DNA of 64,000 nt from Acidimicrobiia bacterium. Lineage in GTDB: Bacteria > Actinomycetota > Acidimicrobiia > IMCC26256 > JACDBD01. Location of the stretch: the NCBI GenBank assembly GCA_035316025.1, contig DATFXL010000126.1:10642-74641 (forward strand). The letters run 5' to 3'. Positions 1 through 64,000 of this stretch are shown here, one piece after another. A program made the translations under genes and the position numbers. The notes under the pieces were generated by a model. The model searched no databases, was not told the origin of the DNA, and was given only the letters and a program-made list of their open reading frames with translations. How positions within the stretch are numbered: position 1 is the stretch's first letter; each line of letters starts with the position of its first letter.

Positions 1-1242
1 GTCGCGGCCGGTGTCGTCGAACTGCCACACCTCGTAGACGCCCGCGGTCGGTTCGAACTTCCCGAACTTGTTCATGTGCGGGAAGGCGGCCGACGCGCCC
101 TGGTAGTGGATCGTCCTTCCTTCGCCGAGCAGGCGCTTGCAATCTGCGAACGTCCGGCACTCCTCCTTGCCTCTCGTGTTGGCGGCGAAGACCTCCTTCA
201 TCTTGCCGGGGTCGTCGGATTTCGCCTTCTCGGCCGCCAGCGCGGTCAGCACCGTGCAGTCGTAGTAGAAGGACGAGTAGATCGGATCGATGCCCGTGGC
301 GGCGAACGCGTCGAGGAACGGGCTCTGCGCTCCGGCGGGCTGGGTAGCCGGCGAGGTGCCCTTGATCCCAGCGGCGGCGGCCGGGTTGTTCTGATCGAGG
401 AGCGTCGGGAACGCGTTCGTTCGCATGCCGTCAGCCGCGTAGATGGGGAACTGCTGAGGTGAGAGCCCCTTGGTGGTGAGCGCCCGGACGATGTCGCTCC
501 CGTCATTCTCGAACCCGAGGACGACAACGGCGTCGGGTTTCTTGTCGACGACCCTTTGGACCACCTTGTCGAAGCCGGTCGCGTCCGGGTCGTACTCGAC
601 GTCGGCGACGACCGTGGCCTTGCCCTTCGCGAGCTGCTTCTTGACCGACCTCGCCAGGCCGACGCCGTAGCTGTCCCGACGGGCGAGGATCCCGACCTTC
701 TTGCGGCCGTCCTCGAGCACGAGCCGGGCCAGGGCCGGGCCCTGCAGCCGGTCGGACGGCGTGGTGCGGAAGTAGTAGCCGTCCGAGTCCGCCGTCGACA
801 GGTCGGCGGCGGTGTTCGAACCCGAGCACATGAGCACCCCGCGCCGGCTCACCTCGTCGAGGAGGTCGAGCGTGACACCCGACGACGACGGGCCCATGAT
901 GGCGTCGACCTTGCTGTCCTCGAGAAGCCCTTCGAGCGATTCGCTCGCAACCTCGGGGTCGGTCGCGTCGTCGGCCACCGTGTACGTCACCGGCTTCCCC
1001 AGCACCCCGCCGGTGGCGTTGATCTCGTCGACCGCCATGGTCACCGGCACGGTCAGGGACTGCACGATGCTGCTGAGCTGGCCCGACTGTGCCGCCAGCT
1101 GCCCGAGCTCCAGCGACCCGTTGACGTTGCCGCGGTCCTCCTCGCCCGCGCCGGCCAGACCGCTCCCGGCGGCGAGCCCCGCCGTCATGAGCCCGGTGAC
1201 GGCGACCAACGCCACGAGCGTCGTGATTCGCGAACGGCCCAT
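1..1242 (-). CDS. ABC transporter substrate-binding protein, branched-chain amino acid (LivJ / Peripla_BP_6) type; 3' end runs off the window
   Basis: Not in the ORF track because there is no stop inside the window. Hand translation of the minus strand from ATG (cat 1240-1242) gives MGRSRITTLVALVAVTGLMTAGLAAGSGLAGAGEEDRGNVNGSLELGQLAAQSGQLSS...VDEINATGGVLGKPVTYTVADD... The frame is open for all 414 codons down to nt 1. It has a signal peptide plus a type-I periplasmic binding protein pattern. Confidence 0.75.
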   Translation of the reverse strand, partial: MGRSRITTLVALVAVTGLMTAGLAAGSGLAGAGEEDRGNVNGSLELGQLAAQSGQLSSIVQSLTVPVTMAVDEINATGGVLGKPVTYTVADDATDPEVASESLEGLLEDSKVDAIMGPSSSGVTLDLLDEVSRRGVLMCSGSNTAADLSTADSDGYYFRTTPSDRLQGPALARLVLEDGRKKVGILARRDSYGVGLARSVKKQLAKGKATVVADVEYDPDATGFDKVVQRVVDKKPDAVVVLGFENDGSDIVRALTTKGLSPQQFPIYAADGMRTNAFPTLLDQNNPAAAAGIKGTSPATQPAGAQSPFLDAFAATGIDPIYSSFYYDCTVLTALAAEKAKSDDPGKMKEVFAANTRGKEECRTFADCKRLLGEGRTIHYQGASAAFPHMNKFGKFEPTAGVYEVWQFDDTGRD

Positions 1243-1333
1243 TTCGGCGTCTCTCTCCTGACCGGGTCGCCGCGTCGCGACCGGCGTCCGAGCTTAGAGA
1301 ATCTGCCCGGCCGTTCCGCGTCGCACGGCGACG

Positions 1334-2530
1334 CTACGGCTGTACGAGCACACGCAGCATCGGCTCGAACTTTGCCTGCGTCTCCGCCCACTCGGCATCG
1401 GGGTCCGAGCCGGCCACGATGCCGGCGCCGGCGACGAGGCGCGCCGTCGATCCGTCGAGCTCGGCGCACCGGAGGGCGACCGCCCACTCGCCGTCGCCCT
1501 GCGCGTCGACCCAGCCCACGGGGCCTGCGTAGCAGCCCCGGTCGAACGACTCGAGCTGCTGCAGCATGCTCAGCGCGCGGTCGCGCGGAGCGCCGGCGAC
1601 GGCAGGCGTCGGATGGAGCCGGAGCGCGAGGTCGAGCGCCGAGCTCGCCGATCGGGTGTCCACGGTGCCGGCGATCGTCGTGGCGAGATGGATGACTGTC
1701 GCCAGGCGAGCGGCCTCGGGACCGCGCACGGTCGTGACGTCGACGCCGCACTCGCGCAAGCCGTGCACGACGTCGTCGATGACGAGGCGATGCTCGAGCC
1801 CATCCTTGGCCGATGCGGTGAGCGCAGCCTCGGCGGCGCGGTCGTTGTCGTCCGTCGCCCGGCGGGGGATCGTGCCGGCCATGGGGCGGGACAGCACCTC
1901 GTGTCCGTTCCGGCGAACGAGAAGCTCGGGTGACGCGCCCACGAGGCCGTCATCGGCGAACACGGCGCAGTCGCCCTGGGTCGCGCACAAGCGCTCGACG
2001 ACGGCAGGAGCGTCGAACAGCGCGTCGGCGTGCACGACGACCTCGCGCGCGAGCACGACTTTGGCGACCTCGCCGGCGTGGATGGCGTCGAGCACGGCTC
2101 GGACTTGAGCGAACCACGACGAACGGGAGACGCGACCCTCGACGCTGAAGCGAGTCGCCGGCGCGAGGGAGCCGACCGCTGCTGGCACCGGTGGGCCGAT
2201 CTCGGTGCGCCACGCGCGGCCGCGCGCGTCGATACCGCTCACCGAGGCCGGGATCGTGACGTCGCCGGCGACGGGGTGGCCGAAGGGCAGCGCGCCGACC
2301 GCGATCGCTCCGGTGCCCGGAGTGTGCACCGGGTCGTCGACTTCGATGCCGGCGAGCACGCGACCAGCGAGCGGCGCCGGCACGCGCGCCGCCGCGCCCG
2401 CCGTCACGAAGCCGATCCCGTCCCGCAGCCATGCAAACCCGTCAGGTGCGAGCTCATCGATCAGGCGGGCCGGCCGCTCGACGGGTCGGGTGCGGGCCAC
2501 GAGACCAGCCGCGGTGGAAGTGGCGGTCAT
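1334..2530 (-). CDS. menF: isochorismate synthase (MenF-type chorismate-binding enzyme)
   Basis: C-terminal 399 aa of ORF 1334..2818. Start set at the internal ATG MTATSTAAG (cat 2528-2530); the upstream R/P-rich part overlaps menG in another frame. Chorismate-enzyme motifs SRPMAGT, LHPTPAVAG and FDRGCYAGPVGW. ATGA overlap with the menG stop. Confidence 0.8.
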   Translation of the reverse strand: MTATSTAAGLVARTRPVERPARLIDELAPDGFAWLRDGIGFVTAGAAARVPAPLAGRVLAGIEVDDPVHTPGTGAIAVGALPFGHPVAGDVTIPASVSGIDARGRAWRTEIGPPVPAAVGSLAPATRFSVEGRVSRSSWFAQVRAVLDAIHAGEVAKVVLAREVVVHADALFDAPAVVERLCATQGDCAVFADDGLVGASPELLVRRNGHEVLSRPMAGTIPRRATDDNDRAAEAALTASAKDGLEHRLVIDDVVHGLRECGVDVTTVRGPEAARLATVIHLATTIAGTVDTRSASSALDLALRLHPTPAVAGAPRDRALSMLQQLESFDRGCYAGPVGWVDAQGDGEWAVALRCAELDGSTARLVAGAGIVAGSDPDAEWAETQAKFEPMLRVLVQP

Positions 2531-3246
2531 CGCCGGGTGCCTGTGATGAGCTGGACCGCGCCGGCGGTGAACGTGTGCCGCTCCACCGCGGCGAAGCCGG
2601 CCGCGATGACCAGGGCGAGCAGCTCGCCGGGTGCCGGTAGGTAGGCGGTCGAGCGCGGAAGATACTGATACGCCTCGCTGTCGTGCGCGAGGCGCGCGCC
2701 CACGAGCGGCACGACGCGCCGGAACCAGACGTGGTGGCCGGCCCGCAGCAGCGGGTTTGCAGGCTCGCCCGTCTCGAGGGCGGCAAGCCTCCCGCCGGGC
2801 CGGAGCACGCGCGCGCATTCGCGGAAGAAACGGTCGGGGTCGACGAAGTTGCGCAACGCGAACCCGCTGACCACGCCGTCGGCGGATGCGTCTGGCATCG
2901 GGAGCGCGAGGGCGTCGGCCCGCACGAGCGGGGCACGCGTATGGGCGGCGGCGAGCATGCCGGCGGAGAAGTCCACGCCGACGGGCGCGTATCCGTCGCC
3001 GGCGACGACGTCACAGAGGTCGCCGGTGCCGCAGCCGAGGTCGAGCACCTTCGCGCGTGCCGGAAGACGCAGCGCGGCGACCGTGTGTCGCCGCCAGCGC
3101 CGGTCCTGGCCGAGCGAGATGATGCGGTTCAGACGGTCGTAGCGCGGCGCGATGCGATCGAACATCGCCTCGACCGCGTGTTGTTTGTCGTCGCCCTCGG
3201 GGAGGCGCGTGTCTCGTGCGGGGGCCGCCGTGCGACTCACGGCCAC
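2527..3246 (-). CDS. menG: demethylmenaquinone methyltransferase (UbiE/MenG family)
   Basis: 239 aa with a GTG start at 3246. UbiE N-terminal signature FDRIAPRYDRLNRIISLGQDRRWRR, SAM motif I VLDLGCGTGD and an FALRNF motif. Confidence 0.8.
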   Translation of the reverse strand: MAVSRTAAPARDTRLPEGDDKQHAVEAMFDRIAPRYDRLNRIISLGQDRRWRRHTVAALRLPARAKVLDLGCGTGDLCDVVAGDGYAPVGVDFSAGMLAAAHTRAPLVRADALALPMPDASADGVVSGFALRNFVDPDRFFRECARVLRPGGRLAALETGEPANPLLRAGHHVWFRRVVPLVGARLAHDSEAYQYLPRSTAYLPAPGELLALVIAAGFAAVERHTFTAGAVQLITGTRR

Positions 3247-4022
3247 ACGACTTCGAGCCGGCGGTTGGCCTCGGCGCTCGCGGCCTCGAGCTCGGCCGGC
3301 TCGCCCACCGCTTCGAGGTGCTCCTGTGCGACCTCGAGCAGGACGCGCCGGAAGTGGTGGGCCACGAGCGCGCTGACCGACGGCAGCAACACCCGGAACG
3401 CTTCGACCAGCCGCTCGGCCCGCTCGTCGTCCGGGAGATCGGCGGTGCGCAGCGGCTCGCGCACGTACGTGTCGAACATGGCCACGGCGCCCTCGGCGGT
3501 TTCGCGCGTTGCCTCGTGGTGACGCCGTGCCAGCGTGAGGAGCTCGGGCATCGGCAGGCCGGTCTCGAGCAGTCGCAACCCGGCGGCCACGATGTCGACG
3601 TCGGCCGTCGTGAACCGGGCGTCCCCCTCGTGACGGCGGGGGACGAGGAGTCCCTCCCGCACGACCGACTCGATGAGCGCCTCGGGGACGCCCGAACGCG
3701 CCGCAAGCTCCCCGAGCGTGAGGAACTCCTCGTCGTCCGCGCCTTCCCCGGCGGCGACGACGGCGGCAGCCAGCGGCTCGTCGGCCCGGTCGAGCTCACC
3801 GGCGACGATGCGCCGGATGACCGCGAGCGAGAAGCCGCGGCGCTGCAGCTCCTTGATCCGGGCCAGCCGATCCACGTGCTCGGGGCCGTACCAGCCGATG
3901 CGCCCCCGCCGCTCGGGCGGCGGCAGCAACCGACGCTTCTGGTAGAAGCGGATCGTGTCCACGGAGACGTCGGCGCGGGCCGCCAGCTCCTCCACCCGCA
4001 GACCCGACGTCCCGGTCTCCAT
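3237..4022 (-). CDS. MerR family transcriptional regulator with two MerR-like HTH segments
   Basis: 261 aa. LRVEELAARADVSVDTIRFYQKRRLL... and a second LTLGELAARSGVPEALIESVVREGLL... segment. The stop overlaps the menG start by 10 nt. Confidence 0.75.
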   Translation of the reverse strand: METGTSGLRVEELAARADVSVDTIRFYQKRRLLPPPERRGRIGWYGPEHVDRLARIKELQRRGFSLAVIRRIVAGELDRADEPLAAAVVAAGEGADDEEFLTLGELAARSGVPEALIESVVREGLLVPRRHEGDARFTTADVDIVAAGLRLLETGLPMPELLTLARRHHEATRETAEGAVAMFDTYVREPLRTADLPDDERAERLVEAFRVLLPSVSALVAHHFRRVLLEVAQEHLEAVGEPAELEAASAEANRRLEVVWP

Positions 4023-4071
4023 GACCCGCGATTCTAGGAGTAGCTGCTCCCGCGGTCAGGCTCGGGGTACG

Positions 4072-4836
4072 TCAGCTCCCGGTCCACTCGGGTGGGCGCT
4101 TCTCGGCGAACGCACGGGCACCCTCGATCGCGTCCTTCGTCGAGCCGACCTCCGCCGCCAGCTCGCCGTTCAGCCGCCAGGCGTCGGCCTCGGAGAGGTC
4201 GCCCGCCTCGCGCACGATGCGGAGCGAGCTGCGCACGGCGACGGGCGCGTTCTCGGCGATTCGGACCGCGAGCGCGAGGGCCTCTTCGACGACCTGGTCC
4301 CTGGGCACGACCCGGTTCACGAGCCCGAGCGCGTGGGCCCGGTGGGCGTCGATGCTCTCGCCGGTGATCGCGACCTCCGTCGCCAGCGCGAGCGGCACGC
4401 GCTTCGGCAGCCGAACCAGACCGCCGGCCGACGCGAACAGTCCCCGCTTCACCTCGGGGAGCCCGAAGACGGCGTCGTCCGCCGCCACCACGAGGTCGCA
4501 CGAGAGGACGATCTCGAACCCCCCAGCCAGCGCGGGGCCGTTCACGGCGGCGATGAGCGGCTTCGGGAACGAGCGTTGCGTGATACCGCCGAAGCCGCCC
4601 CGCTTCGTCGTCAGCTCGAGGCCGCGACCGGCTGCCACCATCTTGAGGTCGGCTCCGGCGGAGAACACCGGTCCGCGGCCCGTGACGACGACCGCCCAGA
4701 TCTCTTCGTCGGCCTCGAGCTCGTCGAGCGCGCCCTCGATGCTCGACGCCACGTCGCCGTTCACGGCGTTGCGAGCCTCGGGACGGTTGATCGCGAGGAT
4801 CTCGACCTTGCCGCGGCGCTCCCGCTCGAGGACCAT
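4072..4836 (-). CDS. enoyl-CoA hydratase/isomerase (crotonase) family protein
   Basis: 254 aa. Crotonase pattern VVVTGRGPVFSAGADLK ... AAVNGPALAGGFEIVLSCD ... GLPEVKRGL. Confidence 0.85.
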   Translation of the reverse strand: MVLERERRGKVEILAINRPEARNAVNGDVASSIEGALDELEADEEIWAVVVTGRGPVFSAGADLKMVAAGRGLELTTKRGGFGGITQRSFPKPLIAAVNGPALAGGFEIVLSCDLVVAADDAVFGLPEVKRGLFASAGGLVRLPKRVPLALATEVAITGESIDAHRAHALGLVNRVVPRDQVVEEALALAVRIAENAPVAVRSSLRIVREAGDLSEADAWRLNGELAAEVGSTKDAIEGARAFAEKRPPEWTGS

Positions 4837-4936
4837 CCGCCGGACCGTATCGGAGGGTCTCGGCGGCGGTCCACGATGCCGGACGCCACGGCGGCCCGAC
4901 GCGCGCGAGCATGGGGGTCTGATCGAGGAGGTCGCG

Positions 4937-5386
4937 ATGCTCGAGACTCGTGAGACGCCGGAGCAGGTCCCGGAGACGCGTCCCGCTCAGCAGGCAGGTT
5001 TCACGCAGAGGAAGGACACGCGCGTCTGGCTACGGGACCGGATCTCAGCCGGATGGGCCTACGGACTGCTGGCCGGGTGGTACGGCCTGTTCCTGGTCGT
5101 GCAACTGCTGCAGCCGGAGCCCGAGGCGCACACCGGGATGCTCGCCTGGATCGGCGCCATCATGGGCGTGGTCTTCCTCGCCGCGCTCGTCTTCACCGGT
5201 ATCGGTCTCGCCCTTCGCCAGCGGTGGGGTCTCGTCGCCTCCCTGGGCGCGTCGGGTTTTCTCCTCGCCGATTCGATCGCCTGCCCACTCACGGGCCACC
5301 ACGAGTTCGGCGCCTTCATCGTGGTCCAGGCCGTCGCGTCCGTCGCCCTGGCCGGCGCCAGCATCCGGGCGCTCCGCAGCACCTGA
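4937..5386 (+). CDS. hypothetical small membrane protein (about 4 TM helices)
   Basis: 149 aa from ATG 4937, the C-terminal part of ORF 4217..5386. Four hydrophobic segments and a strong G/C third-position bias in this frame. Its last 342 nt are covered antisense by the MFS ORF 5045..6643. Confidence 0.5.
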   Translation: MLETRETPEQVPETRPAQQAGFTQRKDTRVWLRDRISAGWAYGLLAGWYGLFLVVQLLQPEPEAHTGMLAWIGAIMGVVFLAALVFTGIGLALRQRWGLVASLGASGFLLADSIACPLTGHHEFGAFIVVQAVASVALAGASIRALRST

Positions 5387-6643
5387 CTCCGGCTGTTCGT
5401 CGAGCGCGCCGTCGAGATCGGGTCGCAGCGCGCGTGCGAACAACAGCGACGCACCCATCAGGATGCCCGCGCCGGCGGTCGTGGCCCGAAGGCCGACGCG
5501 GTCCGCGATCGCGCCTTGGATGACGCTGCCCAGCGGGTACAGCGTTCCGAGCAGCACCATCAGGAGGCTGAGGACGCGGCCGCGCAACTCGGCGGGCGCC
5601 CGCAACTGAGCGATGGTGGTGAAGCTCGAGAGAGCGCCCAGATAGAGGAAGCCGACGGCGAAGATCGTCACCACGCCGACGGCCAGGTTGGGCGCCGCCG
5701 CATAGGCCACCAACGCCAATGGCAGGCCGCCGAGCACCCCGACGAGCACGCGGCGCCCGCCGAAGCGGGCGAACAGCGGGCCGAGCGCGAGGCCCATGAG
5801 GACGGCGCCGACGCCCTGGGCGGTCACGAGCAACGAGGTGCCGTAGTCGCCGTTGCCGAACACCTTCAGGGCGACGGCAGGCACGAGCGCGATGAACGGC
5901 GCGGCAAGGAACGAATTCAGCGCCATGTAGGCGATCACGACGCGCAGGCCCGGGTCGGAGCGCGCGAACCGGGCACCGGCGCGGATCGAAGCGAAGATCG
6001 ACTGCTCCCGGACGGGTGCCGGCGGAGGGAGTCTGAGCGACAGGACGACGGCGATCACGGCCAGGAAGCTCACGGTGTTGAAGCCGAATGCCCACTCGTA
6101 GCCGCCGAGGCCGATGACGACGCCGGCGAGCGCGGGGCCGATGACCCGGCCGAGGTTCCACTGCGCCGATGACAACGCGACCGCACCGGGCAGGTCGTCG
6201 CGCGGGACGAGGTCCGGCAGCAGCGCCATGTACGACGGGAAGCCGAGCGCCATCGCGCATCCCGCACCGAGCACGATCAGCGCGACGACCCCGGGGTGAG
6301 CGCTGTCGGTGGCGGCGAGGAGGGTCAGCGTGCCGGCGAGGGCCGTCTGTACGGTGGTGGTCGTCAACAGCACCCGGCGGCGTGGAAGCCGGTCTGCCAG
6401 CGCTCCGCCCACCGGCCCGAGAAAGGCGTTCGGGATGAACGCGGCCGCGGCGACGAGCCCCGTCCATCCTGCTTGGTGTGTGGTCGTCGTGACGAGGATG
6501 CCGACCGCGACCGTCTCCATCCAAGTGCCGACGTTCGACGTGAACGCGCCCGCCCACAGCAGCGCGAACGACCGGTGCCGCAGCGGGGCGAGCGACCGCG
6601 GGAGCGCCACCAGGTCACGGTAACGGAGCACGGTACGGTGCAC
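5045..6643 (-). CDS. MFS transporter (12-TM, EntS/MFS_3-like) with a long non-membrane C-terminal read-through
   Basis: ORF 5045..6928. Start placed at GTG 6643 (VHRTVLRYRDLVALPRSLAPLRHRSFALLWAGAF...); GTG 6631 is equally possible. Hydrophobic helices stop near nt 5400. The last ~110 codons are D/E/G/R-rich and antisense to gene 4937..5386. Confidence 0.7.
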   Translation of the reverse strand: MHRTVLRYRDLVALPRSLAPLRHRSFALLWAGAFTSNVGTWMETVAVGILVTTTTHQAGWTGLVAAAAFIPNAFLGPVGGALADRLPRRRVLLTTTTVQTALAGTLTLLAATDSAHPGVVALIVLGAGCAMALGFPSYMALLPDLVPRDDLPGAVALSSAQWNLGRVIGPALAGVVIGLGGYEWAFGFNTVSFLAVIAVVLSLRLPPPAPVREQSIFASIRAGARFARSDPGLRVVIAYMALNSFLAAPFIALVPAVALKVFGNGDYGTSLLVTAQGVGAVLMGLALGPLFARFGGRRVLVGVLGGLPLALVAYAAAPNLAVGVVTIFAVGFLYLGALSSFTTIAQLRAPAELRGRVLSLLMVLLGTLYPLGSVIQGAIADRVGLRATTAGAGILMGASLLFARALRPDLDGALDEQPESGAAERPDAGAGQGDGRDGLDHDEGAELVVAREWAGDRIGEEKTRRAQGGDETPPLAKGETDTGEDERGEEDHAHDGADPGEHPGVRLGLRLQQLHDQEQAVPPGQQSVGPSG

Positions 6644-6646
6644 GTC

Positions 6647-6904
6647 ATGCCGCGCGAGCCACGCCCCGGCGGCCGGATCGTGGAGGTTGCCAACTTCCCG
6701 ACCCGCTTCCAGGCCGACGCCGCCCTGGCGGTGCTCCAGACGAACGGCATCGAGGCCATGGCGAAGTACGGCGACGCCGAAGGCTGGGCGCCCTTCTTCG
6801 CCATGATCGACGGGTTCCGCGTGATGGTGTTCGACGAGGACCTCGACGCCGCCCGGGCCCTGCTCGACTCGAGCGACCTGTTCCCCCCACCGCGGGCGTC
6901 CTGA
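6647..6904 (+). CDS. small DUF2007-like (putative signal-transducing) protein
   Basis: 85 aa from ATG 6647 (GTG 6680 is an alternative), inside ORF 6296..6904. VEVANFPTRFQADAALAVLQTNGIEAM...FRVMVFDEDLDAARALL resembles the DUF2007 family by eye. Good G/C third-position bias. Confidence 0.45.
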   Translation: MPREPRPGGRIVEVANFPTRFQADAALAVLQTNGIEAMAKYGDAEGWAPFFAMIDGFRVMVFDEDLDAARALLDSSDLFPPPRAS

Positions 6905-6968
6905 CGCGCTTGTTGCTTTGGGTCGCAACCCGGCGCTATGCGCCTGGTTTCCGACCCGACCGCGGCGA

Positions 6969-7643
6969 TTACTCGACGAGCGACGTAGCGCGTGGGGTGA
7001 AGATCGGGAACACGAGCAGCTCGGGTGTCGGCTCGCCGTCCCAGTCGAACGAGCGAATCTGCTCCGCGCTCCGCCGCCCCGTCATCGTCCGGAACAGCTC
7101 GTACCGCTCGACACGCACGCCCACCTCCCGGGCACCGCTCCCCACCATGGCGCTCCCGGTGTCGGTTTCGAGGCGCAGCGTCGTGTCCGCCTGGTCGGCG
7201 ATCGATGCGAGCACCGCAATACCCCAATCCATCCCGATCGCGATTGCGTCGCAGTCGCGCGCACCGGGACGCTCGAGCCCGCCGCGGATGTCCTGTTCGT
7301 GGGTGGCAGCGTCCATGGTCAGCTGACCCAACGCCGCCTCGGGCAGTGTCGCCATCACCGCCTCGACCTTGGCCGCCTCCGTGCCCCACTCCTCCAGCAG
7401 ACGTTCGATGCTCCATTCGCGCCGAGTGTCGACCTGGCGCGCCGTCCACGCGTCCGTCGCGACGCCGTCGAGGTTCCCGGCGTTGATGTCGGCCGTTACC
7501 CCGCTGAGATGCGCGACGATGTCCCGCACGCGCCACTCGGGCGCCGCCGGCGCGTTGCGCTCGAGCCGCTCGTCGCCGGCGTCACGGACCAGGTCCGACA
7601 CCCGACCGCGGAGGGCGCCGTACGTCTGCGCATAGTCGGCCAT
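6969..7643 (-). CDS. mycothiol-dependent maleylpyruvate isomerase family (DinB_2 / MDMPI_N) protein
   Basis: 224 aa. N-terminal EWRVRDIVAHLSGV helix typical of actinobacterial MDMPI_N/TIGR03083-type proteins. Confidence 0.7.
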   Translation of the reverse strand: MADYAQTYGALRGRVSDLVRDAGDERLERNAPAAPEWRVRDIVAHLSGVTADINAGNLDGVATDAWTARQVDTRREWSIERLLEEWGTEAAKVEAVMATLPEAALGQLTMDAATHEQDIRGGLERPGARDCDAIAIGMDWGIAVLASIADQADTTLRLETDTGSAMVGSGAREVGVRVERYELFRTMTGRRSAEQIRSFDWDGEPTPELLVFPIFTPRATSLVE

Positions 7644-7668
7644 TCCGCCTCCTCGATAGCCTCAGCCG

Positions 7669-8211
7669 ATGCCACTCAGCAGCGGACCCCTCGGTCCGTT
7701 CCCCGCCGGCGCCGATCCCGAAGAGTACGACCGCCTGCGGCGCCGTGTGCTCTGGAGCATGCCGTCCGGCCTCTACATCGTGGGCAGCCGGGCCGGCGAC
7801 CGCCGCAACGGCATGACGTGCAACTGGGTGACGCAACTGGGCTTTGACCCCAAGTTCCTCGGTGTCAGCGTCGAGAACGACGCCGTCACGCACGAGCTCA
7901 TCTCAGAAGGGCGCGCGTTCGTCATGAACATCATCGACCGCGAGGACCGGGCCATTATCCGGAAGTTCACCAAGCCGGTCGACGTCGACGTCGAGGCTCG
8001 CACGCTCAACGGGTTCCCGTTTCACGACGGTGTGTCCGGCGCGCCCGTGCTCGATCAGGCAGTGGCGTACGTCGACTGCACCCTGCACGAGAGCGCGGAC
8101 GTCGGCTCGCACACGCTGTTCATCGGTGAGATCGTCGACGCCGGGTTCCAGAAGGACGAGGACACGCCGGTGCTCCGTATGGAGGACACCCGGATGAGCT
8201 ACGGCGGCTGA
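7669..8211 (+). CDS. flavin reductase family protein
   Basis: 180 aa. Flavin_Reduct pattern SGLYIVGSRAGDRRNGMTCNWVTQL ... HTLFIGEIV. Confidence 0.8.
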   Translation: MPLSSGPLGPFPAGADPEEYDRLRRRVLWSMPSGLYIVGSRAGDRRNGMTCNWVTQLGFDPKFLGVSVENDAVTHELISEGRAFVMNIIDREDRAIIRKFTKPVDVDVEARTLNGFPFHDGVSGAPVLDQAVAYVDCTLHESADVGSHTLFIGEIVDAGFQKDEDTPVLRMEDTRMSYGG

Positions 8212-8232
8212 CCGCCGGCCAGCCGCCGTAGC
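8198..8232. terminator. perfect 12-bp inverted repeat (gctacggcggct / agccgccgtagc, 11-nt loop) between convergent genes
   Basis: Read directly from the sequence. The left arm overlaps the last codons and stop of the flavin reductase gene. There is no U-tract, so terminator function is an inference. Confidence 0.4.
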
Positions 8233-8238
8233 ACTCGA

Positions 8239-8802
8239 TCACTTGCCTCGAGCTTCGTTCAGCGCATTGAGCAGATCCTGGTAGGCCTGGTCAGAAGTCG
8301 AGCAACTGCCGCGGTTGCCATCGATCTGTTGATTCAGAGCATCGATACGGTCGTTGATGGTGCCTCCGTTCTGCACGACGTTGATCGCTTCGATCATCCC
8401 CTCGCGGAGACTGCCGCTGGAATCGGTGCACGATTTCAGGGTGTCTGCGGCCGAGGCCGCCTGCGTGAGCAGCCCTCTGAGCGTCCGTCCTGACCGCTGC
8501 GATGACCCGAGATCTGTCTGGGTGCTTTCCAGCTCCTTCTTCGTCGACGCCAGCTCCCGCTGGGCCTTTTCCTTGTCGTCGGCCTCGCTGTTCTTCCCCG
8601 TGAAGCTGATGATGGCGAAGACCAGCGCGCCCACGAAGAGCACTGCCGCGACGACGAACAGGACCAGCCAGATCCCACGTCCACTCTTCTTCTTGGGGGG
8701 CGCAGCGGCGGGCTGCGGAGCGGTCCACGGCGGACCGGACGGCGGACCCGGCGGTGGTGCAGGCGGGGGCCCGGGGGGCGGGCCCGGCGGCGTCGTACTC
8801 AT
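8239..8802 (-). CDS. hypothetical membrane-anchored protein with a Pro-rich N-terminus
   Basis: 187 aa. PPGPPPGPPPAPPPGPPSGPP tail, one TM helix (IWLVLFVVAAVLFVGALVFAIISF), then a polar and probably helical ectodomain. Confidence 0.55.
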   Translation of the reverse strand: MSTTPPGPPPGPPPAPPPGPPSGPPWTAPQPAAAPPKKKSGRGIWLVLFVVAAVLFVGALVFAIISFTGKNSEADDKEKAQRELASTKKELESTQTDLGSSQRSGRTLRGLLTQAASAADTLKSCTDSSGSLREGMIEAINVVQNGGTINDRIDALNQQIDGNRGSCSTSDQAYQDLLNALNEARGK

Positions 8803-8880
8803 GGACGTGCTCCTTCATTCGTGCATTCCTGCCGTGTGGTGCGCGGGGAGTTTCTCACGGCGCGATGGCGTCCGAACGCG

Positions 8881-9963
8881 ATGTCGACCGCCGGGTACGC
8901 TGCGGCGCAGCAGGGAGGACGAGGAGTGACGGACCTCAGCGATCCGATCGCACAGCCCGACGCCGGCACGCGTTCCCGACTCCTGCGGAACTGGCGCCAC
9001 GTGCTGCGGACGAGCAATCCGCCCGCCGGGCGCGTCGACCCCGTGTCGCGCTGGCTCGTGCTGACCCGCGCGTCGGTGCTGCCGATGACGATCACCGCCG
9101 CGGCGATCGCCGGACTGCTCGCTGCCTTCCACGACGAGAACGTGCGTTGGGGCTTGTTTGCCCTCGCGGCCGGTGGGTTGGTGCTCGCGCACGTCGCGAA
9201 CAACCTGATGAACGACCTCTTCGACCTCGAGGTCGGGACCGACTCCGACAGCTACCCGCGCGCGCTCTACGCCCCGCACCCGGTGCTGTCGGGGACGATC
9301 AGCCGTCGCGGGCTGTTGACGGCCGCGTTGGTCGTCAACATCGCCGACCTCGCGATCCTCGTCGTGCTGTTCTTGTTCCGAGGTTGGCCGATGGTGGCCT
9401 TCGCCCTGGGCGGGTTCCTGCTCTCGGTGGCGTACACCGCACCGCCCCTCCGGCTGAAGAAGCACGGTCTCGGCGAGCCGACGGTGCTCGTCGTTTGGGG
9501 ACCGTTGATGGTCGGGGGTACGTACTACGCCGCCTCTGGGCACTTGCCGATCGCGATCGTCGTGGCGTCGCTGCCGTACGCGCTGCTGTGCACCGCGGTG
9601 CTGATGGGCAAGCACATCGACAAGATCCCATGGGATGCGCCCGATGGAACGCACACGCTGCCGGTGCTGCTCGGCGAGGCCAAGGCACGCGCGCTCACGA
9701 AGGCGATGATGGTCTCCTTCTATGTCCTCGTCGTCCTGCTCATCGGCACGGGCACGTTCCCGATCCCAGCACTGATCGCCCTCCTCGCCCTCCAGAAGCT
9801 GGCCGCGGTGTGGGGGCCGTTCTCGCAGCCGAAGCCGGCCGAGCCGCCGGAGGGCTTCCCGATCTGGCCGCTGTGGTTCGCGGCGCTGGCGTTCGTCCAT
9901 ACGCGACGGGCCGGTGGACTCCTCGTGCTCGGCCTGATCCTGGGTGTCATCCTCGGCTGGTGA
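8881..9963 (+). CDS. UbiA-family prenyltransferase (MenA-like)
   Basis: 360 aa from ATG 8881 inside ORF 8821..9963. Polytopic, with Asp-rich UbiA motifs NNLMNDLFDLEVGTD and GKHIDKIPWD. Confidence 0.7.
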   Translation: MSTAGYAAAQQGGRGVTDLSDPIAQPDAGTRSRLLRNWRHVLRTSNPPAGRVDPVSRWLVLTRASVLPMTITAAAIAGLLAAFHDENVRWGLFALAAGGLVLAHVANNLMNDLFDLEVGTDSDSYPRALYAPHPVLSGTISRRGLLTAALVVNIADLAILVVLFLFRGWPMVAFALGGFLLSVAYTAPPLRLKKHGLGEPTVLVVWGPLMVGGTYYAASGHLPIAIVVASLPYALLCTAVLMGKHIDKIPWDAPDGTHTLPVLLGEAKARALTKAMMVSFYVLVVLLIGTGTFPIPALIALLALQKLAAVWGPFSQPKPAEPPEGFPIWPLWFAALAFVHTRRAGGLLVLGLILGVILGW

Positions 9964-9998
9964 GCGCGGCGAACGTGAACTGAACTTCGGGGGGAACG

Positions 9999-11639
9999 AT
10001 GCTCGAAAGCACGATGCAGGACTTCCCGCTCACCATCGGGATGATCTTCAGGCACGGCGCAACGGTTCACAGCGACAGCGAGGTCGTGACGTTCGAGGGC
10101 GATGGCTCCCGCCGTGCGACGTTCGCCGACGTCGCCCAGCGCGCGAAGCGCCTCGCCGCCGCGCTCCAGCGCCTCGGGATCCGGAACGGGGATCGCGTCG
10201 GCACGTTCCAGTGGAACACACAGGAGCACCTCGAGGCTTACCTCGCCGTGCCGACGATGGGCGCGGTTCTGCACACGTTGAACATCCGGCTCTTCCCGGA
10301 TCAGCTCACCTATGTCGTGAATCATGCCGAGGACCGCGTGGTCCTCGTGGACGACTCGCTCGTCCCGTTGCTGGCCAAGGTCGCGCCCGATCTGAAGACG
10401 GTGGAGCGCTACGTCGTCGTCGGGTCCGGTGATGCCACCCCGCTCTCGGAAGCAGCTGCCGGCGCCGAGGTGCTCCGGTACGACGAGTTGCTCGCGTCCG
10501 AGATCGGTGTCTTCGACTGGCCCGACGTCGACGAACGCGCCGCCGCCGCCATGTGTTACACGAGCGGCACGACCGGGAGCCCGAAAGGCGTCGTCTATTC
10601 GCACCGGTCCACGGTGCTGCATTCGATGGGCGTCAATGCCGCCACCGCCGTCGGTCTGACCGAGAACGACCGGGTGCTGCCGGTCGTCCCGATGTTCCAC
10701 GCCAACGCGTGGGGCCTGCCGTATGCGGCGTGGCTCGCGGGCGCGAGCTTCGTGATGCCGGGTCGGTTCCTCCAGGCCGAGCTGCTGGCGAACCTCATCG
10801 AAGCCGAGCGACCCACGGTCGCGGGCGCGGTACCGACGATCTGGTCCGACCTGCACCGCTACGCGGCCGAGCACCCGGTCGACCTGAGCTCATTCCGGGT
10901 CGTTCTCTGCGGGGGGTCGGCCGTGCCGCGTTCGTTGATGGAGCGCTTCGAACAGGACCACGGCGTGCACATCGTCCAGGGCTGGGGCATGACCGAGACG
11001 AGCCCGCTCGCGGCGCTGGCGCGCTCGCCTCGTGGCGTCGAGTCCGGAAGCAAGGAGGAGATGGACTGGCGCGAGAAGGCGGGTCGCGTGCTCGGTGGCG
11101 TCGAGTTGCGCATCGTCGACGACGCCGGGACGTCGCTGCAGTGGGACGGCGCGGCCGTGGGGGAGATCGAGGTGCGGGGTCCGTGGGTCACCGGCAGCTA
11201 CTACCGCGATCCGGCAACCGACAAGTTCGACCATGGTTGGTTGCGCACCGGCGACGTCGGTTGCGTCGACGAGAACGGGTTCATCGAGATCACCGATCGG
11301 GCCAAGGACGTCATCAAGTCGGGCGGGGAATGGATCTCGACCGTCGAGCTCGAGAACCAACTGATGGGGCATCCCGATGTGGTCGAGGCGGCGGTGATTG
11401 GCGTACCCGACCCGAAGTGGCAGGAGCGGCCGCTGGCGTGCGTCGTGTGCGCCGAGGGCACCGCTGTCACCGCCGGCGACCTCCACGCGTTCCTCGCCGA
11501 CAAGGTCGCCAAGTGGCAGTTGCCCGAGCGGTGGGCGTTCATCGACGAGGTGCCGAAGACCAGCGTCGGCAAGTTCGACAAGAAGGTGCTGCGGGCCCGC
11601 CACGCCGATCGCGAGCTTGCCGTCGAAGAGCTCGGCTAG
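9999..11639 (+). CDS. fatty-acid--CoA ligase (AMP-binding family)
   Basis: 546 aa. AMP-binding signature MCYTSGTTGSPKGVVYSHR, GWGMTET, and TGDVGCVDENGFIEITDRAKDVIKSGGEWIS. Confidence 0.85.
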   Translation: MLESTMQDFPLTIGMIFRHGATVHSDSEVVTFEGDGSRRATFADVAQRAKRLAAALQRLGIRNGDRVGTFQWNTQEHLEAYLAVPTMGAVLHTLNIRLFPDQLTYVVNHAEDRVVLVDDSLVPLLAKVAPDLKTVERYVVVGSGDATPLSEAAAGAEVLRYDELLASEIGVFDWPDVDERAAAAMCYTSGTTGSPKGVVYSHRSTVLHSMGVNAATAVGLTENDRVLPVVPMFHANAWGLPYAAWLAGASFVMPGRFLQAELLANLIEAERPTVAGAVPTIWSDLHRYAAEHPVDLSSFRVVLCGGSAVPRSLMERFEQDHGVHIVQGWGMTETSPLAALARSPRGVESGSKEEMDWREKAGRVLGGVELRIVDDAGTSLQWDGAAVGEIEVRGPWVTGSYYRDPATDKFDHGWLRTGDVGCVDENGFIEITDRAKDVIKSGGEWISTVELENQLMGHPDVVEAAVIGVPDPKWQERPLACVVCAEGTAVTAGDLHAFLADKVAKWQLPERWAFIDEVPKTSVGKFDKKVLRARHADRELAVEELG

Positions 11640-11688
11640 ATCAACGATGCGTTCCTCACCTTCGGTCTTGCACGACGGCGTGAACTGA

Positions 11689-12201
11689 ATGACCGCGCTG
11701 CAGGGCGCAATGGTGCGGCTGCGTCCGGTCGTCGATACCGACGTGGCGGAGCTGGTGCGGATCCGCGCCACACCCGAGGTGCACGAGCACTGGCGCGGCG
11801 GTGACGACATGGTCGCCGCGGTGAGGAAGGATCTCGCCGAGCCCGACAGCACGCCCTACGTGATCGAGCTCGACGAGCGCGTCGTCGGATGGATCCAGTG
11901 GCAGGCGGAGGAGGAGCCCGACTACCGGCACGCCAACATGGACATCTACCTCGACCCCGCCGTTCGCGGCCGCGGTGTGGGCGTCGACGCCCTCCGCACG
12001 TTGGCGCGCCACCTGGTCGTCGACCACGGGCACCACCGGCTCGAGATCGATCCTGCCGTCGACAACGCCGCTGCCATCCGCTGCTACAGCAAGGTCGGGT
12101 TCCGGCCCGTCGGTGTCCTGCGCCGGGCCGAGCGCGGCAACGACGGCACCTGGCACGACAGCCTGCTCATGGACCTGCTCGCCGAGGAACTCACCGAGTA
12201 G
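11689..12201 (+). CDS. GNAT family N-acetyltransferase
   Basis: 170 aa. Acetyl-CoA binding motif A YLDPAVRGRGVGVDALRTL, with an AAC(6')-like layout. Confidence 0.75.
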   Translation: MTALQGAMVRLRPVVDTDVAELVRIRATPEVHEHWRGGDDMVAAVRKDLAEPDSTPYVIELDERVVGWIQWQAEEEPDYRHANMDIYLDPAVRGRGVGVDALRTLARHLVVDHGHHRLEIDPAVDNAAAIRCYSKVGFRPVGVLRRAERGNDGTWHDSLLMDLLAEELTE

Positions 12202-12214
12202 GCGGACAGCGCAC

Positions 12215-12955
12215 GTGGATCCGGACGACGTCACCTACTACCGGGACGACCTGGCCCTCGTTCACCACCTCGGCTTCGGCTTCCACGCCGATCTGTGCGC
12301 ACCCGGGCTCATCGACCTGCTGCGGCCGGTGCGGGAGCACGACGGCCTGGTCGTCGAGATCGGTTGCGGGAGCGGCCTGCTCACCCGGCACCTCGTGGAC
12401 GCCGGTCACCGCGTCGTCGCGACCGACGCGTCGCCCGCCATGCTCGACCTCGCGCGCGACGTGGCCCCCGACGCCGAGGATGTCCGCCGGCTCGTGCTCC
12501 CCGACGACCCGCTTCCCGCCGCCGACGCCGTTGTCGGCGTGGGCCACGCGCTGAGCTACCTGCCCGACGAGGCCGCGATCGAACGTGCCCTGGTCGCCGT
12601 CGCGCAGGCCTTGCGGCCCGACGGGGTGCTGGCCGTCGACATCTGCGACCTCGAATGGGGAGCGGCGCGCCGGGACTGGTCGACGTCCGGGCGTGTCGGC
12701 GACGACTGGGCGATCATCACGGAGTACTCGATCCCCACTCCCCGTCGCTTCGTCCGCGACATGACCGTCTTCGTACGCAACGACGACCGGTCGTGGCGCC
12801 GCGACCGCGAGCACCACGACAACGTCCTGATCGACACCGGCGGCGTCCCGGCCCTCCTCGCTCCGTACGGCCTCGAGGTCCGTGTCCAGCCGTCCTTCGG
12901 CGGGGAGGAGCTCCCCGTGGGGCTCGTCGCGCTCGTGGGTCGACGCGGTTCGTAA
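12215..12955 (+). CDS. class I SAM-dependent methyltransferase
   Basis: 246 aa from GTG 12215, the C-terminal part of ORF 11975..12955. Motif I VVEIGCGSGLLT. Confidence 0.7.
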   Translation: MDPDDVTYYRDDLALVHHLGFGFHADLCAPGLIDLLRPVREHDGLVVEIGCGSGLLTRHLVDAGHRVVATDASPAMLDLARDVAPDAEDVRRLVLPDDPLPAADAVVGVGHALSYLPDEAAIERALVAVAQALRPDGVLAVDICDLEWGAARRDWSTSGRVGDDWAIITEYSIPTPRRFVRDMTVFVRNDDRSWRRDREHHDNVLIDTGGVPALLAPYGLEVRVQPSFGGEELPVGLVALVGRRGS

Positions 12956-12963
12956 GGTCGGAA

Positions 12964-12990
12964 TGTCGAGAACGGTCGACCTGCTTCGAC
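12964..12990 (+). promoter_or_regulatory. candidate ECF-type promoter (TGTCGA - 17 nt - CGAC) upstream of yciI-sigma
   Basis: tgtcga at 12964-12969 and cgac at 12987-12990, about 50 nt upstream of the GTG of the YciI gene. TCGA recurs at about 10-11 nt phasing (12966, 12977, 12987). The assignment rests on my recollection of a TGTCGA -35 element for ECF42 targets. Confidence 0.35.
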
Positions 12991-13042
12991 CTACCCGATG
13001 AGAGACGCCCACGGCGGGCGTCGAACCGTGAGGAGTGCCGAC

Positions 13043-13405
13043 GTGAAGTACATCCTGCTCATCTACCAGAACCCGGCGGCGTGGGAGAACCTCTCCGAAG
13101 AGGAGCGGAATCGCGTGTTCGGCGAGGTCGACTCGCTCATGGCGGAGCTCACGCGGTCCGGCGAATGGATCGGCGGGGAAGGTCTGGCGGACGCCTCGCA
13201 GACGAAGACCGTCCGCGTGCGGGACGGCGTTCCCGCCGTCACGGACGGACCGTTCATCGAGTCCAAGGAGCAGCTGGCCGGCTACTGCATCGTCGAGTGC
13301 GAGACGCCCGAGCGCGCCACCGAGATCGCAGCCCGATGGCCCGACGCGCGGTACTGGGCGATGGAGGTGCGGGCGATCATGGAGCCGGCGGGCGAAGAGA
13401 TGTGA
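13043..13405 (+). CDS. YciI / DGPF-domain family protein
   Basis: 120 aa from GTG 13043, with SD gaggag 7 nt upstream. VKYILLIYQ... and VTDGPFIESKEQLAGYCIVEC (DGPF motif). Confidence 0.75.
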   Translation: MKYILLIYQNPAAWENLSEEERNRVFGEVDSLMAELTRSGEWIGGEGLADASQTKTVRVRDGVPAVTDGPFIESKEQLAGYCIVECETPERATEIAARWPDARYWAMEVRAIMEPAGEEM

Positions 13406-14628
13406 ACGCGCCGCCCGGCATCGAGGACGTCCTCCGGGAGCTCGCTCCGCAGGTGCTCGGCCCGCTCGTCCGCCGCTTCGGGCACTTCGATGCGTGCGAG
13501 GACGCGGTGCAGGAGGCGCTGATCGCCGCAACCGTGCAGTGGCCCGCCGAGGGCGTGCCTCACAACCCGCGGGGATGGTTGGTGACCGTTGCCTCCCGCC
13601 GTGTGACCGATCAGCTGCGCAGCGACGAGGCCCGCCGGCGACGCGAGAGCACCACCGCCATGCTCGCCCTGCCCGGCGACGCGATCGCACCCGATCGCGA
13701 CGACACCTTGACGCTCCTTTTCCTCTGCTGCCATCCCGCGCTCTCGCCACCGTCTCAGCTCGCGCTCACCCTGCGCGCCGTCGGTGGACTCACCACCGCA
13801 CAGATCGCGAGCGCGTTCCTCGTGCCGGAGACGACGATGGCGCAGCGCATCAGCCGGGCGAAGCAGCGGATCAAGGGGAGCGGCGCCCGGTTCGAGCCGC
13901 CGGCGGAGGGGGAGCGGGCCGAGCGGCTGGGCGTGGTCCTGCACGTGCTGTACCTCGTCTTCAACGAGGGCTACACCGCGACGTCCGGGCCGCATCTGCA
14001 GCGCACCGACCTGACCGCCGAGGCGATCCGCTTGACCCGGGTCGTTCACCGGCTCCTCCCCGACGACGGCGAGGTCGCCGGGCTGCTGGCGTTGATGCTC
14101 CTGACCGATGCCCGCCGCCCGGCGCGCACGCGGCCTGACGGCTCGCTCGTCCCGCTGGAGGAACAGGACCGGAGCCGCTGGGACCAGGACGCCATCAAGG
14201 AGGGCGTGGTCCTGGTCACCGACGCGCTGGCCCGGGCACCGATCGGCCCGTACCAGCTCCAGGCCGCGATCGCCGCCGTCCACGACGAGGCCGCAGCCGC
14301 CGCTGACACCGACTGGCGGCAGATCCTCGGGCTGTACGACCTCCTCGAACGGCTGGCGCCGAACCCGATGGTCACGCTGAACCGCGCCGTCGCCGTTGCG
14401 ATGGTGGAAGGCCCCGCCGCCGCGCTCGACCTTCTGGCGACGCTCGACGCCGACCAGCGGGTGGTGCAGCACTACCGCCTCGCCGCCGTGCGCGCCCACC
14501 TCTTGGAGATGACGGGGGACCGCGCCGGCGCGCGGGCCGGTTACCACGAGGCCGCTCGGCGGACGACGAGCATCCCCGAGCGGCGCTACCTCGAGTCACG
14601 GGCCGACCGGTTGCGCGGCGCTCGCTAG
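13402..14628 (+). CDS. ECF sigma factor with a long C-terminal TPR-like extension (ECF42-like)
   Basis: 408 aa from GTG 13402, overlapping the yciI stop (atGTGa). Sigma-2 (FDACEDAVQEALIAA...PRGWLVTVASRR) and sigma-4 (LALTLRAVGGLTTAQIASAFLVPETTMAQRISRAKQRI), followed by about 230 aa of helical extension. Confidence 0.8.
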   Translation: MNAPPGIEDVLRELAPQVLGPLVRRFGHFDACEDAVQEALIAATVQWPAEGVPHNPRGWLVTVASRRVTDQLRSDEARRRRESTTAMLALPGDAIAPDRDDTLTLLFLCCHPALSPPSQLALTLRAVGGLTTAQIASAFLVPETTMAQRISRAKQRIKGSGARFEPPAEGERAERLGVVLHVLYLVFNEGYTATSGPHLQRTDLTAEAIRLTRVVHRLLPDDGEVAGLLALMLLTDARRPARTRPDGSLVPLEEQDRSRWDQDAIKEGVVLVTDALARAPIGPYQLQAAIAAVHDEAAAAADTDWRQILGLYDLLERLAPNPMVTLNRAVAVAMVEGPAAALDLLATLDADQRVVQHYRLAAVRAHLLEMTGDRAGARAGYHEAARRTTSIPERRYLESRADRLRGAR

Positions 14629-14637
14629 ATTGCCCAC

Positions 14638-15009
14638 ATGGATTGGCGCCTCGAGCTCGTGCAGATACCGGTGTCGGACGTGGACCGCGCCAAGGCCTTC
14701 TACACCGAGAAGGCGGGGTTCAACGCCGACCACGACCACCAGGTGAGCGACGAGCTCCGCTTCGTGCAGCTGACCCCGCCGGGGTCGCCCACGTCGATCG
14801 CCCTCGGGAGCGGCATGAGTGACATGGCGCCTGGTTCGGTGCGGGGTCTGCAGATCGTCGTGCCCGACGTCGAGGCGGCGCGCGCCGAGCTCGTCGAGCG
14901 CGGGGTCGACGTCGGCGAGGTCCAGCACTTCCCGTGGGGCTCGTTCGTGTTCTTCAACGATCCCGACGGCAACGGCTGGGCGGTGCAGCAGATCCCTCAG
15001 CGCGATTAG
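14638..15009 (+). CDS. VOC (glyoxalase/bleomycin resistance/dioxygenase) family protein
   Basis: 123 aa. VSDVDRAKAFY...FNDPDGNGW pattern. Confidence 0.8.
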   Translation: MDWRLELVQIPVSDVDRAKAFYTEKAGFNADHDHQVSDELRFVQLTPPGSPTSIALGSGMSDMAPGSVRGLQIVVPDVEAARAELVERGVDVGEVQHFPWGSFVFFNDPDGNGWAVQQIPQRD

Positions 15010-15055
15010 CGCGGATTCGGGGCTCCTCGAGCTGGACCGAGCACGACGTGCCGCG

Positions 15056-16660
15056 TTAGAGCGACCAGCGCCCACATCTCGTCGGTCGCGCGTTGGCTCC
15101 CGCCAAGACCGGCGGCTGGTCTGCCTCTTTCGGAGGACCGGTGCGGAGGTTGAGCGCGACGAGCGCGGTGGCGGCGATCAGCGCGGCGATGACGAAGAGA
15201 GCAGCCCTGAGGCCGTCCGCCGTCGCTGTTCTTAGCTCTTCGCCGGAGAGCCCGTCGGTGTTCGCGTTGGCTACGAGGACGAGGACGGCGAGTCCGACAG
15301 CTGCACCGACCGATGTGCTCGTCGAGGCGATGCCCGACGCGACGCCCTGTTCGCCGCTCGCAACGCCCGTCCCCGCGGCGATGAACATTGCGGTGAAGAC
15401 GATGCCGTCGCCGACGCTGATCGCGATCAGCCCAGGGATCAGCGCGTGGTAGGAGCCGTCGGCGGACATCGCGAGGCCGAGGCCCAGTGCCCCCACCGCT
15501 CCGACGGCGAGCGCGGCGATCAGCGTGGACCTCAGGCCGAATCGTGTCGTCAGCCGGCCGGCGAGCGCCGAGCCGGCGACCACGACGGTGGTCGGCAGGA
15601 GAAAGCCGAACCCGGTTTCGAGCGCATCGTAGCCGTGCACCTCCTGGAGGTAGATCGTGAGGAAGAAGAGAACCGAGCCGAACGTCGCCCAGAACAGGAA
15701 GGCGATTCCGACCGCGGTCCCGAGATTGCGGTTCGCGAGGAGGCGCGGCGACACGAGAGGGTCGTAGCTGTGCCGCTCGATGATGGCGAACGCGGCAAGG
15801 AGCGCGAGACCGGTTGTGGCGCTGGCCAGGACGACGGGCGAAGCCCAACCAAGGTTCGGGCCCTCGATGAGCGCGAACACGGACAGGGTGAGCCCCAGCG
15901 TGACGCTGACCGCGCCGGGAAGATCGAGTCTGCGTCCGGGCTGGCGCCCGGCGTCGGCGGGGATGAGGGCGAAGGCCAGCAGCACGGCCACGCCCGCCAG
16001 CGGCACGTTGACGAAGAACACGGCTTCCCAGCCGAATGTTCGGGTGAGGACGCCGCCGAGCAGGACTCCGACGACGAGCCCGGCTGCGCCGGCGGCGCCC
16101 CACACCGCTACCGCGCGGTTGCGCTCGCGGCCCTCGGCGAACGTGGTGTTGACGAGTGAGAGCGTGGCAGGGAAGACGAGTGCCCCTCCGAGCCCTTGGA
16201 GAGCGCGGGCCACCAGCAAGAGCGCCGGTGCCGGTGCGAGCCCACCCGCCAGTGAGGCGCCGGCGTAAAGCGCGAGGCCGGCGACGAAGATGCGACGCCG
16301 ACCGAGCAGGTCGGCGGCGCGACCACCGAGCAAGAGAAAGCCCGCCGACGCTACCGCGTACGCGCTGATCACGGCCTGCAGCGTCTGATCCGAGAACCCC
16401 AGGTCGCGTCCGATGTCGGGCAGCGCCACGACGACGATGTACTGATCGAGCGAGACGATCAGCATGGCGAACGCCAGGAGGGCCAGGGTCGCCATTCGGT
16501 GGCGCGAACTCAGCCTCTCGGTCCCGGGCGATTCACCGGGGCGGAGGTTTGCTCCGGGCGAGCGCGCGTCATCCAACGGAGTCGCGGTCGTGGCGTCGAC
16601 GGCGATCGGATCCGCGGATCTCCGGTCGTTCCTTCCCATCGCCCAAGCGACGAACGGCAC
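15056..16660 (-). CDS. MFS transporter, DHA2 (14-TM, EmrB/QacA-like) family
   Basis: 534 aa. [21 protein letters not shown]-terminal motif and [12 protein letters not shown] motif A. The start may be further downstream (MATLALL). Confidence 0.8.
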
Positions 16661-16734
16661 ATCGCGGAATCGACCGCTCTCCGCCCGAACCTCCAGTCAG
16701 GCCGCGATGTCGCCCGGCGGCGCCCCGGGCGGGC

Positions 16735-17634
16735 TCATGTCTGCAGGGGGAGGATCTCGCGCGCGGCGTCGTCGAGCTCGGCCGCCCACGACGGCGGATC
16801 GTGCGCAGGCACCAGGACCAGCTTCGAGAAGCCGTGCTCGAGGAACTGCTCGAGGCGGCCCCGGACCGCCGGCCACCCCACGGGGACGAGGTCGCCGGGG
16901 TCGACGTCGGGCCGGCGCGCCTTGATCCCGGCGGCGAGCAGCTCAGGGATCTTGTCGCGCACGTAGATCACGAGCGCGCCGTAGTGCTCGTCCTCGATCT
17001 CACGACCGGCCTCTGCCGCCGCCTCCTCGACGACGACGCGCCCGGCCGCCACCTCCGCCGGCGTCGAGAAGCTCGGGAGCCAGCCGTCGCCGAGCCGCCC
17101 CACCCGCCGCAGCTCGCTCTTGGCCCGACCGCCCAGCCACACGTCGGGCGGCTGCTGCACCGGCTTGGGCCGCACCGACAGGCCCCGGTACGAGAAGCGC
17201 GGGCCGTCGTGGTCGATATGGTCCTCGACCCACAGCCGGCGCACGAGGGGGAGCGCCTCGTCGAACCACGCCGCCCGCTCCTCCCGGGCGACGCCGAACG
17301 CCTGCTGCTCGGCGGGGTTGGCGACGCCGAGCCCGAACGCGGGCAGCGCGCGACCGCCCGACAGGCGGTCGAGGCTCGCCCACTCCTTGGCGACCACGGC
17401 CGGGTTGCGTCCCGGCAGAACCTGCACACTCGTGCCGAGCTTGAGCCTGCGGCTGCGTCCCGCCGCATACGCGAGGCCGACCACGGGATCGGGCGCGTCG
17501 CCCGTGAGGCGTTCCGAGAGCCAGAGCGAGTCGAAGCCCCGACCTTCGAGGCCGTCGACGAGCTCGCCGAAGCGAGCGTCGTCGCGCAGGCCCTGCACAC
17601 CGAGCCCGTACCCGATACGGACCTTCACGGCCAC
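16735..17634 (-). CDS. LLM-class F420/flavin-dependent oxidoreductase
   Basis: 299 aa. Luciferase-like TIM-barrel pattern FDSLWLSERL...LKLGTSVQVLPGRNPAVVAKEWASLDRLSGGR. Confidence 0.8.
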   Translation of the reverse strand: MAVKVRIGYGLGVQGLRDDARFGELVDGLEGRGFDSLWLSERLTGDAPDPVVGLAYAAGRSRRLKLGTSVQVLPGRNPAVVAKEWASLDRLSGGRALPAFGLGVANPAEQQAFGVAREERAAWFDEALPLVRRLWVEDHIDHDGPRFSYRGLSVRPKPVQQPPDVWLGGRAKSELRRVGRLGDGWLPSFSTPAEVAAGRVVVEEAAAEAGREIEDEHYGALVIYVRDKIPELLAAGIKARRPDVDPGDLVPVGWPAVRGRLEQFLEHGFSKLVLVPAHDPPSWAAELDDAAREILPLQT

Positions 17635-17704
17635 CCCACGCCGCGCTCCGTCGTCACGAAAATCCGCTCATGGGCTGGGTTCTGGTGACAACGCAGCGGG
17701 TGGG

Positions 17705-18919
17705 TCACGACGACGCCGGCTGATACGGACGGAGCTCGCGCCGGGCGATCTGCTGTTTGTGCACCTCGTCGGGGCCGTCGACGAGATGCAGGGTCCGGGC
17801 GTGCGTGTACATCGACGCCAGCGGCCAGTCGTCCGACACGCCGGCGCCGCCGAAGAGCTGGATGGCGCGGTCGATGACGTTCGTCGCGACGCGCGCGCCG
17901 ACGACCTTGATCGCCGCGATCTCGAAGCGGGCGCCCTTGTTGCCGACGGTGTCCATGAGCCAGGCGGCCTTGAGGACGAGCAGACGGGCCTGTTCGATCT
18001 CGATGCGCGACTCGGCGATGCGGTCCTGGACGACTCCTTGCTCGGCGAGTGGCTTGCCGAAGGGGCTGCGCGTCCAGGCCCGCTCGCACATCAGCTCGAG
18101 CGCCTTCTCGGCCAGGCCGATGGCCCGCATGCAGTGGTGGATGCGTCCCGGGCCCAGCCGCGCCTGTGCGATCGCGAACCCGCCGCCCTCCTCGCCGAGG
18201 AGGTTCGACGCCGGGAGGCGGACGTCCTCGTACAGCGTCTCGCAGTGTCCGCCGCCGGCGTCGTGCCCGAACACCGGGAGCGTGCGCACGATCTGGACGC
18301 CGGGCGCGTCGAGGGGCACGAGGATCATGGACTGGCGGTGGTATGGGTCGGCGTCGGGATTCGACACGCCGAGGAGGATCGCGACCTTGCACCGTTTCGA
18401 CGCGGCACCGCTCGTCCACCATTTGTGCGCGTTGACGACGTACTCGTCGCCGTCGCGCTCGATCCGGCTCTGGATGTTGGTCGCGTCGGAGCTCGCGACC
18501 CACGGCTCGGTCATTGCGAAGCACGACCGGATCTCGCCGTTCAGGAGTGGGAGCAGCCACCGCTCCTGCTGCTCCGGCGTGCCGAACTCGGTGAGGATCT
18601 CCATGTTGCCGGTGTCGGGCGCGGCGCAGTTCGTTGCCTCGGCCGCGAGCAGGTTGCGGCCCATGAGCTCGCACAACGGCGCGTAGTCGAGGTTGGAGAG
18701 CCCGGCGCCCCGCTTCTCATCGGGCAGGAAGAGATTCCACAGACCACGCGACCGCGCCTCGGCTTTCAGCTCCTCCATCACCGGGGGGTGGAAGTGCGGG
18801 TCGCCCGACTCCGTCACCTGCTGCCCGTAGACGGGCTCGGCGGGCACGACGCGGGTGTCGATGAAGTCGCGCAGCTGCTTCTGGAGCTCGAGCGACCGGG
18901 CGCTGAACTCGAAGTCCAT
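17705..18919 (-). CDS. acyl-CoA dehydrogenase
   Basis: 404 aa. CFAMTEP...WWTSGA and QLFGGAG patterns typical of ACADs. Confidence 0.9.
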
Positions 18920-19102
18920 TCAGGCGAACGCTACCCCGGCATCGGGAAGACGGACGGCGCCGAGTTCCCCGAGGCTTTCTCGCCGAGACGCCTCGGCAGC
19001 GCTACAACCGGGCTCGTCGCTTGCGTATGATCCCCCGGCCTTACAGGCACGGACGGGATGACCGTTCACCGTTCGTACTCGCCTGCGTTACGTTGACGAC
19101 AA

Positions 19103-19891
19103 ATGGTGCATCTCACCGGTACCTACTCCAATGTCGATGGCTCGGCCGACCCCGTGGGCGCCGCCGAGTGGATGGACACGATGTGCGACTGGCCGTTCAT
19201 CCGCGTGTACAAGGAGCGGACCGTCGACCTGCTGCACATCAAGCCGGGCGCCCGGCTGCTGGACGTCGGCTGCGGGACCGGGCACGACACCCGCGCCCTG
19301 GCGACGGCGGCGGGATCCGACGGGGTCGCGATCGGCATCGACGCCTCGGCCGTGATGCTGAAGACCGCCCGAACGCGTGGCGGCGCCTATCTGCAAGCCG
19401 ACGCCCGGGCCCTGCCCTACGCCGACGACGCGTTCGACGGCACCCGAATCGACCGGGTGCTCCAGCACGTCGCCGGACCCGACGATGCCGTCGAGGAGCT
19501 CGTTCGCGTCACCCGATCGGGCGGGCGGCTCGTCGCCATCGATCCCGACCAGGAGACGCTGGTCGCCGACCTTCCCGACGCCGATTTGCTGCGCAAGGTC
19601 AAGGACTTCCGGCGTGATCGCAACCTCTGCAACGGTTCCATCGGCCGGCAGCTGCCGCGCCTGTTCCGCGAGGCGGGCCTGGCCGACGTGGAGTGCGAGG
19701 CGGCGACGCTCGTCCTCACCGACCCGCGTGATGCGTTCGGCTTCACGATCTGGCCCCGGCTCATGCACGCCGAGGGGTTGCTCACCGACGACGAGCTCGC
19801 CCGGTGGGAAGGCGCCGTCGACGCCGCCGTCGGTGGGGACGAGTTCCTGTATGCCGTTACCTTCTTCGTCGCCAGCGGCACGAAACCCTGA
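19103..19891 (+). CDS. class I SAM-dependent methyltransferase
   Basis: 262 aa. Motif I LLDVGCGTGHDT; Methyltransf_11-like. Confidence 0.8.
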   Translation: MVHLTGTYSNVDGSADPVGAAEWMDTMCDWPFIRVYKERTVDLLHIKPGARLLDVGCGTGHDTRALATAAGSDGVAIGIDASAVMLKTARTRGGAYLQADARALPYADDAFDGTRIDRVLQHVAGPDDAVEELVRVTRSGGRLVAIDPDQETLVADLPDADLLRKVKDFRRDRNLCNGSIGRQLPRLFREAGLADVECEAATLVLTDPRDAFGFTIWPRLMHAEGLLTDDELARWEGAVDAAVGGDEFLYAVTFFVASGTKP

Positions 19892-19943
19892 GGCGACCCG
19901 CAGCGCTTGACTCTCCCCCGGGGGGAGACCGGAGGATGGCGCC

Positions 19944-20780
19944 GTGTCGGCCGACGGGCTGCTCCGGATCGGTGACTTCTCGAGGGCGTCGTCCCTCTCG
20001 GTGAAGGCGTTGCGCTCCTATCACGAAGCCGGGCTGCTCGTCCCGACGGTCGTCGACCCGCGCACCGGCTACCGGTCGTACTCGGTCGCCCAGCTCACCG
20101 ACGCCGCCATCATTCGCCGCCTCCGCCTCCTCGACGTGCCGCTCGAGGCCATCCGGGAGGTGCTCTCGGCGCGTGATCCCGACGTCACGAAGAAGGTGCT
20201 GGGCGACCACGGCGCCGTGCTGCAGGAACGGCTCGTCTCGATGCAGCGCTCGATCGACGAGCTCCAGGGCGCGCTCGACACTCCCGCTCTGCACACGCCG
20301 GTGCACCGCCGCCACGAGCCGGCGGCCACCGTGCTCACCGTCACTGGCACCGTGAGCGAGGCGACGTGGGTGGACTTCCTCGATCGCGCGTGCGCGAGCT
20401 TGACGGAGGCCGTCGGGGAAGCGGGCGCGGTCGCCGTGGGATCGTTCGGTGGCTGCTACCCCACGTTGCTCGACGACGACGTCCAGGAGGTGGTGGCGTT
20501 CCTACCCGTCGCGACCCCGCTGTTGCTCCCGTCGCCGTCGCGGTCGGCCGGCGTGCAGGTGGGCGAGCTGCCCGCCACCGACGTCGCGGTCATCGCCCAC
20601 CACGGCGCGTACGACGACATGGACGACACGTACCGGCACCTCGGTGCCTGGGTCGCCGAGCACGCTGACCCCGCCGACTTCCCGGTCCGTGAGCTCTACC
20701 TCGTGGGGCGGGCCGAAACCGACGATCCCGAGCGGCTCCGCACCGAGCTCTGCTGGCCCGTGCGCGGCGCCGACGTCTGA
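19944..20780 (+). CDS. MerR family regulator with a GyrI-like effector-binding domain
   Basis: 278 aa with a GTG start. HTH LRIGDFSRASSLSVKALRSYHEAGLL, a coiled coil, and a C-terminal GyrI-like half (AVIAHHGAYDDMDDTYRHLGAW). Confidence 0.8.
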   Translation: MSADGLLRIGDFSRASSLSVKALRSYHEAGLLVPTVVDPRTGYRSYSVAQLTDAAIIRRLRLLDVPLEAIREVLSARDPDVTKKVLGDHGAVLQERLVSMQRSIDELQGALDTPALHTPVHRRHEPAATVLTVTGTVSEATWVDFLDRACASLTEAVGEAGAVAVGSFGGCYPTLLDDDVQEVVAFLPVATPLLLPSPSRSAGVQVGELPATDVAVIAHHGAYDDMDDTYRHLGAWVAEHADPADFPVRELYLVGRAETDDPERLRTELCWPVRGADV

Positions 20781-20805
20781 ACGCAAACGAGTATCAGGAG
20801 ACCCC

Positions 20806-21219
20806 ATGGCATCAATCACGAAGCAGGCCGTGATCGACGCATCACCCGAAGAAGTTTGGGACGCGCTCCGGGACTTCGGCGCCGTCCACGAACGGCTCGC
20901 ACCCGGGTTCGTCGTCGACGCCGAGCTCCACGGCGACAGCCGGGTCGTGACGTTCTTCAACGGCGCCGTCGCGCGCGAGCTCCTCGTCACCATCGACGAC
21001 CATGCCCGTCGGCTGGTCTACTCCGTGGTCGAGAGTCCCTTGCACGGCACCCACGACAACTCGTCGGCGCAGGTCTTCGCGGACGAGGACGGGAGCCGCT
21101 TCGTCTGGATCAAAGACGTGCTGCCTGACGAGATCGCGCCCCGCATCGACGAGCTCATGGACGAGGGGATCGGTGTCGTGAAGCAGACGCTGGAGTCCCG
21201 AGCGCGGTCCCGCGCCTAG
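20806..21219 (+). CDS. SRPBCC (polyketide cyclase/START-like) family protein
   Basis: 137 aa from ATG 20806, with SD caggag upstream. VIDASPEEVWDALRDFGAVHE pattern. Confidence 0.75.
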   Translation: MASITKQAVIDASPEEVWDALRDFGAVHERLAPGFVVDAELHGDSRVVTFFNGAVARELLVTIDDHARRLVYSVVESPLHGTHDNSSAQVFADEDGSRFVWIKDVLPDEIAPRIDELMDEGIGVVKQTLESRARSRA

Positions 21220-22700
21220 CGGCGCGGAACCGGGCCGGGACGACGCTCTACCGGGACGGGCACCGGGACGAGCACCCCGTCGCCGGCACCCGGGCCCGTA
21301 CCGACATCGGGTGCTTCCATGGGCCGCGAGCGCCGCTCGAACGCGATGGTGGCGATGATCGTGCCGAGCCCGGCCGCGATGCAGATCACGACGAACGCGG
21401 CATGGAATGCGGTGAGGCCGACCTGCGACACCAGCACGGTCGACACCGCGGCCACGCCGGCCGCGCCGCCGATCTCGCGCATCGTCTCGACGAGGCCGGC
21501 CGCGAATCCGGTCGCGGTCTCGGTGACGCCGGCGAGCGCTCCGATCTGGGCGGACGGGGCGCACAGCCCGATCGCGATCCCGGCGAGCACCAGGGCCGGG
21601 AGCAGATCCGTGAGGTAGTCGGCGTCGGCCGGGACGCGCGCCAGCCAGAGGACCCCGACGGCGAGGAGCGAGAGCCCGGTGATCAGCAACCGGCGGACTC
21701 CGAAGCGGCCGACGAGCTGCGCGCCGGTGAATGCGGAAGCGAGGAAGGCGGTGACCGAGGTCGCCAGCCACGACACGCCCGTCTTCGTCGCCGAGTACCC
21801 GAGGACCTGCTGCATCAGCAACGAGCCGAGGAAGATGAACGAGAAGAACGCGGCGAAGACGAAGAAGGCAGAAAGGTTCGCGGCGACGAGCGTGCGGTTG
21901 CGGAGCGCGGCGGCAGGCACCAGCGGATGGCGTGAACGCGCTTCGACCCGCACGAACGTCGCGAGCAGGACGGCGGCCGCGCCGAACAACGCCAGCGTCG
22001 ACGCCGAGGTCCAGCCGTAGTCGGCGCCCCGGTTCAGCCCGTACACGAGGAGAAGCAGCCCGCCCGTGACCGTCGTCGCACCGGCGACGTCAAAGCGGCC
22101 CGCGGCCCGGTCTGCCCGATCGACGACGAGGAACAAGCTCGCGACCGCGATCAGCACGATGCCCACCGGCACGTTGATGAAGAAGATCCACCGCCATCCG
22201 GGCCCGTCGGTCAGGAGCCCGCTGGCGATCACGCCCACGGTCGCCGAGGTCCCGCCCACGGCGCCGTAGATGCCGAGCGCCCGGTTGCGGTCCTGGCCTT
22301 CCGTGAACGTCACGGCGAGGATCGAGAGCGCCGCCGGCGTCACGAGCGCGGCGCCGAAGCCCTGGAGCCCACGCGCCGCGATGAGGATCCCGATCGACTG
22401 GGAGACACCAGCAAGAAAGGAGGCTCCCGAGAAGATCGTGAGGCCGGTGAGGAGCACCCGTCGCCGTCCGAGCAGGTCGGCCAGCCGGCCGCCGAACAAG
22501 AGGAAGCCGCCGAGCAGCAGGCCGTAGGCGATGACCACCCACTGCAGGGTGCTCTCGCTCACGCCGAGGTCCCGCTGGATCGACGGCAGGGCGACGTTCA
22601 CGATGGCGACGTCCATGACGACCATGAACTGGGCGGCGCACGCCAGCGCCAGGATCAGGCTCTTCGTCGTGGCGCTGCGGGCGGTGGTGCTGGTGGCCAT
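21216..22700 (-). CDS. MFS transporter, DHA2 family
   Basis: 494 aa. MDVAIVNVALPSIQRDLG and [12 protein letters not shown] motifs, 14 hydrophobic segments. Its stop overlaps the SRPBCC stop (ctag). Confidence 0.85.
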   Translation of the reverse strand: MATSTTARSATTKSLILALACAAQFMVVMDVAIVNVALPSIQRDLGVSESTLQWVVIAYGLLLGGFLLFGGRLADLLGRRRVLLTGLTIFSGASFLAGVSQSIGILIAARGLQGFGAALVTPAALSILAVTFTEGQDRNRALGIYGAVGGTSATVGVIASGLLTDGPGWRWIFFINVPVGIVLIAVASLFLVVDRADRAAGRFDVAGATTVTGGLLLLVYGLNRGADYGWTSASTLALFGAAAVLLATFVRVEARSRHPLVPAAALRNRTLVAANLSAFFVFAAFFSFIFLGSLLMQQVLGYSATKTGVSWLATSVTAFLASAFTGAQLVGRFGVRRLLITGLSLLAVGVLWLARVPADADYLTDLLPALVLAGIAIGLCAPSAQIGALAGVTETATGFAAGLVETMREIGGAAGVAAVSTVLVSQVGLTAFHAAFVVICIAAGLGTIIATIAFERRSRPMEAPDVGTGPGAGDGVLVPVPVPVERRPGPVPRR

Positions 22701-22780
22701 CTCGCCTCCTCACTCGGGTCTTTGCCCACCGACGAACCGGGGACGCTCGGATCGACCGTGAGATTGCTTTCGAGCAGTTG

Positions 22781-22797
22781 GCTTGCTTTTAGCAAGC
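22781..22797. promoter_or_regulatory. AT-rich inverted repeat gcttgct-ttt-agcaagc, candidate operator in the divergent MFS/HxlR intergenic region
   Basis: Perfect 7+7 inverted repeat read from the sequence. It lies between the MFS start (22700) and the HxlR gene. Confidence 0.35.
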
Positions 22798-22801
22798 AAA
22801 C

Positions 22802-22830
22802 TTGTGAAAGTCAAGGTCGGGAGGCATACT
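22802..22830 (+). promoter_or_regulatory. candidate sigma-A-type promoter (TTGTGA - 17 nt - CATACT) giving a leaderless HxlR mRNA
   Basis: -35-like 22802-22807 and -10-like 22825-22830. The GTG at 22837 lies 7 nt after the -10 element. Confidence 0.3.
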
Positions 22831-22836
22831 GGGGAT

Positions 22837-23511
22837 GTGACACGTGGCTATGGGCAGTACTGCGGGCTGGCCCGGGCCCTGGAGCTCGTCGGCGGCCGCT
22901 GGGCACTGCTGGTCGTGCGCGACCTGCTCACCGGTCCGAAGCGCTTCTCCGAGCTCCAGGAAGGGCTCAACGGCGTCCCCACCAACGTCCTGACCTCACG
23001 CCTCCGCGAGCTCGAGGAGGTCGGGATCGTAGAGCGACGGGTGCAGGCGCATCCCGGTGGAGGCGTCGCCTACGCGCTCACCGACTACGGCCTCGAGCTG
23101 GAGGAACCGATCCTCCGCCTCGGGTTCTGGGGGGCGAAGACCATGGGCTCGCCCTGTGAGGGCGACTTCATCAGCATGGACTCCCTGGCGCTCGCGCTGC
23201 GGGGCGCCTTCCGTCCCGACAAAGGCCGCGGGCGGCGGCGGCTCTACGAGCTCCGCGTCGACGGCAAGGCGCTGCGGCTCGTGGTGAAAGACGGACGGGT
23301 GAGCACACCGGCGGCGTCGGCCGAGGAACCGGACGCCGTCCTGGACACCGAGCCCGGCGTCATCAGCGAACTCCTGTCGGGCGCGGTCGAGCTCGACGCG
23401 GCGATCGAGTCCGGGCGCGTACGCGTGGAAGGCGATCGCGCCAGCGCCGAGCGGTTCGTCGAGATGTTCCGTTTTCCATCCACCGCGGCCTCGTCAGCCG
23501 GGCGCGGCTGA
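22837..23511 (+). CDS. HxlR family transcriptional regulator with a C-terminal SCP2-like extension
   Basis: 224 aa from GTG 22837; ORF 22783..23511 begins at a TTG inside the palindrome. YGQYCGLARALELVGGRWALLVVRDLLTGPKRFSEL is the HxlR signature. Confidence 0.75.
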   Translation: MTRGYGQYCGLARALELVGGRWALLVVRDLLTGPKRFSELQEGLNGVPTNVLTSRLRELEEVGIVERRVQAHPGGGVAYALTDYGLELEEPILRLGFWGAKTMGSPCEGDFISMDSLALALRGAFRPDKGRGRRRLYELRVDGKALRLVVKDGRVSTPAASAEEPDAVLDTEPGVISELLSGAVELDAAIESGRVRVEGDRASAERFVEMFRFPSTAASSAGRG

Positions 23512-23535
23512 CGGCGTCGTCGGGGCGCGAACCCT

Positions 23536-24072
23536 CTAGGTGGTGGCGGCGGTCTTCTGCCCACTGTGGAACGTCGGCGCCGGCGCTTCCTTCAGAGGCG
23601 GATGCGTCGCCGTCAGCATCCGTTGCGCATCCTCCCGGTCGGCGTCGGTGAATGCCTTGGTGGTCGCGCAGAACTCGACCAGGGTCCCGTTCGGGTCGAC
23701 CGCGTAGATCGACGTGCACCAGCCGTGATCGATCTCGGCGACGTCGTGGCCGTGGTCGAGCCAGCGCCGCTTGTGCGCTTCGATCCCGTCGAGGTCACCG
23801 GCGTCGAAGGCGAGATGGTTGGTCCAGATCGGGAGTCCCAGCCCGGCCGAGAGTGACGTCTCGAACTCGGCGGGCACGTTCCCGTCATCGTGAATGTCCC
23901 AGAACGCGATCAACCCCTGGCCGTGCGTGTCGTAGAAGAGATGACGGGCCCACCCGCCGCCGTCGGTCGGGGCCGCTTCCACCTTCACCAGCTCGAAGCC
24001 CATCGCCTGCGTGTAGAACTCGTGCGTCGCGCCGACATCTCGAGTCGCGACGGCGACGTGGTGGAATCCCAT
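23536..24072 (-). CDS. VOC family protein
   Basis: 178 aa from ATG 24072 (MGFHHVAVATRDVGATHEFY...), the C-terminal part of ORF 23536..24369. Confidence 0.8.
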   Translation of the reverse strand: MGFHHVAVATRDVGATHEFYTQAMGFELVKVEAAPTDGGGWARHLFYDTHGQGLIAFWDIHDDGNVPAEFETSLSAGLGLPIWTNHLAFDAGDLDGIEAHKRRWLDHGHDVAEIDHGWCTSIYAVDPNGTLVEFCATTKAFTDADREDAQRMLTATHPPLKEAPAPTFHSGQKTAATT

Positions 24073-24120
24073 CCGTGCCCTCCTGCTCCCGGGGGCCACC
24101 AGCATCGCGCGGGAGGCAAC

Positions 24121-24711
24121 GTGGACGAGCGCAACCTGCATGTGGACCCGATCGTGCAGTTCCGGGCTTGGTTCGACCAGGCCGTCGCGGAGGGCGTCCG
24201 AGAGCCCGACGCGATGACGGTGGCCACGGCGGGCCGTGCCGCGGTGCCGTCGGCGCGGACGGTGTCGCTGCGTGGCCTCGACGAGCGCGGCTTCGCGTTC
24301 TACACGAACTACGGCAGCCCGAAGGCGCGCGATCTCGACGAAAACCCGCGCGCCGCGATCGTGTTCCACTGGCGTGAGGTGGAGCGCCAGGTGCGCGCGA
24401 CGGGCACCGTCGCCCGACTCCCACGCGGGGAATCGCTTGCGTACTGGCGGAACCGTCCCCTCGGGAGCCGGCTCAGCGCCCTGATCTCACCCCAGAGCGA
24501 GGTCGTGGCCGATCGCGGCGAACTCGAGGCAGCGTACGACGAGGCCGCCGCCCGGTTCGGCGACGACCCGCCGCTGCCCGAGTTCTGGGGCGGTTTCGTC
24601 GTGACGCCCGACGAGGTGGAGCTGTGGGAGGGACGGCCGAACCGGCTGCACGATCGGGTGCGGTACCGGCGGGTCGACGACGGGTGGCGACGCCAGCGAC
24701 TCGCCCCGTAA
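24121..24711 (+). CDS. pdxH: pyridoxamine 5'-phosphate oxidase
   Basis: 196 aa from GTG 24121. RTVSLRGLDERGFAFYTNYGSPKARDL and ELWEGRPNRLHDRVRY motifs. Confidence 0.85.
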   Translation: MDERNLHVDPIVQFRAWFDQAVAEGVREPDAMTVATAGRAAVPSARTVSLRGLDERGFAFYTNYGSPKARDLDENPRAAIVFHWREVERQVRATGTVARLPRGESLAYWRNRPLGSRLSALISPQSEVVADRGELEAAYDEAAARFGDDPPLPEFWGGFVVTPDEVELWEGRPNRLHDRVRYRRVDDGWRRQRLAP

Positions 24712-24720
24712 TCGTGCGGG

Positions 24721-26301
24721 TCAGCAGGCGGAGGACGCGGCGACCGACGGGCCCGCCGCGGTCGCCGTGTTCCCGGCCTCGTCGGTCGCGACGACAAGCC
24801 ACGTGATTGTCCCGTCGGCGGTGTACGGCCCGATCGGGGCGTCGAACGCGCCACCGTTGGCGGTCATTCGCCGGCGCGTCTCGCCCGCGCTCGGGTCGTT
24901 GAACACGAGCTCGACCGAGGCCAGGTGGTCGCCCGGGTCGACGACGCTGACCAGCGCCGACGTGGTCTGCTGGCGCGGACCGATGCACCCGAACACGGTT
25001 GCGAGGTTGTAGACGAACGGGGGGCGGGTGTCGGGGCCGGGCGCCACGGTCGTCGGTGGGGCGCTCGTCGGGGGGGCGGTGGTGGGCGGCGGAGCCTCGC
25101 CGGCGGCGGCCGCCTTCGCCTCGGGGGCGAAGGCACGGGTCTCGCGTCCGAAGCCCCGGAAGTTCTGGACGATGCCGGCGGCGAACAGCCCCGCCAGCAC
25201 GATCACGGCGATGCGGACGAGCCGCCGCCGCCGGGGGTACATCGAGCGCGGGAACCCGCTGCGCCGGAGCCGAGGAGACGGCGGTACGAGCCTGTCCACC
25301 TCGTCGTAGGCGTCGTACTCGGGCTCGGGCACGGGGGCCTGGCCTGCGCCGGCGTCGGGCGGGGGCGTGATGTCGACGGGAACCGTCGCATCCGTCGCCT
25401 CGTCGATCGCCGAGCCCGGCTCCACCGGCGCCTCCGGCGGATCGGTCCCGGCAACGGCCGCCGCCGGTTCGTCCGCTCCGTGAGTGGCGTTGTCGGGCAG
25501 ATCGGGTGCGGGTTGGCCGAGCACGGCCGCCGTCCATTCGGGCGGCCCCAGCAGCGACCACAGCAGGTCGACACGGTCGAGCACTTCGTCACGCACCTCG
25601 GGCGGCGCCGACTCGGCGGGCACCTCGGCGATCAGCTGGATCGCGTTGGGCTGCTCTCGTCGCAGCGGCGAGCACGTGTGGCACACGTCGACGTGGGCGG
25701 CGACGTGCCGCAGCCATTTGTCCGGATGCGCCGTGTCTTCCCTGGCGATCAGCTTCTTCAGCCGCTCACAGGCGGGGCGGGCGAGCCGTGCGACGAGCAG
25801 CGCGCTCAGCTGTCGCTCGAGCCTCTCGTCGAGGTCGCGGACCAACGCGTCAGCGTGCGGAGGAGACACACCGAGGACGTCGGCCAGCGCCCGGTTGTCC
25901 AGCGGCTGGCGCGCGTGGAGGTCGAGGAGGACGCGATCCTTGCCTGGAAACCACGATGCCGCCTCCCAGACGATTGCGCCGGCGCCGTCCGACGTGGCCC
26001 CGCCGGAGGCGCCGTTGAACTCGGCATGCTCGTCGACGCCCATGGGGATGTGTCGCACGAGCAGCTGATGGCGGGCCAAGGCGAACAGCCACGGCTCGAG
26101 CTTCTCGGGGCGACGCAACCGGTACAGCTCGATTGCGGCCAGGACGAAGGTGTCGACCACGGTGTCGAACGCCGCGTTCGGATTGCGCAGGACCGAGGTA
26201 CAGAGGTCGTAGAGACGAGCGGCGTAGCCGTCGTACATCTGGGAGAGGGCGCCCCGATCACCTGACCGCGCTGACGCCACGAGCTCGGCATCCGTCAGCA
26301 T
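24721..26301 (-). CDS. ECF sigma factor fused to a ZAS-type anti-sigma motif, one TM helix and an extracytoplasmic domain
   Basis: 526 aa from ATG 26301 (GTG 26349 is an alternative). Sigma-2-like aa 25-80 and sigma-4-like aa 120-165. C178-x24-H203-x3-C207-x2-C210 (nt 25672-25770). TM aa 361-381 (nt 25159-25221). Pro/Thr linker, then a ~100-aa beta-rich C-terminal domain. Confidence 0.7.
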   Translation of the reverse strand: MLTDAELVASARSGDRGALSQMYDGYAARLYDLCTSVLRNPNAAFDTVVDTFVLAAIELYRLRRPEKLEPWLFALARHQLLVRHIPMGVDEHAEFNGASGGATSDGAGAIVWEAASWFPGKDRVLLDLHARQPLDNRALADVLGVSPPHADALVRDLDERLERQLSALLVARLARPACERLKKLIAREDTAHPDKWLRHVAAHVDVCHTCSPLRREQPNAIQLIAEVPAESAPPEVRDEVLDRVDLLWSLLGPPEWTAAVLGQPAPDLPDNATHGADEPAAAVAGTDPPEAPVEPGSAIDEATDATVPVDITPPPDAGAGQAPVPEPEYDAYDEVDRLVPPSPRLRRSGFPRSMYPRRRRLVRIAVIVLAGLFAAGIVQNFRGFGRETRAFAPEAKAAAAGEAPPPTTAPPTSAPPTTVAPGPDTRPPFVYNLATVFGCIGPRQQTTSALVSVVDPGDHLASVELVFNDPSAGETRRRMTANGGAFDAPIGPYTADGTITWLVVATDEAGNTATAAGPSVAASSAC

Positions 26302-26387
26302 CGTGTCCCTAGCGTAGAGGGGCTCGCGCGACCCTTGCGATCGGCTCACCGGCGGGTCCTACCCACATTCCGACTAGACAGTCGGCC

Positions 26388-27029
26388 GTGACGGCAGGGG
26401 CGTGGACGCTGCTCGTGGTGGCGGTGGTACTGGCGGTAGGCGACTGGTTGGCCGTCGCCCGCGACGACAAGCGCCTCGAGTACGTGTGCAAGCCCGGGAC
26501 GCTCGCCGCCCTCATCGGCGTGGCGCTGACACTCGATCCTGCGCACGGCGACGCACGCGCCTGGTTCGTCCTCGCGCTCGCGCTGTCACTCGCCGGCGAC
26601 GTGTTTCTGATGCTCCCGTCCGATCGGTTCGTCGCCGGTCTCGCCTCCTTCCTCTTCGCGCACGTCGCGTACGTGATCGGTCTCACCCGGCACGGCGGAT
26701 CGGCCGGCGCGCTCTTCGTCGCCGCCGTCCCCGTCGTCATCGTGACCGGGCTCCTCGGGGCAAGGTTCCTACGGGCGGCGCGGGCTACGGGGCACGACGA
26801 GCTCGTCGGTCCGCTCATCGCGTACATGACGGTCATCGCGGCGATGGTCACGTGTGCAGTCGCGTCGGGCAACGCGCTCGCCGCCATCGGTGCAGTGCTG
26901 TTCATGGCCTCCGACGCGTTGATCGCCGAAACGCGGTTCGTCGGACCGCGCATTTGGGCACCAGTCGTCATCATGGTGACGTATCACCTCGGCCAGGCCG
27001 GCCTGACGCTGTCGCTCGTCCACGGATAG
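26388..27029 (+). CDS. YhhN (lysoplasmalogenase-like) family membrane protein
   Basis: 213 aa with a GTG start. YVCKPGT...LALSLAGDVFLM...FLFAHVAYV...FMASDALIA pattern. Confidence 0.8.
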   Translation: MTAGAWTLLVVAVVLAVGDWLAVARDDKRLEYVCKPGTLAALIGVALTLDPAHGDARAWFVLALALSLAGDVFLMLPSDRFVAGLASFLFAHVAYVIGLTRHGGSAGALFVAAVPVVIVTGLLGARFLRAARATGHDELVGPLIAYMTVIAAMVTCAVASGNALAAIGAVLFMASDALIAETRFVGPRIWAPVVIMVTYHLGQAGLTLSLVHG

Positions 27030-27036
27030 GAGACGG

Positions 27037-27288
27037 ATGCGCAAATCGATCGACGACGCCGTTGACGACCATCCCGCCGGCGACGACGAGCGCCCACCGG
27101 TGTCCTGGTCGGTCGCGGTGTCGGACGACTGCGACGCGTGCGGCGCCGGCAACTCGCGCATCGTGCTGACCGTCGAGGAGCAAGGTCGCGCCGGGTACGG
27201 GCTCGTCGCGCACCTGGCGCCCAGCACCGCCCGCCGGCTGCGCGCCGCGCTCGCCGCCGCCCTGCACGAGCTCGGTGAGGCCCCCTGA
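27037..27288 (+). CDS. hypothetical small acidic protein
   Basis: 83 aa. SD aggag 5-6 nt upstream and high G/C third-position bias. No family recognised. Confidence 0.5.
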   Translation: MRKSIDDAVDDHPAGDDERPPVSWSVAVSDDCDACGAGNSRIVLTVEEQGRAGYGLVAHLAPSTARRLRAALAAALHELGEAP

Positions 27289-27346
27289 TCCGTTTGCCGG
27301 CGTGGAGGCTCCGGAGAGGTGCCGAGATGTCTCCGAAACGCTGAGG

Positions 27347-27991
27347 CTAGAGAAGCAACGGGGCCTTGCTGCCGTCCTTGGCCGCGGCGAGCTCGCGGCG
27401 GTGCTCGGCGATCTGCTCGACGGCGAGTATCGCCACCCGGTGCTCGGCCGCGAACAGCTCGAGGAACGGGAGGCGGGCGGGGGAGCCGTCGTCCTGGAGG
27501 ACCTCGCAGATCACGGCCACCGGCGGGAGCCCGGCGAGGCGGGCGAGGTCGACGGCAGCTTCGGTGTGGCCGCGCCGCTCGAGCACGCCGCCGGGCCGGG
27601 CGCGCAGCGGGAACACGTGCCCCGGGCGCACGAAGTCGCCGGCCCGGCTGCCGCCGTCGAGCACCTTGCGAATCGTCGTGGCGCGGTCCTCGACGCCGAT
27701 GCCGCTCCCGGCGCTGGCGTGGTCGATCGACACACAGAACGCGGTGTCGCACGTCGCCCGCCCCGCAGGGAGCATCGGCTCGATGGCGAGCTCGTCGAGG
27801 CGGCCGGCGTCGCATGGCATGCAGACGAGCCCGCGGGCCCAACGCAACATGAAGTTGACGGCCTCGCCGGTGACCCAGCTCGCCGCCATCGTCAGGTCGC
27901 CCTCGTTCTCCCGGTCTTCGTCGTCGACGACGAGGACCATCTCGCCCCGGCGGATCCGCCTCACCGCCTCGTCGATCGTGGACAGCTCCAC
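27347..27991 (-). CDS. ribB: 3,4-dihydroxy-2-butanone-4-phosphate synthase (monofunctional)
   Basis: 214 aa from GTG 27991, with SD gaggag upstream. VVDDEDRENEGDL, TAFCVSID, RPGHVFPL and RRGHTEAAVDLARLAGLPPVAVICEV motifs. No GTP cyclohydrolase II domain follows. Confidence 0.85.
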   Translation of the reverse strand: MELSTIDEAVRRIRRGEMVLVVDDEDRENEGDLTMAASWVTGEAVNFMLRWARGLVCMPCDAGRLDELAIEPMLPAGRATCDTAFCVSIDHASAGSGIGVEDRATTIRKVLDGGSRAGDFVRPGHVFPLRARPGGVLERRGHTEAAVDLARLAGLPPVAVICEVLQDDGSPARLPFLELFAAEHRVAILAVEQIAEHRRELAAAKDGSKAPLLL

Positions 27992-28002
27992 TGCTGCACT
28001 CC

Positions 28003-29070
28003 TCAGTTCGGGACTTGCTCGGGTTGGGCTGCCCCTCCGGGCAGCGTCACGACCATGCGGCAGCCGTGAGGGTCGCGCCGCTCGGGATGGATGTCGCCTC
28101 CGTGGAGCTCGACGATCCATTGCGCGATCGCCAGACCGAGCCCGGCGCCGCCGTCGCTCGACGCGCGCGCGGTGTCGGCTCGGTAGAAGCGCTCGAACAC
28201 GCGGCTCTCCTCGGCTTCGGCGATGCCGGGGCCCTCGTCCCACACCTCGATCGTCACCGCGGCGGGCGGTTGAGCCGCGTGGTCCGCGCCCGCGCCGTTC
28301 GACGCCCGCCGCGCCCGGACTTCGACGCGCCCGCCGGTCGGTGTGTATCGCACGGCGTTCTCGAGCAGGTTGGCGACGACCTGGTGCACGCGCTCCGGGT
28401 CGCCGTCGGCGGTCAGGCCCGGTGTCTCGACAACGACGGCGACGTCGACGCCCGGCGCGTGGAGCTGCTGCTCGCGCACGGCGTGCTCGAGGACCGGCTT
28501 CACGTCGAACTCGCTGCGATCGAGCGGGACCGTCCCGGACTCAAGCCGTGACAGGTCGAGCAGCTGGGTGACCAGACGGCCGAGCCGCTCGACTTGGGCG
28601 AGCATGGTCCGGAAGGTCTGTGGATCGGGTTCCTCGACGCCGTCGACGAGGTTCTCGAGGACCGCCTGCAGCGCGGCGATCGGCGTCCGCAGCTCGTGCG
28701 ACACGTTCGCGACCAGGTCGCGGCGCACCCTGTCCGTCTCGGCCAGCTCGGCCGCCATCTTGTTGAACGCCCGGGCCAGCTCGCCGACCTCGTCGCGAGA
28801 GGTGGCGCTCACCCGGATGTCGTAGTTGCCCTTCGCCATGCCCCGAGCGGCATCGGACATCTCGCGCAGGGGTGAGGTCATCCCCCGAGCGAGGAACCGC
28901 ACCATGACCAGGGCCAGCGAACCGGCAACGATGCCGCTGACCGACGGCCACACACCCGCCTTCAGGCAGAGCCAGAAGACGAACACGGTTACGGCCACGG
29001 CCGAGAAGATGACCGCACCGAGCTTGATCTTGAGCGACGGGACGGTGTCGAGCGGACGACGCGGCGTCAC
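28003..29070 (-). CDS. sensor histidine kinase (2 TM, HAMP, HisKA, HATPase_c)
   Basis: 355 aa. H-box SHELRTPIAAL, N box NLLENAVRYTP, G boxes WDEGPGI and GGAGLGLAIA. Confidence 0.85.
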   Translation of the reverse strand: MTPRRPLDTVPSLKIKLGAVIFSAVAVTVFVFWLCLKAGVWPSVSGIVAGSLALVMVRFLARGMTSPLREMSDAARGMAKGNYDIRVSATSRDEVGELARAFNKMAAELAETDRVRRDLVANVSHELRTPIAALQAVLENLVDGVEEPDPQTFRTMLAQVERLGRLVTQLLDLSRLESGTVPLDRSEFDVKPVLEHAVREQQLHAPGVDVAVVVETPGLTADGDPERVHQVVANLLENAVRYTPTGGRVEVRARRASNGAGADHAAQPPAAVTIEVWDEGPGIAEAEESRVFERFYRADTARASSDGGAGLGLAIAQWIVELHGGDIHPERRDPHGCRMVVTLPGGAAQPEQVPN

Positions 29071-29813
29071 GATGGGTCTCCCGCGCCCCTCGATGCGGCA
29101 CTGAGAGCGGCGTCGTCGGCCGCGTATCCCACTCCGTGCACGGTGCGGATGATGTCGGGGCCGAGCTTGCGGCGCACGGCGCGGACGTGCGAGTCCACAG
29201 TGCGCGCGCCCGAACCGTCGTGATAGCCCCAGACGTGCACCAGCAGCTGCTCGCGCGTGAACACCTGCCCCGGGTGGGAGGCGAGGTGCGCAAGCAGATC
29301 GAACTCGGTAGGGGTCAGGTGCACGGTGTCGTCACCGCGGCGGACCCGGCGCGTCGCAAGGTCGAGCTCGGCGCCACCGACGGACAGAGTCTCGCCGGCG
29401 TTCGTCGCTGTGGTTGCGGCGCGCTCGACGCGTCGCAACAGCGCGTGCACGCGCGCAACGAGCTCTCGGGGGCTGAACGGCTTCGTGAGGTAGTCGTCGG
29501 CGCCGACGGCGAGCCCGACGACCATGTCGGTCTCAGAGTCGCGCGCCGTCAGCATGAGCACTGGTACCGGACGCTCGTGCTGGATGCGGCGGCACACCTC
29601 GAGCCCGTCGAGCCCCGGCAGCATCAGGTCGAGGACGACGAGGTCGGGACGCACGCGCTCGCAGACCTCGACGCCATCGGGGCCGTCGGTCGCGATCTCG
29701 ACCGCGAAGCCCTCGCTGCGCAACCGCGCTGCGACCGCGGCCGCGATCGACGCCTCGTCCTCGATGACGACGATCGTGCGGGCGGGCGAGTCGGCCGCAG
29801 GAGCCGGGGACAT
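29067..29813 (-). CDS. OmpR-family response regulator
   Basis: 248 aa. Receiver domain (VVLDLMLPGLDG) plus winged helix (LTPTEFDLLAHLASHPGQVFTREQLL). ATGA overlap with the kinase gene. Confidence 0.9.
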   Translation of the reverse strand: MSPAPAADSPARTIVVIEDEASIAAAVAARLRSEGFAVEIATDGPDGVEVCERVRPDLVVLDLMLPGLDGLEVCRRIQHERPVPVLMLTARDSETDMVVGLAVGADDYLTKPFSPRELVARVHALLRRVERAATTATNAGETLSVGGAELDLATRRVRRGDDTVHLTPTEFDLLAHLASHPGQVFTREQLLVHVWGYHDGSGARTVDSHVRAVRRKLGPDIIRTVHGVGYAADDAALSAASRGAGDPS

Positions 29814-29906
29814 CGCACGCCAGGATAAGGAACCCGTTTCGCGGAGTCTTGCCGGAGCTGTGGAGATTGTGTGCAGATGCCGAGCCCCATGGTCGGCCGG
29901 TGGTGT

Positions 29907-30857
29907 TCAGGGCGGCAGGGGCACGACGACGTCGGGGTCGACGGCGAGGCGGACGGGATCGCCGACGGCAGGGATGGCGTCGCCGGCCACGGCGACCTCG
30001 AGGGCCGGGCCGTCGGCGATCTTCACCTCGAGCAGGAAGTGGTCGCGTCGGAACGTGCGGGCGGTGACGACACCCGCGATCGGCCCTTCCGGCTCGACAC
30101 GCAGGCTGTCGGGGCGCACCGCGACGCGCCCGGCGCTGATCGCTTCGGTGACGTTGTAGCCGAGGAAGCGGGCGACGAACTCGTTAGCCGGGTGCTCCCA
30201 CACGTCGACCGGCGAACCCAGCTGCTCGATGCGGCCCTTGTGCATCACGGCGACGCGATCAGCGAGCGCGAACGCCTCGTCGTGGTCGTGGGTGACGTAC
30301 AGCGACGTGAGCCCGAGGCGCGTGAACAGCTCGCGCAACTCGACCATCAATCGTTCCCGCAGGGCGCGGTCCAGCGAGCCCAGCGGCTCGTCGAGCATCA
30401 ACAATCGGGGCGCGGGCGCGAGTGCCTGAGCGAGCGCGACCCGCTGTTGCTCGCCCCCTGACAGCTCGGTGACGCGACGGTGCTCGTACCCACCGAGCCC
30501 GACGAGCGCGAGCAGCTCACGGGCCCGGGCGGAGGCCCGGTCCGCGGGCTCGCGACGCATCCGCAGTCCGAACACGACGTTGGCGAGCACGTCACGGTGC
30601 GGGAACAACGTGTGGTCCTGGAACATCAGGCCCAGGTGGCGACGGTGCGGCGGCACCGTGGTCAGATCGTGACCGTCCCACTCGATGCGGCCGTGCGCGG
30701 GCGGCTCCAGCCCGGCGACGGCGCGCAGCAGTGTGCTCTTGCCGCTCCCGCTCGGGCCGAGGACCGAGACGACCTCACCGTCGCCGACGACGAGGTCGAC
30801 GCCGTCGACCGCCAGTGCGTCGCCGTACCGCACCTCGAGCGCCGAGACGCGCAGCAT
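29907..30857 (-). CDS. thiQ: ABC importer ATP-binding protein (thiamine/Fe3+ type)
   Basis: 316 aa. Walker A GPSGSGKST, signature LSGGEQQRVALA, Walker B LLMLDEP. Last gene of the riboswitch-led operon. Confidence 0.8.
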   Translation of the reverse strand: MLRVSALEVRYGDALAVDGVDLVVGDGEVVSVLGPSGSGKSTLLRAVAGLEPPAHGRIEWDGHDLTTVPPHRRHLGLMFQDHTLFPHRDVLANVVFGLRMRREPADRASARARELLALVGLGGYEHRRVTELSGGEQQRVALAQALAPAPRLLMLDEPLGSLDRALRERLMVELRELFTRLGLTSLYVTHDHDEAFALADRVAVMHKGRIEQLGSPVDVWEHPANEFVARFLGYNVTEAISAGRVAVRPDSLRVEPEGPIAGVVTARTFRRDHFLLEVKIADGPALEVAVAGDAIPAVGDPVRLAVDPDVVVPLPP

Positions 30858-30860
30858 CGG

Positions 30861-32537
30861 TCAGAACTCCCCGATGCCCGCGAACCGGAAACGCTCGATG
30901 GCGAAGATCGCGAACGCGGTCACCGTCATGAGGATGACGCTCGCGGCCATCGCGGCGCCGAAGTTCAGCGGGCCCGGTTGGCCGAGGAGGCGGAAGATGA
31001 CGACGGGCAGCGTCGGGTAGTCGGGACGGGCGATGAAGATCGTCGCCCCGAACTCGCCGAGCGAGATGGCGAACGCGAAGCCGGCGGCGACGAGCATCGC
31101 ACGCGCCACGATGGGCAGGTCGATCTCGCGCCACACCCGCCCCGGTGACGCGCCCAGCACCGCCGCGGTGTCGCGCAGGCGCTGGTCTATGGACCGGAGC
31201 ACCGGGATCAGGACCCGCGCCACGAACGGCGCCGCCACGAGCGCGTGCGCGATGGGGATGAGCACCGGCGACGCGCGCAGGTCGAACGGCGGCTTGTCCA
31301 GCGTGATGAGGAAGCCGAAGCCGATCGTCACCGCCGACACGCCGAGAGGCAGGAGCAGCAACGTGTCGAGCCTTGCCAACCGCGTCGAGCGGCCGCGACC
31401 CGCGATCGCGAAGGCGGCCAACCCGCCGACGACGAGCGCGATGGCCGTCGCAGCGGCGGCGAACACCAGCGAGTTGCGTACGGCTTCGACCGGCGGCACG
31501 AACAACGTGCTGGTCTGCCGGAGCTCGGACAGCGCGCGGTAGAACCCGAAGCTGTAGCCGCCGGCGGTGTCGAACGAGCGCACAACGAGGACGGCGATGG
31601 GGCCACCGAGAAGCACGGCCATCACGGCGAGGTTGAGCCCGACCACGGCGCGCTCTCCGCCGGTGCGCGGCCGCCGAGAGGTCTCTGCAACGGCCCGCAG
31701 GCGCAGCGCCTCAGCCCGCCGTCCCTGTGCGCGTCCCGCGACGAGCAGCACGACCACGACCGCGACCATCTGCACGATCGACAGCGCCGCCGCCTGCGGC
31801 AGGTCGAGGAACTGCACGGTCTGCCGGTAGATCTCGGTCTCGAGCGTCGAGTAGCTCGGCCCGCCGAGGATCAGGATCACGCCGAAGGACGTGAAGTCGA
31901 ACAGGAACACGATCGCGGCCGCGGCCGCGATCGCCGGGCGCAATGACGGGAGGGTGACCGAGCGGAAGGTCTGCCACCGGCCGGCGCCGAGCACCCGAGC
32001 GGCGTCCTCCTGGCGGGGGTCGAGGTGCGCCCACAAGCCGCCCACGATGAGCACGACCACTGCGTAGTTGAAGAAGACGTGGGCCACGAGGATGGCGGCT
32101 ACCGACTGATCGAGGCCGAGGAACCCGAGTGGACCACCCTCGCCGAGCAGCGCGAGGAACGCCGAGCCGACCACGACCGTCGGCAGGACGAACGGCACGA
32201 GCACGGCCGCCCGCAGGAGGCGTTTCCCGCGGAAATCGAACCGTGCGAACACGTACGCGCCGGGCAGTGCCACGAGCACCGTGAGCGCGGTCGACACCGT
32301 CGCCTGCCAGATCGTGAACCATGCGACGCCCCGGAACCGGGCGTCCGTGACGACGTCGGCCAGTGGGCTGAGGTCGAGCGATCCGCCCGGCGTGAGCCCG
32401 CGCCCGACGATCGAAGCCACCGGGTACACGAAGAACACGCCGAGGAACGCGATCGGCACCGCGAGCATGAGTCCGCGGACGAGGCGGCCGCGGTCGATGC
32501 GCATCCGTACCAACCCATTGTTGGTGGAGGTACGCAT
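30861..32537 (-). CDS. thiP: ABC importer permease with duplicated permease domains (thiamine/Fe3+ type)
   Basis: 558 aa, about 12 TM helices, two BPD_transp_1-like halves. Confidence 0.8.
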   Translation of the reverse strand: MRTSTNNGLVRMRIDRGRLVRGLMLAVPIAFLGVFFVYPVASIVGRGLTPGGSLDLSPLADVVTDARFRGVAWFTIWQATVSTALTVLVALPGAYVFARFDFRGKRLLRAAVLVPFVLPTVVVGSAFLALLGEGGPLGFLGLDQSVAAILVAHVFFNYAVVVLIVGGLWAHLDPRQEDAARVLGAGRWQTFRSVTLPSLRPAIAAAAAIVFLFDFTSFGVILILGGPSYSTLETEIYRQTVQFLDLPQAAALSIVQMVAVVVVLLVAGRAQGRRAEALRLRAVAETSRRPRTGGERAVVGLNLAVMAVLLGGPIAVLVVRSFDTAGGYSFGFYRALSELRQTSTLFVPPVEAVRNSLVFAAAATAIALVVGGLAAFAIAGRGRSTRLARLDTLLLLPLGVSAVTIGFGFLITLDKPPFDLRASPVLIPIAHALVAAPFVARVLIPVLRSIDQRLRDTAAVLGASPGRVWREIDLPIVARAMLVAAGFAFAISLGEFGATIFIARPDYPTLPVVIFRLLGQPGPLNFGAAMAASVILMTVTAFAIFAIERFRFAGIGEF

Positions 32538-32550
32538 CAGCGGTCCTCGA

Positions 32551-33621
32551 TCATCGGAGCACGGTGTTCGTCCACTGGTCGATCCACTGGTCGCGGTTCT
32601 TGGCGATCTCCTGTTGGGACAGCGAGAACGGGTGAGGCGCGACCTTGGCGTACTTTACGAACACGCTCGGCAGCTTCGTGCCGTCGCGGGCGGGGAACAC
32701 GTACATCTGGAGTGGCATGTCCTGCTGGAACTGGTCCGACAGCATGAAGTTGATGAACTGCTTCGCCGCCTTCTCGTGCGTCGTGCCCTTCAGGATCCCG
32801 GCGAACTCGATCTGGCGGAAGCAGGTGTCGAGCAGCGCGCCCGTCGGCGGCTCCTCCGGCTGCGGATTCGCGTTCACGACCTCCGCCGGCGGGCTGGTCG
32901 CGTACGACACCACGAGGGGGTAGTCACCTTTCCCGGCGCTGCCCGAGAACTCGGTGTTGTACGCCTGCTCCCAGCCGTCGACGACTTTGACGCCGTTGTC
33001 CCGCAGTTTCTCCCAGTAGCCGCGCCAACCGTCGGGCCCGAACTTGCTGACCGTACTGAGGAGGAAGGCGAGACCCGGCGACGACGTGGCCGGGTTCTCG
33101 ACGACGAGCAGGCCCTTGTACTCCGGCTTCGCGAGATCGTCGAGCGTTTGCGGGACGGTCAAGTTCCTGTCGGTGAAGTACTTGCGGTCGAAGTTGACGC
33201 ACACGTCGCCGGTGTCGATCGGCGTGACACGGTTCTTGGGATCGAGCTGGAGATCCTTCGAGATGTTCGCCAGCTCCGGCGACTTGTACGGCACGAAGAT
33301 GCCGGCGTCGAGCCCCCGACTCAGGAGCGTGTTGTCGATGCCGAAGAAGACGTCGCCGAGCGGGTTGCTCTTGGTGAGGATCGCCTGGTTGACGGCTGCG
33401 CCGGCGTCTCCCGACGGCAGAACTTTGACGGTGACCCCCGTTTTCTTCGTGAACGCTCGCATGACCTTCTTCGAGGCCGCGAACGAATCGTGCGACATCA
33501 GGGTGATCGTCGTGTTGCCGGAGCGGCGCGGCGCCGACGCCGACGCCGCGACCGGCCCGGCGACGATCGCCGCCACCACGAGCAGCGAGAGGGTGAGGAC
33601 GAGTGCGTGGGATCGGCGCAT
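32551..33621 (-). CDS. thiB: ABC importer substrate-binding protein (thiamine type)
   Basis: 356 aa from ATG 33621, with signal peptide MRRSHALVLTLSLLVVAAIVAGPVAASASA. The upstream part of ORF 32551..33816 overlaps thiN. Confidence 0.75.
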   Translation of the reverse strand: MRRSHALVLTLSLLVVAAIVAGPVAASASAPRRSGNTTITLMSHDSFAASKKVMRAFTKKTGVTVKVLPSGDAGAAVNQAILTKSNPLGDVFFGIDNTLLSRGLDAGIFVPYKSPELANISKDLQLDPKNRVTPIDTGDVCVNFDRKYFTDRNLTVPQTLDDLAKPEYKGLLVVENPATSSPGLAFLLSTVSKFGPDGWRGYWEKLRDNGVKVVDGWEQAYNTEFSGSAGKGDYPLVVSYATSPPAEVVNANPQPEEPPTGALLDTCFRQIEFAGILKGTTHEKAAKQFINFMLSDQFQQDMPLQMYVFPARDGTKLPSVFVKYAKVAPHPFSLSQQEIAKNRDQWIDQWTNTVLR

Positions 33622-33623
33622 GG

Positions 33624-34283
33624 TCAGGTTCCTCCGAAGTCTGGTTGCAGGGCCAGCAGCGTGCCGTGCTCGATCGAGACGGTGACGACGGGGTCGACGA
33701 GCTCGTTGCTCAGCCCGCGGGTGGAACCGGGCAGGAGGTCCTCGCCGTCGAGCGGGTACCGCAAGCCCGACGTTCGCACCCTGCGCGCCGGACCGCCGAC
33801 CGCGAACAGCGAGCACACGTCACCGGGCGTGCCCGTCAGACGGGCGAGGTACCGGATCACGGTGATGCGGGTGCGGCCGACGATCGCTTCGACCTCGATG
33901 TCGGCGAACGACGGGGACGCCAGGAGCAGCGTGTTGGCGAGGAGATGGTCGAGACGCCCGCCGGCACCGCCCACGACGACCAGGTGAGACGCCCCGCGCT
34001 CGAGAGCCGCGTGCATCGCGAGCTCGAGGTCGCTCGCGTCCTTGGCTTCCGGGTAGCGACGAACCTTGGCCCCGTCTGCGACCGCCGCCTCGACGGCCGC
34101 CGGATCGGCCGAATCGAAGTCGCCGACCACGAGGTCGACCCGGCATCCGAGCGCGAGCGCGTGCTCCACGCCCGAGTCGGCCGCTACGACCGTCACCGCG
34201 CCGGTCGGAACGCGAGCCGCGACATCCTCGTCGACGGGATCGCCGCCCGCGAACACCAGCGCCACCGCGCGGGACGCGTCCAC
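33624..34283 (-). CDS. thiN: thiamine pyrophosphokinase
   Basis: 219 aa with a GTG start. VVGDFDS and KDASDLELA motifs. First gene after the TPP riboswitch; 2-nt gap to thiB. Confidence 0.8.
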   Translation of the reverse strand: MDASRAVALVFAGGDPVDEDVAARVPTGAVTVVAADSGVEHALALGCRVDLVVGDFDSADPAAVEAAVADGAKVRRYPEAKDASDLELAMHAALERGASHLVVVGGAGGRLDHLLANTLLLASPSFADIEVEAIVGRTRITVIRYLARLTGTPGDVCSLFAVGGPARRVRTSGLRYPLDGEDLLPGSTRGLSNELVDPVVTVSIEHGTLLALQPDFGGT

Positions 34284-34287
34284 GATC

Positions 34288-34398
34288 TCCCTGACTCCCT
34301 TCGCCGGAATTACCCGGTGCAGGTTCCACGGGTCGGTGACGCGCCGATCGGCCCGGTCACCCTCTCAGCCCGGCTGTCCCGAGCTCCCCACGGGTCAG
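34288..34398 (-). promoter_or_regulatory. TPP (THI-box) riboswitch
   Basis: Minus strand reads cgtGGGGAGCtcgggacagccggGCTGAGAgggtgaccgggccgatcggcgcgtcaccgACCCgtgGAACCTGcaCCGGGTAATTCCGGCGAAGGGAgtcagggagatcGTG. It has the conserved CUGAGA, ACCC..GAACCUG and GGUAAU.CC.GCG.AGGGA blocks. The 3' end abuts the SD and GTG of thiN. Confidence 0.85.
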
Positions 34399-34442
34399 CC
34401 CGATGGTAGCGCTCCGGTCTCGACTCGGGCCGCTCGCGTTTC

Positions 34443-35480
34443 GTGTGCAAGGGTGCCGGAGTGCCCCCGTCCGCCAACCGCGTCGCGCTGCTCTGTGCGC
34501 TCGCACTGTTCGTCGCCGCGTGCGGCAGCGGCGGGGGCGATGGCAGCGCCTCGAAGCGCGCTCCTGCGACGACCGCGTCGACGACCACGCCGTCGTCGAC
34601 GCCCACGACGACGGGCGCCGGCGCGCTCAGGGTCGCTCCGGCGCCGTGGAAGCTGCCGGCGCCGTCGTCACGAGAGGTGGCGCTCACCGACGGGAAGGGC
34701 CTCGTCGTGTTGGGCGGCCTCGACGCGTCGCGACAGACGACCGGCCGCGTCGTCCGCGTCGATCCGTCGAGCGGCGGATCGCAGGCGCTGGGCTCCCTCG
34801 CGCAACCTGTGCACGACGCCGCCGGTGCCTTCGTGAACGGGTCGTACCTCGTGATCGCGGGTGGTGCCGGTGAGGAAGGAAGCGCATCGGTGCAGTCGTT
34901 CGAGGCGGGCTCGGGCGGCAAGGCCGTCGGGAGCGTCCCCGGCCCGCTCTCCGACCACGTCTCGGCGACGGTCGAGGGGAAGGTGTACGTCGTGGGCGGG
35001 TTCGACGGGCATCAGATATCGGCGAACGTGCTCGTCAGCGACGACGGCGCGCACTATCGCACCTTCGGCGCGCTGGCGGAGCCCGTGCGTTACCCGGCCG
35101 CAGCCGCCGCCGACGGAGCCATCTACGTATTCGGAGGCGTGGCCAATGTCGGAGGCGGCGACACCCGCTCCATCCAGAAGATCGACACCGGGACGGGGCG
35201 GGTGACCGTCGTCGGTCAGCTCCCGGCCCCGCTGTCGCACGCGAGCGCGGTGGAGATCGCGGGACAGGTGTACGTCCTCGGCGGATTCGTCGACAACCAG
35301 GTCACGGGGCAGGTGCTCCGCTTCGACCCTCGCGGTGGGACCGTCTCGGCGGCGGGCACGCTTCCCGCACCCGTCACCGACGCCGCGGTGACGACGATCG
35401 GGGGTACCGCGTATCTCGTCGGCGGCCAGGGCACCGACCGCGCGCCGGTCGCCACCGTCGTCGAGCTGACCACCGGCTGA
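34443..35480 (+). CDS. Kelch-repeat lipoprotein
   Basis: 345 aa (GTG 34443; GTG 34461 is an alternative). Lipobox LFVAACG, a Thr/Pro linker, and repeated YVVGGFDG / IYVFGGV / VYVLGGF / AYLVGGQ blades. Confidence 0.7.
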   Translation: MCKGAGVPPSANRVALLCALALFVAACGSGGGDGSASKRAPATTASTTTPSSTPTTTGAGALRVAPAPWKLPAPSSREVALTDGKGLVVLGGLDASRQTTGRVVRVDPSSGGSQALGSLAQPVHDAAGAFVNGSYLVIAGGAGEEGSASVQSFEAGSGGKAVGSVPGPLSDHVSATVEGKVYVVGGFDGHQISANVLVSDDGAHYRTFGALAEPVRYPAAAAADGAIYVFGGVANVGGGDTRSIQKIDTGTGRVTVVGQLPAPLSHASAVEIAGQVYVLGGFVDNQVTGQVLRFDPRGGTVSAAGTLPAPVTDAAVTTIGGTAYLVGGQGTDRAPVATVVELTTG

Positions 35481-35492
35481 GGCCGACCGGCG

Positions 35493-36680
35493 TCAGCGGT
35501 AGTTACCGGTGTGACCCATGCTGTAGCGGCCCGGTTGCGGGAAGATCGCGAGGCCGTGGGGACCGGCGCCGACGGGGATCGTCTTGATCAGCTGCCCGGT
35601 GGTCGTGTCGATCACGTACACCTCGGAGTTGTACCGGCCGCTGAGCCACAGCTGCTTCCCGTCGCTGCTGACGCCGCCCATGTCGGGGCTGCCGCCCGTG
35701 TGCCACGTGCCGTCGACCTTCTGCGTGGCGAAGTCGATGACCGTCACCGATCCGGCACCGCGGTTGGTCACGTAGAGCTTCGTGCCGTCACGGCTGGGGT
35801 ACAGGCCGTGTGCTCCCTTGCCCGTGTCGATGAAGCCGAGCTCCCGCATGTTGGCCCAGTCGACGACCGTGACTCCGTCCTTGGTCTCGTTGGCGTTGAA
35901 CATCACACTGCCGTCCGGAGAGAGCTTCACGTCGACGGGCTTGCCACCCACGTTGAGCTCGCCGGTGATCTCCATGCGGTCGAGGTCGATGCGTACCAGG
36001 TACCCCGAGAACTCGCAGCTTGCCACCATCGTCTTGCCGTCGGCACTGAACTCGGCGTGATTGACGCCCGCGTGCGGAATCGGCACCTTCTTGATCAACG
36101 TCCAGGTCCTCGGGTCGTAGAAGTCGATGGCGTTGTTGCGCTCTGCCATCACGATCGCCTTCGTCCCATCGGGGGAGAAGTAGAGGTTGTAGGGGTCGTC
36201 GATGGGAATGTCGGCGCCGGGCTTGCCGCTCCGCGGATCGATCGGGGTGAGTGTGTTGCCGTTGTTGTTGTTCACGTACAGCGTCTGCATGTCCCAGGAC
36301 GGCACGACGTGTTGGGGAAGCTCCTTCACCGGGTACTGATCTACCACCGTCATCGAGTTGGGATCGATCACGCTGACAGTGTTCGACATCGAGTTCGGCA
36401 CGTACACGCGGGTGGGGATGTCCTGGACCGACGGGGCGAGTTGGTTCGCCTGCGTGTACTGGTAGACGTTGTCGGGCTTTGCATCTGTCGTAGCCGGTGC
36501 GGTGGCGGGAGTGGCCGTCGTCGCGGGGGTGCTCGGCGCGCGTTGCACGGTTCGGTCCTTCTCACCCGAGCAGGCGGACGCGACCAGACCGATGACGCCC
36601 AGGAGGGCGACGGCAACGAGAACGGTGGGCCGGGCGCGCACGAAGGGTGAGCTTCGCGCAGGGCCAGAACCGATACACAT
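35493..36680 (-). CDS. YVTN/YncE-like beta-propeller lipoprotein
   Basis: 395 aa. Lipobox LVASACSG. Repeated units of the type YVPNSMSNTVSVID, YVTNRGAGSVTVID and VYVIDTTTGQ. Confidence 0.75.
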   Translation of the reverse strand: MCIGSGPARSSPFVRARPTVLVAVALLGVIGLVASACSGEKDRTVQRAPSTPATTATPATAPATTDAKPDNVYQYTQANQLAPSVQDIPTRVYVPNSMSNTVSVIDPNSMTVVDQYPVKELPQHVVPSWDMQTLYVNNNNGNTLTPIDPRSGKPGADIPIDDPYNLYFSPDGTKAIVMAERNNAIDFYDPRTWTLIKKVPIPHAGVNHAEFSADGKTMVASCEFSGYLVRIDLDRMEITGELNVGGKPVDVKLSPDGSVMFNANETKDGVTVVDWANMRELGFIDTGKGAHGLYPSRDGTKLYVTNRGAGSVTVIDFATQKVDGTWHTGGSPDMGGVSSDGKQLWLSGRYNSEVYVIDTTTGQLIKTIPVGAGPHGLAIFPQPGRYSMGHTGNYR

Positions 36681-36696
36681 CGTGCGCCTCTGAGAC

Positions 36697-37443
36697 TCAG
36701 GTGAGAGCTCGCCGCACCGGTTCGAGGTCGTACGGCGCCGCGGTCATCACGATCACGTGGTCGGCGCCCGCGTCGACGTAGGTGTCGAGCGCGCCGACTT
36801 CGTCTGGCCGGATCGCAACAGTGCGCTCGATCGCGGCCGGATCGCGCCCGACGTCCGCGCACCACTCGTCGAGCACTTGATTCTTGCGGCGGAAGATCGC
36901 CGGCGGCCCGAACGTGTTCCACGCATCCGCGTGCTCGGCCGCGAGCCGCAGCGTGACCTGCTCGCCCGCGCCGGCGACGAGGATGGGTAGGTCCGCGGCC
37001 GGGGGACGCAGATCGGCCAGGCGTGCCTTGATGACGGGAAGTCCGTGGTCGAGCGCGCGCAGGCGGCCAGCAGCGGTCCCGAACTCGTAGCCGTACTCGC
37101 GGAAGTCGCGCTCGAACCAGCCCGAGCCGATTCCGAGGACGAAGCGTTCGCCACTGAGGCGATGCAGTGTGCGCGCCAGGTCGGCCAGGAGGTTGGGGTT
37201 GCGGTACGCGTAGCAGGTCACGAGCGCGCCGAAGCGCGCCCGGCTGGTGTCGACGGCCATGGCGCCGAGCAACGAGTACGCCTCGAAATGGTTGGCGTCC
37301 GGGTCGCCGTACAACGGGAAGAAGTGGTCCCATACCCAGATCGAGTCGACGCCGATCTCGTCGGCCTCTTGCCAGGCCCGGCGCAACTCGTCGATGGTCG
37401 TGTCCTGTTGCGCGAGCTGGACGCCGACCTTGACGCGAGCCAT
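36697..37443 (-). CDS. LLM-class F420-dependent oxidoreductase
   Basis: 248 aa from ATG 37443 (MARVKVGVQL...), with SD gaaggga upstream. The upstream part of ORF 36697..37665 is antisense to the dehydrogenase start. Confidence 0.8.
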   Translation of the reverse strand: MARVKVGVQLAQQDTTIDELRRAWQEADEIGVDSIWVWDHFFPLYGDPDANHFEAYSLLGAMAVDTSRARFGALVTCYAYRNPNLLADLARTLHRLSGERFVLGIGSGWFERDFREYGYEFGTAAGRLRALDHGLPVIKARLADLRPPAADLPILVAGAGEQVTLRLAAEHADAWNTFGPPAIFRRKNQVLDEWCADVGRDPAAIERTVAIRPDEVGALDTYVDAGADHVIVMTAAPYDLEPVRRALT

Positions 37444-37525
37444 GAGCGCTCCCTTCCCCCGACCGTGCACCAGGACGGTGCGCGGCACAGTACCGTCGGT
37501 CGCGACAGCGACAGCGAGGCCATGG

Positions 37526-38668
37526 ATGGACACGGACGGCGCGGTCACCGAGCTGATGACCGTGATGGGCCACGAACAGGTCGTGTTCGTCGCCGACGCG
37601 CCGTCCGGGCTCCGGGCCGTGATCGCCGTGCACTCGACGGCGCTCGGACCGTCCCTGGGAGGCATCCGCTTCTGGCACTACCCGTCCGAGCACGATGCCG
37701 TCGTCGACGCGCTCCGCCTGTCGCAGGCGATGAGCCTCAAGGCGGCAGCGGCCGGGCTCCATCAGGGCGGCGGCAAAGCGGTGGTCCTCGTCGACGACCC
37801 CGACGTCCCGCGCCGAGACGGGCTGCTCCGTGCGATGGGCCGGGCGATCGGCGATCTCGGTGGTCGCTACATCGCCGCCGAGGACGTGGGCGCTACGCCG
37901 CACGACATGGACGTCATCGCGTCGGAGACGCCTTGGGTGACCGGGCTCGACGGGCCCGGCGGGTCCGGCGATCCCTCGCCCATGACCGCGTACGGCGTGG
38001 TGCGGGCGATGGGCGCGGTGCTGGAGGAGCTCGACGGCGACGCTGCACTCGAGGGCAAGCGGGTCGTCGTGGACGGCGTCGGTCACGTCGGGACGCATCT
38101 GGCGCGCATGGTGGTCGACGCGGGCGCTCGCGTCGGCGTCGCCGACGTGAACAGGAACCGGGTGGACGCGCTCGCACGCGAGATCGGCGCCGAGGCCATC
38201 CCGATCGAGCGGGCGCTGGAGGAGGAGTGCGACGTGCTGGCGCCGTGTGCGCTCGGAGCCGTGCTCGACGAGAAGAGCATCCCGCGGTTGCAATGCCGGG
38301 CGGTGTGCGGCGCCGCCAACAATCAGCTCGCCGAGCCTGCCGACGACGACGCGCTCGCAGCGCGGGGAATCCTGTATGCGCCGGACTTCGTCGTGAACGC
38401 AGGCGGGATCATCAACCTCGCCGAGGAGTTCGTCGGCTACGACCGTGACCGCGCCCGGCGACGCACCGCCGAGATCGCCGAGACCGTGCGCCGTGTCTTC
38501 GCGATCGCCCGTGAGGGGGGAATACCTCCGGGGCGCGCCGCCGAAGAGATGGCGCGCCGACGCATCGCGGAGGAGGGCGCCGGCCACCGCTTCCGCCCCG
38601 GCAATCCGGCGGCGTGGACGAACGGCGAGCCATTGCGCTCGGTGCGTCCCGGTGTGACCCCTCGGTAG
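37526..38668 (+). CDS. Leu/Val/Phe dehydrogenase (ELFV family)
   Basis: 380 aa from ATG 37526. LGPSLGGIRFW ... GLHQGGGKAVV active-site region and Rossmann motif VVVDGVGHVGTHLA. Confidence 0.85.
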   Translation: MDTDGAVTELMTVMGHEQVVFVADAPSGLRAVIAVHSTALGPSLGGIRFWHYPSEHDAVVDALRLSQAMSLKAAAAGLHQGGGKAVVLVDDPDVPRRDGLLRAMGRAIGDLGGRYIAAEDVGATPHDMDVIASETPWVTGLDGPGGSGDPSPMTAYGVVRAMGAVLEELDGDAALEGKRVVVDGVGHVGTHLARMVVDAGARVGVADVNRNRVDALAREIGAEAIPIERALEEECDVLAPCALGAVLDEKSIPRLQCRAVCGAANNQLAEPADDDALAARGILYAPDFVVNAGGIINLAEEFVGYDRDRARRRTAEIAETVRRVFAIAREGGIPPGRAAEEMARRRIAEEGAGHRFRPGNPAAWTNGEPLRSVRPGVTPR

Positions 38669-38709
38669 CATCCACGTCGGCCGAGCGCGATCGAAAAAGG
38701 GGGGCCGGC

Positions 38710-40245
38710 ATGAGAGTGCCACTCACGGTCAACGACTTCCTCGAGCGCGCCGCCCTCGTGTACAGCGAGCGGATCGGCATCGTCGACGAGCCCGATCAGC
38801 CGGCGGCGTCGCTCGGCGAGCTGACGTACCGGCGCGTGCGCGAGCTCGCCCGGGCTCAAGCCGCTGCGCTCGACCACTTCGGGATCGGCTTCGGCGAGCG
38901 CGTCGCCATCGTGTCGCCGAACGCCGCCCGCCTCTTCATCTCGTTCTTCGGCGTGAGCGGATCGGGCCGGATCCTCGTCCCGGTCAACTTCCGGCTGAAC
39001 GCCGATGAGGTCGGCTACATCGTCGAGCACTCAGGCGCTTCGATGGTGCTCGTCGATCCCGAGCTCGACGACGCGCTGTCGAGCGTCGGCGCCAAGCACC
39101 GGTTCGTGATGGGCACCCAAGCCGACGAGGAGCTCTTCCTCGAGGGCGTCGAGCCCGAGTCGTGGGAGCCCGACGAGGACGCCACCGCGACGATCAACTA
39201 CACGAGTGGCACCACGGCGCGTCCCAAGGGCGTGCAATTGACGCATCGGAACGTGTGGATCAATGCGAGCGTCTTCGGATGGCATACCGGAGTGAACGAC
39301 CGCGACGTGTACCTGCACACGCTGCCGATGTTCCATTGCAACGGCTGGGGGATGCCGTACGCGGTCACCGGCATGGGCGGCCGTCACGTCGTGATCCGCA
39401 AGATCGACGGCGCCGAGATCCTCCGCCGTGTCGACGCGCATGGCGTCACTCTTCTCAACGGCGCCCCCGCCGTCGTGAACGCCGTTCTCGACGCGGCCGC
39501 ACAGTGGCAGGGTGAGATCCCAGGGCGGGGTCGCACGCGGATCGTGGTCGCCGGCGCGCCACCGCCAACCCGGACGATCGAGCGGGTCGAGAAGGAGCTC
39601 GGCTGGGAGTTCATCCAGATCTACGGGCTCACCGAGACGGCGCCCCTCCTGACGATGAACCGCAGCCGCGTCGAGTACGACGACCTCTCGCCGGGAGAGC
39701 GGGCGCAGCAACTCGGTCGCGCCGGCGCGCCGACCCTCGGGGTGCAACTACGCGTGGACGCCGAAGGAGAGGTGCACGCACGCGCCAACGTCATCATGGA
39801 CGGGTACTGGGAACAGCCCGACGCGACCGGCGAAGCGATCCCCGACGGGTGGTTTCGAACCGGTGACGGCGGTGTGATCGACGACGAGAGCTACCTGTCG
39901 ATCTCCGACCGCAAGAAGGACGTCATCATCTCGGGCGGCGAGAACGTGTCCTCGATCGAGGTCGAGGACTGCCTCTTCTCGCACCCGGCGGTCGCCGAGG
40001 TCGCCGTGATCGGTGTCCCGGACGAGAAGTGGGGCGAGACGGTGAAGGCGCTGGTCGTGCTGGCGCCCGGCTCCGACGCGAGCGAAACCGACCTCATCGG
40101 GCACGCCCGGGAGCACCTCGCCCACTACAAGTGCCCGACGACCGTCGAGTTCCGCTCGGAGCTGGCGCGCACGGCAACCGGCAAGCTCCAGAAGTTCAAG
40201 CTCCGAGGCCCCTATTGGGAAGGCCGCGATCGCGGGGTGAGCTGA
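38710..40245 (+). CDS. AMP-dependent acyl-CoA synthetase/ligase
   Basis: 511 aa from ATG 38710, with a G-rich SD upstream. INYTSGTTARPKGVQLTHRN, YGLTETAP and DRKKDVIISGGENVSS. Confidence 0.85.
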   Translation: MRVPLTVNDFLERAALVYSERIGIVDEPDQPAASLGELTYRRVRELARAQAAALDHFGIGFGERVAIVSPNAARLFISFFGVSGSGRILVPVNFRLNADEVGYIVEHSGASMVLVDPELDDALSSVGAKHRFVMGTQADEELFLEGVEPESWEPDEDATATINYTSGTTARPKGVQLTHRNVWINASVFGWHTGVNDRDVYLHTLPMFHCNGWGMPYAVTGMGGRHVVIRKIDGAEILRRVDAHGVTLLNGAPAVVNAVLDAAAQWQGEIPGRGRTRIVVAGAPPPTRTIERVEKELGWEFIQIYGLTETAPLLTMNRSRVEYDDLSPGERAQQLGRAGAPTLGVQLRVDAEGEVHARANVIMDGYWEQPDATGEAIPDGWFRTGDGGVIDDESYLSISDRKKDVIISGGENVSSIEVEDCLFSHPAVAEVAVIGVPDEKWGETVKALVVLAPGSDASETDLIGHAREHLAHYKCPTTVEFRSELARTATGKLQKFKLRGPYWEGRDRGVS

Positions 40246-40247
40246 CA

Positions 40248-40505
40248 GTGTCGGACGCGCCGTCGGTCTCGCGCGTGGTCGGCCAGCTCCGCTACCTGTT
40301 CGAGGAGCGACCCGAGCTCTCCGGGGCGTCGGCGGCGGAGCTCGCCCGATGGCTGAGCCGCGAGGACCGCATGGCGCGTGCTCGGGCGGCCGATCCACTC
40401 GGCAGCCGCGAGGCGGTCGAGGCCGCCGCCGCCCAGCTGGGCGATCGCATCACCGACACCATGGTCGCCGATGCCCTCGCCCAGCTTCGCCGCCAGGACA
40501 GCTGA
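40248..40505 (+). CDS. hypothetical small protein
   Basis: 85 aa from GTG 40248, 2 nt after the ligase stop. High G/C third-position bias. No family recognised. Confidence 0.45.
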   Translation: MSDAPSVSRVVGQLRYLFEERPELSGASAAELARWLSREDRMARARAADPLGSREAVEAAAAQLGDRITDTMVADALAQLRRQDS

Positions 40506-40510
40506 GGGCG

Positions 40511-40990
40511 ATGCCGAACTGGGCCGAGCAGGTCACGGCCGTGGCAACCGTGGTCAGCGCGGTCGGCTGGCTCAGCGCGGTCGGGGCGGCGCTGTTCGCG
40601 GCCCAGCAGGTGCGCGAAGCGCGCCATACACGCCAGGCCCAGGTCGGCGCCGACTTCGTCCGCCGCTGGGACGAAGCGCCGATGGTCGAGACACGACGGC
40701 TCGTCGCCGGGTTCAGGACGAAGGAGGAGCTCAAGGCCGCGTTCCTGAACTACGTCGAGAGCAACGCCGCCGAGGCGTACGTGCTCTACCGAGAGCTCGA
40801 CTACTTCGAGCAGCTCGGCGCGCTCGAGCGCGTCGGCGCCGTGAACTTCGAGCTCGTCCGGCTCCTCCTGGGGCGCAGACTCATCGAGCGTTGGGAGATG
40901 TGGAAGCCCTCGGTCGACGCGCTCGGTGAGGATGTCTATCCGATGTTCGCGGGGCTCGTCGCCAAGATGCGCACCGAGCTCGCGGCATAG
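40511..40990 (+). CDS. hypothetical N-terminally membrane-anchored protein (possibly DUF4760-like)
   Basis: 159 aa from ATG 40511. TM helix VTAVATVVSAVGWLSAVGAALFAA followed by a helical domain. The family resemblance is from memory only. Confidence 0.5.
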   Translation: MPNWAEQVTAVATVVSAVGWLSAVGAALFAAQQVREARHTRQAQVGADFVRRWDEAPMVETRRLVAGFRTKEELKAAFLNYVESNAAEAYVLYRELDYFEQLGALERVGAVNFELVRLLLGRRLIERWEMWKPSVDALGEDVYPMFAGLVAKMRTELAA

Positions 40991-41535
40991 TGGGCGCCCG
41001 TTCTTACGTCTGGGGCCGGCTCGACCTCGACGGGTCCGTGTACGTCCGGTTGGACGAGGACGTCGCCGGGGTGGAGGCCCATGGCTACGAGATCTGCGCC
41101 GAGGACGGGACCCGATGGGGAGCGCACTTCCGGGTGCTGCTCGACGCCGGTTGGCGGCACCGGCGGACGACGGTCGAAGTCATCGACGACGCGGGCGCCC
41201 GTACGCTCGAACTGGCGTCGTCGGACGGGACCTGGACGCGGGACGGCCGTCGCGACCCCACCCTCGACGGGTGCACCGATCTCGACCTGGCGGGCAATCC
41301 CTTCACGAACGCCTTCGTGACCCGCCGAGTCGCGCCCCACGTCGGCGGCGAGGTGGAGGTGCTGGCCGCCTACGTCGAGACGCCCGCGCTGTCGGTGCGG
41401 CCGCTCCTGCAGCGCTACCGCCGTGTGGCAGCCGACCGGTGGGTCTACTCCGACGACCTGTACGGCACCTTCCAGTTCGACGCCGACGCCGACGGCGTGG
41501 CCGTCGACTATCAGGACCTGGCCGTACGGAAATGA
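40990..41535 (+). CDS. putative glycolipid-binding (PF06475-like) family protein
   Basis: 181 aa. The GTG overlaps the previous stop (taGtg). The DLDLAGNPFTNAFVTRRV segment resembles the family's D-L-x-x-S-P-x-T-N motif by eye. Confidence 0.55.
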   Translation: MGARSYVWGRLDLDGSVYVRLDEDVAGVEAHGYEICAEDGTRWGAHFRVLLDAGWRHRRTTVEVIDDAGARTLELASSDGTWTRDGRRDPTLDGCTDLDLAGNPFTNAFVTRRVAPHVGGEVEVLAAYVETPALSVRPLLQRYRRVAADRWVYSDDLYGTFQFDADADGVAVDYQDLAVRK

Positions 41536-41945
41536 GTCGCGGCGCACCTACCATGAGCGTCGTGAGCGTGCAGCTGAACCACACGATCGTCTGGAGCCGA
41601 GACAAGCGCCGGTCGGCCGCGTTCCTCGCCGAGATGCTCGGCCGGCCCGAGCCCAAGCCGTGGGGACCGTTCCACATCGTCGACGTCGACAACGACGTGT
41701 CGCTCGACTTCCACGACACGGACGGCGAGATCGCACACCAGCACTACGCGTTCCTGATCGGCGAAGACGACTTCGACGACGTGTACGGCCGCATCCGAGA
41801 GCGCGGCCTCGAGCACTGGGCCGACCCGATGCAGAGCCGGGCCGGCGAGATCAATCGCAACGACGGCGGCCGCGGCGTGTACTTCGAGGATCCTGACGGC
41901 CACCTCCTCGAGGTGATCACTCGCCCGTACGGCAGCGGCGCGTGA
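41532..41945 (+). CDS. VOC family protein
   Basis: 137 aa. ATGA overlap with the previous gene (ATG 41553 is an alternative). HYAFLIGEDDFDDVYGRI...YFEDPDGHLLE. Confidence 0.75.
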   Translation: MSRGAPTMSVVSVQLNHTIVWSRDKRRSAAFLAEMLGRPEPKPWGPFHIVDVDNDVSLDFHDTDGEIAHQHYAFLIGEDDFDDVYGRIRERGLEHWADPMQSRAGEINRNDGGRGVYFEDPDGHLLEVITRPYGSGA

Positions 41946-42043
41946 TCGGCAGCTGGTCCGGGCCTCGGAGCGGCCGCCGCCCGGCGACTCACCGGCGCGC
42001 CCTACGCTGACGCTGCTGCCAGCCGCCGAAGCGGGGGAAGTGG

Positions 42044-43279
42044 ATGCGAGGTCTGCTGTACGGCGTTGCGCCCGAGCCGCAGCCGGAGCCGGACGAGGAC
42101 AACCATCTGCTGCGGGGCCTCGCGCACACGCCGATGAGGCAGGAAGAGCTCGACGACCCCGGGTTCCTTCTGCCGGACTGGGTCGTGACCCGTCCTCGCC
42201 TCACCGGCATTTGCGGTTCGGATGCCAAGCAGGTGTTCATGGACTGGGTGAACGTGGCCACCCCCGACAACCCGATGAAGGGCTTCTTCTCGCTGCCGCA
42301 GGTGCTCGGGCACGAGGTCGTCGCCGACGTCGTCGCCCTCGGCCCCGAGGCCGAGGGGCTCGAGGTCGGGGACCGCGTCGTGCTGAACCCCTGGCTGTCG
42401 TGCCGTCCCCGGGGCGTCGACCCGATCTGTCCCGCGTGCGAGGCGGGCGACCTCAGCCTGTGCTGGAACTTCAGCGTGGGCCCGATTGCGCCGGGCATCC
42501 ACAGCGGTACCTCGAAGGACGCTGGCGGCGGGTACGCGCAGCTGATGCCCGCCCACGACACGCAGCTGTTCAAGGTCCCCGAGGAGGTGCCGGACGAGCT
42601 CGCCGTGTTCGCCGACCCGTTCGCGGTCAGCCTGCACTCCGTGACCCGGCATCCGCCGGTACCGGGCGGCAAGGTGATGGTGTACGGCTCCGGAGCCTTG
42701 GGAACGTGCGCGACCGCCATCATCCGTTCGCTCCACCCGGACGTCGAGGTGCTCGTCGTCGCCCGCTTCGAAGCTCAGGCCGCCTTGGCGCGCAAGCTCG
42801 GCGCCACCGTCATCCACCACGAACCTGCGCTGCGCGTGATCGAGGAGGCCGCGGCGTGGTCCGGCGGTGTGCTCCAGCCGAGTGATGGGTTGCCGATGGC
42901 CTACCCGGGCGAGATCGACGTGGTGTACGACACCATCGGCAAGCAAGAGACGTTCGAGGTGGGCGCGCGCGTCCTCAAGGCCCGCGGCACCCTCGTGAAA
43001 GCAGGTGTCCACGGGCCGACGTTCTGGGAGGACACGCCGCTGTACTTCAAGGAGCTGTCGCTGGTCGGCTCGAACGCGTTCGGCGTCGAGGAGGTCGACG
43101 GTGTTCGCCGGCACGGAATCCAGCACTACCTCGACCTGGTGCGGGAAGGGCGAGTCGACCTCACGGGCATGCTCACCCACACCTTCGTGCTCGACGACTG
43201 GCGCGACGCCTTCACTGCGCTGGCCACGCAGGACCGCAGCGCCGCCATCAAGGTCGCGTTCGACTTTCGGGAGCGCTGA
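42044..43279 (+). CDS. zinc-binding medium-chain alcohol dehydrogenase family protein
   Basis: 411 aa. GICGSDAKQ and GHEVVADV (catalytic Zn), CPACEAGDLSLC (structural Zn), Rossmann motif VMVYGSGALG. Confidence 0.85.
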   Translation: MRGLLYGVAPEPQPEPDEDNHLLRGLAHTPMRQEELDDPGFLLPDWVVTRPRLTGICGSDAKQVFMDWVNVATPDNPMKGFFSLPQVLGHEVVADVVALGPEAEGLEVGDRVVLNPWLSCRPRGVDPICPACEAGDLSLCWNFSVGPIAPGIHSGTSKDAGGGYAQLMPAHDTQLFKVPEEVPDELAVFADPFAVSLHSVTRHPPVPGGKVMVYGSGALGTCATAIIRSLHPDVEVLVVARFEAQAALARKLGATVIHHEPALRVIEEAAAWSGGVLQPSDGLPMAYPGEIDVVYDTIGKQETFEVGARVLKARGTLVKAGVHGPTFWEDTPLYFKELSLVGSNAFGVEEVDGVRRHGIQHYLDLVREGRVDLTGMLTHTFVLDDWRDAFTALATQDRSAAIKVAFDFRER

Positions 43280-43280
43280 C

Positions 43281-44096
43281 CTAGCCGGATCGCTCGAACG
43301 TCACTTGACGCATGCCCCAGGTGATCGTCGGCCCTCTCGGTCCCTTCACGAGCTGGCCGAGCGCGCCCTCCAGGTCGTCGAGGTCGCCGCGGCCGTGTCT
43401 GTCCCGGACGAAGGGGTCCTCGCGCCACGTCGCGAAATTCAGTGCGAACAGCTCGGCCGCCAGCGGGACCGGGACCGGATGGACGCGCACCACGCTCGTC
43501 CGCTTCCGCCCGTCCCGCCCACCGTCGAACTTGTCGACGATCGGCCCGGCGGCGAGCGAGGTGCCGCGCGCCTCGATCAGCGCCGCCAGCATCGTGAGAT
43601 AACGGCGCAACACCGGATCGCTTGTTCGGATCCACTCCACTTCGTCGAGCGCCAGCACCCCGCCCAGCTCGAGCTGGGTCATCCATGCCCGCACCACCCG
43701 ATCGGGGCGAGGAATGTGCGACAGGACGAAGCGGGCGTACGCCAGATTCGCGCGACCCGTCGGGAACGGCAGTTCCATCAGGTCGTGCTCGACGAACGCC
43801 ACCCCCGGCGGCTCGTCGGCGCGGGCGCGGGCGATGAACGATTCGGAGGAATCGAGCCCCACCGTCCTCGTCGCGCCCGTGATCGTTGCGACCAGGCGCG
43901 TCGTGTGCCCCGGTCCGCAGCCCAAGTCGAGAGCGAGTCGCGGCTGCTTCGGCACGTCGTCACGCAGGAATACCGCACTCGGCGATCTCCACCGCTCGGC
44001 CACCAGGGCGAGGCGACGCGCCGCCGGCTCGGTGTCACCGAAGACGTAATCGGAGCGGCCGCTCACGCCGGGGACCGTACCCGGGAGTATCGTCAC
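43281..44096 (-). CDS. class I SAM-dependent methyltransferase
   Basis: 271 aa. Motif I ALDLGCGPGHTT. Confidence 0.75.
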   Translation of the reverse strand: MTILPGTVPGVSGRSDYVFGDTEPAARRLALVAERWRSPSAVFLRDDVPKQPRLALDLGCGPGHTTRLVATITGATRTVGLDSSESFIARARADEPPGVAFVEHDLMELPFPTGRANLAYARFVLSHIPRPDRVVRAWMTQLELGGVLALDEVEWIRTSDPVLRRYLTMLAALIEARGTSLAAGPIVDKFDGGRDGRKRTSVVRVHPVPVPLAAELFALNFATWREDPFVRDRHGRGDLDDLEGALGQLVKGPRGPTITWGMRQVTFERSG

Positions 44097-44127
44097 CGCC
44101 GCCGGGATTCACCGCAGAGGGGGGCGC

Positions 44128-45681
44128 GTGGACACCGAGCTCGACGAGCTGCTGGCATGGGCCGACCGCGGGATGGCGGTCGGCTGGCACGCGGCGCGCC
44201 GGCCCGACCTCCCTGCGCTGATCACCCCGGAGGCGACGCTCACCTACGGCGACCTGAACGCACGCGCCAACCGGCTGGCGCGCGTGTTGCGGCGGCGCGG
44301 CTTGCAGCGCGGGGATGCCGTCGCGCTCCTGTGTTCGAACCGGATCGAGTTCGTGGAGGTCCTCCTCGCGACCCAGCGGACAGGCTTGCGCCTCACAACC
44401 GTGAACTGGCATCTCACCGCGGACGAGGCCGGCTACATCGTCGAAGACTGCGAGGCGCGGGCGTTCGTGGCCGAGGCCCGTTTCGCGGCCGTCGCCCGCG
44501 GCGCAGCCGACGCCGCGCTCAGCGAGACCGCGCGCCTGGCCGTCGCCGGATCGATCGACGGCTTCGAGGACTACGACACCGCCGTCGCCGCCGAACCGGG
44601 CGAGGACCTTTCCGATCCGGTGCTGGGCTCGCAGATGCTCTACACCTCCGGGACCACAGGACGGCCGAAGGGCGTGTTCCGCGACGACGCGTCGCTCGCG
44701 ACTGCCGTGACGCTGGCCCGAGCGGCGTACCGCGACGGCAACGTGCATCTCCTCACCGGGCCGCTGTACCACGCCGCGCCCCTGCTGTTCTCGCTCAACG
44801 CGCCGTTGATCGCGGGGATCACGATCGTGTTGATGCCGGCATGGGATCCCGAGGAGGCGCTCCGCCTGATCGACGCGCACCGTGTCACGCACACGCACAT
44901 GGTGCCAACCATGTTCCATCAGCTCCTCGGGCTGCCCGACGATGTACGTGAGCTTTACGACATCTCGTCCTTGCACAACGTCCTCCACGGCGCGGCGCCG
45001 TGCCCGGTCGGGGTGAAGCAGCGTCTCATCGAGTGGTGGGGCCCAGTCGTGAACGAGTACTACGCCGCCACCGAGGGGCTCGGGACCTGGGTCGATGCCC
45101 GCACGTGGCTGCGCAAGCCCGGCACCGTCGGCAAGCCCGTCCCGGACGACCAGGTCGTGGTCGGCGACGAAGAAGGGAACCGCATGCCGCCGGGCGAGGT
45201 CGGGCTGGTCTGGTTCAAGGCGTCGGAGGTGCCGTTCGAGTACTTCAAGGACCCGGCCAAGACGAAGTCGTCCTACCGCGACCGTCACTTCACCCTCGGC
45301 GACATGGGCTACTTCGACGAGGACGGGTTCCTGTTCCTCACCGACCGGAGCGCCAACCTCATCATCTCGGGTGGCGTCAACATCTATCCGGCGGAGGTCG
45401 ACGCCGTGCTGCTCGAGCACCCAGCGGTCGCCGACGCCGCCGTCATCGGCGTGCCCAACGCGGAGTGGGGTGAAGACGTGCTGGCCGTGATCGAGCTCCG
45501 CGCCGACCGCTCGCCGGGCGACGAGCTCGCAGACGAGCTCGTCGCCTTCTGCCGCGACCGGCTTGCGCACTACAAGTCCCCTCGCCGCGTCGAGTTCGTC
45601 GACCGTCTGCCGCGACAGGACAACGGCAAGATCTACAAGCGGCTGCTGCGCGACCGCTACCGCGAGCGGGCCGCGAACTGA
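44128..45681 (+). CDS. AMP-dependent acyl-CoA synthetase
   Basis: 517 aa. MLYTSGTTGRPKGV, YYAATEG and DRSANLIISGGVNIYP. Confidence 0.85.
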   Translation: MDTELDELLAWADRGMAVGWHAARRPDLPALITPEATLTYGDLNARANRLARVLRRRGLQRGDAVALLCSNRIEFVEVLLATQRTGLRLTTVNWHLTADEAGYIVEDCEARAFVAEARFAAVARGAADAALSETARLAVAGSIDGFEDYDTAVAAEPGEDLSDPVLGSQMLYTSGTTGRPKGVFRDDASLATAVTLARAAYRDGNVHLLTGPLYHAAPLLFSLNAPLIAGITIVLMPAWDPEEALRLIDAHRVTHTHMVPTMFHQLLGLPDDVRELYDISSLHNVLHGAAPCPVGVKQRLIEWWGPVVNEYYAATEGLGTWVDARTWLRKPGTVGKPVPDDQVVVGDEEGNRMPPGEVGLVWFKASEVPFEYFKDPAKTKSSYRDRHFTLGDMGYFDEDGFLFLTDRSANLIISGGVNIYPAEVDAVLLEHPAVADAAVIGVPNAEWGEDVLAVIELRADRSPGDELADELVAFCRDRLAHYKSPRRVEFVDRLPRQDNGKIYKRLLRDRYRERAAN

Positions 45682-45706
45682 ACGTCCGACCTTTACGCTC
45701 GACGCC

Positions 45707-46723
45707 GTGCAAGCTCTGCTCACCGAGACGGCTGGCCGTCTCCTGGACGAACGTAGCGATCGTGTCGGCCGGCCCATCGAGCAGGTGCGCATGCAGCGCG
45801 ACGGCCGGCTCACGATCGGCGGAAGCGCGGTCGACGCTGACGCCGTCAGGCCGGAGGTCGCCTGCGCGACTGGTGACATCTTCTTCCGTGGCGGCGCGGC
45901 ATCGTGGTTCGAGATCCTGCTCCGAACGACATCGTTGCAGTGGTTCCAGTCGCCGGCGGCCGGCTACATCGCGCTGTACGACCGCCTCTTCGAACACGGC
46001 ATGCGGATCACGGGCGCGCACGTGAACGCGATCCCGATTGCCGAGTACGTGATCCAGGCCGTGCTGGCGCATTTCCAGCGGGCCGATGAATGGGCGGTCG
46101 CGCGAGCCGACCACGAATGGCGACCCCACGAGTTCCGCGAGGTCTTCGCTACGACGTGGCTCGTGGTCGGCGTCGGCGCCATCGGCTCGGCGGTCGCCGA
46201 ACGGGTCCGGGCGCTCGGCGTGCGCGTGCTCGGTCACCGCCGCCGGCCGGTGGGTGACGAGCCGGTCCACGAGATGCTCGGCCGCGACGCTCTGCTCCAC
46301 GCGTTGCCACGCTGTGATGTCGTCGTGCTGGCGGCGCCGGCGACACCCGAGACCACCGGTATGGTCGACGAAGCGTTCCTCGCTGCGATGGCGCCCGGGT
46401 CGGTGCTCGTCAACGTGGCCCGCGGGGCGCTGGTCGACGAGCCCGCGCTCCTCGCTGCGCTCGATCGGGGCCGACCCGAGGCGGCGATCCTCGACGTGTT
46501 CGCCACCGAGCCGCTGCCCGCCGACAGCCCGTTCTGGGGCCATCCCAAGGTCGTGCTCACACCGCACTCTTCGGCGGGTGGGCTCGCCCGCCACGGCCGT
46601 GTCGTCGACCTCTTCGTCGAGAATTTGGCGCGTTACCGGGAGGGTCGCCAGCTCGTCCACGAGGTGCCTCCCGCCCGTGGTGTGGCGACTCGGACATGGC
46701 TGGACGAGGGCGCCCGCTCCTGA
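45707..46723 (+). CDS. D-isomer-specific 2-hydroxyacid dehydrogenase family protein
   Basis: C-terminal part of ORF 45563..46723. Start uncertain (GTG 45707 or ATG 45791). NAD motif VVGVGAIGSAVAERVRALG, NVARGALVDE and TPHSS. Confidence 0.75.
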   Translation: MQALLTETAGRLLDERSDRVGRPIEQVRMQRDGRLTIGGSAVDADAVRPEVACATGDIFFRGGAASWFEILLRTTSLQWFQSPAAGYIALYDRLFEHGMRITGAHVNAIPIAEYVIQAVLAHFQRADEWAVARADHEWRPHEFREVFATTWLVVGVGAIGSAVAERVRALGVRVLGHRRRPVGDEPVHEMLGRDALLHALPRCDVVVLAAPATPETTGMVDEAFLAAMAPGSVLVNVARGALVDEPALLAALDRGRPEAAILDVFATEPLPADSPFWGHPKVVLTPHSSAGGLARHGRVVDLFVENLARYREGRQLVHEVPPARGVATRTWLDEGARS

Positions 46724-46753
46724 TCATCGCGTGTCTCGCTAGCCTCCGACTCC

Positions 46754-47200
46754 GTGGAGGGCGGCCTCGTCTTCAACCATGTCGGGCAGTGCGTCACCGA
46801 CCTCGCCCGATCGCGCCGGTTCTACGAGGAGCTGCTCGGCTTCGAGCTCGAGCGCCAGCTGCGCCCTCCCGACGACCCGTCGAGCAAGCTCTTGCGGCTG
46901 CCGACGCCGCTCGGGATGACCGCCGTGTACCTCCGCCGTGACGGCCTGGTCCTCGAGCTCCTCCACTTCGAGGCGGGCACGGTGCCGGCGCGGGAGCGGG
47001 TGATGAACGAGCCCGGGCTGACGCACGTCTCGCTGTCGGTGGACGACGTCGACGTGGTGTGCTCACGGGTTCCGGAGTACGGCGGCGAGGTGCTCGCCGA
47101 CACCAACATCGGTGCCGGGGTCTTCGTGCGGGATCCCGACGGCCAGCTCCTCGAGCTGTTGCCGATGAGCTACCGGGAGCGCCTCGACGCTGATTCCTGA
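46754..47200 (+). CDS. VOC family protein
   Basis: 148 aa with a GTG start. FNHVGQCVTDLARSRRFY ... VRDPDGQLLE. Confidence 0.8.
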   Translation: MEGGLVFNHVGQCVTDLARSRRFYEELLGFELERQLRPPDDPSSKLLRLPTPLGMTAVYLRRDGLVLELLHFEAGTVPARERVMNEPGLTHVSLSVDDVDVVCSRVPEYGGEVLADTNIGAGVFVRDPDGQLLELLPMSYRERLDADS

Positions 47201-47215
47201 GAGCGCGCCCTCGTC

Positions 47216-47416
47216 CTAGACGCGAGCCCACGCGTTCCAGAAGAACACGAACACGAACACGGCAAGGCCGAGAGCCTCGAGGCGCACTCGCTGCGCGGTG
47301 ACCTTGAATCCGAAGAACCCGGCCAAGAAGAGCACTATGGCGATCAGGTAGAGGATCGTCTCCCATCCTGCGGTGAGCCTGTCGACAGCAAGCAGCACAC
47401 CACCCTCCCGTGTCAT
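47216..47416 (-). CDS. hypothetical 2-TM micro-protein
   Basis: 66 aa with two hydrophobic helices (ILYLIAIVLFLAGFFGF, LGLAVFVFVFFWNAW). Short, and no family recognised. Confidence 0.35.
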   Translation of the reverse strand: MTREGGVLLAVDRLTAGWETILYLIAIVLFLAGFFGFKVTAQRVRLEALGLAVFVFVFFWNAWARV

Positions 47417-47542
47417 GACCGCGCCACACCCTGTGGCGGGACAACAGGAGTGTCGGCGAAAAAGGGTGGAGGCTCAAGCACCGAGCAAACCCGACGATTC
47501 GCCCAGGGGCACGTCGGCGGCCTCGGATGCGAAGATGCGCTC

Positions 47543-48172
47543 GTGGACGGCGTGCACGACCTCGGCGGCATGGAGGGATTCGGCCCCGTCCACGTCGATC
47601 CCGACGAGCCGCGCTTCCGCCACGACTGGGAGGCCCGTACCTTCGCCGTCGCGGGCGGCGCGCTCACCGCCGGCGGGTTCAACACCCCGCAGTTCCGCCA
47701 CGCCATCGAGAGGATGGAGCCCGGACACTACCTGACGTCTTCGTACTACGAACACTGGCTCACGGCCGTCGCGACCCTGCTCGTCGAGGCGGGCACGATC
47801 TCCCGTGACGAGCTCGACGCCCGCGCCGAAGGGTGGCCGTTGTCGCACCCGGTCGCCGTCGACCCCGGCAGCGTCGACGTGATGACACCGCACGACACGC
47901 CCGAGTTCATCGTGGGCGACGCCGTTCGCGTGCGCGACGTCCACTTCGCCGGCCACACGCGCTGCCCTCGCTATGTCCGCGGTCGCCGGGGGGTCATCGT
48001 GCGCGTCGACCCGCCCGCGCCGATCCCGGAGATCGAGGCGCATCGCGGCGAGCGGGTGCTGGACCCGAACTACTCCGTGCGATTCGACGCCGGCGAGCTC
48101 TGGCGCGACGCGTCCGAACCGAACGCCTTGGTACACGTCGATCTCTACGAGCGTTACCTCGAGCCGGCCTGA
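47543..48172 (+). CDS. nthB: nitrile hydratase beta subunit
   Basis: 209 aa from GTG 47543. N-terminus [16 protein letters not shown] matches the canonical MDGxHDLGG start of NHase beta. The upstream part of ORF 47450..48172 looks non-coding. Confidence 0.85.
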
Positions 48173-48176
48173 CGAG

Positions 48177-48776
48177 ATGAGCGACGACCACGGGCACCAC
48201 CCGCAGCCGCTCAGCGATGCGGAACGACGCGCCCGAGCTCTCGAAGACCTGCTGACCGAGAAGGGTGTCGTCACCGGAGAGTTCATCGACCGCGTCGTCG
48301 AGGCATACGCGCAGGACGTCGGACCGATGAACGGTGCCAAGGTCGTGGCCCGGGCATGGGTCGACCCCGACTACAAGGAGCGGCTGCTCGCCGACGGGAC
48401 CGCTGCGATCGCCGAGCTCGGCTTCGGCGGGCCCGAAGGTGACCACCTCGTCGCCGTGGAGAACACGCCGCAGGTGCACAACGTCGTCGTCTGCACGCTG
48501 TGCTCGTGCTATCCGTGGCCGGTGCTCGGTCTGCCGCCGACCTGGTACAAGAGCCCGCCGTATCGGGCGCGGATGGTCCGCGAGCCCCGAGCTCTCCTTG
48601 CCGAGATGGGCTGCGAAGTGCCCGAGGACGTCGAGATCCGCGTGTGGGACTCGAGCGCCGAGGTCCGGTACCTCGTCGTGCCCGAACGGCCGCCCGGGAC
48701 CGACGGGGCGAGTGAGGAGGAGCTCGCTGCCGTCGTCAGCCGCGACGCGATGATCGGCGTAGCCCGGCCGGCATGA
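48177..48776 (+). CDS. nthA: nitrile hydratase alpha subunit, cobalt type
   Basis: 199 aa from ATG 48177. Metal-binding claw [11 protein letters not shown]; Thr in C-T-L-C-S-C marks Co-type enzymes, while Fe-type enzymes have Ser. Confidence 0.9.
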
Positions 48777-49066
48777 CTGGCGTCGTCCGACCCGATGTGC
48801 AGCGGATGGCGGGTGCGGCGGCGCTCCCGCGCGATAACGGCGAGCTCGTGTTCGACGCGCCGTGGCAGGGGCGCGTCCTGGCCATGGCACTCGCCGTTGT
48901 CGAGGAGCGAGATCTCGAATGGGACGACTTCCGCCGACGGCTGATCGCCGCCATCGCAGCCGACCCCGACCGGCCGTACTACGAGTCGTGGACCGCCGCG
49001 CTCACGGATCTGGTCGTCGACGCCGGCGTCATCACCCGGGACGACATCGACACCCGCGCCGGCTGA
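48773..49066 (+). CDS. nitrile hydratase accessory (activator) protein
   Basis: 97 aa. ATGA overlap with nthA. The [16 protein letters not shown] segment is typical of beta-homologue activators. Confidence 0.8.
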
Positions 49067-49067
49067 C

Positions 49068-50270
49068 TCAGACGCCGAAGACCCCGTCGAGCCAGTCGAA
49101 CACGCGCCGGTTCAGGAGCGACCGGTTCAGGATCTCGCAGTGGTCGCCGGCGCCCTCGGCCTCCGTGAACTCGAGGAGCGCCTTGGGACACGTGAGCTCG
49201 TCCAGCAGCGCCGGTGCTCCCTTGCCGAGGGCGTCGTTCTCGGCCGTCGTGAGGAGCGTCGGGCACCGGATGTCCCGGGCCCGGTCGCCGAGCGTGAACG
49301 GTGCGACCGCCTCGAGCCAGTCGCCCAGGTTGTCGGCGCCGTTCACCCAGAAGCCGCGTTTCATGACGCCCCACTTGGCATGCGGCGAGGCGTCGATACC
49401 CGCCCGGAGGGCGGCCAGCGTGTCCTGCGAGGCGCGCGGGAGCGCGTCGACCACATTCTGTGGAAGGCCCGCCTGCTTCGCCATCTCGACGAAGCCGGTC
49501 CAGATGCCGTCGGTGCCGGGGTCGGCGATGCACGCCGCCAGCCGGTGCTCGCTCGAGGCGGCGCGCAGGGCGAGATAGCCGCCCAGGCTCCAACCCGTCA
49601 GCGCGATGCGGTCGGGGTCGACGCCGTCGAAGCCCAGAGCGTGGTCGACGACCGGCGTCACGACGTGCTCCCAATCGGCCCGCATCGGCATGCCGTCGTC
49701 GATGAGCAGCTTGCCCTGGCCCGGCCCGTCGAAGAACAGGCAGTGGTAGCCGCGGTCGGCAGCCGCGGCCGCGAACGTGAAGTACATCTCGGTCACGGTG
49801 GCGTCGTAGCCGTTCGTGCCGATCAGCAGCGGGCGAGTCTCGCGTTCGTGGCCACGCGCGCGCACGAGGTACGCCGGCATCGTCGTGTGCTCGTACGGGA
49901 TCGAGACGGGCTCCACCGGCGGGTCGGTGAGCCGCATCGCCGTGTCGAAGACCTTGATCTGCCGGTGGAAGCTGTCGACCAGACGCGGGTCGACCGGCAC
50001 GCCGTAGATGGGGTGGTACGCGACGGCGTAGAAGCAGGCGGCGTGCAGCGAGTACTCACCTGCACTCGCGACGTGCCCGGCTGCCTCGGCGTCGTTGGCT
50101 TCGCTCGCGAGCCGGTCGGCCGCCGCTCGCCACGCGTCGTAGAAGGCGTCGTCGCCGCCGTCGCCGACGGCCGCCGCGATCGCCGCCACTTCGCCGACGT
50201 CGGCGCCGCCGTACGGCGCGAAGCCCAGCGCCCACGACGCGAACTCCTCGTGCAGCGGGTTCTCGAACAC
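49068..50270 (-). CDS. alpha/beta hydrolase
   Basis: 400 aa from GTG 50270, 2 nt after the upstream gene's stop. Nucleophile elbow GWSLGG. The N-terminal part of ORF 49068..51089 is another frame of the membrane gene. Confidence 0.75.
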   Translation of the reverse strand: MFENPLHEEFASWALGFAPYGGADVGEVAAIAAAVGDGGDDAFYDAWRAAADRLASEANDAEAAGHVASAGEYSLHAACFYAVAYHPIYGVPVDPRLVDSFHRQIKVFDTAMRLTDPPVEPVSIPYEHTTMPAYLVRARGHERETRPLLIGTNGYDATVTEMYFTFAAAAADRGYHCLFFDGPGQGKLLIDDGMPMRADWEHVVTPVVDHALGFDGVDPDRIALTGWSLGGYLALRAASSEHRLAACIADPGTDGIWTGFVEMAKQAGLPQNVVDALPRASQDTLAALRAGIDASPHAKWGVMKRGFWVNGADNLGDWLEAVAPFTLGDRARDIRCPTLLTTAENDALGKGAPALLDELTCPKALLEFTEAEGAGDHCEILNRSLLNRRVFDWLDGVFGV

Positions 50271-50272
50271 GC

Positions 50273-50782
50273 TCAGCGCAGGATCTCGATGAGGAGGACC
50301 CAGGCGTTGGTGAGAGCGCCGGTGTACGCGGCGAGGACGGCGACCGGCCACCAGTAGAGGCCGCCGCCGAGCTCGGCCGCCAAGCTGACGCCGGCGACGG
50401 CGAGCACGACAGCGGATCCCAAGCCGAACGAGCGTCGCCGGACGACGGATCCTCGCGGTGGTCCAGGTCGGCCGGGATCGACCGGCTGCATCGTGGCGTC
50501 GCGCTGGAACAAGGAGACGACGAGGAACAGCACCACCGCCAGCACGAGCAGCTCCGCGCTCAACGCGCCTCGTGCCTGACCCGGGATCAGCACGACCGTC
50601 GACGTGGCGAGGACCCAGCCGAGGAGGACCACGGCTTCGGCAGCGCGGTGCACCAGCTGACCCGATCCGACGATGTCGCGCAGGTTGATCGAGATGCCGA
50701 CGAACACGAGGCCGAGCAGCGCCGCCGACGCGCCGACGTGCGCCAGCGCGAAGCTCTCCCAATCGGCGGGCTCGTAAGCCAT
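50273..50782 (-). CDS. hypothetical membrane protein (about 5 TM helices)
   Basis: 169 aa and strongly hydrophobic. Translationally coupled to the downstream hydrolase. Confidence 0.6.
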   Translation of the reverse strand: MAYEPADWESFALAHVGASAALLGLVFVGISINLRDIVGSGQLVHRAAEAVVLLGWVLATSTVVLIPGQARGALSAELLVLAVVLFLVVSLFQRDATMQPVDPGRPGPPRGSVVRRRSFGLGSAVVLAVAGVSLAAELGGGLYWWPVAVLAAYTGALTNAWVLLIEILR

Positions 50783-50806
50783 CGGGCTCCTCCTCGCCGG
50801 GAGAAG

Positions 50807-51211
50807 CTATCCGCCGGCGACGAGGCGCTCGTGTTCCTCCGTGAGCTCGGCGAACATGACCATGTTCCCGTTCAGGTCGTCGATCATGAAGATCCGGCCG
50901 CCCCACGGTTGATCCTCGGGCTCGGAGAGGATCGTGATCCCGCGGTCCCGGTAGTCGGCGAACAGCTCGTCGACGCCGTCGACGTAGAACGTGACGTACG
51001 CGGTCGCCGGCTTCGTCGGCGACCTCTTCTCGAAGTGCAGGGTCGTCGCACCCGCCGTGAGCGAGGCGTGCTCGGGCGGGTCGCCCCACATCTCGTGCTC
51101 GAGCTCCAGCCCGAGCTCATCCACGTAGAAGGCGACGGTGCGGGCGACGTCGTCGACGCTGATGATGGCGGAGGCGTTCAGGAACTTGTCGCGATGGCGT
51201 CCGGTGCTCAT
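50807..51211 (-). CDS. VOC family protein
   Basis: 134 aa from ATG 51211. ISVDDVARTVAFYVDELG ... MIDDLNGNMV. Confidence 0.75.
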   Translation of the reverse strand: MSTGRHRDKFLNASAIISVDDVARTVAFYVDELGLELEHEMWGDPPEHASLTAGATTLHFEKRSPTKPATAYVTFYVDGVDELFADYRDRGITILSEPEDQPWGGRIFMIDDLNGNMVMFAELTEEHERLVAGG

Positions 51212-51253
51212 GGGGTTGACCGTATCGAGACATTGCTGGACGCTGATAGCTCC

Positions 51254-52060
51254 GTGGCGACAAGCTCTGTCTCGCAGACGACAACCCCGCACCGGCGCGC
51301 GGACGACGTCCCGCGGCCGGTGGTCGTCCGCACCGACCGCTACCCCGACGGCAACCGCATGGGTGCCCACGAGCACCGCAAGGCGCAGCTCGTGTACTCG
51401 CCTGACGGCGTGCTGCGCGTCGCGACAGACGTCGGCACCTTCGTCGTGCCGCCAGAGTGGGCGGTGTGGGTGCCGTCCTGGATGCGGCACGACGTGCAAT
51501 CGTCCACTCCGCTCACGCTCCGCAGCGTGTACGTCGAGCCGGAGTCGGCGACGAACCTGCCCGACCGCTGCTGCGTGGTCTCCGTCCCACCGTTGCTGCG
51601 CGAGCTCATTCTCGAATCGGCTGCCCTCCCGGACCTCTACGAGGTGGGCGGGCCCGACGGCCGGCTGATGGCGGTGATCATCGATCGCATCACGGCACTC
51701 GATCACCGTCCCGTCGTCGTCCCTCAGGTGCGCGACGAATTACTGCTGCCGATCGCGGACGCCCTCACGTCGGACCCGGCCGACGCCCGCGGCTTGGACG
51801 ACTGGGGTCGTCGGCTCGGCGCGAGCAGCCGCACGCTCAGTCGACGCTTCGTCGCCGATGTGGGCATGCCGTACGCGACGTGGCGTCGCCAGGTCCGGCT
51901 GCTCGCAGCGCTCGAGCTTCTCGCCGCCGGCGAGTCGGTGGCAGCGGTCGCCTTCGCGGTCGGGTACGAGAGCGCGAGCGCGTTCATCGCCGCTTTCACG
52001 CGGTCGCTCGGTGTCACGCCGGGCCGATGGTTCCGGAGCGATGCCGCGGCTTCCTCTTGA
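51254..52060 (+). CDS. AraC family transcriptional regulator (cupin N-terminus)
   Basis: About 268 aa; start uncertain (GTG 51254). AraC HTH SSRTLSRRFVADVGMPYATWRRQVRLLAALELL...GYESASAFIAAFTRSLGVTPGRW. Divergent from the VOC gene. Confidence 0.8.
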   Translation: MATSSVSQTTTPHRRADDVPRPVVVRTDRYPDGNRMGAHEHRKAQLVYSPDGVLRVATDVGTFVVPPEWAVWVPSWMRHDVQSSTPLTLRSVYVEPESATNLPDRCCVVSVPPLLRELILESAALPDLYEVGGPDGRLMAVIIDRITALDHRPVVVPQVRDELLLPIADALTSDPADARGLDDWGRRLGASSRTLSRRFVADVGMPYATWRRQVRLLAALELLAAGESVAAVAFAVGYESASAFIAAFTRSLGVTPGRWFRSDAAASS

Positions 52061-52092
52061 CCGCCGTCGTCGGCGAGGAACCGACCTGACCG

Positions 52093-52791
52093 TTATTCCG
52101 CTTGTTGCCTGATGCCACCGCGACGACCGATGTTGCTCACGAGCAGGGCGATCACGGTCACGAGGTACAGCTGACCGATCAGCGCCTCGAGCACGGCGAC
52201 CGCGCGTCCCAAGCCGTGGGCAGCGGTCAGGTCGCCGTATCCCGTCGTTGTGAGGGTCACGAAGCTGAAGTAGAGGTAGTCGGCCACGGTGGCGTGCGAT
52301 TGCTGCGCGAAGAACGGCTCGGAGTCCAGCGTGCCGATCGCGGAATATGCGAACGACCAGACCATCCCGATGAGCACGTAGACGCACACGGCGCCGAGGA
52401 CTGTTCGGAGGTCGATCACGCGTCGGCGTGCCAGCGAATGGATGATGACAACGGGTGCCGTGCCGACGAGCAGCAGGTTGAGCAGGAAGAGACTGCCGAC
52501 GACCCGGTCGCCGCCGATGAAGATCCCGATCGCCGCCGACACGAGAGCGCCAACCACGACGACCAGGCCGATTTGCCAGAGACGGTGTCCGACGCCGGAG
52601 GCGGCGAAGGCCGCGATCAGCGTGGCGCCCTGGAGCACGACGGCCACGAGCGGGACCCAGTCGCCCGTCGGTCCGGTGGCGAGGAAGATGAAGGTCGCAA
52701 GGAGCAGCAGCAGAACGATGCCGAAGCGGTATGCCGGCTCCCGTGACTCCAGCCTTCTCCTCGTCTCCCGCCGATCGCCCACCGTTGCCAT
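52093..52791 (-). CDS. potassium channel family protein (pore-only, no RCK domain)
   Basis: 232 aa from ATG 52791. Selectivity filter TLTTTGYGD. Confidence 0.8.
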   Translation of the reverse strand: MATVGDRRETRRRLESREPAYRFGIVLLLLLATFIFLATGPTGDWVPLVAVVLQGATLIAAFAASGVGHRLWQIGLVVVVGALVSAAIGIFIGGDRVVGSLFLLNLLLVGTAPVVIIHSLARRRVIDLRTVLGAVCVYVLIGMVWSFAYSAIGTLDSEPFFAQQSHATVADYLYFSFVTLTTTGYGDLTAAHGLGRAVAVLEALIGQLYLVTVIALLVSNIGRRGGIRQQAE

Positions 52792-52906
52792 GACGCCTCC
52801 TTCGGTGCCACCGCGCCTGTCCGGAGACGATAAGGAAGCTGGGCGAGCGGGCCGGGGATGTCCCGACCCCCCGAACGGCCGCTGAACGCGCCTTGCGCCG
52901 CGGTCG

Positions 52907-55060
52907 CTATCCGCCCCCGGGGCCGCCGCCGGGGCCGGCGTCACCGCCGCCCGGGCCGCCGTTGCCGTTCGGGACGACCGGTGGGGCCGCCGGCGCGGCC
53001 GGGGTGGGCTCGGGTGCGGGGGCCGGAGCGGGAGCCGGTGTCTCGGGCGGCGGCGGCGCCGCCGATGCCGTGGTCGGCGGGGGAGGCTTCGGGACGTCCG
53101 TGGTCCGGCCGGCGAGGGGATCGACGACCTTGCCGGGCGCGTCACACGCCGGTCCCGGGTCCGGGAACGGGTCGTTGGGCATGTTCTGGGTCGCCGGGAT
53201 CATGAAGGAGCGCCAAATCGCGTTCGGGATGCCGGCTCCGAACCCGGCGCCCGGTTGGTCCACGTCGGGGTTGCCGTGCCAGACGAACGACACGAGGTCG
53301 GGCGTCCCACCGAGGAACGCCGAGCTGATCTGGTTGTCGTTGGTCCCCGTCTTGCCGAAGGCGTCGTGGCCCGGGATCCCCTTGCCGGCCGCCGTGCCGG
53401 TCTCGATGGGGCCGTGGAGGATGCTGACCTCGCAGTGGGCCACGTCGGGGTCGAGCGCGCGTGCGCCGGGCCGGCCGGTCTCGTCGAAGACCACCTTGCC
53501 GTCGGGACCGACGACCTTCGACACGAAGACCGGATCATGGTGGATCCCGTCACCGGCGATCGTCGACGTGATGTTCGCCATCTCGAGCGGCGTGATCGAG
53601 ACGACGCCGAGGGTGAACGTCAGCACGCGCCACTCGTTCACCGGCTGGCGCCCGGCGACGTTGGGAAGCATGCCCATTTTCTGGGCCGTGTCGATGACCT
53701 TGTCGAGCCCCACGCTCGTCGACAGACGCACGAACGCGCAGTTCACCGAGTCCGCCGTCGCCGTGTCGACGGTCATCATCCCCTCGCCGGGTTCGGCGTT
53801 GCTCGTCTGACCGGGGAAGCCGCGCACGCTGCAGGGATCGGTGCCGTCGACCTGGTCGTTGCGTGAGTAGCCGTTCTGCAGAATCGTTGCCAGCGTCGTG
53901 ACCTTGAAGCTCGATCCCACCTGACGGCCGGCACCGTCGACGGCGAGGTTGAACTTCGACGCGCTATACGGACGGTTGTCGCCCATCGCCTTCACGTAGC
54001 CCGTTTTGGGGTCCATGGCGACGAGCGCGGCTCCGAATCCCGGCTTGGCCCCGTTGAGTCCGCTGGCGATCGCGTTGTCGGCCATCTGCTGGAGTGACGG
54101 GTCTTCCGTCGTGTACACCTGCAGCCCACCCTGGAGCAGCTTGTTGCGCCGCTCCTGAGGAGTCGCGCCGAGCCGCGGGTCGTTGAGCAGGACCTCTTGC
54201 GCGCGCTCGGTCCATGCGTTGTCGGGTCGCAGGTCGGACGTCGGCTTCACCGTCGGCAGCGGCTCCCGAGCAGCCTGGTTCGCCTCGTCCTGAGTGATGT
54301 AGTGCTGCTTGACCATCGTGGCGAGAACCTCGCCGCGTCGCTTGAGCGCGCGGTCGGCGTGCACGAAGGGGTTGTCGCCCTCGGGGTTCTGGATCAGGCC
54401 CGCCATCAGCGCGGCCTCGCCAAGGGTGAGCTCGCTCATCTGCTTCCCGCGTACGCCGAAGGGCGCGTTCGGATCGGGAGTGAGGAAGAAGCGCCGCGCC
54501 GTCGCCTTGACGCCATACGAGCCCTGCCCGAAGTAGACCGTGTTGAGGTACTGCTTCAGGATCTCGCGCTTCGAGTATTTGTCGTTGAGGCGGTAGGCGA
54601 GGATGAGCTCCTTCGCCTTCCGTTGGATATCGCGCTTGTTGCCGAGAATGCGGTTCTTGACCAGCTGTTGCGTGATGGTCGACCCGCCTTGGCTGATCTT
54701 TCCCGATGTCAGGTTCTCGACGAAGGCGCGCGAGACGCCGCCGACGTCGATGCCCGGGTTCTTCCAGAACGTCTTGTCCTCGGTCGCGATCACCGCGTTG
54801 ATCAGGATCTGTGGGACCTCGTTGAGCGCGGCCGGGTCCCGGTCCTGCACGCCGAGCTTCCCGATGGTGTTGCCGGCGGCGTCGTACACCGTCGTCGGCT
54901 GGGACAGCTCGCCCAGGCTGTTGACCGTCGCGTGGTAGGTGTGCGCCACCGCGATCTGCCGGGCGCCGGGCACGAGGGCGGCCAGACAGACACCGAGCGC
55001 GAGGCCGCCGACCACGATGATGGCCATGAACCGTGTGAGTACCTGAGCGGGCTTCGGCAT
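52907..55060 (-). CDS. ponA: class A penicillin-binding protein (glycosyltransferase + transpeptidase)
   Basis: 717 aa. GT51 motifs ATEDKTFWKNPG and GGSTITQQLVKN. Transpeptidase motifs SSFK and KTGT. Pro/Gly-rich C-terminal tail. Confidence 0.9.
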   Translation of the reverse strand: MPKPAQVLTRFMAIIVVGGLALGVCLAALVPGARQIAVAHTYHATVNSLGELSQPTTVYDAAGNTIGKLGVQDRDPAALNEVPQILINAVIATEDKTFWKNPGIDVGGVSRAFVENLTSGKISQGGSTITQQLVKNRILGNKRDIQRKAKELILAYRLNDKYSKREILKQYLNTVYFGQGSYGVKATARRFFLTPDPNAPFGVRGKQMSELTLGEAALMAGLIQNPEGDNPFVHADRALKRRGEVLATMVKQHYITQDEANQAAREPLPTVKPTSDLRPDNAWTERAQEVLLNDPRLGATPQERRNKLLQGGLQVYTTEDPSLQQMADNAIASGLNGAKPGFGAALVAMDPKTGYVKAMGDNRPYSASKFNLAVDGAGRQVGSSFKVTTLATILQNGYSRNDQVDGTDPCSVRGFPGQTSNAEPGEGMMTVDTATADSVNCAFVRLSTSVGLDKVIDTAQKMGMLPNVAGRQPVNEWRVLTFTLGVVSITPLEMANITSTIAGDGIHHDPVFVSKVVGPDGKVVFDETGRPGARALDPDVAHCEVSILHGPIETGTAAGKGIPGHDAFGKTGTNDNQISSAFLGGTPDLVSFVWHGNPDVDQPGAGFGAGIPNAIWRSFMIPATQNMPNDPFPDPGPACDAPGKVVDPLAGRTTDVPKPPPPTTASAAPPPPETPAPAPAPAPEPTPAAPAAPPVVPNGNGGPGGGDAGPGGGPGGG

Positions 55061-55204
55061 TTCAGGGTTGGTGTCGGCGAATACGGCGATCCGTCCCCCC
55101 GCTCATGATGACGCATTGCCGGTGGCTCTTGGTCGCGGGGGCCGAGTCGCCCCAAGGGCTCGCGTGGCCCGGGGGGCGCGTCCGGCACGCCGGATCCCGC
55201 CAGC

Positions 55205-56539
55205 TCAGCAGTCGCGCCGGATGCGATAGACGTCGAAGGCCCTCTTCGCGGTGACCGTGTGCGCGCCGACGAGGCTCTCGGCGCACGGCCGGGAGCTCCG
55301 ATGCTTCAGCTCGCGCAGCAGGTCGTGCTCGTTCGTCCGCCATTCGCGGTCGTAGCTCTCGAAGATGATCACGTAGTCGACCCGACGGTTCTTCAGGAAC
55401 TGCGAATAGGCCGCGACGTCGGGCCAGCTGTGGCGGGCGATGCTCTCGGGGAAGAACTCGGAGTCGAGCCGCCCGTGGTGCTCCACGACCTGGTACATGC
55501 CGATCTTGCCGTCGTGGGCCCGAAGGATGCGGTAGGTCGCGCCCGGTACGAACTTGTCCGACCTGATGAACGACAGCAACTGGGTGTCGGGCTTCCGGTT
55601 CAGCCCACCCCATGAGTACGTCGCTTCGAGGGGCTCCATCAACACGATGTTCGATAGCAACAACACGGCGAAGACGCCGCCCGCGATCCGTGCCGGAGCG
55701 AGTGAGGGCGTCCCCGTCGATTCGAACCGTCGTTGCACCGCCACCAGCGCGATTGGCACGGCGAGGATGAGGCTTCGGACCGCGACCGTCCCGACGAACG
55801 CGGTGGCGACCACTACCGGCGAGGTGTCGACGAACACCGGCGAGGCGACCACGAGCCACGCCGCCGGGATCGCCGGGATGAGCGACAGCGCGTAGTAGCG
55901 GATGAGCCGACGTCGGTCCGGCTCCCAGTGCCACCAGAAGGCGACGAGGAGGAGTCCGATCGGGAGGACGACGGCGGGGTGCGTCGCCTGACCGAGCCCG
56001 GCGAGCACCGCCGCCAGCGCGTACCGACGTCGTCGCCATGCGCCCACCGCGCCCACGAGCATCGACGCGCCCCAGAGGAAGGGCAGCTGCCCGATGATCG
56101 ACGCGACCACCAGTGCCGGATTCACGAGCACGGCCGCCGCCCACCAGCCCCGTCGCAGCTCCGGGAACGCCCAGAACGTCGCCCCGATGAGGCCGATCGT
56201 CCCCACGACCAGCCAAAGGGTCACGACCCAGTCGCCCAGCACCGGCCGCAGCAGCGCCGCGCTCAGCCAGGGCAGGAACGCGTACGGGAACGCCAGGGCC
56301 TTGCCGTGACCGATCACGGGCATCGCCCAGGGCACGTGGTGGAGCCGCCAGATCCGGTCGCTCACGAACCAGACGTGCCCGTAGTTGCTGATCGAGTCGT
56401 CGGAGACGAAGACCGCGTGCCGCAGGATCAGGAGCAGCACCACCGCCCAGCCGGCGCCGACGATCCAGAGGGCGATCGCCGACGAGCGAGCGGCATTCGC
56501 GTCAGCCGAGAGGGTCCCGTGCCCCCCCTGCGGAGCCAT
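55205..56539 (-). CDS. hypothetical polytopic membrane protein (possible GT-C-like glycosyltransferase) with a soluble C-terminal domain
   Basis: 444 aa, with about 9-10 hydrophobic helices and then a ~130-aa polar domain. The function is an inference from topology and the PBP neighbourhood only. Confidence 0.55.
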   Translation of the reverse strand: MAPQGGHGTLSADANAARSSAIALWIVGAGWAVVLLLILRHAVFVSDDSISNYGHVWFVSDRIWRLHHVPWAMPVIGHGKALAFPYAFLPWLSAALLRPVLGDWVVTLWLVVGTIGLIGATFWAFPELRRGWWAAAVLVNPALVVASIIGQLPFLWGASMLVGAVGAWRRRRYALAAVLAGLGQATHPAVVLPIGLLLVAFWWHWEPDRRRLIRYYALSLIPAIPAAWLVVASPVFVDTSPVVVATAFVGTVAVRSLILAVPIALVAVQRRFESTGTPSLAPARIAGGVFAVLLLSNIVLMEPLEATYSWGGLNRKPDTQLLSFIRSDKFVPGATYRILRAHDGKIGMYQVVEHHGRLDSEFFPESIARHSWPDVAAYSQFLKNRRVDYVIIFESYDREWRTNEHDLLRELKHRSSRPCAESLVGAHTVTAKRAFDVYRIRRDC

Positions 56540-56593
56540 GAGTGAAAAGTATTCGCATTGCCGCCCGCATGGGCGGTTCGGCGCGTTCGCGCT

Positions 56594-57442
56594 CTAACGC
56601 TCCTGACCCCGCAGAAACGCCTCCAGGTCGGCGGCGAACTCGGCGTGGTGCTGGAACAGGAACCCGTGCGCCGAGTCCGGGTAGATCTTCACCTGCGCGT
56701 TCGGAAGCAGCCCGCCGAGGACGTAGGAGTAGCGGGGGAGGATCATCGGGTCGCTGTCGCCATTGGCGACGAACACCGGATGCCGGATGGCGCCGAGACG
56801 TTCGAGGAGCGAGTGGTCGGGGATGCCCCAGGTGCACACCGCGTCGTACTGGGCCAGCCTCGTCTGCCAGGTGGTCTGCTGGTCGGGGTCATTCGTTCTC
56901 CCGAAGATGCGCTGGAGCGTTTGCTGACCGGCCTGGCGGCTCGATGGCGACTTGGCGAAGAACACGTCGAGGTACCCGTCGGGGTTCGGCTGAGGTTGAC
57001 CGACGGCGTCGATCACCTCGGGCGCCCACCCGTGCATCTCCGGCGCGCCCTTCGGCGCCGAGGACGCGAGCACGATGTTGCGCGACAGCGCCGGCCGGAT
57101 GAGCGCGATCGCCTGGGCGACGAAGCTTCCGATGGAGTACCCGAGGACGTCGACCTGGTCGAGCTGCAACGCGTCGAGGAACGCGATCGCATCGCGCGCC
57201 ATCTGCTCGATCGTGTTCGGCGTCGCCCCTGTCGAACCGCCCACGCCGACATTGTCGAACGTGATGACCCGGCGAGCCGAGGCAAGTGCGTCGACGAGCG
57301 GCGGATCCCAGTAGTCGAGATTGCCGCGGAAGTGCTGGAGCAGGACCAGCGGCACGGTGCCGTCGCCGAGCTGGCGGTACACGTACTCGATGCCGTTCTC
57401 GGCGCCGATCCTCTGATTGGGAGACTCCGAGTACGTGTCCAT
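56594..57442 (-). CDS. alpha/beta hydrolase
   Basis: 282 aa. Nucleophile elbow GYSIGSF and C-terminal HGFLFQH. Confidence 0.8.
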   Translation of the reverse strand: MDTYSESPNQRIGAENGIEYVYRQLGDGTVPLVLLQHFRGNLDYWDPPLVDALASARRVITFDNVGVGGSTGATPNTIEQMARDAIAFLDALQLDQVDVLGYSIGSFVAQAIALIRPALSRNIVLASSAPKGAPEMHGWAPEVIDAVGQPQPNPDGYLDVFFAKSPSSRQAGQQTLQRIFGRTNDPDQQTTWQTRLAQYDAVCTWGIPDHSLLERLGAIRHPVFVANGDSDPMILPRYSYVLGGLLPNAQVKIYPDSAHGFLFQHHAEFAADLEAFLRGQER

Positions 57443-58004
57443 CGCTACGCCTCTTCGTGTCTTCGAGCCTTGATCGGTTGCGCCCCCGCCGGGATTCGAT
57501 CCTGCGCGGTCGAGGAAGAGGAGGGTCGCGTGCCGCGAACAGGCAGGTCAAGGAGCGACTCCGGGGACCGGCACAAACGCCGAACCTCGCTCACACCTTC
57601 CGGGCCGCGAGCAGTTCACCAGGGATCAAGGATCGGCCCTGACCCTGTCCGTCGCTCCTTGGTCAGCCGCCAGGGCGTTGCGAATCGGTCGAAGACATGG
57701 GGGTTGCGGCCGTCCCTGCCCGAGTTGCTCGGGATTTGTTCCTGTTCGGCGCCACGCCGAGGACGAGGTGTCGGGTACAATCCAAGCGTTAGCTTCGGCC
57801 GCGCGATCGCGGTACGAAGACGACGGTCACGGTACGGCCTTTCTCTGCTGCTCCCGCCCTGCGGGCAGTGTCCCGGGGATTCGGTTCGCCCCGCTGGACC
57901 TGTCCGCTTCGTTCCCATCACGCTGCTCGAGTTCGACACACGCAAACGTGGCCCGATTGCCGGGTACGAACACCGGCGGGATGACAACTGGCGAGGGAAT
58001 CACT

Positions 58005-58208
58005 ATGGCAACACAAGGCACCGTGAAATGGTTCAACTCCGAGAAGGGTTACGGCTTCATCCAGCGTGAAGGCGGCGACGACGTCTTTGTCCACTTCTCG
58101 GCGATTCAGGGCGAGGGCTATCGCTCCCTGGACGAGGGTCAGCGCGTCGAGTTCGACGTCGCCCCAGGCCGCAAGGGCGAGGAAGCCCAGAACGTTCGAG
58201 TCATCTGA
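58005..58208 (+). CDS. cspA: cold-shock protein (CspA family)
   Basis: 67 aa. [34 protein letters not shown] contains the RNP1 and RNP2 motifs. SD gaggga upstream. Confidence 0.95.
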
Positions 58209-58275
58209 CGAGGTATCCCACGGCGCTGGGCACGCCAGTGCCGCCTGGCGCCTCGCAAGGCGACAAGGAGAGCTC

Positions 58276-58449
58276 ATGGCGGGTCGGCAGCGGGCGTCAT
58301 TCCAAAAACGCGAACGCGAGCGGGCACGACAGGAAAAGCAAGCGGCCAAGCGGGCTCGCCGGCAGCACGACAGCCGGCAAGAGGCTGAGGAGTCGCCCGT
58401 CGGGCAGGGGGCGAAAGACGTAGAGCGCCTCGACAAGGCCGAGGGTTGA
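58276..58449 (+). CDS. hypothetical highly charged (R/K/E/Q-rich) micro-protein
   Basis: 57 aa. Strong SD aaggag 6 nt upstream of ATG 58276. Lies 67 nt downstream of csp on the same strand. Confidence 0.45.
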   Translation: MAGRQRASFQKRERERARQEKQAAKRARRQHDSRQEAEESPVGQGAKDVERLDKAEG

Positions 58450-58509
58450 TGTTCGAGCACCTCGTCGATCACCCGCTTCCCCAGGGGCATCTGTCGGCAG
58501 CGCTGGCGA

Positions 58510-59382
58510 TCAGACCGCGGCCGGCTCCTCGAAGTCGCCGCGCGAATCCGTCGCCGGTCCCGGTATGCGCACACGAGGCGGTGGCTCTCGCAGATCGCGC
58601 GCGACGCCGACGAGGCGCAACAGCTTGAGGGCGTAGTAGGTCACGTCGATCTCCCACCAGAAGAAGCCCTGGCGCGCGGCGGACGGGTAATGATGGTGGT
58701 TGTTGTGCCAGCCCTCGCCGCCGGTCAGCAACGCGACCAGGAGCGAGTTGCGGCTCGTGTCGGGGGTGTCATAACGACGGCGACCGAACACATGTGCAAG
58801 CGAGTTCACCGTGAACGTCGCATGCCACAGGAGCACGGTCGACAGGAAGAACCCGACAACAAGGCCGCTCCAACCGCCGACCACAAAGCAGACGACCCCG
58901 AGGGCCCACGGGGGAATCCAGTCGTGCCGATCGAGGAACCGCAGTTCGGGGTACCGGGCGAAGTCTCTGATCGATTCGACATCGGTACTGGAGTACTTGT
59001 CGCACAGGATCCATCCCACGTGGCTCCACCAGAACCCCTTGCGCGGCGAATGGATGTCGCGTGCGGTATCGGAGAAACGGTGGTGACGACGGTGGTATCC
59101 GGCCCACCACAGGACGCCCTTTTGGCATGCGGTCCCGCCGCCGAACGCCATCACGAACTGCGCCGACCGCCGGAGCTTGTAGCTGCGGTGCGCGAAGTAG
59201 CGGTGGTACCCGGCGGTAATGAAGAACAACCGCCCGAAGAACGTGACGAGCAAGAGCACCACCGCCGTCGTCGTCACGCCCGTCACGAACGCGAGCAGTG
59301 GCAGCAGGTGCAGCAGGAAGAAGGGGACGGACGAACCGACGTTGACCCGCTCGTCGGCCGATCGGCCTATGGCCTGGTCCAT
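58510..59382 (-). CDS. membrane acyl-CoA (delta-9 type) fatty acid desaturase
   Basis: 290 aa. Three histidine boxes HRYFAH, HRRHHRF and HNNHHHY. Confidence 0.9.
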   Translation of the reverse strand: MDQAIGRSADERVNVGSSVPFFLLHLLPLLAFVTGVTTTAVVLLLVTFFGRLFFITAGYHRYFAHRSYKLRRSAQFVMAFGGGTACQKGVLWWAGYHRRHHRFSDTARDIHSPRKGFWWSHVGWILCDKYSSTDVESIRDFARYPELRFLDRHDWIPPWALGVVCFVVGGWSGLVVGFFLSTVLLWHATFTVNSLAHVFGRRRYDTPDTSRNSLLVALLTGGEGWHNNHHHYPSAARQGFFWWEIDVTYYALKLLRLVGVARDLREPPPRVRIPGPATDSRGDFEEPAAV

Positions 59383-59406
59383 GCGAGATCCCTACTCCTC
59401 GGGTGC

Positions 59407-59426
59407 CCTACCTACCGGTAGGTAGG
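59407..59426. promoter_or_regulatory. perfect 20-bp palindrome CCTACCTACC|GGTAGGTAGG, candidate operator upstream of the desaturase
   Basis: Read directly from the sequence. It lies 25 nt upstream of the desaturase start codon (59382). Its function is an inference. Confidence 0.4.
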
Positions 59427-59580
59427 AAGCCACCCTAGGAGCCCGATGAACGTCGAGGCACATCGGGCGCGACCGGGGGCAGGCCGGCGAATCTCGGGTC
59501 AGAGCCGCTCCGTATTTACTCGGATCGGGCTTACCCTTCCGAATGGGCAGTTTCTGTGCAGCAGCCGCGGAAGGAGCCAG

Positions 59581-59847
59581 ATGCCAGTCGAGAGCTACGT
59601 CTACGAGTGCAACCGCTGTGGCGAACGAATCGAGGCTCCCCGGCCCATCTTCGACAAGAGCCTGTGCCCGCAGACCTCGCCGAGTGGGGCGCGCTGCCTC
59701 GGCCACCTCGAACTGATCGAACCTGACGCTGCGATCTCGGCGGGGCGGGTAGATCCGCCCGAGCCCCATTTCAAGGGCAGGAACCCGGAACGAGCGAGAA
59801 CGCAGCACCCCTCCATGCCGTCGCGTGGGAAGCCGTCCGTGAACTGA
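59581..59847 (+). CDS. hypothetical FmdB-like zinc-ribbon protein
   Basis: 88 aa from ATG 59581, with strong SD ggaaggag upstream. YVYECNRCGERIE resembles the FmdB YEYxCxxCGxxFE start. The second Cys pair is atypical (C29-x9-C39-x2-H42). High G/C third-position bias in the first 45 codons. Confidence 0.5.
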   Translation: MPVESYVYECNRCGERIEAPRPIFDKSLCPQTSPSGARCLGHLELIEPDAAISAGRVDPPEPHFKGRNPERARTQHPSMPSRGKPSVN

Positions 59848-60094
59848 CGCCCGGGCAAGCTCGTCGCAGCCATGGACACGGCTGGCCGCCCGCCACTCGG
59901 GATGTCCCGCACAATGTGCGCGCGCTTCCTTCTGCGAGTTGCGGCCCTGCACACACAACGACGCGCGGCTGCGACTCGCTCGCGCCAGATCGGCACACAG
60001 GTGGAAACGGCAAAGCACGCGGTCAGCCTGTAACGCACAACCCACCTGGAACGCTCTTTCGGCGAGAACCGCCGCACGCTTCTGGAGGCACTGC

Positions 60095-60652
60095 ATGCGT
60101 TGGCATCGCCGCGCCGCGTTGGCTGTCGCCGCCGCATCCGTGCTCATCGGCGTCGGCGGTGTCGCCCTTGCTGCGTCGACACACACGTTGCCGCTGACGG
60201 CCGGCCGAGATGAGGCGCCGAATCCCACGTCTGCCTCGCACGTCCCACGGATACCTCGGGGCGCCGGCACAGGCGAACCCGCAGCACCGACAGCGTCGGC
60301 ACCGTCCGCACCCGACCCTGCGAACACCCAAGGCCCCGACGCGACCGGACCCGCGAAATCCGGTCTCTGTACCGCGTACGCGTCGGGTCAGGGGGGCACG
60401 AACGGCAACAAGTTCGACTCGACGGCGTTCCAGGCGTTAGCGACCGCCGCTGGCGGCACCGCGAACATCGGCGCGTTTTGCGCCGACGTGTCCCCCGGTG
60501 GCAACGACAGACACACCGGAGCAACTCCGCCTGTATCAAAACCCGTCGGCGGTCCTGCAAATGCCGATGCAGCGAAGCATCCCAACTCGGCGAGCGACGC
60601 GCATGGTCCCCCGTCTGCCCCTGCAGGAAACGGCCAGAGCAACCGGCCGTGA
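60095..60652 (+). CDS. hypothetical secreted Pro/Ala/Gly-rich protein with a Cys-bracketed core
   Basis: 185 aa from ATG 60095, with SD ggagg upstream. Signal/TM segment AALAVAAASVLIGVGGVALAA. Core CTAYASGQGGTNGNKFDSTAFQALATAAGGTANIGAFC (C-x36-C). Confidence 0.55.
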   Translation: MRWHRRAALAVAAASVLIGVGGVALAASTHTLPLTAGRDEAPNPTSASHVPRIPRGAGTGEPAAPTASAPSAPDPANTQGPDATGPAKSGLCTAYASGQGGTNGNKFDSTAFQALATAAGGTANIGAFCADVSPGGNDRHTGATPPVSKPVGGPANADAAKHPNSASDAHGPPSAPAGNGQSNRP

Positions 60653-60673
60653 GCCGAACGACCCACGACCAGT

Positions 60674-60721
60674 CCTGAGCCCCTCTCGGCCGATGTCCGG
60701 TCGCCGGCCGAGAGGCTCAGG
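60674..60721 (+). terminator. long GC-rich hairpin (about 16 bp with one bulge) downstream of gene 60095..60652
   Basis: The arm cctgagcccctctcggcc (60674-60691) pairs with ggccgagaggctcagg (60706-60721). No U-tract. Confidence 0.45.
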
Positions 60722-60864
60722 GCGAAGCGCTTCTCACGAGCATGCCGGAGGAAGCTTGGGCTCACCTCCCGTTACCCGGATCGAGCCGGCGACGGTATGT
60801 CTCCATCAGAGGCGGATATGCGGCCGTCTTCGCTGCGCAGCCGAACGACGTCGAGGGGGTCACC

Positions 60865-61449
60865 ATGAACAACCCGACGACGCTGGTCGTCGCTATCGCT
60901 TTGGGCGTCATCGTCGGGCTTGTTGCCGGAATGGTCGGAATGGCCATGCTTCGCCGCGCCCGTCTGCGCAAGGAAGTGCGCGAGCTTGATCCGTGGTGGC
61001 AGTGGGAGAAGCAATGGTGGCGCCTGGAGATCGGTCTTCGGCGCATCGCTGCGATCTATGAGGGGCGACAGGTCGATTCAGCCGAGGCTTTGTACGACCT
61101 CCTGTCGTTCTTTCTGAACTGCCATCACTTTCGCGACTGGCTTGTCGCCGACAAACTGAGCCGGGTGTCCCGGAAGAGGGCAACTGAGGTGATCAAGACA
61201 TCGACGTACCTTCGCGTCTGCGCCGATCTTGCCAATCGCACAAGTCATGCGGCACTCACGGGGTGCGGGGTCGATAACGGCCCATTGCCATCGCGGCAGA
61301 GCGCCGATGTCCACGGCGGATCGGACGCCGCACACCGATGGGAGATCACAGCCGGTGATGCCGTCTATGACGCCTTCGATCTCGCGCTCAATTGTGTTGC
61401 TGAATGGGATAGAGCGCTCACCGGACGAGGGCTGCTCGACACGCGCTGA
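60865..61449 (+). CDS. hypothetical N-terminally anchored protein with a Trp-rich juxtamembrane segment
   Basis: 194 aa from ATG 60865, with SD gaggggg upstream. TM helix LVVAIALGVIVGLVAGMVGMAML, then DPWWQWEKQWWRLE. Codon third positions are noticeably T-rich compared with the rest of the window. Confidence 0.55.
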   Translation: MNNPTTLVVAIALGVIVGLVAGMVGMAMLRRARLRKEVRELDPWWQWEKQWWRLEIGLRRIAAIYEGRQVDSAEALYDLLSFFLNCHHFRDWLVADKLSRVSRKRATEVIKTSTYLRVCADLANRTSHAALTGCGVDNGPLPSRQSADVHGGSDAAHRWEITAGDAVYDAFDLALNCVAEWDRALTGRGLLDTR

Positions 61450-61525
61450 TCCGTCGGACACGGTTTCACGTATCCGTGCCCAAGACGCCTTCAATCAACC
61501 CGAACGTCCGTCAGCTGTTGCTCTG

Positions 61526-61562
61526 AAACGCCGTAGGCGGAGGCGCGGGGCTCGGCGTTTTT
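61526..61562 (+). terminator. hairpin plus T5 tract (aaacgccg ... cggcgttttt) between convergent genes
   Basis: The 8-bp stem 61526-61533 pairs with 61553-61560 and runs into ttttt (61558-61562). It sits between the stops at 61449 (+) and 61567 (-). Confidence 0.45.
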
Positions 61563-61566
61563 CAGG

Positions 61567-64000
61567 TCACGGGTTTTTTCCAGTGTCGACCCATCGCCGG
61601 AACGTGGTCACCCAGTCGTCGTTCCATGCGCCGTCACAGGGCATGGACCCTTGTCGCAGTCGTGTGAGGATGTCGTCGGCGTGTTGGGTGACATCGTCGC
61701 GTGACCAGAGGTCGAAGGCGAACTTCATTGATTGTTGGTCTTTGGCACGGAACAGAGGCTTGATGTGGCGGTCGAAGCTGACGGTCTCGTCGGGACCTGG
61801 CAAGACGATTGCGCCATGGTCAGTCTCGTCCGTCGCTTCTTGCGCTGGTACTCGGATCGTCGGGGGGCCGGCGGCGCCCCAGGTCCATTTGGGCACGGGC
61901 GCCTGTTCGGGCGGTTGGGTACCGGGCTGGGCGTTCTGGACTGCGATTCGTGAGCTCCATTCGAGGAATCCGGCAAATGCTGAGCGGAACTCGGGATCAC
62001 GGGGCAGGCCGGCGTCGTCGGCGGATCGCAGCATGAGGACGACCCATCGGGCCCGCTGTTCTTCGGTGTGCGCGTTGTCCAGATCGTGGTCGATCTGGGT
62101 GTGCACGCCTTGCTTCGGGGTGTCGCTCGTGGGGCCGCCGAACACCTCGGCGAGCTGTTCCGCGACGAGTTGCGGGTGGTCGGGGGTCATGTCGGCGAAG
62201 AGGGGGGCCAGGACGGGATCCTCGGGTGCGTATCGCTCATAGAAGAAGTGGGACATGCGGCTCAGCGCTGGGAGCCCACCGCACCATTCGAACAGGGTCG
62301 GCTCGTGGTCAGGGTCGGGCACCGGATCGTGGAAGTCGACGTACCAGTGCATGCCGCTACAGAACGGTTTGTTCTGCGAGTGACCGCAGCGGCAGAGCGC
62401 GTAGTGCTCGTGGGAGGCGCCGTGGTTACGGGTTAGCCGACCGTCGGAGACTTCGGCGAGCGCGATGCCTCCGGTGATGCGGTATGGGCCGTCCTTGGTG
62501 ACTTCGATGGTCGGGTCACGTTGGTCGTCCCAGTCGACGTGGCGACGCTGCTCGCGTGCGTCGAGCGCGTAGCTCAGAGCTCCCGATGGGCAATTGCGAA
62601 CGGCGCGGATGATCTCGTCCATGCGCCCGCCGCTGGGCGCCACGAAAGGCTCTTGGTCGACTCGGAACACGGCCGCGAGACGGTCGCTGCAGAGGCCGGA
62701 GTGCTGACAGGTGCCGCGATTGTCAAGGATCGTGACCTGGACCCCGTCGTAGGTGTCGCGACGGTCGGGGACGCGCTTGGGGTCCTTGGCGCTGCGGAAG
62801 CCGATGGCGGCGTGGGTGCCGTCGCAAAGAGGTTTGATCGCAGAGCCCCCGCATCGGCACAGGGCCATCTGGGGCCGAGTCGGAATGCCGCTGCCCAGCC
62901 AGTCTCGGAGGTTGGCGGGGTTGGTGACCAGGTATGGCCCGTCCGGGGCGGGTTCGATCCTGCTGTCGAGGCGCGTTTGCAGGCCGCGTAACTCGGCGAG
63001 CCGGGATGCGGCCTCTTCGGGCTCCGCCAGCTGGGTGGCGAGGTCCTGGAGAGCGGCCACGGCTTCCGTGAGCTGAGGTGGACTGGCCGTCCCGAGCGCG
63101 GCGCGCAGCGAGGTTGCCGTCGTGGTGATGGCCCACAGAGGATCTTGCGCGCTGTCGAGCTGCTTCCCGTCGTCGGCGTCGTGCCCGGCGACGTCGGTGG
63201 CGGCGGAATCGTGGAGGGCATCGGCGAAGGGGCGCAGCACGCTCTCGATCAACCGGCGAGCCGTGCCGACATCTGGCGCCCGGTCGTGGTCAGGGGACGT
63301 CAAGAGGCTCAGCGTGAGCTGCCGCGTCCGGTCGAACAGCGACCCGAGGTGGCCTGACGTGGAGGCGGAGGCGGCACGGCGGGCGAGTTCTTCGGTTCGG
63401 CCGCGCAGCGCCTGGAGGTCAGCCGCACCGGCTTGGACCGCGGCGGGTGGAACGGTGGAGAGATTCGTGCGTGCCCGTGCTCCCCAGTCCGGGAAATGGC
63501 TTTGGAGCTTCTGGACCATGTCGGTGAGGGCGGCGCCGATCGGCGCGAGTTCATTCCCTACGTCATCGGGCCATTTGGAGCGGACCCGCTCGCAGAACGC
63601 AGCCGCCTCGTCGAGGCGTTCGGCCAACAGCGCCCAGGCGGCTTCGCGGTGCGGCATGAGGTAGTCGCTCTCATAGAACAGCTCGAAGCTCGCCCCCGCG
63701 GTTCGCCCCTCGAACTCGGGGCCCACGGGACGGGTGGTCACGAGCTCGCCCAAGGGTTCGATCACCTGAAACATCAAGGCCAGGGTCACGTCGGCGAGCG
63801 TCGCCAACTCAGCATCGGTCTCCTCGGTGTGGGCGAAGTACCGCTCGAGGATCTGCAAGAGCACCTCGTAGGCGACGTTGAACAAGTCGACGCATCGGGC
63901 GGTGACCGTGTCCGTGATCAGCGCGACGTCGACTCCCCGTTCGTTCGGTCGAACGTTGGCCGCCATGACCGGGCGGACGGGATCGAACTTCGGGTTCGCA
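61567..64000 (-). CDS. multidomain metalloprotein: ferritin-like region, CDGSH, ferredoxin-like Cys cluster, CDGSH, truncated-globin-like domain, unassigned C-terminal module; 5' end probably outside the window
   Basis: ORF 61567..63966 (799 aa). The reading frame stays open upstream of the first ATG to nt 64000 (ANPKFDPVRPV-MAANVRPNERG). Motifs: CRCGGSAIKPLCDGTH, TCQHSGLC...NCPSGAL, CRCGHSQNKPFCSGMH, TLFEWCGGLPALSRMSHFFYERY..., HIKPLFRAKDQQSMKFAFDLW...MPCDGAW. Confidence 0.8.
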   Translation of the reverse strand, partial: ANPKFDPVRPVMAANVRPNERGVDVALITDTVTARCVDLFNVAYEVLLQILERYFAHTEETDAELATLADVTLALMFQVIEPLGELVTTRPVGPEFEGRTAGASFELFYESDYLMPHREAAWALLAERLDEAAAFCERVRSKWPDDVGNELAPIGAALTDMVQKLQSHFPDWGARARTNLSTVPPAAVQAGAADLQALRGRTEELARRAASASTSGHLGSLFDRTRQLTLSLLTSPDHDRAPDVGTARRLIESVLRPFADALHDSAATDVAGHDADDGKQLDSAQDPLWAITTTATSLRAALGTASPPQLTEAVAALQDLATQLAEPEEAASRLAELRGLQTRLDSRIEPAPDGPYLVTNPANLRDWLGSGIPTRPQMALCRCGGSAIKPLCDGTHAAIGFRSAKDPKRVPDRRDTYDGVQVTILDNRGTCQHSGLCSDRLAAVFRVDQEPFVAPSGGRMDEIIRAVRNCPSGALSYALDAREQRRHVDWDDQRDPTIEVTKDGPYRITGGIALAEVSDGRLTRNHGASHEHYALCRCGHSQNKPFCSGMHWYVDFHDPVPDPDHEPTLFEWCGGLPALSRMSHFFYERYAPEDPVLAPLFADMTPDHPQLVAEQLAEVFGGPTSDTPKQGVHTQIDHDLDNAHTEEQRARWVVLMLRSADDAGLPRDPEFRSAFAGFLEWSSRIAVQNAQPGTQPPEQAPVPKWTWGAAGPPTIRVPAQEATDETDHGAIVLPGPDETVSFDRHIKPLFRAKDQQSMKFAFDLWSRDDVTQHADDILTRLRQGSMPCDGAWNDDWVTTFRRWVDTGKNP

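Follow-up and report, generated by a model that had tools for sequence, protein, structure and literature searches.

A CDGSH-DUF1271-CDGSH arrangement is a recognised redox unit, 'type 7 CDC' (Lin et al. 2011, PMC3174974), a 'Class II CDGSH with Fer4_19 in the middle' has also been described (Sengupta et al. 2018, PMC5859297), and the Fer4_19 motif has been shown, for E. coli YjdI as well as for a characterised flavodiiron protein, to hold a [3Fe-4S] cluster (bioRxiv 10.1101/2024.04.03.587993). Class E flavodiiron proteins provide a precedent for Fer4_19 as the electron input of a di-iron O2-reducing enzyme to which it is fused; in these and in rubrerythrin a small Fe-S domain on the same chain serves a helical-bundle or di-iron site. 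The group II truncated haemoglobins (trHbs; B. subtilis YjbI 1ux8, T. fusca 2bmm, M. tuberculosis HbO 1ngk) have a 2-on-2 fold with TyrB10 and TrpG8, and chimeric trHbs such as the S. avermitilis trHb-monooxygenase fusion are among the nearest known systems. VioB, StaD and RebD (iminophenyl-pyruvate dimer synthase; PF12902, IPR VioB/RebD domain) carry a ferritin-like domain. Here, an actinobacterial gene is described in which relatives of the CDC unit, the group II globin and the VioB-type domain are fused in a single chain. The earlier note knew of no characterised protein with the full combination, and no functional study of the family was found in the literature searched.

The window, the whole 64,000-nucleotide stretch of an Acidimicrobiia contig (DATFXL010000126.1) that was analysed, ends inside this gene (Table 1). 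The minus-strand frame is open for 810 codons from 63999 to a stop at 61567-61569 and continues past the window edge; its first ATG, at 63966, gives the 799-aa ORF originally reported as open beyond that codon, and every peptide quoted in the earlier note is found in the translation. The window encodes residues 282-1091 of a 1091-aa multi-domain protein, with the start codon and first 281 codons outside it. A metagenomic protein of 1091 aa (P0001) that is 99% identical to the window protein, with all seven of the substitutions between the two inside the linker, supplies the 281 absent N-terminal residues and, within them, PF12902. Pfam matches in the window protein itself are two zf-CDGSH domains (E 4.6e-30), Fer4_19 (E 2.5e-17) and a sub-threshold Bac_globin. 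A long, modular ORF in a metagenomic window might consist of separate genes joined by mis-assembly or a sequencing frameshift, but contigs of four independent soil runs tile the ORF without indels and span each domain junction, and this domain order is shared by more than 100 full-length proteins and by at least 588 species-representative genomes, a complete Nocardia chromosome among them. That explanation is rejected on these grounds as vanishingly improbable. The gene is real and intact, the module order first proposed is correct, and the fusion is genuine and conserved among relatives. The protein is probably cytoplasmic, judging from the N-terminus alone, and its AF2 model has a pTM of only 0.54. 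A lower-GC patch reported beside the gene is present, although modest (0.60-0.62 versus 0.65-0.70), and the downstream weak-coding stretch at 59392-61560 gave no Pfam or PHROG matches and no meaningful repeats.

Table 1. Features of the gene in the window, in the direction of transcription
Feature	Coordinates	Strand	Basis
3' part of ~3.28-kb gene, 2,433 nt (810 codons + stop)	61567..63999	(-)	Open frame
C-terminal third of ferritin-like / VioB-RebD-type N-domain (window aa 1-131 = P0001 282-412)	63607..63999	(-)	VioB alignment, Foldseek, column conservation
Helical Ala/Leu-rich linker, poorly conserved (window aa 132-344)	62968..63606	(-)	AF2 long helices; conservation 0.49
First CDGSH domain	62752..62967	(-)	zf-CDGSH Pfam; profile matches to solved CDGSH proteins
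Fer4_19 (formerly DUF1271), single-cluster ferredoxin-like domain	62566..62751	(-)	PF06902, window aa 417-478
Second CDGSH domain	62317..62565	(-)	Best-scoring CDGSH stretch, aa 503-552
Group II (O-type) truncated-haemoglobin-fold domain (window aa 562-691)	61927..62316	(-)	Profile and structure matches
Pro-rich spacer, poorly conserved (window aa 692-739)	61783..61926	(-)	Conservation 0.57
~70-aa helical C-terminal module	61570..61782	(-)	AF2 pLDDT 83, five short helices

The N-terminal domain is a homologue of the last third of VioB/StaD/RebD and keeps the ExxH and QGEG motifs. In P0001, PF12902 covers residues 48-270 (E 1e-43, 150 bits) and residues 33-385 align to VioB model positions 594-937 (E 5.8e-17), while window aa 5-105 align to VioB 842-938 (E 0.015). 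Of the region earlier described as ferritin-like (aa 1-170), what the window holds (aa 1-131) is the conserved C-terminal continuation of the domain; PF12902 proper sits upstream of the window edge and has no Pfam match within the window protein. The domain falls far short of the VioB equivalog model TIGR04492, at 60.8 bits against a cutoff of 1250 and with the match confined to positions 594-937 of the full-length model. Unlike VioB, the present family lacks the first ~590 positions and any violacein or indolocarbazole gene context, and VioB in turn lacks the Fe-S, globin and C-terminal parts that are fused to the domain here. A Foldseek match to the structural-genomics protein CC_0557 (PDB 3hl1; E 2e-5, TM 0.64) predicts a shared ferritin-like helical-bundle fold; 3hl1 was found by Foldseek only, a PDB sequence-profile search with the N-domain giving no match.

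Column conservation is high in the N-domain (0.85/0.81, the window part 0.81) and in the CDGSH unit (0.74-0.85), against 0.49 in the linker. Invariant motifs in the window part of the N-domain are DLFN..YE...ERYFAHTEE and FELFYE.DYLMPH, and over the whole domain the ExxH motifs E53xxH56 and E99xxH102 are invariant, with further conserved His and Glu residues. A distant paralogue, P0250, keeps E55, E99xxH102, QGEG, H265 and H338 and is without E53, H56 and E326. From these residues a di-iron site is plausible, with the classical E / ExxH / E / ExxH pattern not cleanly present. VioB-family enzymes are haem proteins, and the N-domain could for that reason bind haem instead of di-iron.

The middle of the protein is, by its motifs, a canonical type 7, subtype CDC CDGSH unit, with two CDGSH domains flanking DUF1271/Fer4_19 and a profile match to the type 4 CISD RsCISD (3tbm_A; E 1.1e-11, profile positions 776-837). 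The first CDGSH ligand motif, CRCGGSAIKPLCDGTH, lies exactly where it was first placed, at nt 62812-62859, and contributes Cys381, Cys383, Cys392 and His396 (window numbering throughout this paragraph); the three Cys are invariant, and as fourth ligand 60 of the 111 homologues have His and the other 51 Cys. The segment described as single-cluster and ferredoxin-like is Fer4_19, with a PF06902 score of 63.1 bits against a cutoff of 24, and its CxHx3Cx32CP motif (C431, H433, C437, C470, P471) is invariant in the 111 sequences. The second motif, CRCGHSQNKPFCSGMH (nt 62347-62394; C536/C538/C547/H551), had been called degenerate, but its four ligands and its CSGMH variant are invariant in all 111 homologues, making it the better conserved of the two. 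In total, 11 Cys/His ligands (those of the second CDGSH and of Fer4_19, and the three Cys of the first CDGSH) are invariant, and with the 3Cys-1His set complete in both CDGSH motifs the Fe-S sites of the window copy are intact as judged from their ligands. The family differs from type 7 CISD proteins, which are small and stand alone, in that the CDC unit is a cassette inside a 1091-aa protein, that CSGMH invariably takes the place of CDGSH in the second motif, and that the fourth ligand of the first motif switches between His and Cys among members. A fused Fer4_19 domain is common to the present protein and class E flavodiiron proteins, but the likeness to these and to rubrerythrin is an analogy of design: the catalytic domain is not homologous, and Pfam found no rubrerythrin, rubredoxin, metallo-beta-lactamase or flavodoxin domain in the window protein or its full-length relatives.

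The truncated-globin-like segment that had been placed at aa 557-677 does match group II in fold, but scores below the PF01152 cutoff in the window protein (13.3 bits versus 21, E 0.099); most family members exceed that cutoff, among them the relatives P0010 (40.2 bits) and P0036 (36.5 bits). Profile matches to 5d1v, 2bmm and 1ux8 reach E values of about 1e-10, and the AF2 globin superposes on 5d1v, 2bmm, 5v3t and 1ux8 with target-normalised TM of 0.78-0.83, which predicts a 2-on-2 fold. TyrB10 (Y587 in window numbering) and TrpG8 (W652) are present; across the family TyrB10 is found in 107 of 111 members and TrpG8 is invariant. In contrast to known group II trHbs, the globin sits internal to a large fusion. 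Most family members keep the proximal HisF8 (90/111). The 21 members without it show at least four different local sequence patterns, and the window copy is one of them: its F8 column is Asp639, with His638 one residue before (codons 62083-62088), so that it reads His-Asp where the sister protein P0002 reads Gln-His, and the pre-F region is rewritten. In the window clade, divergence of the globin matches that of the linker (0.70, versus 0.92 for the N-domain). Because F8 is Asp and the globin evolves at the pace of the linker, haem binding by the window copy, a site that the earlier note had counted on the chain, is doubtful, and the 21 losses together with this drift suggest that haem is dispensable for the core function of the family. 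The Pro-rich spacer that follows the globin has an AF2 pLDDT below 50 at P0001 997-1009.

The C-terminal module, previously left unassigned, is an autonomous domain without a model in the scanned Pfam and NCBIfam libraries: permissive E-values gave nothing credible in either, and Foldseek with its AF2 model found nothing in the PDB (best E 6.4). Its consensus is F-x7-F-R-x2-D-x3-M...D-L...V...I...M-P-C-D-G-x-W...F-x2-W, and it occurs in 2,031 protein clusters. It recurs, usually paired, directly N-terminal of putative metallo-oxidase scaffolds, PF14518 (haem-oxygenase-like) and PF12902, in proteins that also bear flavin amine-oxidase and DOMON domains; in P0250, a VioA-like flavin amine oxidase is fused with C-modules and PF12902. 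A PDB profile match (E 4.8e-5) places the module also in the tyrosinase/haemocyanin-like cyclopenase AsqI (5yy2), whose residues 659-711 fit F..I...F...D...M....DL..Y..V..HA..I.......MP; AsqI is a fungal Zn enzyme, its region is without the Cys of the MPCDG motif, and the AsqI paper assigns no function to its C-terminal region. A likeness to a haem-less cytochrome-c-like (PSCyt1) domain was considered and dropped, there being no Pfam match.

The architecture is common, and thousands of database proteins carry it. Hosts are abundant, mostly uncultured soil Actinomycetota (Solirubrobacterales, Acidimicrobiales, Streptosporangiaceae), together with cultured Nocardia and Trebonia, and the spread in this group is broad and apparently vertical. 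Furthermore, there is an abundant short form (at least 120 clusters at 90% identity; Gaiellaceae among its hosts) of ~550 aa, in which an N-domain sharing 67% identity with P0001 residues 4-458 is joined directly to the C-module with no Fe-S or globin part. The short form argues for N-domain and C-module as the core, into which the Fe-S/globin cassette was inserted as an electron-transfer arm, although it might be a derived deletion and not the ancestral core. Ferritin-like and CDGSH/4Fe-4S genes had been remembered as frequent neighbours, but the three short-form loci inspected have no adjoining CDGSH, Fer4_19 or globin genes. Neighbourhood clustering of 76 loci returned no conserved operon partner; the gene is typically monocistronic, and CysRS-like ligase, NERD protein, SDR and MFS transporter genes are each near only 8-10 of the 76, in what looks like lineage synteny. 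The neighbourhoods thus say next to nothing about function. The tardigrade 'ferritin-like phosphatase' was set aside, as by its description it seems to belong to a different ferritin-like family, with no mention of PF12902, 3HL1 or VioB.

The reading preferred here, put forward tentatively and with a little less than even confidence, is a redox enzyme with several centres, from an actinobacterial family not yet characterised, in which an N-domain/C-module core is combined with an Fe-S/globin electron-transfer cassette. The core, formed by the ferritin-like helical domain working with the C-terminal module, would probably hold a metal site with His/Glu ligands, at which O2 or H2O2 is activated to act on a substrate. 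The cassette inserted between the core parts, comprising the helical linker, the type 7 CDC unit with a [2Fe-2S] cluster on either side of a Fer4_19 [3Fe-4S]-type cluster, and the group II truncated globin, would act as a built-in electron-transfer arm, either feeding or draining the catalytic site. In members that keep HisF8 the globin haem could provide an additional redox or gas-binding terminus, while the window copy, with its haem ligand displaced and the domain drifting, probably operates with the Fe-S chain and the N-domain only. All cofactor assignments rest on sequence and predicted structure. The enzyme reading is supported by the N-domain and the Fe-S ligands being the most conserved parts of the protein. 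From the self-contained di-iron/Fe-S/haem relay originally proposed, the Fe-S sites are retained, but the haem is doubtful here and the di-iron site only plausible. A more far-reaching version, possible but on the unlikely side, has as many as five metal centres cooperating in one self-contained redox enzyme: a VioB-type site would be linked to the globin haem via the three Fe-S clusters (two [2Fe-2S], one [3Fe-4S]) for an undescribed O2-, H2O2- or NO-dependent reaction widespread in soil Actinomycetota. The C-module might then define a new domain family on which dinuclear-metal oxidase scaffolds (PF12902, PF14518, tyrosinase-like) depend as an obligate partner, for example in substrate, partner or metal delivery.

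Were the globin itself catalytic, as an NO dioxygenase or peroxidase whose haem is re-reduced by the Fe-S and di-iron sites in the manner of flavohaemoglobin, the protein would be a detoxifier of O2 or NO. The group II fold with its TyrB10, TrpG8 and mostly retained HisF8, the position of the Fe-S sites directly N-terminal of the globin, and one short-form locus with adjoining PMSR, AhpD-like and FMN-reductase genes (an oxidative-stress theme) are in keeping with such a role; it is nevertheless unlikely given the repeated loss or displacement of HisF8, the linker-like rate of globin evolution in the window clade and the abundance of a short form that has neither globin nor Fe-S sites, which also weakens the haem-centred O2/NO relay of the earlier note. 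Nor is there an NAD(P)H/flavin reductase domain to supply the electrons: Pfam found no FAD or NAD binding family in the window protein or full-length relatives, in contrast to flavohaemoglobin-type NO dioxygenases, where such a reductase domain is fused to the globin. The same searches found no signalling output, and the 1091 residues contain no DNA-binding, kinase, cyclase, MCP or other output domain, leaving the O2/NO sensing suggested earlier nothing to act through. CDGSH clusters and globins do serve as sensors in other proteins, and 21 of the 76 loci have a divergent LysR regulator gene, the sole recurrent neighbour of note, upstream. A sensor of redox state or gas that transduces haem ligand binding or Fe-S oxidation to a regulatory output is distinctly improbable even so, as the LysR is of a generic type that commonly adjoins enzyme genes, the globin belongs to the T family and not the S family of globin-coupled sensors, and the best conserved part, a 400-aa homologue of VioB, resembles an enzyme.

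The homology to VioB, and the fusion in P0250, could also point to a VioB-like secondary-metabolite enzyme for the oxidative coupling of imines or aromatic substrates, which is improbable in view of the poor equivalog score, the absence of VioB positions 1-590, the lack of flanking biosynthetic genes in 76 loci around a typically monocistronic gene, and a broad, apparently vertical spread atypical of enzymes from biosynthetic gene clusters. Iron handling, whether ferritin-like iron oxidation and storage with Fe-S and haem-mediated release or donation of a labile CDGSH cluster, would draw on the ferritin-like superfamily fold of the N-domain, on the lability of CDGSH clusters in mitoNEET and on the Bfr-Bfd system, which combines the same types of centre (haem, di-iron and [2Fe-2S]). 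It can hardly be thought probable, however, since the N-domain is an elaborated 400-aa bundle akin to VioB/3hl1 rather than to cage-forming ferritins, Dps and ferritin being marginal Foldseek matches (E >0.4), and no iron-regulated context was seen among the neighbourhoods examined. Moreover, a His to Cys change at the fourth CDGSH ligand stabilises the mitoNEET cluster, and the Cys found there in 51/111 homologues therefore favours electron transfer over cluster donation.

The putative multi-centre redox enzyme described here is no one-off, and represents an uncharacterised and interesting family that is large, is concentrated in abundant soil Actinomycetota and has no assigned function in the literature searched. 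With up to five predicted metal centres per chain, it offers a tractable entry to aerobic soil redox biochemistry, in which the His/Cys switch of the CDGSH ligand and the repeated loss of the globin proximal His provide a natural 'mutagenesis', the short form a natural minimal version and Nocardia and Trebonia cultured hosts. The family also reveals a ~70-aa domain that has no Pfam or NCBIfam model, although about 2,000 protein clusters contain it, and it bears on the unsolved structure-function question of the VioB/StaD/RebD ferritin-like domain.

The window gene occupies a minus-strand frame that is open from nt 63999 to a stop at 61567-61569 (810 codons) and continues past the window edge; codon-position GC, with a third-position value of 0.81, indicates that the frame is coding. 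The 799-aa ORF of an earlier note on this DNA starts at the first ATG of this frame (63966), every peptide quoted there was found in the window protein and CDGSH motif 1 was correctly placed at 62812-62859. A Pfam scan, as that note had proposed, detected two zf-CDGSH stretches (PF09360, E 4.6e-30) and Fer4_19 (PF06902, E 2.5e-17), but the globin model (PF01152) stayed below threshold (E 0.099, 13.3 bits against a cutoff of 21) and PF12902, the ferritin-like family, had no match in the window protein.

A protein search retrieved over 3,000 related proteins, and among the best 120 more than 100 are proteins of ~1,000-1,130 aa that carry PF12902, PF06902 and PF09360, in most cases together with PF01152; the few shorter entries appear truncated. 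P0001, a full-length metagenomic relative of 1091 aa, shares 99% identity with the window protein, differing at 7 positions that all fall in the linker, and supplies the 281 N-terminal residues beyond the window edge. The 131 residues at the start of the window protein do belong to the conserved N-domain, as the earlier ferritin-like assignment implied, but PF12902 itself (P0001 residues 48-270, E 1e-43) lies wholly upstream of the window. Residues 33-385 of P0001 align with positions 594-937 of the NCBIfam VioB model (E 5.8e-17), albeit at 61 bits against an equivalog cutoff of 1250, and the AF2 model matches 3hl1, a ferritin-like structural-genomics protein (Foldseek, E 2e-5, TM 0.64). E53xxH56 and E99xxH102 are invariant in the N-domain, as are other His and Glu residues, and the distant paralogue P0250 retains E55, E99xxH102, QGEG, H265 and H338. 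No N-terminal hydrophobic stretch was seen on reading the P0001 sequence, and the long-form protein is probably cytoplasmic.

The fusion of these domains is genuine. When one genome per species was scanned, at least 588 genomes were found to encode relatives, with hosts that include Acidimicrobiales, Solirubrobacterales, Streptosporangiaceae, Pseudonocardiaceae and Candidatus Dormiibacterota, and among cultured organisms Nocardia concava, N. terrae, a complete Nocardia chromosome and Trebonia kvetii. The window sequence itself was found in many independent soil-metagenome runs, and contigs from four of these tile 60500-64000 with zero indels, covering all domain junctions. An assembly or annotation artefact is refuted by this spread, cultured strains included, and by the tiling contigs. 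Contig word-depth rises to 67-251x in three runs at 62255-62371, against a background of ~5-20x; this segment codes for the last part of the invariant CDGSH2 motif and the first part of the globin (NKPFCSGMHWYVDF...EPTLFEWCGGLP), and its nucleotide sequence seems to be common to many co-occurring genomes, a sign of the abundance of the family in soil.

The CDGSH, Fer4_19, CDGSH arrangement corresponds to the 'type 7, subtype CDC' of Lin et al. 2011 (PMC3174974), in which PF06902 was still named DUF1271 and CDGSH iron-sulfur domains (CISDs) of this subtype were described as homologous to type 4 CISDs; a match of the family profile to the type 4 structure 3tbm (E 1.1e-11) is consistent with that homology. 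Across 111 aligned homologues there is no variation in the three Cys ligands of motif 1, in any of the four ligands of motif 2 or in the Fer4_19 motif CxHx3Cx32CP; this Fer4_19 motif has been shown to bind [3Fe-4S] in E. coli YjdI as well as in a class E flavodiiron protein (bioRxiv 10.1101/2024.04.03.587993). The second CDGSH motif, previously described as degenerate, is in fact the best conserved, with invariant CRCGHSQNKPFCSGMHW. The fourth ligand of motif 1 varies, being His in 60 of the 111 homologues, the window protein among them, and Cys in 51. This choice covaries with the proximal HisF8 of the globin: Cys accompanies HisF8 in 50 homologues and His does so in 40, while HisF8 is missing from 20 with His and from a single one with Cys, a pattern which could reflect redox tuning linked to haem or mere phylogeny.

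The globin belongs with the group II truncated haemoglobins, with profile matches to 5d1v, 2bmm, 4uzv and 1ux8 (E 1e-10 to 2e-6) and superposition of the AF2 model at TM 0.78-0.83. TyrB10 is retained in 107/111 homologues and TrpG8 in 111/111, yet the proximal column holds His in only 90/111, and the 21 exceptions differ locally (Gly, Tyr, deletions or a His shifted by one). The window protein reads ...QIDHDLDN... against ...QIDQHLDN... in its sister P0002, which leaves the F8 column with Asp and moves His one position towards the N-terminus. Within the window clade (P0001-P0005), pairwise identity is 0.92 for the N-domain and 0.91 for the CISD unit, against only 0.70 for the globin and 0.50 for its pre-F/F segment, so the globin is no better conserved than the linker (0.74); in the sister clade globin (0.86) and N-domain (0.87) are equally conserved. 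AF2 confidence is lowest in the same globin region (pLDDT <50 at 909-916). Given the F8 Asp, the fast divergence and the low model confidence, haem binding by the window copy is doubtful; losses from the His column across the family, together with this clade divergence, indicate that haem is dispensable for whatever the core function of the family is. A small clade (P0052, P0062, P0078 and P0080) has Tyr in the proximal-ligand column (AISQYL), possibly representing a Tyr-ligated haem or another independent loss of haem binding.

A shorter relative, P0256 (554 aa), matches P0001 residues 4-458 at 67% identity and then runs straight into the C-terminal module (43% identical), lacking the helical linker, Fe-S unit and globin. 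A search with P0256 found at least 120 clusters of ~550-aa proteins built alike, for example in a Gaiellaceae MAG. N-domain and C-module thus occur together repeatedly, and one reading of the long form is that a redox cassette (linker, CDC-CISD unit and truncated globin) stands between these two partners. No CDGSH or globin gene lies beside the short form in three loci (L082, 6054-6962; L084, 6119-6958; L083, 6235-6912); in two of them an alpha/beta-hydrolase gene precedes it by ~40 nt on the same strand, and in the third FMN-reductase/flavodoxin-2, PMSR and AhpD-like genes lie upstream. All of these are possible operon partners or electron donors.

A C-module profile built from 20 copies found no family in Pfam or NCBIfam; in the PDB it matched residues 659-711 of AsqI, a tyrosinase/haemocyanin-like cyclopenase (E 4.8e-5), a region not discussed in the AsqI paper. 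Modelled alone, the module forms five short helices (pLDDT 83), with no Foldseek match. When 1.84 billion cluster representatives were searched exhaustively with the profile, the module turned up in 2,031 clusters (929 at E <=1e-10). Among the best 150 matches, 98 are proteins of <=140 aa with a single copy, some of which may be pieces of the long form cut off at contig edges, and others carry tandem arrays, with five copies in P0121. Some large proteins (P0179, P0185, P0200 and P0221) bear a module pair, with MPKD in the first copy and MPCDG in the second, immediately N-terminal of PF14518, a haem-oxygenase-like 'iron-containing redox enzyme' domain, alongside flavin amine-oxidase and DOMON domains. 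In P0250 a pair precedes PF12902 and is accompanied by a VioA-like amine oxidase, an arrangement that resembles a fusion in VioA+VioB style. Whatever its context, the module keeps F, F-R, D, M, D-L, V, I, M-P, W, F and W, and some copies lack the Cys of MPCDG.

The long-form gene looks monocistronic. A generic LysR-type regulator adjoins it in 21 of 76 loci (including L002, L010, L012, L021, L030, L057, L059, L060 and L065), which represent several orders; it lies immediately upstream, is mostly divergent, and is neither OxyR nor another named subfamily by NCBIfam cutoffs. No other neighbour recurs as often across the 76 loci. Directly downstream of the window gene, the lower-GC patch noted earlier is present but only slight, and this stretch holds only hypothetical ORFs with no Pfam or PHROG matches. 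Contigs of four independent soil runs all break at 60682-60722, with two or three different continuations. This is a strain-variable junction, and a small variable island may lie here downstream of the gene. Beyond lie a fatty-acid desaturase, a cold-shock and an alpha/beta-hydrolase gene. The cold-shock gene is probably ~67 codons long, since its domain fills only the end of the ORF, and 57450-58500 around it is without clear third-position GC periodicity.

Coordinates of features in and beside the window gene
Feature	Position	Strand	Remark
CDGSH1 fourth ligand	62812-62814	minus	His396 codon; alignment column of P0001 residue 677
CDGSH motif 2	62347-62394	minus	nucleotides that encode the motif
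Stretch downstream of gene	59392-61560		weak coding signal, slightly lower GC (0.60-0.62), weak codon periodicity
Fatty-acid desaturase gene	58510-59382	minus	
ORF with cold-shock domain	57678-58208	plus	domain = last 63 codons
Alpha/beta-hydrolase gene	56594-57547	minus	

The best-supported reading of the long form is a putative multi-centre oxidoreductase. The VioB-type ferritin-like domain would form the catalytic core together with the C-module, the inserted CDC-CISD would serve as an intramolecular wire and the globin haem would be an optional terminus of that wire. The analysis shows the domain identities, the conservation of ligands, the short form and the partners of the module, whereas we infer which metal the N-domain holds, which way electrons flow and what the substrate is. 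Rubrerythrin and class E flavodiiron proteins are built on a similar plan, with an Fe-S entry domain fused to a di-iron site that reduces O2 or H2O2, and the latter use Fer4_19 itself (bioRxiv 10.1101/2024.04.03.587993).

The haem-based O2/NO detoxification suggested in the earlier note is at odds with a proximal His that has been lost repeatedly and with a short form that has no globin, and the sensing role also suggested there lacks an output domain. Iron handling and a VioB-like biosynthetic enzyme were weighed as further rivals to the oxidoreductase reading.

Every component of the long form belongs to a known family. CDGSH domains have been noted in surveys with Fer4_19 and with ferritin-like domains (PMC5859297; PMC3174974), chimeric O-type truncated globins are already known, and the existing label that these proteins carry from JGI automatic annotation is 'CDGSH-type Zn-finger protein/truncated hemoglobin YjbI/ferredoxin'. 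A literature search found no description of the full five-part architecture or its function, nor of the short/long-form relationship or the C-terminal module. This agrees with the earlier view that no characterised protein is known to have the full combination, but the architecture is common rather than unique. The five-part family is uncharacterised, and the cultured Nocardia and Trebonia make it experimentally approachable.
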